From positions 2,404 through 38,022 of the forward strand of contig JAYODI010000003.1 in the NCBI GenBank assembly GCA_038279365.1: a stretch of DNA of 35,619 nucleotides, read 5' to 3'. This document shows, piece by piece, positions 1 through 35,619 of the stretch. How positions within the stretch are numbered: the stretch's first letter is position 1; every line of letters begins with the position of its first letter. A model generated the notes under the pieces. It was not told the origin of the DNA. It saw nothing but the letters and a program-made list of their open reading frames with translations, and made no database searches. This DNA comes from Candidatus Latescibacterota bacterium (lineage in GTDB: Bacteria; Latescibacterota; UBA2968). The translations under genes and the position numbers were made by a program.

Positions 1-185
1 ATGATGTTGTTGACGCCCAATGCTTTAAATTTTTCGAGGGCTTCGCGTTTGGCCCCTTCGCCAATGGCCAACATGGCAATGACAGCAGCCACACCAAAAA
101 TGACACCGAGCATGGTGAGAATGGAGCGCAAACGATGTTGCGACAGGCCCTCAAGGCCCATGCGCATGAGTTCGGCGCGATCCAT
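1..185 (-). CDS. MacB/FtsX-family ABC transporter permease, N-terminus (runs off the window edge)
   Basis: Not in the ORF track; translated by hand from ATG at 185: MDRAELMRMGLEGLSQHRLRSILTMLGVIFGVAAVIAMLAIGEGAKREALEKFKALGVNNII. This is the classic MacB TM1 signature (RSxLTMLGxxxGVAAVIAMLAIGxG). Its start overlaps the upstream stop (TAATG). No N-terminal NBD. Confidence 0.93.
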   Translation of the reverse strand, partial: MDRAELMRMGLEGLSQHRLRSILTMLGVIFGVAAVIAMLAIGEGAKREALEKFKALGVNNI

Positions 186-1354
186 TAGGTGGCCCCTCCA
201 AGCACAACCTGAGCACCGGGTTTGATGTCACCTTTGATGACCACATGATTCGCATTTCGTGGGCCAAGCGATACGGGCACGGGTGTCACGCCCCACATGT
301 TTTTGACATAAACCACATATTGGTTGTCTTTTTTTTGTATGCAGTCGTTGTTGACAAAAAGAGCGTTGTCAAAATCTGCAATAAGAAATTCGCAACTGAC
401 TGTCATACCTGGGCGCAACAAGTCGTGCGATTCTTTGAGCATGATTTCGACATCAAAAACTTTGCTCTTATCGTTTCTGTCTTTTTGACGCGAAATACGA
501 CTGATTTCGACTATTTGGCCTTCAAAAATAAATTTGGGAAAGGCATCGAGTTTTACCGTCACTTTTTGGTTTTTGTTGATTTTGTTAATGTCTGTTTCAT
601 TGATGGTGGTGTGGGCTTTCATGCTGCTTAAATCGGGAAGCCCCACAATGGGTGCGCCACTCCAGAGTTGATCTCCTATGGCCACCTTTTGGCGGGTTCG
701 TCCATTGTGACGGTATTCGATAATGCCGGGTGAAGAGGCGCGTAGGGTAAAGATTTCGAGTGTTCGGTTGGCATTGTCAATGTTGGATTCTATTTTTTGA
801 ATTTTGGCCAACTGTATGCTGAGTTCCTCGGCTTGTTGAATGCGCAGGCTTTCAAGCTGGCCTTGAAGTTTTTGAAGGGTGAGTTGTTTGGTTTTAAATT
901 CGAGAGTTTTGATGGTTTTGCTGGTTTGCGATTCAAAACGCACGCGTTGTTGGTTGATTTCGGCACGTGTAAGGGCAGATTGGGCACTTTGTATTTTGTT
1001 TAGAAGTTCTTTGGTTTTGCTGTCTTGCTGAATATTTAAGGTGTTGAGGTTGGCTTGTTCTATGGCCAGGGTGTTTTCTAAGCGACCACGTTCGGCAATG
1101 ACACCTGAAGGTTCAATTTCGCCCACCACACTTCCTTTTTGAACACGTGTGCCTTCGGGTTCAAGGTGTGATATTTTGGGGCGACCATATCGCCAAACGG
1201 CAGGCATAGAAATAATGGTATATTGCGCGGCTTGCAATTCACCTGTTTCTGTAAGTGTGGTCTTAAATTCACCTTGTTTGACGGTGGTATATGCGTTGTT
1301 GTCATCTGCACACGCACATAAAAAAATCAACAAAAGTAGGATGTTTTTTTTCAT
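185..1354 (-). CDS. MacA/HlyD-family periplasmic adaptor (membrane fusion protein), probable lipoprotein
   Basis: Signal with Cys (LLIFLCAC), lipoyl half motif EPEGTRVQKG, long coiled coil, RASSPGII, LPDLSSM, INETDI, LDAFP, LRPGMT, C-terminal membrane-proximal domain. Confidence 0.92.
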   Translation of the reverse strand: MKKNILLLLIFLCACADDNNAYTTVKQGEFKTTLTETGELQAAQYTIISMPAVWRYGRPKISHLEPEGTRVQKGSVVGEIEPSGVIAERGRLENTLAIEQANLNTLNIQQDSKTKELLNKIQSAQSALTRAEINQQRVRFESQTSKTIKTLEFKTKQLTLQKLQGQLESLRIQQAEELSIQLAKIQKIESNIDNANRTLEIFTLRASSPGIIEYRHNGRTRQKVAIGDQLWSGAPIVGLPDLSSMKAHTTINETDINKINKNQKVTVKLDAFPKFIFEGQIVEISRISRQKDRNDKSKVFDVEIMLKESHDLLRPGMTVSCEFLIADFDNALFVNNDCIQKKDNQYVVYVKNMWGVTPVPVSLGPRNANHVVIKGDIKPGAQVVLGGAT

Positions 1355-2568
1355 TGTGGGCTGCCTGTGGAGACCTGTTGGGTGGCGATGGTGGGGTTGG
1401 CAAGTGCGATGACATCACCAGAGCTAAGTCCTTCTTTAATGACCACGTGGGTATCGTTTTCGTCGCCAAGTGTGACGGGTTGAACAACAAACCCACTGCC
1501 CTTTTGGAGATAAACAATGGTTTTGTTGTCTTGCTCAAAGAGGGCTGCAATGGGAATGGCAATGACATTGGTCAATTCGTTGACGATGATGTCACAACTG
1601 ATGGTGAGCCCAGGCAAAAGGCGTTCGTCTTGGCCGTCTATGAGGACAACAACATCAAAAACTTTTACTTTTTCTTCGTTAGATTTGTTGTGTGCCAAGG
1701 TGGCTATTTCGATTATTTTGCCTGTAAAAGTGGTATCTTGGTAGGCATCGAGGGTGATGAGGGTTTTTTGGCCCAATGTGATTTTGGCAATATCAATTTC
1801 ATTAATTTGAACTTGGGCCTTCATTTCACTTAAATCTGGCAGACCAATCAGTGGGTTGCCCGGCCAGGTTTGGTCATCTACTTGGAATTTGTTGCGGGTG
1901 TAATTGTTTCGGCGAATGATGGAAATGCCAGGGGCTGGGGCGGTAACGGTGAGCATGGCAAGTGTGTTTTGGGCTTCGTCCAATTTGGCTTGTTCTTGCT
2001 TGACGCGCAGCTCAAGTTTGCTGATTTCTTCGTGTTGAATGTTTTTTTGGTTTTCAAGTTCTTGTTCGACTCTGTTAAGATTAATTGCTGCTTCTTCGAG
2101 GCTGAACTCGTCTTGTTTGCGGTCAATTTCGGCTTTGAATGAAGCTTGTTCGAGTTTGAGCGTTGTGATTTGATGGGTAATGCGTGCAATTTCCAGGTCT
2201 ATTTCTTTTGATTCGATATCCGATTTGTTTTTGGCTTGTGTTTTTCGCAATTCTGATTCGGCAATTTCCAAATTAGATTTGGCTTCATTGAGGGCTTTTT
2301 CGACTTCGCTTTTGTCAAATTGCACCAATAAGTCGTTTTCCTTAACGGGGGTACCATCATCTACGAGTTTGACGATTTTTAAATCGCCAAATCGCCAACT
2401 GATGGGGGGGGCCGAAATAAGTTTTGAGCGTACTGCTTCGAGCTCGCCGGTGACAGTGACCCGATTGAGAAAGTTGCCATTTGAAACAGTGTGTGTTTCT
2501 ACGGAAGTATTGGTTGTGGCACCGCAGGCGATAAACACACTTAAAAATATGTAAAACAGGCGATGCAT
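1351..2568 (-). CDS. MacA/HlyD-family periplasmic adaptor, probable lipoprotein
   Basis: Lipobox-like FIAC, DGTPVKEND, coiled coil, TAPAPG, LPDLSEM, INEIDI, LLPGLT, GLSSGD. ATGA overlap with the next gene. Confidence 0.92.
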   Translation of the reverse strand: MHRLFYIFLSVFIACGATTNTSVETHTVSNGNFLNRVTVTGELEAVRSKLISAPPISWRFGDLKIVKLVDDGTPVKENDLLVQFDKSEVEKALNEAKSNLEIAESELRKTQAKNKSDIESKEIDLEIARITHQITTLKLEQASFKAEIDRKQDEFSLEEAAINLNRVEQELENQKNIQHEEISKLELRVKQEQAKLDEAQNTLAMLTVTAPAPGISIIRRNNYTRNKFQVDDQTWPGNPLIGLPDLSEMKAQVQINEIDIAKITLGQKTLITLDAYQDTTFTGKIIEIATLAHNKSNEEKVKVFDVVVLIDGQDERLLPGLTISCDIIVNELTNVIAIPIAALFEQDNKTIVYLQKGSGFVVQPVTLGDENDTHVVIKEGLSSGDVIALANPTIATQQVSTGSPQ

Positions 2569-2585
2569 AACGACTCCAAAAAGGG

Positions 2586-3800
2586 TTAAGGATCTGTTTT
2601 GGGTGCATGTAAAGCCAATTGGGCACCTGCTTCAAGGTTGCCTTTGATGATGGCGTAGTTGGCGTTTTGATTTTCAAGCGTGACTGAACGGGGTTCAAAG
2701 CGATTGCCTGTTTGCACATAAACCACTTGCAGACTGTCTTGTTGAAAAATGCATTCTAATGGTGCAACGAGGCCTTCGGGGTGTTCGTCTACAGTAATGT
2801 GTACTTGAGTAGATAAACCAGGTATAAAATCTGATCGGGTGGTATCCAGTTCGACAACAACTTCTACTTGTTTGACTTTGGAGTTTTTCTGAATGGGTTG
2901 GGCGCGTTTGGCGACACTGGTAATTTTTCCTGTGACGTGTGCATTTTCTAAAGAAGATATATTGATTTTGGCCAATTGCCCCTTTTTGAGTTTTTGAGCC
3001 TGAATTTCGCCTACTTGAAGTTTGACCTGCATCACGGACAAATCTGGCAATTTGGCAATAAGCTCCCCGGGGTACATGGTATCGCCTTCTTGTGGTTTTT
3101 TTCCTCTCCATCGGTTATATTCGTGCACAACCACGCCATTGGTTGGCGCTTTGATAACGAGAGTTTCTAAGGCCTCTTCGGCTTGCTTGAGCTTGCGGGT
3201 GGCTTGTTGGATTTTGATTTGGACATGGGCACGTTCTTCTTTTTGTATGCCCTCAATGGCGGCGAGGCGTTTGCTGATTTTTTTTACGCGCAGTTCATTG
3301 CTTTGCATTTCAAGGCGTGTGATTTCTCTTAGGCGAGGGGCAATAAACTCGAGTTTGGCCAATTGGAGGCGCGAAATGGCTGCCGCTGCTTTGGCACTTT
3401 CCATATCGGCTTCGAGAATGAGGCGTTCGGCGGTGAGCTCGGCTTCTTTTTTTTCAGCGTCCGATTGGGCAATTTCTAAAGAACTGAGTGCATTGAGGCG
3501 GTCATTTTCAAAAGATTGCGGATCTAATTTGATGACGATGTCGTCTTTTTTTACCTTTTTCCCTTCGGGGGCCAAATAAATAATGGCAATTTGTCGCCAA
3601 TCTCTTGTTCGGGGCGTCATGAGGGCTTGCGAGTTTTTGGCTTCGAGAGGGCCTTCGGCATCTACGGTAATGGCAAAAGGTTTTTGGATGAGGGTATATG
3701 TGGGAATAGCATTTTGAGATGACCCGAAGGAACAGGCCATTTGTGAGAAACACAAGAGGTAAAAAAAGAGAGGGGAAATGCGCGGTGACAATAACAACAT
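2586..3800 (-). CDS. MacA/HlyD-family periplasmic adaptor
   Basis: APEGKKVKKDD, coiled coil, KAPTNGVV, LPDLSVM, FIPGLS. First gene of the cluster. Confidence 0.9.
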   Translation of the reverse strand: MLLLSPRISPLFFYLLCFSQMACSFGSSQNAIPTYTLIQKPFAITVDAEGPLEAKNSQALMTPRTRDWRQIAIIYLAPEGKKVKKDDIVIKLDPQSFENDRLNALSSLEIAQSDAEKKEAELTAERLILEADMESAKAAAAISRLQLAKLEFIAPRLREITRLEMQSNELRVKKISKRLAAIEGIQKEERAHVQIKIQQATRKLKQAEEALETLVIKAPTNGVVVHEYNRWRGKKPQEGDTMYPGELIAKLPDLSVMQVKLQVGEIQAQKLKKGQLAKINISSLENAHVTGKITSVAKRAQPIQKNSKVKQVEVVVELDTTRSDFIPGLSTQVHITVDEHPEGLVAPLECIFQQDSLQVVYVQTGNRFEPRSVTLENQNANYAIIKGNLEAGAQLALHAPKTDP

Positions 3801-3982
3801 GGGATTGGGATTCCTATGGGAAGAGGTTTTTATAGGCCCAAAAAATTGTCTCTCTTAAAGAAAGATAGGTATTATCGAATTTTAAATGTACCAAATGCGG
3901 TTTCGTTCCAAATTTTATCTATATTCTTAGACGCAGTGCAAACAAGAAGGTTACACGATTGTATAAAATAATGAATGGCGAT

Positions 3983-4492
3983 ATGAAATCAAGAATTTCT
4001 ATTTGGGGGTTTTTAATGGTTTTGGGGTTTGGCGGGTGTATGTTGCCCGACCCTATTCCTGAGGCACCTCAGCCTGTATATGACAGACCTCGTTTTGAAG
4101 ACTTTCCAGCTCATAAGATTTATAAGAGCAAACCACGCCCAGTAAACTTAGTGAGTCACCCACGCGCCTTGCGGTTTGAAGGGCGATTGGTTGAAGGGGC
4201 AAAGATGGGCCCCAATTATGCGGGAAATCAAACAATTATACGATGGGCTTGTGGCGAAGAGTGCCAACAATTTGCGGTAATTGATGCGATGACAGGCAGT
4301 GTGATCTTCGCACCTTTTGTTACGCATTTGGGCGTGCGGTTTCAGTTGGACAGTCGTTTGTTTATCGTCAATCCACCTGAAGCAGTTGATCGGGCAGCGC
4401 GTGAGGGCAAACCGAAATCGTATTATCGCACGGTTTATTATGTGTGGCACTTTGGGCGGTTTGTCGAGGTTTTTTCGGAAAATTATGAATAA
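3983..4492 (+). CDS. Conserved hypothetical lipoprotein
   Basis: MKSRISIWGFLMVLGFGGC lipoprotein-like signal; motifs PRFEDFPA, GPNYAG..W.CGEEC and FQLDSRLFIVNP. ATG at 3971 is an alternative start. Confidence 0.75.
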   Translation: MKSRISIWGFLMVLGFGGCMLPDPIPEAPQPVYDRPRFEDFPAHKIYKSKPRPVNLVSHPRALRFEGRLVEGAKMGPNYAGNQTIIRWACGEECQQFAVIDAMTGSVIFAPFVTHLGVRFQLDSRLFIVNPPEAVDRAAREGKPKSYYRTVYYVWHFGRFVEVFSENYE

Positions 4493-4507
4493 TGGTTTTT
4501 AAGTTTC

Positions 4508-5224
4508 TTAGAGGCGATGTGTTTCACTTCGTCCATCGGCAGTGTTGACTATCCATTGAAGATGGTCTTTGTGGCCTTTAAGAATGGGGATGGCTAAGGG
4601 TGTGAGGGCATGTTTTTGTAAATGGGTTTGCAATGTTTTGAGGCGTGCATTGACGGTTTGGGCAATAAGCAAAACGCCTTTAGAATCGTTTTGGATGTGT
4701 TGCTGGGGCAAAAGGTCTGCGCGTGCAATGAGGTGCTGGGCAATAAGATGACGCGATAAGGTTTCTGCCTCTGTTTGAGAGGGCATAGACAGGGCAACCA
4801 CATAAGGCGCATTTTTTTGGGCATCATGGACATCTGTGATGTTTTTATTTTGGGGGCCATTCTTTTTTTCGTCGTATTTTTTGAGTATAACCTGCAATAT
4901 GAGCAAGGTCACACAAATGCCCAAGCCGATGAAAAAAATGTTTTTGATTTTTGTTACGATAGATGTTTTTGTGAGCGTGTCGTTTTGGGATAGATTTTGT
5001 GACTCCGGTTGCGAAATAGCATAGGTTGCCGATAGGTGATCGGCTATGCGTCGGACCTGCTGTTCCATTTGGGGGGAGACACGGCTGTTGGGGTCTGTGA
5101 GTGCCAGATCTGTTGTGTTGGCAATAAGTTTGCGGGCCACATTGGCAATTTGTGTTTGTTGGTCTTGTGCAGATAAACTTGTGCAGAAGAACGTGACCAA
5201 CAGTGCTGTGAGAAAATATTTCAT
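4508..5224 (-). CDS. Membrane protein: signal peptide, helical exported domain, TM helix, degenerate CutA-like C-terminal domain
   Basis: Start moved to ATG 5224 (taaggccacc-ATG; MKYFLTALLVTFFCTSLSA signal). TM IFFIGLGICVTLLILQVIL followed by KKYDEKK. C-terminus VVALSMPSQTEAETLSRHLIAQHL..VLLIAQT..LAIPILKGHKDHLQWI follows the CutA pattern. Confidence 0.75.
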   Translation of the reverse strand: MKYFLTALLVTFFCTSLSAQDQQTQIANVARKLIANTTDLALTDPNSRVSPQMEQQVRRIADHLSATYAISQPESQNLSQNDTLTKTSIVTKIKNIFFIGLGICVTLLILQVILKKYDEKKNGPQNKNITDVHDAQKNAPYVVALSMPSQTEAETLSRHLIAQHLIARADLLPQQHIQNDSKGVLLIAQTVNARLKTLQTHLQKHALTPLAIPILKGHKDHLQWIVNTADGRSETHRL

Positions 5225-5231
5225 GGTGGCC

Positions 5232-5897
5232 TTATGGAATAATGGAGCGTGAGAGGGCAATAATTTCGGGAGCACCAATATCAGCGGTTTCTGTTTGCGT
5301 GATGATGTTTGGTAGATGTTGGTTGGTGGTTTTGAGCATGAGCATGGCTTCAGGCGTGACATAGGCTTTGTCGTCTTTTCGATAAAGCGATTGTAACGTG
5401 GGCGTGACGCTCCCTCCTGTGGCCCAATTTTGATCGATGATTTGTTTGCCCAAAGCAAGGGCTTGTTCGGTGGTGCTTGTGGTGATCATAACGCCAATGG
5501 GTGTATTGGGGCTTTCTAATTTGGTACCTCGACCAATTGCCTTGATAATGGCGCGTAAGACCAATAAGGCAACTATAATGGCAATGCCTTTGGATACATT
5601 GAGAACGATGGTTTTGACGAGGTTTTTGTTTTCTTGCCGTGTGTGGTTGATTTGGTTTTGCTCTGCTTGAACCACGTTGGCTTCTTGGATAAGTTGTTGA
5701 GAAATTTGTGTGATGAGTGTTTCTTGCTCTGGTGTGAGTGTTTCTTGGTTTGGCCCCACAATGCCTTTGGTGACATGGCGCACAATGCGGGTGATGCTGG
5801 CCACTTGGTCTTCGTTTATTTTGGGGGAGGCGGTTTCTTGTGCGTGCAGTGGTTGGATGTTGAGTGTGGATAAGAAGATGAGAATGAGGAAGGGCAT
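5232..5897 (-). CDS. Membrane protein: signal peptide, helical exported domain, TM helix, CutA-like C-terminal domain
   Basis: Start moved to ATG 5897 (AGGA RBS; MPFLILIFLSTLNIQPLHA). TM GIAIIVALLVLRAII. C-terminus VMITTSTTEQALALGKQII..LQSLYRKDD..EAMLMLKTT..PEIIAL matches CutA. Confidence 0.8.
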   Translation of the reverse strand: MPFLILIFLSTLNIQPLHAQETASPKINEDQVASITRIVRHVTKGIVGPNQETLTPEQETLITQISQQLIQEANVVQAEQNQINHTRQENKNLVKTIVLNVSKGIAIIVALLVLRAIIKAIGRGTKLESPNTPIGVMITTSTTEQALALGKQIIDQNWATGGSVTPTLQSLYRKDDKAYVTPEAMLMLKTTNQHLPNIITQTETADIGAPEIIALSRSIIP

Positions 5898-5952
5898 GAG
5901 ATGTGTTCCTTCTGGATGTGCGATATTTTTCATGTCAATGAGGTATATGGAC

Positions 5953-5981
5953 AATATATTTCTGTTGGCTTGGTTTTGCAA
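5953..5981 (-). promoter_or_regulatory. Putative sigma70-type promoter for the CutA-like pair
   Basis: Minus strand TTGCAA-17 bp-TATATT, about 55 nt upstream of ATG 5897. Confidence 0.45.
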
Positions 5982-6005
5982 GGTCGTTCATAAGGTGGGT
6001 TTGTT

Positions 6006-7091
6006 TTGGAAACATTAGGGTTAGATATTGACAAGTTAAACTTAGCAGAGCAAGTGTTGGCAGGTCACATTGCCCAAAAAACGACACCCGGTGCCGTGGG
6101 ATTGGTTGTGCGTCGTGCTGGTGTGGCTATGCGTTGGGCCGTTGGGAAACATACGTATGACTTGAATGCACCCCCTGTTTTGTTGCAGGATATCTTTGAT
6201 TTGGCATCTGTGACCAAAACGGTTGTGACAACGACACTGTGTGCTATGTTTGTCGATTTGGGCAAGTTGGATTTGGATGCACCCGTACAGCAGTATGTGC
6301 CAAGGTTTTTAGGAGATGGAAAAGCCCAAGTGACCGCACGATATTTGTTGGCCCATTGTGGTGGGTTGCCCGCACATGTGCATTTATACAAACAATATGC
6401 TGGGCGCGATGCTATTTTAAATGCGGTATGTGATTTGGAATTGGCCTATCAACCAGGGATGGAGACGGCTTATAGTGACATGGGGTTTTTGTTGTTGGGG
6501 ATGGTCTTGGAAACCATAGGTGGGGAGCGCTTAGATATATTGGCACAGAAACTTGTCTTTGATCCTTTAAACATGAGCGATGCGTGTTATTGCCCCAGTG
6601 TGGATCTAAAGCCTCGCATTTTGCCAACAGAGACAAAAACGAATTTGCGAAATGGGTTGGTGTGGGGAGAGGTCCACGACGAAAATGCCGCCGCAATGGG
6701 GGGAATTGCTTCACATGCGGGTGTATTTGCCACTGCAGATGATTTGGCAAGGCTGTTGCAGATGTGGCTGTGTGGTGGGGTGTTTGACGGAAGGTGTATT
6801 TTATCTGAGGCGGTTGTGGCGAAATTTACGCAGCGCGCACATTTGGCACCAAACAGTACGTGGGCGTTGGGGTGGGATACGGTATCGGCAGGAGGCAGTT
6901 CAACTGGGCGTTATTTTTCGGAACGATCTTTTGGTTCATTGGGTTTTACGGGTACGTCTATCTGGGCAGATCCCGACCGCGATTTGGGTGTGGTGTTGCT
7001 TACCAATCGGGTGCATCCGACACGTGATAATTGGCAGATTAAAGCGCTACGTCCCGAATTTCACAATGCCGTGTCTGAAGCTTTGGTTTGA
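6006..7091 (+). CDS. Beta-lactamase-fold serine hydrolase (class C-like / AmiE-like esterase-amidase), no signal peptide
   Basis: FDLASVTK (SxxK), LLAHCGGLP, YSDMG, GEVHDENA, HAGVF, GFTGTSIWADP, LLTNRVHP. TTG start uncertain. Confidence 0.9.
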   Translation: METLGLDIDKLNLAEQVLAGHIAQKTTPGAVGLVVRRAGVAMRWAVGKHTYDLNAPPVLLQDIFDLASVTKTVVTTTLCAMFVDLGKLDLDAPVQQYVPRFLGDGKAQVTARYLLAHCGGLPAHVHLYKQYAGRDAILNAVCDLELAYQPGMETAYSDMGFLLLGMVLETIGGERLDILAQKLVFDPLNMSDACYCPSVDLKPRILPTETKTNLRNGLVWGEVHDENAAAMGGIASHAGVFATADDLARLLQMWLCGGVFDGRCILSEAVVAKFTQRAHLAPNSTWALGWDTVSAGGSSTGRYFSERSFGSLGFTGTSIWADPDRDLGVVLLTNRVHPTRDNWQIKALRPEFHNAVSEALV

Positions 7092-7147
7092 TGATAGATG
7101 GCTTTTATTGTGAATTTTAAAATCAATTTTTGGGTGTTGTGCAAATC

Positions 7148-7861
7148 TCATTCGTCTTTACTGTGTTTTTCATGTGACGCATCAAAATCTACAATATTTG
7201 TTTCTCCCACATATGATTTTGCAATATATGTTTCTGCTTTTAACATTTTTTGTATGATGGTATGCACACGTTGACTGCTTTCAAAAATTAATTGCAGGTC
7301 ATCAATGATATCTGTGGGTAAGTCGGTGCGTTTAGAGAGTAACTCTGATAACCCCAAAATGGCTGTAAGGGGTTGGTTAATTTCATGGGCGACTGCACCT
7401 GCTGTTTCTATGAGAACTTTGTTGCGTTCGGTTTGAAGCAGTTGTTTTTGGAGGGCCTCAACTTGCAATTCGGCCAATTTGCGTTGGGTCATGTTGATGT
7501 GAGAAGTGATGGCCCCAATGATTTGGGTGGTGTGATTGATAAGCGGGGTCACATAAAGCCAAAACCAACGTTCTTCTGTAGGCGAATGACAAGGATATTC
7601 ATATGAATAATGTGACAGGTTGCCGTTGAGTACGGATCGAATGCCTGCCTCAATTTCTGTGCCTTTAATCGTATTAAAGTAATTTTCATTTAGGCCATAG
7701 TTTGGGTCTGGATAAGCATTGGCTTGAGCAAAGTTTTTCCATGCTTGGTTAACAAAGATAATTTTGCCAGAAAGGTTGATGATGGCAATGTGTTCGTATA
7801 ATGCATCTAAGACGGTTTCATCGGAGTGAGATGCAGTGCGCGTGTGTTGTAATGTGGTCAT
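7148..7861 (-). CDS. PAS-domain protein with histidine-kinase DHp (HisKA) domain but no HATPase domain
   Basis: PAS_4-like (IIFVNQAW..G.NY..EYPCHSPTEERWF), coiled linker, H-box AHEINQPL. Ends about 80 aa after the His with no N/G1/G2 boxes. Confidence 0.85.
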   Translation of the reverse strand: MTTLQHTRTASHSDETVLDALYEHIAIINLSGKIIFVNQAWKNFAQANAYPDPNYGLNENYFNTIKGTEIEAGIRSVLNGNLSHYSYEYPCHSPTEERWFWLYVTPLINHTTQIIGAITSHINMTQRKLAELQVEALQKQLLQTERNKVLIETAGAVAHEINQPLTAILGLSELLSKRTDLPTDIIDDLQLIFESSQRVHTIIQKMLKAETYIAKSYVGETNIVDFDASHEKHSKDE

Positions 7862-8023
7862 GTATTTGCCTTTGGTCTGGGTGTTTAGCTATAAAGATAC
7901 TGTAAGCGCATGGGGTTTGACAAGGTGTTACGCGTTTTTTAAATTAAAATTCTATTGGATATACGCATTTATTTAATAGTGGCTTGATGCGTTCGCGGTT
8001 TGCCATTTTGTGGGAGGGTGTAG

Positions 8024-8542
8024 ATGCTGTTTTTACATAGATTTGTAAAATTTGCAGATGGTGTAAATGAGCGTGTTGGACAGGGTGTGGCTTGGTTGAC
8101 AACGGTGTTGGTTGTGGTGGTCTGTTATGATGTGTTTACGCGCTATGTACTCCAAAACAGTATGGTGGCAGTACAAGAACTGGAATGGCATTTGTTTGCA
8201 TTCATTTTTTTGTTGGGGGCAGGATATTCGCTCAAATATGATAAACATGTGCGTGTGGATGTATTTTATACCCGATTTTCGCCACGTTTACAAGCTTGGG
8301 TAAATTTGATTGGGAGTGTTTTGTTTTTAATACCCTTTTGTGTATTGGTGGTTTGGAGTTCGCAAAACTTTGTGATGAATGCATTTCATTTTGGCGAGAC
8401 GTCACCGGACCCAGGTGGTTTGCCCGCGCGGTGGGTTTTAAAAGCGGCTATTCCAGTGGGCTTTTTCTTTTTGTTTCTTCAGGGGGTTGCTTTGGCCTGT
8501 CGGTCTGTGATATATATCGTGGGTGAGGAGGTAGACGTTTAA
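8024..8542 (+). CDS. dctQ: TRAP transporter small permease (DctQ family)
   Basis: Four TM segments, [24 protein letters not shown]; adjacent to the large subunit. Confidence 0.93.
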
Positions 8543-9858
8543 TGGAAGCGATGCCTCTGATTTTGTTTGGTGTGTTGTTTTTGTTGTTGCTTTTGGGTTT
8601 TCCTGTCGCATTTACGTTGGGCGGGGTGTCATTTATTTTGGGGTATATGACTTTTGGTGCCACATTTTTTAATTTGTTGCCATTGCGCATTTGGGGCGTC
8701 ATGACCAATTATGTGCTTATTGCGGTGCCGTTGTTTGTGTATATGGGTGTGATGTTGGAAAAATCGGGCTTGGCAGAAGCACTGTTGGAGACGATGGCGT
8801 TTTTATTTGGGCGTTTGCGCGGTGGGTTGGCCATATCGGTGGTGGTTGTGGGAGCGATGTTGGGGGCATCTACGGGCATAGTGGGAGCCACTGTGGTGAC
8901 CATGGGGCTGTTGAGTTTGCCAACCATGCTTAAGCGCAATTACAAACCCGAGGTTGCCACGGGCACGATTGCGGCATCGGGTACTTTGGGGCAAATTATC
9001 CCGCCCAGCATTGTATTGGTTTTGTTGGGCAGTGTTTTGAATGTGTCAATTGGCGATATGTTTATGGGGGCTGTGATTCCGGGGTTGATGTTGGTGGGGT
9101 TGTATATGATTTGGTTGGTGGTTATTGCTATTTTAAAACCGGAGTGGGCACCTGCTATGCCCGAAGAAGAATTGGCTCATTTTCGCCGCAAGGGCATGGC
9201 GAAACGCATTTTTCAGGCCTTTGTTTTGCCTGCGGTTTTGGTGGTGGCTGTTTTGGGTTCTATTTTTGCGGGTGTGGCCTCACCAACAGAGGCTGCGGCG
9301 GTTGGTGCTTTGGGTGCCACGTTGTTGACCATTGTGCAGGGGCGTTTTTCACGGGAAACGCTTCAATCCGTTATGGTTGAGACCACGCACTTAACGTGTA
9401 TGGTGTTTGTTATTTTGGTGGGGGCTACGGCATTTGGGTTGGTCTTTCGGGGTATGCATGGCGATGCTTATTTAACCGAGTTGATCTTAAGTGCCAATAT
9501 GGGGCCTGGGGCATTTTTGGCACTTGTGATGGTGATGATTTTTGTGGCAGGGTTTTTTATCGATTTTATTGAAATCACGTTTATTATTGTGCCTGTGGTG
9601 GCACCTATTTTTGTGACCTTGGGTGTGGATTTGCTGTGGTTGGGCATTTTGGTGGCCATGAATTTACAAACGTCTTTTTTGACACCACCATTTGGTTTTT
9701 CGCTGTTTTATCTCAAAGGTGTTGCCCCACCTGCGGTTCAGACGGGGCATATCTACCGGGGTATTTTTCCGTTTATCGTGATTCAACTGATCGGTTTGGG
9801 ATTGGTCATTGCCTTTCCTGATTTGGCCACATGGCTGCCTGCCTATTTGAGTCGATAA
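8542..9858 (+). CDS. dctM: TRAP transporter large permease (DctM family)
   Basis: GFPVAFTLGG, AVPLFVYMG, GTLGQIIPPS, SPTEAAAVG, SFLTPPFG. Start overlaps the dctQ stop (TAATG). Confidence 0.95.
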   Translation: MEAMPLILFGVLFLLLLLGFPVAFTLGGVSFILGYMTFGATFFNLLPLRIWGVMTNYVLIAVPLFVYMGVMLEKSGLAEALLETMAFLFGRLRGGLAISVVVVGAMLGASTGIVGATVVTMGLLSLPTMLKRNYKPEVATGTIAASGTLGQIIPPSIVLVLLGSVLNVSIGDMFMGAVIPGLMLVGLYMIWLVVIAILKPEWAPAMPEEELAHFRRKGMAKRIFQAFVLPAVLVVAVLGSIFAGVASPTEAAAVGALGATLLTIVQGRFSRETLQSVMVETTHLTCMVFVILVGATAFGLVFRGMHGDAYLTELILSANMGPGAFLALVMVMIFVAGFFIDFIEITFIIVPVVAPIFVTLGVDLLWLGILVAMNLQTSFLTPPFGFSLFYLKGVAPPAVQTGHIYRGIFPFIVIQLIGLGLVIAFPDLATWLPAYLSR

Positions 9859-9863
9859 ATATA

Positions 9864-9951
9864 GGCAAACGGCAAATGTGAAATGGCAAACGGGGTGGAC
9901 TCACCCCACGAGGTGGTTAAAGTGTAACGTTTGCCATTTGCCATTTGCCGT
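9864..9951. repeat. Inverted repeat built from GGCAAA(C/T) heptamers between convergent genes; probable bidirectional terminator or REP-like element
   Basis: 9869-9892 acggcaaatgtgaaatggcaaacg pairs 22/24 with 9928-9951 cgtttgccatttgccatttgccgt. Internal hairpin ggggtg-gact-cacccc at 9892-9907. Confidence 0.7.
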
Positions 9952-9961
9952 CTGGTTCGTT

Positions 9962-11068
9962 TTATCCGCTGATATTGGTGTAGTAAATTTTTTCTGACAC
10001 ATTTGCCCAGCCCGATACATTTTTGCGGAAGGTGTCGAATGAGGTATAGATTTTTTTGCTCATGGTGTCTGAGGCAATGACTTCTTCGACCACTTCTTGA
10101 GAATATTGTCGCAAAGTTTTGAGAATGGGATCTGAAAACTGTTTAAGTTCTACGCCATGTTCGGTGATCATTTTCTGTAAATAGGCATTGTTTTTGGATT
10201 CAAATTCGGCCAATGCCCATACGGTGGCACGTGCTGCTGCTGTTCTGACAATGGCTTGTAAGTCGGCCGGGAGGCTTTCAAAGGCTTGTTTGTTGACAAT
10301 AAGTTCGATGAGGGTGCCGGGTTCGTGCCAGCCTGGGTAGTAGTAGTATTTGGCGGCTTTGTAAAAGCCCATTAGATAGTCGTGATAGGGGCCTATCCAT
10401 TCGGTTGCGTCGATGACGCCGCGTTCGAGATTGGTATAAATTTCTCCGCCTGCAGAAAGTACGGCAGAACCTCCGGCTTTAGAGATCACTTTGCCACCCA
10501 AGCCAGGCATGCGCATTTTGAGCCCTTGAAAATCATCGATGGTATTGATTTCGCGGTTGAACCACCCACCCATTTGAAAGCCCGTGTTGCCTGCTGGCAT
10601 GGGGGTGAGGTTAAATGGGGCATAGAGTTCATCCCAAAGGGCTTGCCCGCCACCGCTGGTGATCCAAGCATTCATTTGTTGGGCATTCATGCCAAAGGGG
10701 ACGGCTGAAAAAAATTGTGTGGCGGGGGATTTGCCAGCCCAGTAATACGATGCACCATGGCACATTTCGGCAACACCTTGGCTGACGGCATCAAATCCTT
10801 CGAGGGGAGGGATGAGTTCGCCACCACCATATACTTGAATTTTGAGGCGGCCTTGTGACATGGTGTTGATCCATTGGGCGAGGTGATCGGCTGTTTCGCC
10901 TAAAATGGGAAAATGAGGTGGCCAAGTGGTAACCATTTTCCATTCGTATGTTTTTCCGGTATGCACCGCAGGGGCATTGTTTTGTTGGGGAGATGCACAT
11001 CCGGCTAAGAATGCGCCTCCTGCAAGTGGCACTTTTTTTATAAAATCGCGACGTTTGAGTGGGTTCAC
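9962..11068 (-). CDS. dctP: TRAP substrate-binding protein, TakP (alpha-keto acid binding)-like subfamily, Tat lipoprotein
   Basis: Start moved to GTG 11068 (AAGGGAGG RBS). KRRDFIK twin-arginine plus LAGC lipobox; WKMVTTWP, GNTGFQMGGWF, KMRMPGLGG, EWIGPYHD, YYPGWHEP. Confidence 0.93.
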   Translation of the reverse strand: MNPLKRRDFIKKVPLAGGAFLAGCASPQQNNAPAVHTGKTYEWKMVTTWPPHFPILGETADHLAQWINTMSQGRLKIQVYGGGELIPPLEGFDAVSQGVAEMCHGASYYWAGKSPATQFFSAVPFGMNAQQMNAWITSGGGQALWDELYAPFNLTPMPAGNTGFQMGGWFNREINTIDDFQGLKMRMPGLGGKVISKAGGSAVLSAGGEIYTNLERGVIDATEWIGPYHDYLMGFYKAAKYYYYPGWHEPGTLIELIVNKQAFESLPADLQAIVRTAAARATVWALAEFESKNNAYLQKMITEHGVELKQFSDPILKTLRQYSQEVVEEVIASDTMSKKIYTSFDTFRKNVSGWANVSEKIYYTNISG

Positions 11069-11174
11069 CTTACCTCCCTTTGTAATTAACATGAAAAGAC
11101 GGACCTGTGAATCTTTGGGAACGAGTCGCATATGTCTTATAAATGCTGTTGATGATTTGATTTTGGATGCGGCG

Positions 11175-11203
11175 AAAATATTGTAAAGGGAAGAGGATGT
11201 CAA
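11175..11203 (-). promoter_or_regulatory. Putative sigma70-type promoter for dctP
   Basis: Minus strand TTGACA-17 bp-TATTTT. Confidence 0.5.
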
Positions 11204-11325
11204 GCAAAAGGCAGGTGGCGTTTTGCTTAGAGATACGCTATATTGTAATGCAATGTGTGTTTGGTTTTTGAGAGACGATAGATTCTTCTGTTTTTTTTAG
11301 AAATTTTTGAGGTTTGTAAACGGTT

Positions 11326-11715
11326 ATGAGAGTGTTGATTGTTGATGATGAGCCTGCAGTTCGCGAACTTTTGTCGGCGACATTGGAGGCTGTGGGGTGT
11401 GATCAAATCGATTTGGCCCAAGATGGTGAACAAGCTTTGGCTTTAACCATGACACATCGTTATGATTTGGTGACGTTGGATATACGTATGCCGGGTATGA
11501 GCGGCTTAGACACATTGCCCATGATTCGGCATGCGATGCCACGTGCGATTATTGCAATCGTATCGGCCTATACGGCCGATACGATTGACATGGATTTGAG
11601 TGATGCTGATTTGATGATTAGCAAGCCTTTTGAGTTGAAGGTAGTGATGTCTTTGGCGCAGTTGGCACAAGAACTTGTTGATATTCAAAAAGCCATTTAT
11701 GCATTGGGTGAATAA
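11326..11715 (+). CDS. Single-domain response regulator (receiver)
   Basis: VLIVDDE, LDIRMPGMSG, VSAY, SKPF. Confidence 0.92.
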   Translation: MRVLIVDDEPAVRELLSATLEAVGCDQIDLAQDGEQALALTMTHRYDLVTLDIRMPGMSGLDTLPMIRHAMPRAIIAIVSAYTADTIDMDLSDADLMISKPFELKVVMSLAQLAQELVDIQKAIYALGE

Positions 11716-11719
11716 TAAG

Positions 11720-13030
11720 ATGCGATGTCTGTGTTTTGGGTTCTTATTGGTTTTGATGGTGTGTGTGTCGGTTTGGGCCAATGACACGTTTGATGACGTG
11801 CAGATATTAGAACGCGATGTTGCGCGTATTAAAGCCACGGGTGATTTACGGGGTGGTGAGAAATTGATGAAAGTGGTGGTGCGTTTGCGCGACGCCGATG
11901 TTATGATTATGGGAAATGATTATCGTTATGGATATTTGACTCTGATTCCCTATGCCACGATTCAGACGATGACTTATTCTGATATTGGCGGCCATTTGCC
12001 CGATCAATTGCATCGGACATCACCTTTGTATGAAGCCAATTTTGATGGTCAAGATCAACGTTGGTTTGCAATTACATATGAACAAGATGAAAAAATGGTT
12101 GATGTGAGATTGATGTTGGGCAAAGAAACGGCAGATAATTTTATAAAAACTTTGGCAGGTCATGCCCCCAAAACGATTGGACAGTATGTGGATGGTGTGC
12201 CGCGCTTTGGAGATGATGTGGCTTTTAGAGATTGCCGAGTTTTTAGAACGATATCAGATGACGGCAAACCAAAGACGGATGATTTTGCTTGTTTGGTCAT
12301 GATGCGAACAGATGCTTTTGAAGTGGTAGGACAAGATAAAAATTACCAAGAACGCTTTTTGGTGCCCTATGCGGTGGTTCGTCGATTGTCTTATGAGCAC
12401 AGCAATGAGACGTCTTATATGGGGCGGATGCCAGGCATTGGGGCATTTCGAAAAGCAAAACACTGGTTTGTAATTGAAGGGGATGAGACGGTTGCACTGA
12501 TGTTGGCACCTGAGATTGTTGCCGATTTTCGAGAAATGGCACAGGGCAAATCGGGTATGACCATTAATGCCTATGCAGATGAACACAAGTTACAGGCATC
12601 TGCACAAGCGGCCTCTTTGCCTCAAGAGTTGGGCATACCCCATTCAGATGAGGAAACGCTTCAAGTTTTGATGTCGGCCAAAACCATTCGGTGTTTGTTA
12701 GGGCCAGGAACGCGCGCGCTTTGGGCAGATGGTCAATTGACGCGTGATGGCGATGCGCGCTATGATGTGTCGCAGGTATTGGTGTTGGATGCGATTGATT
12801 TGGCCAAGCAGACGGCCCGTTTGCGCAGTGATGAAAAAGTAACGCCCGTACGCGTGGTGGCCAGCCGTAAGGGGTTGACGTTTTTGGCTGTTGATGATGC
12901 GACTTTGGTCATCACTGTTTTTGCACGAAATGATGGCCAATTGGTTTGTGTGTATTCACAACATGTGACAGACGATTCACCACAGGCGAGCCAGTTTTAT
13001 GGTGTGGTAGAAGTTGGAACAGAACCATAA
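11720..13030 (+). CDS. Secreted hypothetical protein with two tandem repeated domains plus a C-terminal beta-rich domain
   Basis: Start moved to ATG 11720 (signal MRCLCFGFLLVLMVCVSVWA). Internal repeat: LIPYATIQTMTY..WFAI..RLMLGKETADNF vs LVPYAVVRRLSY..WFVI..ALMLAPEIVADF. Confidence 0.75.
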   Translation: MRCLCFGFLLVLMVCVSVWANDTFDDVQILERDVARIKATGDLRGGEKLMKVVVRLRDADVMIMGNDYRYGYLTLIPYATIQTMTYSDIGGHLPDQLHRTSPLYEANFDGQDQRWFAITYEQDEKMVDVRLMLGKETADNFIKTLAGHAPKTIGQYVDGVPRFGDDVAFRDCRVFRTISDDGKPKTDDFACLVMMRTDAFEVVGQDKNYQERFLVPYAVVRRLSYEHSNETSYMGRMPGIGAFRKAKHWFVIEGDETVALMLAPEIVADFREMAQGKSGMTINAYADEHKLQASAQAASLPQELGIPHSDEETLQVLMSAKTIRCLLGPGTRALWADGQLTRDGDARYDVSQVLVLDAIDLAKQTARLRSDEKVTPVRVVASRKGLTFLAVDDATLVITVFARNDGQLVCVYSQHVTDDSPQASQFYGVVEVGTEP

Positions 13031-13041
13031 AAAAACAAAAT

Positions 13042-13081
13042 AAAAAAAGGGGATCAGACGCAATGTCTGATCCCCTTTTTT
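13042..13081. terminator. Bidirectional rho-independent terminator
   Basis: aaaaaaaggggatcagac-gcaat-gtctgatcccctttttt, a perfect stem with A/T tracts on both sides, between convergent genes. Confidence 0.9.
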
Positions 13082-13094
13082 ATTTGCATATGGT

Positions 13095-13397
13095 TTATGC
13101 ATCTGTTTTATGGCCATCAAGGTCTGTTCGCAAAGCTTTGATGTTTGTATCCATTTCTTTTTCTTTTTCTACAAGCTTGTCCACTTCGGCTTTTATTTCT
13201 TGCATATCTCTTTCAAGTTCTGCGTTTGCTTTTTCTTGGTCTTCCAAGAGCAACTCAGATTCCTTTGTTGATGCGCGTAGCGTTGCTATGTTGTCGTTGA
13301 GTTGTGTTACGGATTTTAAACCGTCCATAACCACCTTGACGGTCATAATGAGTCCCACAATGGTAATGCCTAAAAAAATTTCTGCGGCACCCGACAT
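13095..13397 (-). CDS. Small membrane-anchored coiled-coil protein
   Basis: N-terminal hydrophobic helix (IFLGITIVGLIMTV) followed by an acidic heptad-rich region. Confidence 0.75.
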   Translation of the reverse strand: MSGAAEIFLGITIVGLIMTVKVVMDGLKSVTQLNDNIATLRASTKESELLLEDQEKANAELERDMQEIKAEVDKLVEKEKEMDTNIKALRTDLDGHKTDA

Positions 13398-13407
13398 AGT
13401 TATACCC

Positions 13408-13734
13408 TTAGCTCGATTTGCCTTTGATCATTTCTTTTTGGTAGGCTCGAATGGCATCATCTTCTTGTTTGCGCGTTTGCAATTCTTGGAGGGTTTTTTC
13501 AATATTATTGATGTTGCGTTGGATGGCACTGCGTCGCGACTCGAGTTGCTTTGTTTCACTGGTTATGCGTTTTTCTTTTTGCCTGGATGCATGCAGTTCG
13601 TTTTTGGCTTTTTGGTAAGTTGCGTGTTCGGATTCCTGCAACCGCTCGAGGCTTTTAATGCGGAAGGAAAAAATAATTTTTGCCAAAATGCTTAACACGC
13701 AAGCAATGAGTGCAATAACCCCAGAGACAGACAT
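13408..13734 (-). CDS. Small membrane-anchored coiled-coil protein
   Basis: Start moved to ATG 13734 (GGAG RBS). TM VIALIACVLSILAKIIFSF, then a K/R/Q-rich coiled coil. Confidence 0.75.
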   Translation of the reverse strand: MSVSGVIALIACVLSILAKIIFSFRIKSLERLQESEHATYQKAKNELHASRQKEKRITSETKQLESRRSAIQRNINNIEKTLQELQTRKQEDDAIRAYQKEMIKGKSS

Positions 13735-13813
13735 GAAATATGCTCCCAATAAATGGTATAATATTTATAAATGTGGGGTAATATGTATGTTAAGTCAAGT
13801 TTAAACGTATTTT

Positions 13814-15262
13814 TTAAACTTTGAGAGGTTTGCCACATTCGCTGCAAAATTTGGCAGAAGGTTTGTTTTGGTGACTACAGGAGAGGCATTTGCCAAGGGG
13901 GGGCAATTGGGTACCGCATTCGTTGCAAAACTTGGTATCGGGTTGATTTTCATATTTGCAGGACGGACAAATTCGGTTATTGGGCAGAATAACAGGTTGT
14001 ATAGGGCGATCTGCTTCGACTTGATTGAGCATAGAAACCACTTTGTGAGAACTGCCAAGGGGTTCTATGAGCGGTTCATCACCTCTTACTGATTCGAGTT
14101 GGATGTCTTCTTCTTGACTGAGATCTATTTGGATGGCATCAATCCGATTTCCCTGAGGATCAAAGAGTAAACGTACAATGGGGTGTGCAAGGTTCTTGTC
14201 TTCAATATCGGCCACAACGCCTTCGTAACCAACATAGGTTCCATTTTGAATGCGAATGTTTGTGCCAATGGGAAATGGGGCAACGGTTTGGAGAAATATT
14301 TCGACCACACGTGGGTTTAAATGAGAGCCTGATAATTCTTGAATGAGGTTTACCACTCTGTTGGCTGGCCACCCTTGACGGTAGGGACGATCTGAGGCCA
14401 TGGCATCATAAATATCGGCCACAGCGGCTACGGCACCAAAGTCGTGAATGGTATTGGGTTCGTTACGGTCTAAGGCCTTGTTGCCTTTAATGCCACGTGG
14501 ATAACCCGAACCGTCTTGGCGTTCGTGATGTTGGTAGGCGACATGAGCGACCAAGTTGCTTAAGTGGGGGGCCAAGGTACGAATGAGATCATACCCCAGT
14601 GTGGGATGGGTTTTCATGATTTCAAATTCTTTTTCAGAGAGTCGCCCAGGTTTGTTTAAAATGTCACTTTGGATAAAAATTTTGCCCATGTCATGTAAAA
14701 GACAACCGATACCAAAGGCCGTGAGGCGTTCTTTTTCCCACCCTATTTTTCTTGCCAATAACAAACCCATGAGGGTGACATCTATAGAATGTTGAAAGGT
14801 GTAATTGTCGTGAATCTTAATGGAGTTGAGCCCAAGGATTACATCTTTGTTCATAATCTGGCTGACCAAGGCATCAACATCTCCAACAATTTGATCAATG
14901 CCTTGGTTGTTTGTGGTGGATTTGAAAGTATCTATAAAACGCTTGGAATGGACATGTTCTTGGGCTTCGTTGAGAGACAGTTCGCGCATGCCATCTAAGG
15001 ACTTAGAAACGGCTTGGAAGGTGTTGGTGAGGTTTTGGATGGCTTTGGCGCGGGCTGCGGGTGGAATCATTTCTGGTACGGATATGTCACTGGTATCGGG
15101 TTCTTGTACGTAAAGAGCAGGCAGGCCCATTTCTTTGAGGCGGGTGACATACGTGCCCTTTAATTTGGCACCACGCCCCAAAAGCAAGCGGTTGTATTCG
15201 TCATACAAATCTTGCCCGATTTGCATGCCCTCTTCAAGATTATTGATGTTGATTAAGCGCAT
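13814..15262 (-). CDS. HD-GYP cyclic-dinucleotide phosphodiesterase with C-terminal double zinc ribbon
   Basis: YTFQHS, LHDMGK, HHERQDGSGYP, VADIYDAMASDRPYR. C-terminal CPSC..FCNECG..CLSC..FCSECG. Confidence 0.92.
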   Translation of the reverse strand: MRLININNLEEGMQIGQDLYDEYNRLLLGRGAKLKGTYVTRLKEMGLPALYVQEPDTSDISVPEMIPPAARAKAIQNLTNTFQAVSKSLDGMRELSLNEAQEHVHSKRFIDTFKSTTNNQGIDQIVGDVDALVSQIMNKDVILGLNSIKIHDNYTFQHSIDVTLMGLLLARKIGWEKERLTAFGIGCLLHDMGKIFIQSDILNKPGRLSEKEFEIMKTHPTLGYDLIRTLAPHLSNLVAHVAYQHHERQDGSGYPRGIKGNKALDRNEPNTIHDFGAVAAVADIYDAMASDRPYRQGWPANRVVNLIQELSGSHLNPRVVEIFLQTVAPFPIGTNIRIQNGTYVGYEGVVADIEDKNLAHPIVRLLFDPQGNRIDAIQIDLSQEEDIQLESVRGDEPLIEPLGSSHKVVSMLNQVEADRPIQPVILPNNRICPSCKYENQPDTKFCNECGTQLPPLGKCLSCSHQNKPSAKFCSECGKPLKV

Positions 15263-15374
15263 GGGAAATTTGCATTCAAGTATGGAGAAAGAACAGATTG
15301 CCCCGTAAGAGGGGGCCTAATCTTTTAGCAAGAATAATGGATAAGATAAGATGTCGATAAAAAATAGGCAAGGG

Positions 15375-15914
15375 TTACTGCCAGCGTAGTGTGGTGGTGC
15401 CACGCATTTGCCATACGCGGCGTGGTGGGTTAGAAACGATGGTGACTGAACACGCGAGGTGGATCGGAAGGGGAGAGTGAAGTTGTTGTCGTGGGGTTAG
15501 CAAAACAGTGGCAATATGTCCTGTACTGGGCAAGGGCGCAAATTCGAGGCGATTGTTGTAATACGATATGGTTTGGCTATTTGATGTTTGTTTGAGGGGT
15601 TGTTGACGCCAATCGGTTACGGATAGAATTTGGAATGAGCGGGTTAAAGAACTGTCTGGGTTGGAAAATGTAATGGCATATTCAAACCCCAGTAAGCTGG
15701 CACAACGCGGGATAAATATTTGAAGGCTTAAGTTTTCACCTCGTTGAGGCACTGTTGCTGTGGTGATGCCATTGTTTATGGCAGGGTTTTCGGCAATGGT
15801 ATCAAGCTGTACGTTTTCGTCGGTTGTGAATATTTGGAGGTCGGGTAAATGGCGTTGGGCAAAAAGAGGATGTGTGAAGATGAGAAGGGTGAGGCAGATA
15901 AGATATTTTTTCAT
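15375..15914 (-). CDS. Secreted hypothetical beta-sandwich protein (possibly cohesin-like)
   Basis: Signal [19 protein letters not shown]; alternating beta-strand pattern; ATGA overlap with the upstream REC gene. Confidence 0.65.
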   Translation of the reverse strand: MKKYLICLTLLIFTHPLFAQRHLPDLQIFTTDENVQLDTIAENPAINNGITTATVPQRGENLSLQIFIPRCASLLGFEYAITFSNPDSSLTRSFQILSVTDWRQQPLKQTSNSQTISYYNNRLEFAPLPSTGHIATVLLTPRQQLHSPLPIHLACSVTIVSNPPRRVWQMRGTTTLRWQ

Positions 15915-16573
15915 TGTGTTTCAGATGCGGCATTGATATCGATGATTTCGATACCTTCTATATAAGGTTTGGTGACATATTGTCGAATTTGTGCCATTTT
16001 TTTGACAATTTCAGATATTTTTCGTGCCGATTCATGCAACGCCTGAATGTTTTCCAGATGTGGACTGTTGGTGTCTATTTGGAACATGAGCAATTCTGCC
16101 ATGCCAATGAGTACGGTGAGGGGTTGGTTGATTTCGTGGGCGGCTGCACCAGCAGCTTGGGTCAGTACGCGATTGCGTTCGGCCTCCATGAGACGGTTTT
16201 GTAATTCGATAACACGTTCACCCACGCGAATGCGTGCTTGGAGTTCTTCTGGGTTAAATGGCTTCGCAATATAATCATTTGCTCCTGCGCTGAGACCTTC
16301 TACAATGTCGTTTTTTGCTGTTTTTGCAGTGAGTAAGATGATGTATGCCAATTCTCCATGTGGCAATTGGCGCACGCGCCGACACAATTCGACACCGTCT
16401 ATGTAGGGCATCATCCAATCGAGAATGGCCAAAGAAGGTGCGTCTTTATTTTGAAAGACCTCCCATGCTTCTTGACCATTTTGGGTGGCGATGATTTCGT
16501 GCCCCCATTTGGAAAGATTGGCTTGTAAAATACGGCTGTTTATGGGGTCATCTTCTGCAATTAATATTTTCAT
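15911..16573 (-). CDS. Response regulator receiver fused to a DHp (HisKA) domain, without HATPase
   Basis: ILIAEDD, LDWMMP, LTAK, AKPF, then H-box AHEINQPL; protein ends with no ATP-binding boxes. Confidence 0.88.
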
Positions 16574-18945
16574 TCGGAGATCTTTTTTTGAGAAATTTGC
16601 ATCAGACTTGTTTCAAGTTCTTTGAGTGCCAATAGAAAGTCACCAAACTTTTTTTCTGCCTGATCTAAGGCTTTTTTTCGACCCATCTCCTCTAATTCTA
16701 AAGCGAATTCTTGTGCCTGATTGGCTCCGAAATTGGCCACGCTGCCTTTGATTGCATGTGCGGAAATTTCCAAATTTTTTGCATCTTTATTTTTGATGGC
16801 CTGTTCTATTTGCTCTATTTGTGTGGGCAGGTTTTCAAGAAAGATACGGATAATTTGTTGTAATAGGTTTAGATCGCCACCAAAGTTTTTGAGAAATAGA
16901 GTCTCTATAGATGATGGAGGCGTATGTGTGGTGGCAGGTTGCAGTGTATGTGGAATATGTGTTTTTATGACTTGCAAAAGTGTATCGATTTGGATGGGTT
17001 TGCTTACATATCCATCCATTCCGGCTTGTAAGCACCGATCTTTATCGCCAGACATGGCATGCGCTGTTAGGGCAATGATGGGAATGTGTTGGTGGGTCTG
17101 TGCTTCGCGCTTGCGAATTTCACGGGTGGTTTCCAGACCATCCATGATGGGCATTTGTACGTCCATAAGTATAAGGTCAAACTTATTATCTGTAAAGCAT
17201 TTAAGTGCTTCTTGGCCGTTTTGGGCAACCATGATTGTGTGCCCTTTTTGGCTAAGCAATTGTATGGTCAGTGTTTGATTGACGGGGTTGTCTTCTACCA
17301 ATAAAATATTTAATGCAGGTATATCTGTATATTGGGTCGGGGGCGATGAGGTGCGCAGAGGAACTGGGGCCGAGTGGGAGAGAGGTATAGATAAATAAAA
17401 TGTGCTGCCTTTGCCCAACTCGCTTTCGACTTTTAAGGTTCCTTTCATAAGGGTTGTGAGTGCTTGGGTAATGGCCAAACCCAAGCCTGTGCCTCCATAT
17501 TTTCGCGTTGTTGAACCATCTACTTGGGTAAATGCTTGAAATATATCTGATAACTTGTTTTGTGGAATGCCAATGCCCGTGTCTGAAATTGCAAAACAAA
17601 TGGTCTGGGTTGTTTGATCTTCTGTGGTTACGGTGATTTGGATAGCCCCTTTTTCGGTAAACTTGATGGCGTTTCCCAACAAATTAATTAAAATTTGCCG
17701 AAGTCGGTGGGGGTCTCCATATACGAAGTCTGGCAAGTTGTCATCTAATGAATGGGAAAATGACAACCCTTTTTGTCGTGCGCGAATGGCCATAAATTTG
17801 ATGACTTTTTCGAGATGCTCTCGCAATGCAAAGGTGGTCGGGTCTAACGTCAGTTTGGCCGCTTCTACTTTTGAAAAATCGAGAATGTCGTTGATCAGTC
17901 TTAACAAAGAATGGGCCGAGTCACTGACCAATTTGAGATTTTCTATTTGATCTGGATCTGCGAGGGATTCTAAAACCAAATCGGTCATGCCTATAATGCC
18001 GTTCATGGGAGTGCGAATTTCATGACTGATATTGGCCAAAAACTCGCTTTTGGCTTGGTTTGCGGCTTGTGCGGCTTGCGCGGCTTGGAGAAGGTTTTTA
18101 TATAGGCGTGCATTTTCAAGAGCAATGACCACTTGGTCGAGCAATGGCCCTAATTTGTTTATGCGTTGAAGAGTATTTTCTTTTTCTTGTAAGGTGCTGC
18201 CGGTAGCCAATACGGCGATGGTGTGATCATTGTATTTTACAGGAATAAAATAAGCGGCTTTGCCTTGTCTCTTGGTGGGTGAATCTACTGTGGTATCAAA
18301 GCGGTTGTCCCATTCTTCAATCACTTGCATCTCACCTGTGCGGGCTACTACGGCTGTGATGTTGTCATCGGTGAGGTCGTAGGTGATACCAATAACATCT
18401 GATTTGAATTTAATTTTTCCATTTTCGTCAATGTCTTCTCTGTTAACGGAGCGCGCGACTTCAACTGTTTTTGTGGTGTGATCTACAAGGGCAACCATGA
18501 GACTCCGAAAAATGCCTGCTTGAATGACTTCTACAACAAGGGCATCTAAAACTTTTTCACGATCTAAAGATGCCATCATGGCTTGGCTGATGTGATTGTA
18601 GGCCGATAAGAGCCGATTTTTTTCTTCGAGCTCAATATAGGCAAGTGTGGTTTCTTGTGTTTGTACCTGGATTTTTTGTTCGAGTAGATTGTTGAGACGT
18701 TCTACTTGATCTTGGCGTTGTCCTGCAAATCGGGCAATAATACCTAATATGCCTGGTGCTAAGTTTATAATCCAATGCAGAGGCTGTTGGGTTTGTACAA
18801 ATACAATATGAGGTATCGATATGCTGAGATTGTGTAAATATAAATCCATACTGGTTGCTACAATTGGAAAAAGCAGACCAAATAACAGACCAGTTATGAG
18901 GTAGTTTTGGGCATTTTTAGTGGAATTGTGAGATGCGTTGGGCAT
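16570..18945 (-). CDS. Hybrid sensor histidine kinase (2 TM - GAF - HisKA - HATPase - REC - HPt)
   Basis: [46 protein letters not shown], HPt AHAIKGS. Confidence 0.95.
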
Positions 18946-18972
18946 ATTTTTGCCAGTGGTTAGATGGCCAAA

Positions 18973-20433
18973 TTATAAAAGTTCAATGTCTTCGGCGTTG
19001 TTTGGTACTGGAAGCGTGTCGGGCAATGTGGGTTTTGTGGTGCGCCCCCATTGGGTAATGAGTGCCATGTCTTGATTGAGTTGGGCACTTTCTCTTAAAA
19101 CTGTGTTGGGATCCCAACCTTCGTTTAGGCGATGCACGAGGTGATTGCACATGTCTTGGTGGCGCGTGTCTGTGCCCAAGTCGTGTTGTTCAGTAGGATC
19201 ATCTTGGAGGTTGTAGAGTACGGGCGGTGTGTTGTCGTGATAGTTGTAACACTTCCAAGGGCCCGTGCGGATCATGCGCGATGGTACACCTTCATTTTGC
19301 CCCATGTGTTCACTAAACGTTTCGTTGGGATGTGTGGGGTTGTCTTGGCCTTGTAGCGTGGGCCAAAGCGAATGGCCATTGGCATTGGGCAGGGGAGAGC
19401 CGCCGGCCATATCGATGAGTGTGGGGCCTAAGTCCATGAGGTTACAGATGAGATCGCTTTGTGTGTTTTGTGGAATGATGTTGGGTAAACGTGCAATAAT
19501 GGGGACGCTGACAGAGCCTTCATAATAACTGCTTTTCCACCAGCACCCATGTTCACCGGCCATTTCGCCATGGTCAGAGCAATAAATGACGAGTGTGTTT
19601 TGGTCTTGTCCGGTGTCCTGTAAGGTTTGTAAGATGTGCCCAATTTGTTGGTCGAGGTATTCGCACATGCCAAAATAAGCAGCACGGGCTACGCGAATAC
19701 GTTCGTCACTCAGGGGCGGATACAAACCGCGCAGTTGTTTAAATTTGCGAATGGCAGCGGGTTCGTTGGGTGTGTGTGGCGGGATATCTACACGGTCGTA
19801 ATAGTAGTCGAAGAGTTCTTTGTGTGCAAGAAATGGGCAGTGGGGCAGGAGAAAACCTGCAACGGCTGCAAAAGGTCTATCACCTGGGTGTGCGGCTTTT
19901 TGGCGTAAAAATTCACTGGTTTTTTCGGCCACCATTTCGTCAAAGACATGATAAGAACCATATCCTCGCCCTGCAAGCTCCACGGCAATGCGGCTTTGGC
20001 CTGTGGTGGCTGTGGTGATGTTTTTAAAGATGGGGGCACCCTGACGGGGTGCTCCTGGATGTGTGGCACCATATTCGCCTAAGGGGCGATGTTCAAATCC
20101 GTGGCGTTGGTCGTGGCCGTTAAAGTGCATACGACCGATGAGACTGGTTTCATACCCAGCCACCCCCATGGCATGTGCCCAGGTGGGTATGCCCGAATGA
20201 AGGATATGGTTGTTGTACCACACACGGTTTTTGAATGGGGTACGACAGGTCATAAACGACATGCGGCTGGGTACACAAACAGGGGAGGCACAGTAGGCGT
20301 TATTAAATCGCATTCCTTGCTCGGCCAATTGGTCGAGATGGGGGGTGCGCACCAATGGATCACCATATGCACCGATGTGATATTTGCTGTGTTGATCGGA
20401 GATGAGCAGCAGAATGTTGGGGCGATCATTCAT
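18973..20433 (-). CDS. Formylglycine-dependent sulfatase (choline-sulfatase-like)
   Basis: PNILLLISDQH, CVPSR (CxPxR), GRMH, PHCP, SDHGEM, KSSYYEGSVSVP, LYNLQDDPTE. No signal peptide. Confidence 0.93.
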   Translation of the reverse strand: MNDRPNILLLISDQHSKYHIGAYGDPLVRTPHLDQLAEQGMRFNNAYCASPVCVPSRMSFMTCRTPFKNRVWYNNHILHSGIPTWAHAMGVAGYETSLIGRMHFNGHDQRHGFEHRPLGEYGATHPGAPRQGAPIFKNITTATTGQSRIAVELAGRGYGSYHVFDEMVAEKTSEFLRQKAAHPGDRPFAAVAGFLLPHCPFLAHKELFDYYYDRVDIPPHTPNEPAAIRKFKQLRGLYPPLSDERIRVARAAYFGMCEYLDQQIGHILQTLQDTGQDQNTLVIYCSDHGEMAGEHGCWWKSSYYEGSVSVPIIARLPNIIPQNTQSDLICNLMDLGPTLIDMAGGSPLPNANGHSLWPTLQGQDNPTHPNETFSEHMGQNEGVPSRMIRTGPWKCYNYHDNTPPVLYNLQDDPTEQHDLGTDTRHQDMCNHLVHRLNEGWDPNTVLRESAQLNQDMALITQWGRTTKPTLPDTLPVPNNAEDIELL

Positions 20434-20493
20434 AAATGGTGGCCTTGAAATAGGAAAAAGGCGAATGGCAAACGGGTCAATGCATATATTATA

Positions 20494-20811
20494 TTACTGG
20501 ATGGGTGAAAAGGTTGTGGCCGTCATGACTTCGGAGACAACTTTTGAGACAATGGGGCCATTGGCTTCTGTTTTGGCTTTGGCAGAAACCCAATCGGGGT
20601 CGGCACGAAAAGCATCCCATGCACTCTTCATGGCGTCAATGCTGTCGAATTTGCAAATGTAGACAATTTCGTTGACATCGTTTTTTTCCCAAAAGCCAGT
20701 GACTTCGATGTTGTGGCGTTTAAAGATGTCGAAAGTAATGGTTTCAAAGCGGTTGAGGATGTTGGGCATTTTGCCTTCTGGGATGTAATAGGTGCGCAAT
20801 TCAAAGATCAT
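20494..20811 (-). CDS. NIPSNAP family protein
   Basis: FELRTY, RF, GFW, AWDAFRADPDW, FSP. GGAG RBS. Confidence 0.92.
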   Translation of the reverse strand: MIFELRTYYIPEGKMPNILNRFETITFDIFKRHNIEVTGFWEKNDVNEIVYICKFDSIDAMKSAWDAFRADPDWVSAKAKTEANGPIVSKVVSEVMTATTFSPIQ

Positions 20812-20859
20812 TTTTTTCTCCTGTATCTTATACGATTATGAATTTTCTGATTTGGGTGT

Positions 20860-20888
20860 ATAATAATAGACGCAATGCATATAGTCAA
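20860..20888 (-). promoter_or_regulatory. Putative sigma70-type promoter for the NIPSNAP/sulfatase block
   Basis: Minus strand TTGACT-17 bp-TATTAT. Confidence 0.5.
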
Positions 20889-20962
20889 GTTGGGTATTGT
20901 GCTATTTTAAGATGTATGTATATATTGTTTTGGCGATCATTTTCATTTATTGGGAGGTTGAT

Positions 20963-22255
20963 ATGGCATTGATGGGTTCTTTTTTATTGAGCATGGCTTG
21001 GGCTGGGCATCCGGTAAGGTTTGATTTGTTGACGCATGGAGACAAACAATTTGTGGCATTTTACGATGCAGATCGAAAAATGACGGTGGGTATGCGGTCT
21101 TTAGATGCCGATGAATGGACCTTTTTTCAACCCGAAGGCGTATGGTTGGAAAAGCGCGGTCGCTTGTCTTCGGAAATTGCTTGGGACAGTCACAATTCTT
21201 TGGTGATGGCCATTGATGATGATGGATATATTCACTTGTGTGGCAACATGCATGTGGATCCTCTGATTTATTTTCGCACCACAAGGCCTTTGGATGTCAC
21301 CAGTTTTGAACGCGTAGATTATATGGTGGGTACGGAGGAAGATCGGTGTACATATCCTGTGTTTATGCGTGGGGCAAATAACGAATTGATTTTTCGATAC
21401 CGCGATGGCAGCAGTGGCAATGGGGTGGACTATTACAATGTGTATGATACCTCCAAAAAGTCGTGGAAACGGTTGGTGAATGAACCCATTTTGGACGGCA
21501 TGGATTTGATGAATGCCTATGCACGCATGCCAGAAAAAGGGCCCGATGGCTGGTTTCATATGGTGTGGATGTGGCGTGATACCCCCGATTGTGCCACCAA
21601 CCATGATCTGTCGTATGCACGCAGCAAAGATTTGGTGCATTGGGAGACGGGTGAGGAGCGGGCACTGACCTTGCCGATTACGATTAAGAGTGGGGCTGTG
21701 GTAGACCCTGTAGCACCAGGGGGAGGGATGATTAATATGACGCAATCTTTGGGTTTTGATGGTCAAGATCGTCCTGTTATCAGTTATCACAAGCACGATG
21801 AAAAGGGCTATACGCAGGCTTATTGCACACGGTTGGAAAATGGTGACGGCCCACTTCCCCGGGTGCGCCTTGGCCCCTTGGGGGGGGCGTTGGGGGGGGG
21901 GGGGGGGGGGGGGGCACCGAGCCGTGGGGGGGGGATTGGTGTGGCAAAAGATGGCGGTTTAACGCAGAGTTATTGGCACAAGCTACATGGCAAAGGTATT
22001 TGGAAATTGGACCCAGAAACATTGCAGATTGTGGGTACGTATCCCCCTCCTCAAAATGAGATCCCCGATGCGTTGGAACAGGTGACGTCTGATTATGAGG
22101 GCATGACGGTGCGTACGATGTGGGCACGCGGCAAAGGTTCAAACCCCAATGAACGCTATTTGTTGCGATGGGAGACACTGGGGCCTAACCGAGATCGCCC
22201 CCGAGAAGTGGCTCCTCCTCCAAGTGAATTAAGGCTTTATGTTTTGGAACAATAA
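20963..22255 (+). CDS. BNR_4-type beta-propeller protein (family includes polysaccharide lyases; substrate unknown)
   Basis: Start moved to ATG 20963 (GGAGG RBS). WDSHN, GNMH, TYPVF, YRDGSSGNG, WMWRDTPDCATNHDLSYARSKDLVHW. Sequence around 21845-21935 looks corrupted. Confidence 0.8.
   Translation: MALMGSFLLSMAWAGHPVRFDLLTHGDKQFVAFYDADRKMTVGMRSLDADEWTFFQPEGVWLEKRGRLSSEIAWDSHNSLVMAIDDDGYIHLCGNMHVDPLIYFRTTRPLDVTSFERVDYMVGTEEDRCTYPVFMRGANNELIFRYRDGSSGNGVDYYNVYDTSKKSWKRLVNEPILDGMDLMNAYARMPEKGPDGWFHMVWMWRDTPDCATNHDLSYARSKDLVHWETGEERALTLPITIKSGAVVDPVAPGGGMINMTQSLGFDGQDRPVISYHKHDEKGYTQAYCTRLENGDGPLPRVRLGPLGGALGGGGGGGAPSRGGGIGVAKDGGLTQSYWHKLHGKGIWKLDPETLQIVGTYPPPQNEIPDALEQVTSDYEGMTVRTMWARGKGSNPNERYLLRWETLGPNRDRPREVAPPPSELRLYVLEQ
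21880..21934. repeat. Poly-G tracts (G8, G23, G9)
   Basis: G runs at 21880-21887, 21892-21914 and 21926-21934 inside the CDS; the frame stays open. Confidence 0.9.
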
Positions 22256-23647
22256 ATGCAGATATCTGATTTTAATTTTATTGGTTTAGAGTCGCGTTTT
22301 TTGAAAACGGTCATTTTGTTTGCCTTTCTTTTAAGTGGCACGGCAGGCGTACTCATTTTTTTGATTACCGAGGAAATGACAGAATATTTGGAACAGTCTC
22401 TGCTTCAACAGACAGAAGCGCGGGCGTTTCAACTGGCATCTGGGGTTGATGATATTGTTTTGACAAATGGGGTGCGTGATGTGTTGCACCTATTACCAGA
22501 CAAGTTGCAAGCCAACTTAGATGCCATTTATGGCCAAGATGTATCTTATGCGTTTTGTGTTGTACAAGATGTGAATGGAGGGGTTGTTTTTAAGGATTCA
22601 ACGGGCACCTTGCCAGAATTTGTTTATGACACAATGCATTTTCCCATAGATGCATCTGGTCAATATGCACGTGTATTGGAACACACCTTTGAAAGAGAGG
22701 GTGTCGAAAAACGCATCTATGTGGTGGCTGTCAATCTGATGTTTGACTCGCAATTGCTGGGCGTTCTCAAATTGGGTATATCGCCTCAAGAATTGACCCC
22801 ACAGATTGAACACATGGTTAATATGTTGCTCCACAAACATATGCTTGGGGCATTTGTTTTGGCTCTGATTGGGGGGCTTGCGGTGTGGCAAACCGTACGC
22901 TTGATGCGCGAGGCGCGACACTTGGAGGCGCAAGTTAAAAAAACGGATCGGCTTGTTTTTTTAGGTACGATTGCAAGTGAATTGGCGCACGAAATTAGAA
23001 ATCCACTGAGCGCCATTTCTGTGGACAGTGAGCTGCTTATTGAAGTGGCTGAGGAAATGAATGCCGATAATCGGGCTGAAATTGCAAAACTCAGCTTGAA
23101 TATTGGAGATTCGGTTCGATATTTGAATGCCACATTGTCGAGCTTTTTACAATTTGCACGACCGTCATCTCTGTCTCGGGTGCGTGTGAAACCCAAGACA
23201 TTGGTGTTGGAAATGGTGCGATTGATTGGAAGGCAGTGTGCCAGGCAGGGTGTTTTGTTGGAATGGGAAGCTCCTGATGATGTGCCAGAAATAGATGTGG
23301 ATGTGCCTCAAATTAAGCAAGCCTTATTGAATTTGTTGATCAATGCGCAACAAGCGATGCCCGATGGAGGGGTATTGGCGGTACACATTCGTGCGGTGTC
23401 GGATGCCGTATGGGTTGATATTTCGGACACGGGTGACGGCATTCCCGAAGCCGAACAAGAGCGTGTGTTTAATTTTTTTCATTCGAACAAATCGGGCGGG
23501 AGTGGTTTGGGGCTTGCTATTGCACGGCGCATTTTAGAAATGCATGGAGGGCGTTTGGACTTGCATAGCAAAGTAGGTGAGGGGGCAACATTTTCGATGC
23601 GCTTGCCTTTGTCTAATGAAGAAGGGGCAGAAGATGATTCCGAGTGA
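22256..23647 (+). CDS. Membrane sensor histidine kinase (NtrB/ZraS-like)
   Basis: Two TMs flanking an extracytoplasmic domain of about 150 aa; AHEIRNPL, NLLINA, DTGDGI, GSGLGL. ATG directly follows the upstream TAA. Confidence 0.93.
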   Translation: MQISDFNFIGLESRFLKTVILFAFLLSGTAGVLIFLITEEMTEYLEQSLLQQTEARAFQLASGVDDIVLTNGVRDVLHLLPDKLQANLDAIYGQDVSYAFCVVQDVNGGVVFKDSTGTLPEFVYDTMHFPIDASGQYARVLEHTFEREGVEKRIYVVAVNLMFDSQLLGVLKLGISPQELTPQIEHMVNMLLHKHMLGAFVLALIGGLAVWQTVRLMREARHLEAQVKKTDRLVFLGTIASELAHEIRNPLSAISVDSELLIEVAEEMNADNRAEIAKLSLNIGDSVRYLNATLSSFLQFARPSSLSRVRVKPKTLVLEMVRLIGRQCARQGVLLEWEAPDDVPEIDVDVPQIKQALLNLLINAQQAMPDGGVLAVHIRAVSDAVWVDISDTGDGIPEAEQERVFNFFHSNKSGGSGLGLAIARRILEMHGGRLDLHSKVGEGATFSMRLPLSNEEGAEDDSE

Positions 23648-24989
23648 AAAAAACGTACTGGTTATTGATGATGACAAACGAAGCCGTGAAGCACTTGTGC
23701 GCGCACTCTTACGAACGGGATACACTGTTTTTGAAGCCAGCAGTGGCGTTGCAGGATTGACATATTTAGAGAATGAAGACATTCATTTGGTTTTGAGTGA
23801 TTTGCGTATGCCAGGTATGGATGGCATTTCTGTTTTGGAGGCCGTGAAGCGCAATGATGCTAACATACAAGTGATTTTGCTAACTGGGCATGGGTCTATT
23901 GAATCGACGGTTGAGGCTATGCACAAAGGGGCATTTACGTATTTGACCAAGCCTGCCAACCTTTCCGAATTGCGGTTGCAGGTGCAAAGGGCTTTGGAGC
24001 ATCAGCATTTGTCTTTAGAAGTGCAGTCGTTGCGTAAGCTCAAGCAAAAAACCTCACTGGGACGTTTTGTAGGGGATTCTGCGTCTATTCAAGCTGTTTT
24101 TGAAGCGGTGCGCGACGTGGCACCCACACAGGCAACAGTATTGATCGTTGGTGAAAGTGGGTGTGGCAAAGAATTGGTGGCACAAGCCATTCATCAAAAT
24201 AGCCCACGAAAAGAACGGGCATTTGTGCCGGTTAATTGTGCGGCTATTCCTGAGGCACTGTTGGAGAGTGAATTGTTTGGGTATGAACGTGGGGCATTTA
24301 CGGGGGCTGAGCGCCGCCGAGAGGGTTTATTTGAGCAAGCCAATGGGGGCACGTTGTTTTTAGATGAAGTGGGTGACATGCCCCTGACGATACAGGTGAA
24401 ATTGTTGCGCATTTTGGAACAGCGTGTGTTTTTGCGATTGGGCGGTACTTCTGCAGTAGAGACGGATGTGCGCATTTTGGCAGCCACCCATATCGATTTG
24501 GAAAAGGCTGTGGCAGAAGGTCGTTTTCGAGAAGATTTGTATTATCGGCTCAATGTGGTTAAGGTTTTTATTCCTGCTTTGCGTGATCGCAAGCAAGATA
24601 TTCCGTTGATGGTGGAGCAATTTGTCAACGAATTTGCACAGATACACAACAAGGCAATGCCCGAGATCACACAAGAAGCATTGGATGTTTTGGTGGCTTA
24701 TGATTGGCCAGGCAATGTGCGTGAACTGCGCAATTGTTTGGAGAGTTTGATCATTCGGATGAAGACTACAACACTTTCTGTTGATTTGTTGCCTGTACGG
24801 ATAAAGGGTGAGCAAGAAGCGCCAAAACGCGTGGATGTTTTTGTGGGCATGTCTATGGATGAAGTGGAACGGCGCATGATTGAAAATACTTTGTCTGATG
24901 TGCATGGCAATCAAACACGGGCGGCCCGCGTATTGAATATTGGTTTGCGAACACTTCAACGCAAGTTGAAGAAGTATGGTCTTTTATAA
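23634..24989 (+). CDS. Sigma54-dependent response regulator (REC - AAA+ - Fis HTH; NtrC/AtoC/ZraR family)
   Basis: Start moved to ATG 23634. IDDD, DLRMP, GESGCGKE, ESELFG, GAFTGA, LFLDEV, FREDLYYRLN, WPGNVREL, C-terminal HTH. Confidence 0.96.
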   Translation: MIPSEKNVLVIDDDKRSREALVRALLRTGYTVFEASSGVAGLTYLENEDIHLVLSDLRMPGMDGISVLEAVKRNDANIQVILLTGHGSIESTVEAMHKGAFTYLTKPANLSELRLQVQRALEHQHLSLEVQSLRKLKQKTSLGRFVGDSASIQAVFEAVRDVAPTQATVLIVGESGCGKELVAQAIHQNSPRKERAFVPVNCAAIPEALLESELFGYERGAFTGAERRREGLFEQANGGTLFLDEVGDMPLTIQVKLLRILEQRVFLRLGGTSAVETDVRILAATHIDLEKAVAEGRFREDLYYRLNVVKVFIPALRDRKQDIPLMVEQFVNEFAQIHNKAMPEITQEALDVLVAYDWPGNVRELRNCLESLIIRMKTTTLSVDLLPVRIKGEQEAPKRVDVFVGMSMDEVERRMIENTLSDVHGNQTRAARVLNIGLRTLQRKLKKYGLL

Positions 24990-25086
24990 CGCCGAAATGA
25001 CGCAGGTTTTAATGGCGGAAGAAAGAGATTACGCCATTTTGACGTTGTTGGTGAATGGGGTTTTTGTTATGAACGCCACGCTGGCG
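24990..25086 (+). promoter_or_regulatory. Three putative enhancer (UAS) palindromes CGCCR-N3-TGRCG
   Basis: CGCCGAAATGACG (24990), CGCCATTTTGACG (25032), CGCCACGCTGGCG (25074), with an exact 42-bp period. Confidence 0.7.
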
Positions 25087-25154
25087 TTTTTGGGTTATTG
25101 TGCGAGGGTTTGTTGTTGTTGATGTGGAATTATTTAAAAAAATAAATCGAATAT

Positions 25155-25167
25155 AAACAATGGTTTG
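25155..25167 (+). promoter_or_regulatory. Putative IHF-like bending site
   Basis: AAACAATGGTTTG has one mismatch to WATCAANNNNTTR, is preceded by an A-tract, and lies between the UAS sites and the -24/-12 element. Confidence 0.45.
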
Positions 25168-25194
25168 GGAATAAAATCTCAGACCATTTTTTTG

Positions 25195-25210
25195 TGGCAT
25201 ACTTTGTGCA
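25195..25210 (+). promoter_or_regulatory. Sigma54 (-24/-12) promoter
   Basis: TGGCATACTTTGTGCA = GG-N10-GC with TGGCA and TGCA, about 60 nt upstream of the ClC start. Confidence 0.8.
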
Positions 25211-25269
25211 ATTGTATGAATTTGTCCGATAGAGTTTTGTTTTTTGGTGATTATCGTAAGGATGTGGAT

Positions 25270-27054
25270 ATGGTTGGCAAGCAGGCAATTCTTCAATTTC
25301 AAACGGTTTATCGGTCGCTTTGGCAGTGGCGTATAAAGGTGACGTCATTTTTTGATGCACGCGATTTTAATGGCACGTCATTTATGTTGTTGTTATCCGT
25401 TTTGATTGGTTTGGGTGGCAGCTTGGGGGCCGTTGGTTTTCGTGAACTCATCGAATTTTTTCGCGCTTTATTTCTTGTAGATGCGGTTGCGTGGTTGGGG
25501 TCTCCTTATACATTGCCACTTTGTACAGGTTTTGGTGCATTCTTGGTTGGGTTTATTGTGTTGCGGTGGGCACCTGAGGCGCGTGGGCATGGGGTGCCTG
25601 AGGTGATGGCTGCTGTTGCGACCAAAGGTGGACGCATTCGCCCTCGGGTGGTGGTGGTGAAGGCACTGGCTTCGGCATTGTGTATTGGCTCTGGAGGCGC
25701 GGTGGGGCGCGAAGGGCCTATTGTGCAGATTGGTTCGGCCTGGGGGTCGAGCTTGGGGCAAATGTTTCGGATGTCGGAGGAGCAGCTCAAAGTGTTGGTT
25801 GGGTGTGGTGCTGCTGCGAGTATTTCGGCCACATTTAATGCGCCATTGGCAGGGGCATTGTTTGCGCTTGAGGTGATTTTGGGCGATTTCACGGTTGTGA
25901 CCTTTAGCCCCATTATTCTTTCGTCTGTACTGGCCAATGCGTTTACGCGGTATATAGAAGGGGCAGAGACCGCCTTTGTTGTGCCCGAATATCAGTTGGT
26001 GAGTATCTATGAGTTGTTTTTATATGCGGGTTTGGCGGCTGTGTCTGCTGGGGTGTCTGTTGGTTTTGTGCGTTTGCTTTATGGTGCTGAAGACTTGTTT
26101 GACAATTGGGCTATATCGGTTTATGTCAAGCCTGTGATTGGGGGGATCTTTATTGGTTGTATTGGGCTTTTTTTACCGCAAGTGATGGGGGTGGGGTATG
26201 ATGTGATGACCGATGTGTTACATGATCGTGCGGATATGACATTGGTTGTGATGCTTCTTTTGGTAAAGATTTTGGCAACTTCTATCACTTTGGGGTCGGG
26301 CGGGTCGGGCGGTGTGTTTGCACCGTCGCTGTTCATTGGTGCGATGCTGGGGAGCACTTATGGATATGGCGTTCATACACTTTTGCCTGACCTGACCGCC
26401 CACCCTGGTGCATATGCATTGGTGGGGATGGCTGCCGTGGTGGCCGGCACGACGCATGCACCGCTTACGGCAATGTTGATCTTGTTTGAAATGACGGATA
26501 ATTATTCGATTATGTTGCCATTGATGTTGGCAACTGTATTAAGCACCCTTATTGCAAAACGACTTTATATAGAGTCGATCTATACGCTTAAACTTTCAAG
26601 GCGTGGTTTGCATTTGAATAAGGGTGTGGATGTGTCTGTGCTTGATTCGATTCGGGTGAGTGAGGTGATGGAGACGCAATATGACTTTTTAAAGTCTCAA
26701 ACCTCTTTGGGTGAGATGGTGTCTTTGCTCAAAAACAGTGGGTTGACAGATTTTCCGGTCATTGATGATGAGGGCAATTTAAAAGGTGTGGTCTCTTTTC
26801 AGGATATTCGAGAAGTCATTACGGAGTTTGACCTTTACCCTGTGTTGATTGCGGCAGATGCCATTGGCGAAGATGTCCCTTCTGTGCGTGTAGATGCCTC
26901 ACTAACAGACGCATTGGCTACGTTTTCAAAATATGATGTGCACAACTTGCCTGTTGTGAACGGTGTGCAAAATCAGAAGCTTGTAGGTGTGATTACACGG
27001 CATGATTTAATGCGGTATTATCATAAAAAAATTCAGGATAAGATTGCGTCATGA
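25270..27054 (+). CDS. ClC-family chloride/proton antiporter with C-terminal CBS pair
   Basis: GHGVPE, GREGP (gating Glu), FNAPLAG..FALE (proton Glu), GGVFAP, SIY, two CBS repeats. Start moved to ATG 25270. Confidence 0.94.
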   Translation: MVGKQAILQFQTVYRSLWQWRIKVTSFFDARDFNGTSFMLLLSVLIGLGGSLGAVGFRELIEFFRALFLVDAVAWLGSPYTLPLCTGFGAFLVGFIVLRWAPEARGHGVPEVMAAVATKGGRIRPRVVVVKALASALCIGSGGAVGREGPIVQIGSAWGSSLGQMFRMSEEQLKVLVGCGAAASISATFNAPLAGALFALEVILGDFTVVTFSPIILSSVLANAFTRYIEGAETAFVVPEYQLVSIYELFLYAGLAAVSAGVSVGFVRLLYGAEDLFDNWAISVYVKPVIGGIFIGCIGLFLPQVMGVGYDVMTDVLHDRADMTLVVMLLLVKILATSITLGSGGSGGVFAPSLFIGAMLGSTYGYGVHTLLPDLTAHPGAYALVGMAAVVAGTTHAPLTAMLILFEMTDNYSIMLPLMLATVLSTLIAKRLYIESIYTLKLSRRGLHLNKGVDVSVLDSIRVSEVMETQYDFLKSQTSLGEMVSLLKNSGLTDFPVIDDEGNLKGVVSFQDIREVITEFDLYPVLIAADAIGEDVPSVRVDASLTDALATFSKYDVHNLPVVNGVQNQKLVGVITRHDLMRYYHKKIQDKIAS

Positions 27055-27491
27055 ATCCTCTGTTTGTTGTGCATCAATATGTTGTAAGCGGCTTGGAGAC
27101 GGTTGTGAAGAATGTTTGGAAGCAGTTTTGGGCGTTTGTGAGCCAATTTTTTGCGTGGTATACTCAGGGTGCTCAGAGAGGTCTTTATGATATTGGATTT
27201 CCTGAGGATTATGGCCTGGGCATTGACAAACGTTGGCGTGAATTGTTAGGATTTTGGGTGGTGCGTAATCACGAAGGGATTTGTGTGATGATGGAAGGTG
27301 AAAGAGACCCATGGGTGTGGCCTTTGGTGCGGGTGGGAGTTGTGCGCGATGAAACAGGGCGCATGTGGGTTGATTTGGGAAAACGGTTTTATTATGAAAA
27401 AGACGAATGGCAAAATGTGGAAGCGTTCCTATTTTTGAATGAAAAACATACGGCTGAAAAATGGGTTCGTTCAATAGAAGAACGTGATTAA
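27051..27491 (+). CDS. Hypothetical protein translationally coupled to ClC
   Basis: ATGA overlap with the ClC stop; 146 aa, Trp-rich; followed by a terminator. Confidence 0.6.
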   Translation: MNPLFVVHQYVVSGLETVVKNVWKQFWAFVSQFFAWYTQGAQRGLYDIGFPEDYGLGIDKRWRELLGFWVVRNHEGICVMMEGERDPWVWPLVRVGVVRDETGRMWVDLGKRFYYEKDEWQNVEAFLFLNEKHTAEKWVRSIEERD

Positions 27492-27523
27492 GTTGTTTTG
27501 TATTGGGTTGTTCAAATTTTCTG

Positions 27524-27553
27524 AAATGCCTCGGTTTATACCGGGGCATTTTT
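27524..27553. terminator. Rho-independent terminator between convergent genes
   Basis: aaatgcctcggt-ttat-accggggcattttt hairpin with T-tract. Confidence 0.8.
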
Positions 27554-27570
27554 GTATGTAAGAGACATTT

Positions 27571-28611
27571 TTAGCCAAAGAGTGTTGAGACATCAAATTC
27601 GGCAAGGCCAATGCCATTGAGGGGGTTGGGAGCGGGTTGGTCTGGATAGCGCAGTTGTTGGTCATGTACGGTGGCGCGACCATTATAATAGGCCAAGGCT
27701 TTGTTTTGCCAGATAACAGGGGGAGAAACAGCTGTGATGAGACCACAATCGAATTGACCAGGTTTGCCCAGAGGAATGATGGGGTGGCGGTTGTTGGCGC
27801 GTTGCCAAGACCAGCCATTGGTGCTGGTGACGAGTTGTACATCCATGGTTTGATTGTTTGTGTGGTGGCAGTTGAGAAAACCGCCAAACCCCTTGGATGT
27901 GTGAAATGGAGAAAGCCAGTAAAATTGTATGTCGGGTGGATCTTGGGCATCGGGTTCAAGAATGACAATGGGCCCCACCCACCCTCCGTCGGTGACGTGG
28001 GGGGCAAATGTGGCGCTGGACCAAAGGGATATTTGGCGGTGAATGCCTTTGAGGTTGTCGCGCTCGGTGGGCAAATTGGGGTTGTATTTCCAAGTTTGTT
28101 GATAGATAAGATAACGTCCGTTTCGCACTGGGTTTTCGATGTGTGTGTGGACATTGATCATTGACATGGCGTCATTGGCATTGCGTATGACGGGTTGGTT
28201 GGGCATGGAAGTCCAGGTGAATCCATCATGGCTTGTGGCAAGGCATATGCCTGATGGCACATGGGGTGTGGGGCGATCCCAGTAGATCATTTTCCAGTGT
28301 TGCGCTGGATTGGGATCGTTGGGGTCAAAAAGGATGCGCGTGGGCATAAATTGGCCCCAACCGGTGTCGTGTCCAGACGCTTGCATAACGATGTTTGTGC
28401 CATGCCCCAAATTGGGTTTTTCCCAGTGATATCCATCGGATGAATAGGCCACGCAGAGAAGATTTTGGGTGGGATGGTCTTTGACGCGAATGAAGTAATA
28501 CAGGCGTAGGCGATCTGCTGATGGATCGGGCAAGACGGTGACGGAGATGAGCATGTTGCCCAATTCCCAAGGCTTTTCAGGTGTGATAACGGGGTAATCG
28601 TGTTTTTTCAT
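27571..28611 (-). CDS. Beta-propeller glycoside-hydrolase-like hypothetical protein (GH32/GH130-like fold, inferred)
   Basis: PVITPEKPWE, Asp-box-like AYSSDGYHW / ATSHDGFTW / STNGWSW, LGKPGQFD, YYNG, IGLA. Confidence 0.65.
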   Translation of the reverse strand: MKKHDYPVITPEKPWELGNMLISVTVLPDPSADRLRLYYFIRVKDHPTQNLLCVAYSSDGYHWEKPNLGHGTNIVMQASGHDTGWGQFMPTRILFDPNDPNPAQHWKMIYWDRPTPHVPSGICLATSHDGFTWTSMPNQPVIRNANDAMSMINVHTHIENPVRNGRYLIYQQTWKYNPNLPTERDNLKGIHRQISLWSSATFAPHVTDGGWVGPIVILEPDAQDPPDIQFYWLSPFHTSKGFGGFLNCHHTNNQTMDVQLVTSTNGWSWQRANNRHPIIPLGKPGQFDCGLITAVSPPVIWQNKALAYYNGRATVHDQQLRYPDQPAPNPLNGIGLAEFDVSTLFG

Positions 28612-28781
28612 GAGGGTATATTCCGTGATTTGGGTGTGAACTTGGATAGGGATGCCTCAATGTATGTCTATTTATAAATAAGCGCACTTGTTTTTGAATA
28701 TATAATCGTTGATGGTGCATTTGACGATGCTGGGAGATTTTGGCGACTTATTTTTTGCCAGCAATTTTGCGGGCGTGGTTG

Positions 28782-29525
28782 TTAGATTGCGGCGACGTCG
28801 CCGGCCCAAACTTCGGCGACTTTTCCTGTTGGAGATTTGAGTAAGAGTTGGCCGTGAGGGCCGAATCCTTCGAGAATGCCGGTTTGGATGTTTTTGCCTT
28901 CGCCCACGCGAATGTGTTCGCCAATGTACGCACAGCGATCTGTCCAGTCGGTTTGGATACTGTCAAAACCACCATGTTCCCATTTGTTGAGCCACGGCGG
29001 GAGGGTCGTGAGGATTTGGGTGAGGACATTTTTGACATCGTATTCGCGGCCTGTTTCAATGTGCATGGAGGTGGCCGGTCGGTCGATGTGGGCGGCGGCT
29101 TGGCCGGTCATGTTAACGTTGAGGCCGATGCCTACGACTACGGGTGTGCCATTGGGGTGTTTGGCGTCGCTGCGTTCGAGCAACATACCTGAGAGTTTGG
29201 CCCCATCAATGAGGATGTCGTTGGGCCATTTGACTTGGGTGGTGATGTTGAAGGTTTTCATGGCATCGCAGATGCCAAGGGCAATGGCCATGGGGAGGGA
29301 GGCCAGTTGGGTGCCGCTGGCTTTGGTGGTGTACAAAAAGGAGAATGTGAGATTTTGCCCGGCTTCGGCGAGCCAACGGCGGTTGTATCGACCACGGCCT
29401 GCGGTTTGTGTGTGTGCCGCAATGACAGAGCCTGTTGGAATATTTTGGCCCGAGGAGAGGCGTTCTAAGAGGGTGGAGTTGGTGGAGGGCAGGCGGTCGT
29501 GCCATTCGGGTTGGTGGAATTTCAT
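28782..29525 (-). CDS. birA: Biotin--[acetyl-CoA carboxylase] ligase, group I (no HTH)
   Basis: STN, QTAGRGR..RRW, KWPND, KLSGML, GIGLNVN, SH3-like C-terminus. Start moved to ATG 29525 (AAAGGA RBS). Confidence 0.95.
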   Translation of the reverse strand: MKFHQPEWHDRLPSTNSTLLERLSSGQNIPTGSVIAAHTQTAGRGRYNRRWLAEAGQNLTFSFLYTTKASGTQLASLPMAIALGICDAMKTFNITTQVKWPNDILIDGAKLSGMLLERSDAKHPNGTPVVVGIGLNVNMTGQAAAHIDRPATSMHIETGREYDVKNVLTQILTTLPPWLNKWEHGGFDSIQTDWTDRCAYIGEHIRVGEGKNIQTGILEGFGPHGQLLLKSPTGKVAEVWAGDVAAI

Positions 29526-29617
29526 ACCGTATCCTTTTATTTTGATATTTTTGATTGTGCAACCTTTCAAATATATAATCGTTTAACCCTAACGTGTCGT
29601 AAATTCATATTTTATGC

Positions 29618-29647
29618 TTGACCTACCCCTGTGTGCTCCGCTATTAT
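29618..29647 (+). promoter_or_regulatory. Putative sigma70-type promoter for the yej operon
   Basis: TTGACC-18 bp-TATTAT upstream of yejA. Confidence 0.4.
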
Positions 29648-29777
29648 TCTCTGCGTCTGATGTGTTCAGGAATCTGTTTTTTCTTTCGTATGGTCTTAAT
29701 TGGTGACATCATTTTTCGTCTATCACATATCGTTTGAGGTGATGGATGGCCAACCTCTTTTTGTTTGGAGATTGCTT

Positions 29778-31607
29778 ATGAAGGCTTTGAGCTTGTGTTT
29801 TGCAATGGTATTGGCTTGTGCATCGGGGGTGTTTGCCGATCAGCCGACGCACAAAAGTTATGCCATTTCGATGTTTGGCGATGTAAAATATGGTTCTGAT
29901 TTTAAACATTTTGATTATGCCAACCCCAATGCACCCAAAGGCGGCACGGTGAAGATGGCATCGCCATTTGGCACCTATGACAACCTAAATCAGTTTGTGC
30001 TTAAAGGGGTATCGGCTTTTGGTTTGGGGTTGATGTATGATGCATTGATGGCTCAGGCACTGGATGAGCCATTTACAGAATATGGGTTGTTGGCTGAATC
30101 AATTGAAACGCCAGAAGATCGTTCGTGGGCCATATTTAGCTTGCGTAAGGAAGCCCGTTGGCACGATGGTAAACCCGTGACACCCGAAGATGTGATCTTT
30201 ACATTTGATGTGATTAAGACCAAGGGACATCCTTTTTATAAGAATTATTTTGCAGATGTTGAAACGGTTGAAAAGGTGGGAGATCGACAAGTCAAGTTTA
30301 CGTTTGGTGGAGAAGACAACCGTGAATTGCCGTTGATTGTTGGGCAAATGTCTATTTTACCCAAACACTATTGGGAAGGCAAAGATTTTGAGGCCACCAC
30401 TTTAGAGCCTCCTTTGGGCAACGGTCCTTACAAAATTACGGCAGTTGATGCGGGTCGTTCTTTGACCTATGAACGTGTCAAAGATTATTGGGGCGAAAAA
30501 TTGCCTGTAAATGTGGGACAAAACAACCCCGATGTGATCCGATATGATTATTACAAAGATGCCAATGTGGCCATTGAGGCCTTAAAGGGTGGTGAGTTCG
30601 ATTTTCGGGTGGAGAATATTTCTAAAGAATGGGCCACGGCCTATGATGATCATCCTGCATTTAAAGCAGGTAAGTTGGTTAAAGACCTGGTAGATCATGA
30701 AAATGGTACTGGGATGCAAGGGTTTGGGTTTAATACACGGCGCACCAAGTTTGCAGACCCCAAAGTGCGTGAAGCTTTGGCTTTTGCTTTTGATTTTGAG
30801 TGGACAAATGCCAACTTGTTTTATGGCCAGTATGAACGCACCAAAAGCTATTATTCCAATACCGAACTGGGATCCTCTGGGATGTTGGGTGGGGATGTGT
30901 TGGCGGTGCTTGAACCCTACCGAGGACGTGTGCCAGAAGAAGTGTTTACCAAGGTTTACGATCCACCAGCAACGGATGGTTCTGGCAACATTCGGCAAAA
31001 TTTGCGTATTGCAAAGCAGATGTTGGAAAAAGCCGGGTGGGTGATTCAAGATGGCAAGTTGACAAATAAACAAACGGGCGAAGTGATGACCATTGAGTTT
31101 TTGTTGCGCTCTCCTTCCTTTGAACGTGTTGTGGGCCCCTATGTACAAAACTTAGAGCGTTTGGGCATTGTGAGTGCCATTCGCACTGTTGATTCGGCAC
31201 AGTATCAAAATCGGCTCCAAGAGTTTGATTTTGATGTGACGGTGGTTAATTGGGGGCAGTCGATTAGCCCCGGCAATGAGCAACGCGATATATGGACATC
31301 GGAAGCGGCAGAAACACCCGGCTCGCGCAATTATGCAGGTATTAAAGACCCTGTGGTGGATGAGTTGGTGAATAAGCTGATTAATTCACCCGACCGCAAG
31401 CGTTTGGTGACACATACACAAGCATTGGATCGGGTGTTGTTGTGGGGGCATTATGTGGTGCCACACTGGCATATTCGCAGCCATCGCTTGGTGTATTGGA
31501 ATAAGTTTGGCAAGCCCGATGTGTCACCCAAATATATGCCATCTCCGTTTACTTTGTTTCCCGCTACATGGTGGGTGGATGCAGAAAAGGCTGCAAATTT
31601 GCGTTAA
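29778..31607 (+). CDS. yejA: Peptide ABC transporter substrate-binding protein, YejA-like
   Basis: Start moved to ATG 29778 (GGAG RBS; signal peptide). FKHFDYANPNAPKGG, ARWHDGKPVT, AFDFEWTN, SPGNEQ, ALDRVLLWGHYVVP. Confidence 0.9.
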   Translation: MKALSLCFAMVLACASGVFADQPTHKSYAISMFGDVKYGSDFKHFDYANPNAPKGGTVKMASPFGTYDNLNQFVLKGVSAFGLGLMYDALMAQALDEPFTEYGLLAESIETPEDRSWAIFSLRKEARWHDGKPVTPEDVIFTFDVIKTKGHPFYKNYFADVETVEKVGDRQVKFTFGGEDNRELPLIVGQMSILPKHYWEGKDFEATTLEPPLGNGPYKITAVDAGRSLTYERVKDYWGEKLPVNVGQNNPDVIRYDYYKDANVAIEALKGGEFDFRVENISKEWATAYDDHPAFKAGKLVKDLVDHENGTGMQGFGFNTRRTKFADPKVREALAFAFDFEWTNANLFYGQYERTKSYYSNTELGSSGMLGGDVLAVLEPYRGRVPEEVFTKVYDPPATDGSGNIRQNLRIAKQMLEKAGWVIQDGKLTNKQTGEVMTIEFLLRSPSFERVVGPYVQNLERLGIVSAIRTVDSAQYQNRLQEFDFDVTVVNWGQSISPGNEQRDIWTSEAAETPGSRNYAGIKDPVVDELVNKLINSPDRKRLVTHTQALDRVLLWGHYVVPHWHIRSHRLVYWNKFGKPDVSPKYMPSPFTLFPATWWVDAEKAANLR

Positions 31608-31626
31608 ATAAGCAGGGCGGTTTGAT

Positions 31627-31692
31627 AGCGATAGGTGATTTGCACCGGGTTTGAGCTCTTAGGGTTTGACTGCGTGTGGATCATCTGTCGCT
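31627..31692 (+). other. Intergenic RNA stem-loop between yejA and yejB
   Basis: 31627-31645 pairs with 31674-31692 over 19 bp; the five non-Watson-Crick positions are all G-U on the + strand. Confidence 0.6.
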
Positions 31693-31753
31693 TGATGTTT
31701 TTTAAATTGATATTTTGTGTTTAATGTGTGAATCATTTTTCGAGTTGGTTTTT

Positions 31754-32863
31754 ATGCTTGCTTATATTGTTCGCCGCATTTTACTGATGTTTCCCACGCT
31801 GTTGGGTGTGATGCTGATTAATTTTGTGATTATTCAGTTTGTACCTGGTGGGCCTATAGAGCAGATGATTGCCACCATTCAAGGTGGTGATGGCAGTGCC
31901 ACAGGGCGCATCAGTGGTGGGGGGGGAGAAATAGCAGGTGGGGGCAGTACGCGAGGCAGTTCGGGGGGCGGAAACAGCAGTGCTTATCGGGGTGCACAAG
32001 GGCTTGACCCTGGTTTGATTGCGGAGTTGGAAAAGGCCTATGGGTTTGATAAACCCGCTCACGAGCGGTTTTTGAAAATGATTTGGGATTATGTGCAGTT
32101 TGATTTTGGCGAGAGTTTTTACCGCGATCAAACGGTGTTTGATATTGTGTTGTCCAAAATGCCGGTGTCGATTTCGTTGGGGTTGTGGACCACGCTTTTG
32201 GTGTATTTGATTTCCATACCATTGGGCATAGCCAAAGCCGTGCGCGATGGCTCTAAGATGGATGTGTGGACATCGGGTGTGATTGTGATTGGCAATGCGG
32301 TACCTGGGTTTATGTTTGCGATTTTTTTGATTGTGCTTTTTGCTGGTGGCAGTTATCTCAATTGGTTTCCTTTGCGGGGGCTGACATCGCCCGATTGGGA
32401 GCAGATGGGCATTTTTGCCAAGGTGATTGATTATTTTTGGCATTTGGTTTTGCCTGTAACGGCCATGGTCATTGGTGGGTTTGCTGGATTGACCTTGTTA
32501 ACAAAAAATTCATTTTTAGATGAGATCAACAAGCAATATGTTTTAACGGCGCGTTCAAAGGGGCTTGAAGAACGGCGTGTGTTGTATGGGCATGTGTTTC
32601 GCAATGCGATGTTGATTGTGATTGCAGGGTTTCCCAGTGCGTTTGTGAATATTTTGTTTACGGGTTCGCTGTTGATTGAGGTGATTTTTTCACTGGATGG
32701 TTTGGGGTTGTTGGGGTTTGAGTCGGTGGTAAACCGCGATTATCCAGTGATGTTGGCCACGTTGTATTTTTTTACGCTGTTGGGGTTGGTGATGCAATTG
32801 GTGAGCGATATTACGTATATGTTGGTAGATCCTCGCATTGATTTTGAAAGCCGAGAAGTTTAG
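31754..32863 (+). CDS. yejB: Peptide ABC transporter permease YejB
   Basis: [49 protein letters not shown]. Confidence 0.93.
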
Positions 32864-32890
32864 AAACCCATTCATCATTTTTAATTATCT

Positions 32891-34018
32891 ATGTCTGCTA
32901 TTGAAACAAAAAAAACAGAGCCGCGTTTTGCGTCGATATTGGTGCCAGAGATCGAAGATCGGTTTTTGGGGGTGCGCATATCCAAACTCACGCGCAGGCG
33001 CTTGGAAAATTTTAAGGCCAATCGACGGGGATATTGGAGTTTGTGGATTTTCTTGGCGCTGTTTGGGCTGAGTTTGCCCGCAGAATTTATTGCCAATGAT
33101 CGTCCGTTGGTGGTGAGCTATAAGGGATCGTTGTATTTCCCAATTTTAAAAGTGTATCCCGAAACAGTGTTTGGAGGAGACTTTGAAACCGAAGCAGAGT
33201 ATCGCGATGCATTTGTGAAAGAGATGATTGAAAAAGATGGGTGGATTCTTTGGCCCTTGATACCGTATCGTTTTGATACGGTGAATTACGATTCAAAGGA
33301 GCCAGCACCTGCGCGCCCCTCTTGGGACAATTGGTTGGGAACAGATGATCAGGCGCGAGATGTGGTGTCGCGGTTGCTGTATGGATTTCGGTTGTCGGTG
33401 ATTTTTGCATTGGTGTTGACGTTGTTTAGTTCGTTGGTGGGGGTGGCCGCAGGGGCGGTGCAGGGGTATTTTGGTGGGTGGGTCGATTTGATTTTTCAGC
33501 GATTTATAGAGATTTGGGCAGGGCTTCCCACATTGTTTATTCTCATTATTCTTTCCAGTGTGATTTATCCCACATTTTGGACGTTGTTGCTTATTATGAT
33601 GTGCTTTAGTTGGATGCGTTTGGTGGGTGTGGTGCGTGCCGAATTTCTAAGGGCGCGCAATTTTGATTTTGTGCGTGCAGCACGTGCCTTGGGCGTAAAT
33701 GATGTGACCATTATGTGGCGGCATGTGTTGCCCAATGCGATGGTGGCCACGTTGACGTATTTGCCATTTGTGTTGGTGGGTGCTGTTACGGTGTTGACGT
33801 CACTCGATTTTTTAGGGTTTGGCATGCCACCGCCTGCGCCATCTTTGGGTGAGTTGCTCAATCAGGGCAAGCGCAATTTGCAAGCGCCATGGTTGGGGCT
33901 GTCGGGCTTTTTTGTATTGGCGGTTTTGATGTCTTTGTTGGTATTTGTGGGCGAAGCTGTTCGAGATGCATTTGATGTACGCAAGACATTGTCGCAAACA
34001 GAGGGTGGTGAGGCGTGA
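32891..34018 (+). CDS. yejE: Peptide ABC transporter permease YejE
   Basis: FKANRRGYWS, AEFIANDRP, LGTDDQARDV, RAEFLRAR, SLGELL..GK.NLQAPW. Confidence 0.93.
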   Translation: MSAIETKKTEPRFASILVPEIEDRFLGVRISKLTRRRLENFKANRRGYWSLWIFLALFGLSLPAEFIANDRPLVVSYKGSLYFPILKVYPETVFGGDFETEAEYRDAFVKEMIEKDGWILWPLIPYRFDTVNYDSKEPAPARPSWDNWLGTDDQARDVVSRLLYGFRLSVIFALVLTLFSSLVGVAAGAVQGYFGGWVDLIFQRFIEIWAGLPTLFILIILSSVIYPTFWTLLLIMMCFSWMRLVGVVRAEFLRARNFDFVRAARALGVNDVTIMWRHVLPNAMVATLTYLPFVLVGAVTVLTSLDFLGFGMPPPAPSLGELLNQGKRNLQAPWLGLSGFFVLAVLMSLLVFVGEAVRDAFDVRKTLSQTEGGEA

Positions 34019-35619
34019 GCTTGCTTGAAGTCAAAAATTTGGGTGTGCGCTTTCACATTGAAAACAATGTGGTGCAGGCTGTGCGTGGGGTATCGTTTCA
34101 TATTGACAAAGGTGAAACGGTGGCATTGGTGGGGGAGTCGGGTTCGGGCAAGTCGGTTTCGGCATTGTCTGTTTTACAGTTGTTACCATACCCTCGAGCA
34201 TCGCATCCACACGGCAGTATCGTGTTTGATGGGCATGAAATGTTGGGCGCTTCGGATGATGATTTGCGAAAGATTCGAGGGGCGCGTATTTCAATGGTGT
34301 TTCAAGAGCCCATGACGTCGCTTAATCCGTTGCACACCATTGAGAAACAGATTGCTGAAGTGGTGATGCTGCATCGAAAGATGTCACGCGAAGACGCGCG
34401 TGCACGAGCGTTGGATTTGTTAAAACGGGTGCATTTGCCCGACCCTGAAACGCGTTTAAAATCGTATCCTCATCAACTGTCGGGTGGGCAACGGCAACGG
34501 GTGATGATTGCAATGGCTTTGGCCAATGAACCCGATTTGTTGATTGCTGATGAACCTACCACGGCGTTGGATGTGACCATTCAGGCCGAGATATTGAAGT
34601 TGTTGCAAGAGCTTCAAGATGAGTTTCATATGGCCATTTTGTTGATCACACACGATTTGACCATTGTGCGTCATGTGTCTGATCGGGTGTATGTGATGAC
34701 CGAAGGGTTGGTGGTTGAAGAAGGGAATACGGAGGCGATTTTTTCAGCTCCACAACACGATTACACTAAGAAATTGCTCAATGCTCAGCCCAAAGGTCAA
34801 GCGCCTGCTTTAGATGAAAATGCCACACCGATTGTGACGACTCAAGATTTGAAGGTTTGGTTTCCGATTCAGCGTGGTTTGTTGCGTAAAACCGTTGGGC
34901 ATGTGAAGGCTGTAGATGGTATTTCGCTCAATGTGCGTGAGGGGTATACATTGGGTGTGGTGGGGGAATCTGGGTCGGGGAAAACGACGTTGGGGATGGC
35001 GATTTTGCGTTTGATTGGCAGCAAGGGGCCTATTCATTTTAAGGGGCAAGCCATTCAGGGTTTGAAGATCAAAGATGTGCGTCCGTTGCGACGGGAAATG
35101 CAAATTGTGTTTCAAGATCCCTTTGGTTCACTCAGCCCTCGGTTGTCGGTGTTTCATATTATAGAAGAAGGGCTTTTGGTTCACCACATTGGTGAGACTT
35201 ATGATGAACGCAGGCAAATGGTGGCCAATATGATGGCGGAAGTGGATCTTGACCCTGCGATGATGGATCGTTTTCCACATGAATTTTCGGGTGGGCAACG
35301 CCAACGCATTGCCATTGCACGGGCGATGATTTTACAGCCAAAGTTTGTGGTGCTCGATGAACCCACCAGCGCCTTGGATATGACGGTGCAGTCGCAAATT
35401 ATTGATTTGTTGCGACGCTTACAGCGCGATCATAAGTTGGCCTATTTGTTTATCAGTCACGATTTGCGGGTGGTGCGTGCGCTGGCCAATGAGTTGATTG
35501 TGATGAAAGATGGTGTGGTGGTGGAGCAAGGGATGACCCAAGATGTGTTTGAAAACCCGCAAACAGATTATACCAAGGCACTGATTGCAGCGGCATTTGA
35601 TGTGGCGGTGGCGGAGTAG
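34015..35619 (+). CDS. yejF: Peptide ABC transporter ATP-binding protein with two NBDs, YejF
   Basis: Two Walker A motifs ([16 protein letters not shown]), two signatures ([16 protein letters not shown]), two DEPT. GTGA overlap with yejE. Confidence 0.93.

Follow-up and report, generated by a model that had tools for sequence, protein, structure and literature searches.

Tandem membrane-tethered CutA paralogs with complementary losses, probably a mixed oligomer, at the cutA locus of a Latescibacterota lineage

In the present study, we analyzed a stretch of DNA of 35,619 nucleotides from a Candidatus Latescibacterota bacterium (the window) and characterized two adjacent genes, A and B, whose products each carry a C-terminal CutA domain behind a predicted membrane anchor. 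We consider it probable, at about 0.58, that A and B form a membrane-tethered CutA hetero-oligomer beneath the inner membrane and that this is the sole CutA of the lineage. CutA, a very stable protein present in every domain of life, has often been solved, and its function has not been agreed on for about 30 years; its ill-defined job is that of a PII-like protein that binds small molecules and copper. The original prediction, made from the DNA sequence, had proposed a tandem pair of transmembrane, receptor-like CutA proteins that may form a heterotrimer. According to our results, the CutA fold, the topology, the conservation and the complementary losses were borne out; the hetero-oligomer obtained a weak pass in complex prediction. 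The apparently FliF-derived anchor of A, the positional replacement of canonical cutA, and a wider family of about 27 clusters with a fused form are new. The features of the pair are as follows.

5232 to 5897, minus strand: gene A, membrane-tethered CutA paralog without the C-terminal helix (open reading frame and translation, 221 aa).
5838 to 5897, minus strand: A residues 1-20, signal-peptide-like hydrophobic N-terminus ending in PLHA before QE (hydropathy maximum 2.83).
5613 to 5837, minus strand: A residues 21-95, predicted exported helical region (AF2 helices and ortholog conservation).
5514 to 5690, minus strand: A residues 70-128, segment running from the juxtamembrane linker through the TM helix into the first residues of the cytoplasmic part (homology to the second TM of FliF).
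5532 to 5612, minus strand: A residues about 96-122, TM helix, NVSKGIAIIVALLVLRAIIKAIG (Kyte-Doolittle 19-residue windows up to 2.36).
5235 to 5507, minus strand: A residues 131-221, predicted cytoplasmic CutA domain (beta-alpha-beta-beta-alpha-beta) without helix alpha3 (AF2, VIA and profile).
5953 to 5981, minus strand: promoter-like site, TTGCAA-17-TATATT, ahead of gene A (9 of 12 matches to the consensus, from a scan only).
4508 to 5224, minus strand: gene B, membrane-tethered CutA paralog that keeps the C-terminal helix and has a shorter hairpin (open reading frame and translation, 238 aa).
5168 to 5224, minus strand: B residues 1-19, signal-peptide-like N-terminus, MKYFLTALLVTFFCTSLSA before QD (heuristic only; 19 of 20 B orthologs show a signal-peptide-like pattern).
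4880 to 4948, minus strand: B residues about 93-115, TM helix followed by KKYDEKKNG (hydropathy 2.79).
4535 to 4813, minus strand: B residues 138-230, predicted cytoplasmic CutA domain in which the hairpin is short, LIARAD replaces LAACAN and helix alpha3, GHKDHLQWI, is present (VIA, profile and alignment).

Both open reading frames lie on the minus strand, and the spacing of 7 nt described earlier was confirmed at 5225-5231. BLASTP aligned A with B at 22% identity (E 8e-6), and the two family profiles matched with 98.0% probability (E 2e-13) over 189 columns starting from residue 1. These comparisons identified A and B as paralogs across their full length, including the exported parts whose likeness had been noticed by eye. 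For gene A, a possible alternative start lies at 5933 (MKNIAH...), as in the 233-aa cluster representative P0003; the start at 5897 is at the position used by the same-genus orthologs. If translation starts at 5897, the A protein of the window is without a basic n-region. Its orthologs end the N-terminal segment in AQA before QE or AEG before Q, and a crude cleavage motif was satisfied by 17 of 20 of them and failed by the A protein of the window. Signal peptides would presumably be cleaved from both proteins. The exported helical portion comprises about 75 residues in each. In A, it contains the conserved motifs I-x-R-I-V-R-H-V and L-T-x-E-Q, and AF2 placed helices at residues 29-46 and 56-124 with a pLDDT of 50-74; a Pfam search with the exported region gave no match, and an ESM Atlas search with residues 21-128 gave no usable hit.

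To place the CutA domains relative to the membrane, we compared 20 orthologs of each protein. All 20 A orthologs and all 20 B orthologs had a hydrophobic segment at the N-terminus and a single internal TM, and the count of K/R after the TM was at least that before it in 18 of 20 for each protein (3 before and 4 after in the B protein of the window). In addition, a cytoplasmic CutA domain in A is supported by the homology of its TM to the second TM of FliF, which runs from periplasm to cytoplasm. Hydropathy, charge and the FliF-like TM of A thus agreed with the proposed architecture of signal-like N-terminus, exported domain, single TM and CutA domain in both proteins, and supported a cytoplasmic location of the CutA domains, with the C-terminus in. 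Small metatranscriptome contigs matching A came from four runs in three studies, and one RNA-library contig of 175 nt covers 5085-5258 across the A/B junction, with only 27 nt on the coding side of A. These contigs hint at expression of A and of the junction, and such contigs can derive from DNA. The consensus promoter scan of the region returned 6 sites against 2.3 expected. Sixteen DNA runs, with estuary, marine and salt-marsh labels, were candidates for containing the sequence, and no habitat claim is drawn from them.

The CutA identity proposed for the C-terminal approximately 100 residues was examined by profile and structure comparison. Against Pfam CutA1 (PF03091, gathering cut-off 22.4 bits), A scored 37.6 bits (E 2e-9; residues 136-215 on profile positions 3-83 of 99) and B scored 23.9 bits (E 3.8e-5; residues 142-226 on positions 2-97 of 99). 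Both were below the NCBIfam CutA equivalog cut-offs NF007930 (17.3 bits for A and 15.1 for B, against 145) and NF041095 (14.7 and 16.6, against 120). The AF2 models of both CutA domains were confident, with a pLDDT of at least 90 over residues 131-200 of A, and CutA1 was every top match of both models in Foldseek searches of the PDB. In the VIA comparison, A reached Z 13.0-13.6 and B Z 13-14.1 against CutA1, with PII proteins at about 8-10. Against E. coli CutA, the values were Z 13.4 and rmsd 2.2 for A (91 aligned, E. coli residues 9-100), and Z 13.2 and rmsd 1.8 for B (93 of 104 aligned, residues 9-112). The profile of A matched 1NZA with an E of 1e-19 over residues 5-88 of 103, and that of B with an E of 2.1e-9 over residues 4-98, with gaps of 4 and 2 in the hairpin and of 4 before the last strand. 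These results indicated that the modelled C-terminal domains of A and B are CutA folds.

The same alignments revealed what each copy had lost, with residue roles at the interface and in the pocket taken from the cited parts of PMC12685090 and PMC3004244. In A, the long beta2-beta3 hairpin was present (strands 159-174 and 177-191), and helix alpha3 was absent, the protein ending 6 residues past the last strand. In B, the core was present with a hairpin shortened by about 9-11 residues (strands 168-173 and 184-191), and helix alpha3 was retained at residues 219-229 with H-L-Q-W. The LAAC motif reads WATG in A and LIAR in B, so that C39 of E. coli aligned to G and R, respectively, in line with the reported absence of the Cys. 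A kept S-L-Y-R and PEIIAL, together with the S-x-Y, E61, K-T and P-E positions, whereas the hairpin segment S-x-Y-x-W and the H-x-Y motif were missing from B. The E. coli glutamates E59/E61/E90 correspond to T/E/E in A and to S/G/gap in B. A therefore retained the hairpin Ser and Tyr, E61 and E90, and lacked the hairpin Trp, the Tyr of H-x-Y, E59 and the LAAC Cys; B lacked all three glutamate equivalents and the LAAC Cys as well. For Shewanella CutA1, the cited part of PMC3004244 names five aromatics at the interface. Of these, A keeps the hairpin Tyr only and B the helix Trp only, the helix Tyr being additionally kept by B of genus g5. The alignment thus upheld both halves of the complementary pattern that had been proposed: the upstream copy without its C-terminal helix, with SxY hairpin and PEIIAL kept, and the downstream copy without the hairpin, with the G..HLQWI helix kept.

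We then asked how well the pair is maintained. All 25 genomes of genera g1, g4 and g5 carried A as well as B, with B full-length and the reading frames intact throughout. The genes were in tandem in 24 of these genomes; the exception, G022, retains both at a distance of 3.4 Mb. The dN/dS within the genus was 0.20-0.27 for A and 0.14-0.22 for B, which showed that A and B are under purifying selection and that the pair is conserved and selected rather than decaying. The family-specific motifs of A and B were invariant among orthologs, and each clade was monophyletic over the three genera (100/99 and 100/100). The source genome has two CutA1 matches, namely genes A and B, and the search for a separate canonical cutA returned none there. 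Across families f1-f3, a CutA1 match was found in 56 of 56 genomes, which, sorted by our reading of the match ranges, comprised 32 of membrane type, 24 canonical and 0 with both. A divergently transcribed neighbor adjoins the pair.

6006 to 7091, plus strand: beta-lactamase-fold serine hydrolase (Pfam PF00144, E 8.8e-52).

The best NCBIfam match of this hydrolase was PBP4B-like (164.5 bits, under the cut-off of 385). Its ortholog adjoined 20 of 20 canonical-cutA loci and 21 of the 25 membrane-CutA loci fetched. The serine hydrolase thus marks the ancestral cutA locus, where the membrane pair replaces canonical cutA. The other neighbors varied by locus (HlyD-like genes, sulfatase, DXP synthase, glucokinase/ROK and peroxiredoxin), and the neighborhood gave no lead on ligand or output in the window and the relatives' loci. 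The wider membrane-CutA family comprised about 27 clusters, the older relatives of which form a degeneration series. It included a natural fusion of a TM, an A-like CutA and a second CutA domain (P0048 and G077), and lone membrane-anchored CutA genes with a complete domain (G078, G079 and P0056). The base of the CutA-domain tree was unresolved, with 13 of 30 inner branches open; no donor, event order, direction of change or number of switches is claimed from it. Two rows of this tree, canon_G029_g9 and canon_G011_g3, are wrong open reading frames with branch lengths above 4 and were disregarded. Public annotation labels these proteins 'CutA' or 'hypothetical', and no description of a bacterial membrane-anchored CutA was found in the literature searched; the original prediction likewise knew of no description of this architecture in bacteria.

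The origin of the anchor of A was examined by comparison with FliF, whose second TM helix leads into a cytoplasmic FliG-binding tail. Residues 70-128 of A aligned with residues 394-448 of the FliF of the same genome at 34 of 59 identical positions (58%; BLASTP E 1e-13), and hhalign matched the TM module of A to FliF at 99.2% (E 1.9e-19). Identity at third codon positions was 0.39 (range 0.29-0.47), so that the likeness is not due to recent gene conversion. Judged from these alignments, the anchor of A is a copy of the region around the second TM helix of FliF. The match of the B TM to FliF was not significant (hhalign 6.8%). The FliF ring-building domains (PF01514 and PF08345), both present in the true FliF of the source genome, were not found in A, where Pfam finds CutA1 only. 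The FliG-binding tail was also absent from A, the CutA domain following ...GRGTKLES where FliF has ...GRGVAREEEIAMEA...PETPHEIILGRI. The same TM module was present in other small proteins and therefore looks like a portable anchor. An extension of the FliF homology to the N-terminal helices of A was not obtained with hhalign, and a by-eye likeness of I-T-R-I-V-R-H-V to L-V-R-G-A-L-G of FliF was dropped accordingly; an extension into the CutA domain was of low confidence and was disregarded. Many FliG-type rotor paralogs were observed in the genomes of flagellated members.

To evaluate whether the CutA domains of A and B could assemble with each other, we modelled two copies of A (residues 92-221) with one of B (residues 88-238), the A2B arrangement being one of those the original prediction had named. 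The model yielded an ipSAE of 0.60 (runs 0.53, 0.60 and 0.60), compared with 0.00 for the best of three controls. Contact agreement between runs was at least 83%, and the partner pLDDT was at least 71. In the calibration, the pass mark was reached by 58 of the 80 solved complexes and by 2 of the 110 mismatched pairs, and an ipSAE of 0.60 or less was seen for 7 of the 80 solved complexes and for both passing mismatches; the A2B job, with three chains and their own alignments, differs from that calibration. Since solved CutA homotrimers exist, the pass may reflect memory of the family rather than A-B binding. The modelling thus lent weak support to a hetero-oligomer of A and B.

This model bears on the possibility that A and B each form a membrane-tethered homotrimer of their own with different roles, for example one ligand-binding and one regulatory, the losses being independent specialisations. 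All solved CutA proteins are homotrimers, judging from the titles of the matched structures and the cited part of PMC3004244, the lone anchored CutA genes with a complete domain suggest an anchor that does without a partner, A and B are unlinked in G022, and the complex job covered A2B only. However, each copy is without part of the aromatic cluster that locks subunits together, A without alpha3 and B without the hairpin. The two are also co-retained in 25 of 25 genomes, a natural fusion joins an A-like domain to a second CutA domain, and B docked on A where the controls gave nothing, albeit as a weak pass. Separate homo-oligomers appear unlikely.

In the preferred reading, a mixed A/B oligomer, both proteins would be type-I single-pass inner-membrane proteins with an exported N-terminus and a cytoplasmic C-terminus, and their CutA domains would assemble together on the inner face of the inner membrane, probably as a trimer by analogy with solved CutA. 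The pair may have arisen by tandem duplication followed by complementary degeneration of the copies. B would first have lost the hairpin aromatics and the three pocket glutamates with the C-terminal helix kept, which points to a structural subunit. A would later have lost the C-terminal helix while keeping two of three glutamates and, in the hairpin, Ser and Tyr, which points to the ligand-competent subunit. However, A lacks the hairpin Trp, the Tyr of H-x-Y and E59, and so may itself be unable to bind the canonical ligand. Given the complementary losses, A or B alone is unlikely to be a complete CutA, and a complex would have fewer, asymmetric clefts. As the pair is the only CutA and sits at the ancestral cutA locus, the job of CutA would be done at the membrane and not in solution. 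The existence and stoichiometry of the hetero-oligomer, how labor is divided between its subunits, and any ligand or signalling role are inferred from these observations, and calling the pair 'receptor-like' or 'signalling' is speculation.

A more far-reaching version would make the complex an obligate, asymmetric A/B CutA heterotrimer that spans the membrane and couples a membrane cue with a ligand cleft. A and B would each hold half of the aromatic cluster, so that a working cleft would exist only at A-to-B interfaces. The exported helices and the FliF-derived TM, which is strongly conserved, would couple a periplasmic or membrane cue to the cleft, or the reverse, and in flagellated members the borrowed helix would dock the complex on the MS-ring or on a FliG-type paralog. 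Taken jointly, these propositions are doubtful; if they were true, CutA would be a membrane-embedded signalling module.

The homology to FliF also raises the idea of a flagellar accessory, in which the TM of A would pack in or beside the MS-ring belt and the CutA domain would serve as a sensor near the rotor or the export gate. The extent of the match and its persistence at the amino-acid level despite divergent third codon positions are consistent with such a role. A precedent exists in FlgV of H. pylori, a small protein modelled against the C-terminal TM helix of FliF in the cited part of PMC10655999. Identity of the module was slightly higher within a genome than across genomes (0.726 and 0.685; permutation p 0.0096), but this excess is small and the 7 genomes compared are kin. 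In genus g5, moreover, the pair was present in 21 of 21 genomes and FliF in 0 of 21, most of these genomes being closed and 91-99% complete. No flagellar genes were found in the window or in the annotated loci of 12 relatives, A has neither the FliG-binding tail nor the ring-building domains, the TM of B is not FliF-like, and the module recurs in other small proteins as a portable anchor. A flagellar role is accordingly improbable. Finally, that the genes are decaying duplicates or that their CutA domains face the periplasm is highly improbable: canonical CutA motifs are missing from both copies, their scores fall far under the equivalog cut-offs, and old database names call CutA 'periplasmic', but all 25 genomes have intact frames, dN/dS is 0.14-0.27, the family-specific motifs are invariant, and a signal-like segment with one TM, the K/R rule (18 of 20 each) and the like orientation of the second FliF helix all put the C-terminus inside.

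If the mixed oligomer exists, it would imply that the job of CutA can be, and perhaps normally is, performed at the inner face of the membrane, that fewer than three clefts suffice, and that a homomer can become an obligate heteromer through complementary degeneration in a clean case. The lineage offers a natural experiment in which soluble CutA is swapped at the same locus for a membrane-bound type with two subunits, one of which (B) has no pocket residue left. Reuse of the FliF TM as a portable anchor represents module shuffling from a flagellar core protein. Among known systems, the closest is CutA1 itself (PF03091; E. coli 1NAQ/3X3U, T. thermophilus 1NZA), which shares the C-terminal fold of approximately 90-100 residues with A and B, occupies in relatives the locus that the pair holds here, and has the G-x-x-x-(Y/H)-L-x-W helix that B keeps. 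CutA1 is a soluble homotrimer of 100-115 residues with a complete domain, whereas A and B, at 221 and 238 residues, add a signal-like N-terminus, exported helices and a TM, A being without alpha3 and B without the hairpin, the pocket glutamates and the LAAC Cys. A 2025 paper proposed that pteridines at the intersubunit cleft modulate copper binding of CutA (cited part of PMC12685090).

The PII and PII-like proteins (GlnK, PII, CPII and SbtB) are trimers with a ferredoxin-like fold, which the modelled domains of A and B resemble at Z of about 8-10, and in the cases of GlnK/AmtB and SbtB/SbtA they act on the cytoplasmic side of the membrane, as is predicted for A and B. GlnK works with AmtB. SbtB acts with SbtA in the cited part of PMC9974498. 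These proteins are soluble and dock reversibly via a T-loop, whereas A and B have a covalent TM tether and no T-loop. Mammalian CutA is also routed to a membrane system, its secretory-pathway isoform being linked to acetylcholinesterase anchoring, and is likewise not free in the cytosol according to the cited parts of PMC3004244 and PMC12685090. Unlike the bacterial two-gene system, it comes from one gene and has a complete domain, and because it enters the secretory pathway its CutA domain is lumenal or extracellular, whereas those of A and B are predicted to be cytoplasmic. FliF is homologous to residues 70-128 of A from its linker through the second TM helix to the beginning of its cytoplasmic part, and differs in the ring-building domains and tail that A lacks, the pair being kept in the 21 genomes without FliF. 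FlgV of H. pylori resembles A as a small protein modelled against the same FliF helix (PMC10655999, in the part cited).

The two minus-strand paralogs of the tandem pair, gene A and gene B, and the gene divergent from A were placed as follows.

5232..5897, minus strand: gene A, ORF of 221 aa
4508..5224, minus strand: gene B, ORF of 238 aa
6006-7091, divergent from A: beta-lactamase-fold serine hydrolase (PF00144)

A and B were separated by 7 nt, and every checkable detail in the original prediction's description of the pair was borne out. CutA1 (PF03091) was the single Pfam family matched by each protein, above the curated cut-off of 22.4 bits in both cases, which confirmed the predicted nature of the C-terminal domains: residues 136-215 of A aligned to positions 3-83 of the 99-position profile with 37.6 bits (E 2e-9), and residues 142-226 of B to positions 2-97 with 23.9 bits (E 3.8e-5). 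The NCBIfam CutA equivalogs, whose cut-offs are 120 and 145 bits, scored no higher than 17.3, indicating that A and B are divergent CutA1 members and not ordinary cutA genes. The two proteins shared 22% identity in BLASTP (E 8e-6), and profile-profile comparison aligned 189 columns from residue 1 (98.0% probability, E 2e-13). By these alignments, their paralogy spans the full length, beyond the CutA part.

AlphaFold2 models were built from family alignments of 25 rows (A) and 24 rows (B). The A model showed a beta-alpha-beta-beta-alpha-beta CutA-type domain, with pLDDT of at least 90 at residues 131-200, whose last strand was followed by no helix. In the B model, the hairpin of the CutA core was short, with strands at 168-173 and 184-191, and residues 219-229 formed a C-terminal helix. 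The complementary losses proposed for the two copies were thus recovered in the models. In Foldseek searches of the PDB, the top matches listed for A and B were all CutA1 or CutA-derived designs. With VIA-align, the A model covered E. coli CutA from residue 9 to 100 (Z 13.4, rmsd 2.2, 91 residues aligned) and the B model from 9 to 112 (Z 13.2, rmsd 1.8, 93 of 104 aligned), and PII-type proteins ranked after CutA1 (Z ~8-10). The family profiles matched T. thermophilus CutA1 at E 1e-19 for A (residues 5-88 of 103) and E 2.1e-9 for B (residues 4-98), the latter with gaps of 4+2 within the hairpin and 4 ahead of the last strand.

We then compared residues by aligning both domains with E. coli CutA and the canonical (soluble) CutA of relatives. 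The Cys of the LAAC motif (E. coli C39) was replaced by G in A and by R in B, and the pocket residues E59, E61 and E90 were T, E and E in A and S, G and a gap in B. A 2025 pteridine study mutated these three residues and reports weaker rescue of copper sensitivity (PMC12685090). A paper on the Shewanella CutA1 structure describes Tyr45, Trp47, Tyr81, Tyr98 and Trp101 as conserved interface aromatics locking the subunits (PMC3004244). Of these five, A kept the hairpin Tyr alone and B the helix Trp alone, joined in genus g5 by the helix Tyr. The copies therefore carry complementary halves of the subunit-locking cluster.

To what extent the pair is conserved was read from 20 stretches (20 loci) fetched around weak CutA matches of 19 relatives. 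A full A-type gene was found in 18 of the 19, with B directly downstream in 17/18, at 4-168 nt; in the nineteenth (G007), the two genes pointed towards each other on two short contigs, whose ends truncated them. In whole-genome searches of three genera (g1, g4 and g5, the window's among them), A and B were each recovered at full length from 25/25 genomes (E of at most 1e-81 for A and 1.6e-71 for B), in agreement with the predicted conservation, and coordinates placed them in tandem in 24. In the remaining genome (G022), the two were unlinked, with an intact B 3.4 Mb away. Two TIR-domain genes, one ThsB-like, occupied B's expected place there (L040:2663-3607; G022:C1, ~0.23 Mb), and a 1-Cys peroxiredoxin stood upstream of A instead of the serine hydrolase. 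A had a within-genus dN/dS of 0.20-0.27 and B one of 0.14-0.22, and the CutA-domain tree gave well-supported A (100/99) and B (100/100) clades across the three genera.

The window's genome (98.5% complete) yielded CutA1 matches to A and B only and no canonical cutA. CutA of some kind was present in 56/56 genomes of families f1-f3; by match range, 32 carried the membrane type, 24 the canonical type (~100-120 aa) and none both. An ortholog of the serine hydrolase (45-79% identity; closest NCBIfam match PBP4B-like, under cut-off) adjoined canonical cutA in 20/20 canonical loci and the pair in 21/25 membrane-type loci compared, and the arrangement was divergent for both types in the loci with strands checked. 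This common neighbour indicated that the pair is the positional counterpart of cutA. Elsewhere in the window, a 177-aa gene convergent with B (3959-4492, plus strand) had a signal- or lipoprotein-like N-terminus, matched no Pfam or NCBIfam family and, among the loci compared, occurred in same-genus loci only (77-79% identity). Three tandem HlyD-type membrane-fusion genes lay downstream of the locus (185-3800, minus strand). Two minus-strand genes encoded sensor-like proteins with HisKA (7148-7861 and 15911-16573), one PAS-HisKA and one receiver-HisKA, neither matching HATPase_c.

The A profile was further run against 1.84 billion cluster representatives. At E <=0.001, 6723 proteins matched, nearly all within the CutA domain only; the match extended past this domain in 27 of the best 150 of the 6723, and 16 reached E 1e-30. 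The shared plan of the anchored proteins, annotated at source as "CutA" or without a name, comprised a signal-like N-terminus followed by a short exported region, a conserved TM (NVAKGIAIVIALLVLRAIIGAIGRG) and the CutA domain, often closed by a basic P-W-W-K-R tail. The form P/S-W-W-K/R-R-I/L was seen in many anchored CutA proteins outside the three genera (representatives P0047, P0050, P0052, P0053, P0055, P0058, P0060, P0061 and P0189; loci L044, L046 and L047) and is perhaps a membrane-interface anchor; the window's A and B were without it, B ending in an invariant A-D-G-(K/R). The family formed a series: anchored CutA genes that stand alone and keep the whole domain (G078, G079); tandem pairs with a complete A and a B already without hairpin aromatics (G007, G080-G082); window-type pairs in which A additionally lacked the C-terminal helix alpha3 (g1, g4, g5); and a fusion in which TM and an A-like CutA lacking alpha3 precede a second CutA that is complete (G077; P0048, 321 aa).

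L047:2355-3317 and 3326-3982 (G077:C2): fusion gene, as also in protein P0048 (321-331 aa), and downstream B-type gene

Since the hairpin Tyr and Trp were absent and the helix Trp was kept in 7/7 B-type rows, B's degeneration appears to predate A's, as judged from this distribution, the base of the CutA-domain tree being unsettled.

Co-retention of A and B was strict, the unlinked case included, and together with the complementary interface halves and the fused form it argues genetically for A-B binding. We also predicted a complex of two A (residues 92-221) and one B (residues 88-238), with a 20-row alignment each. The A2B complex gave an ipSAE of 0.60 (runs 0.53, 0.60 and 0.60) and the best of three controls 0.00, a result that the tool rated "weak support", with contact agreement between runs of at least 83% and partner pLDDT of at least 71. 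In calibration, the pass mark was met by 58/80 solved complexes and 2/110 mismatched pairs; passes at ipSAE <=0.60 comprised only 7 of the 80 solved complexes and both mismatches, and the A2B job is unlike the calibration set. The pass may reflect family likeness, CutA homotrimers being solved. The proposed hetero-oligomer passed weakly, and the prediction did not separate hetero- from homo-oligomers. Metatranscriptome contigs of 160-194 nt covered A in four runs from three studies, and one 175-nt contig spanned the junction of A and B, covering 27 nt of A's coding side, only a weak hint of expression.

Collectively, we favor, with a probability of roughly 0.6, a hetero-oligomeric CutA tethered below the inner membrane. 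A would be the subunit with retained pocket residues, B would serve as a structural pseudo-subunit, and the mixed oligomer would carry out, at the membrane, the still undefined function of CutA. Homotrimers of A alone and of B alone, which the A2B prediction does not tell apart from the mixed form, are an unlikely arrangement, though one to be taken seriously.

The anchor of A was traced by a phylum-wide search, in which profile positions ~67-132 matched within ORFs of ~505-540 aa in many genomes. In the window's genome, the matching ORF was FliF (L043:3848-5383; G000:C14; 511 aa, PF01514 and PF08345), flanked by FliE and FliH-like genes. A residues 70-128 shared 34/59 identical positions (58%, E 1e-13) with FliF residues 394-448, a stretch that runs from the linker past the last periplasmic domain through the second TM helix into the first cytoplasmic residues. 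Profile-profile comparison gave 99.2% (E 1.9e-19). The same comparison for B's TM was not significant (6.8%); the FliF-type motif was retained in B-type proteins of other lineages. Across seven genomes with both genes, A's 38-residue module was 55-87% identical to FliF modules, and identity at third codon positions was only 0.29-0.47; the likeness was therefore kept by protein-level selection and not by recent gene conversion. Same-genome identity (0.726) exceeded cross-genome identity (0.685; permutation p 0.0096), a small effect among kin genomes. A 177-aa "mini-FliF" (L068:239-772; G080:C1, ~5.97 Mb) lay apart from the full-length fliF of its genome and combined a signal peptide and the end of the FliF periplasmic region with the second TM helix and a tail resembling the FliG-binding one. 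In a genome with canonical CutA, a small exported protein joined a beta-rich N-terminal part to the FliF-type module and a short cytoplasmic coiled-coil (L069:351-932, minus strand; G003:C1, ~5.98 Mb), indicating reuse of the module across several contexts. In our reading, A's module is a portable anchor that came from FliF. A flagellar accessory working through this helix is suggested by the 58% identity to the genome's own FliF, but it is improbable: FliF occurred in 0/21 g5 genomes (mostly closed, 91-99% complete) and A and B in 21/21, no flagellar gene lay close to the pair in the window or annotated relatives' loci, and the module recurs in the "mini-FliF" and the unrelated exported protein. 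In the window's genome, FliG_C (PF01706) was also matched above cut-off eight times, by frames 143-692 aa long (contigs C31, C194, C118, C26, C191 (two), C17 and C48), versus one FliF; a 477-aa FliH-like gene directly followed fliF, with no fliG between.

Topology was assessed from hydropathy and charge in 20 A and 20 B orthologs. All 40 proteins had an N-terminal hydrophobic segment and a single strong internal TM. In 17/20 A and 19/20 B orthologs, the N-terminal segment was followed by a small-x-small motif, taken as a crude cleavage signal; the motif was absent from the window's A, whose segment ends PLHA|QE. K/R residues in the 12 positions after the TM at least equaled those before it in 18/20 A and 18/20 B. 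The second TM helix of FliF runs from periplasm to cytoplasm, so the homology of A's TM is an argument independent of hydropathy and charge. Both agree with the cytoplasmic CutA domains originally proposed, and cleavage of the N-terminal segment or its retention as a first TM would give the same predicted placement. Decay or reversed topology is therefore very hard to credit: pair retention (A and B full length in 25/25 genomes of the three genera), dN/dS of 0.14-0.27 and the supported A and B clades ruled out decaying duplicates, and both topology arguments place the CutA domains in the cytoplasm.

The 2025 CutA paper, in its available sections, treats CutA as cytoplasmic and trimeric (PMC12685090). 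Full-text literature searches returned no bacterial membrane-anchored CutA and no CutA heteromer. The passage from a homomer to an obligate heteromer through complementary degeneration is known from other protein rings.
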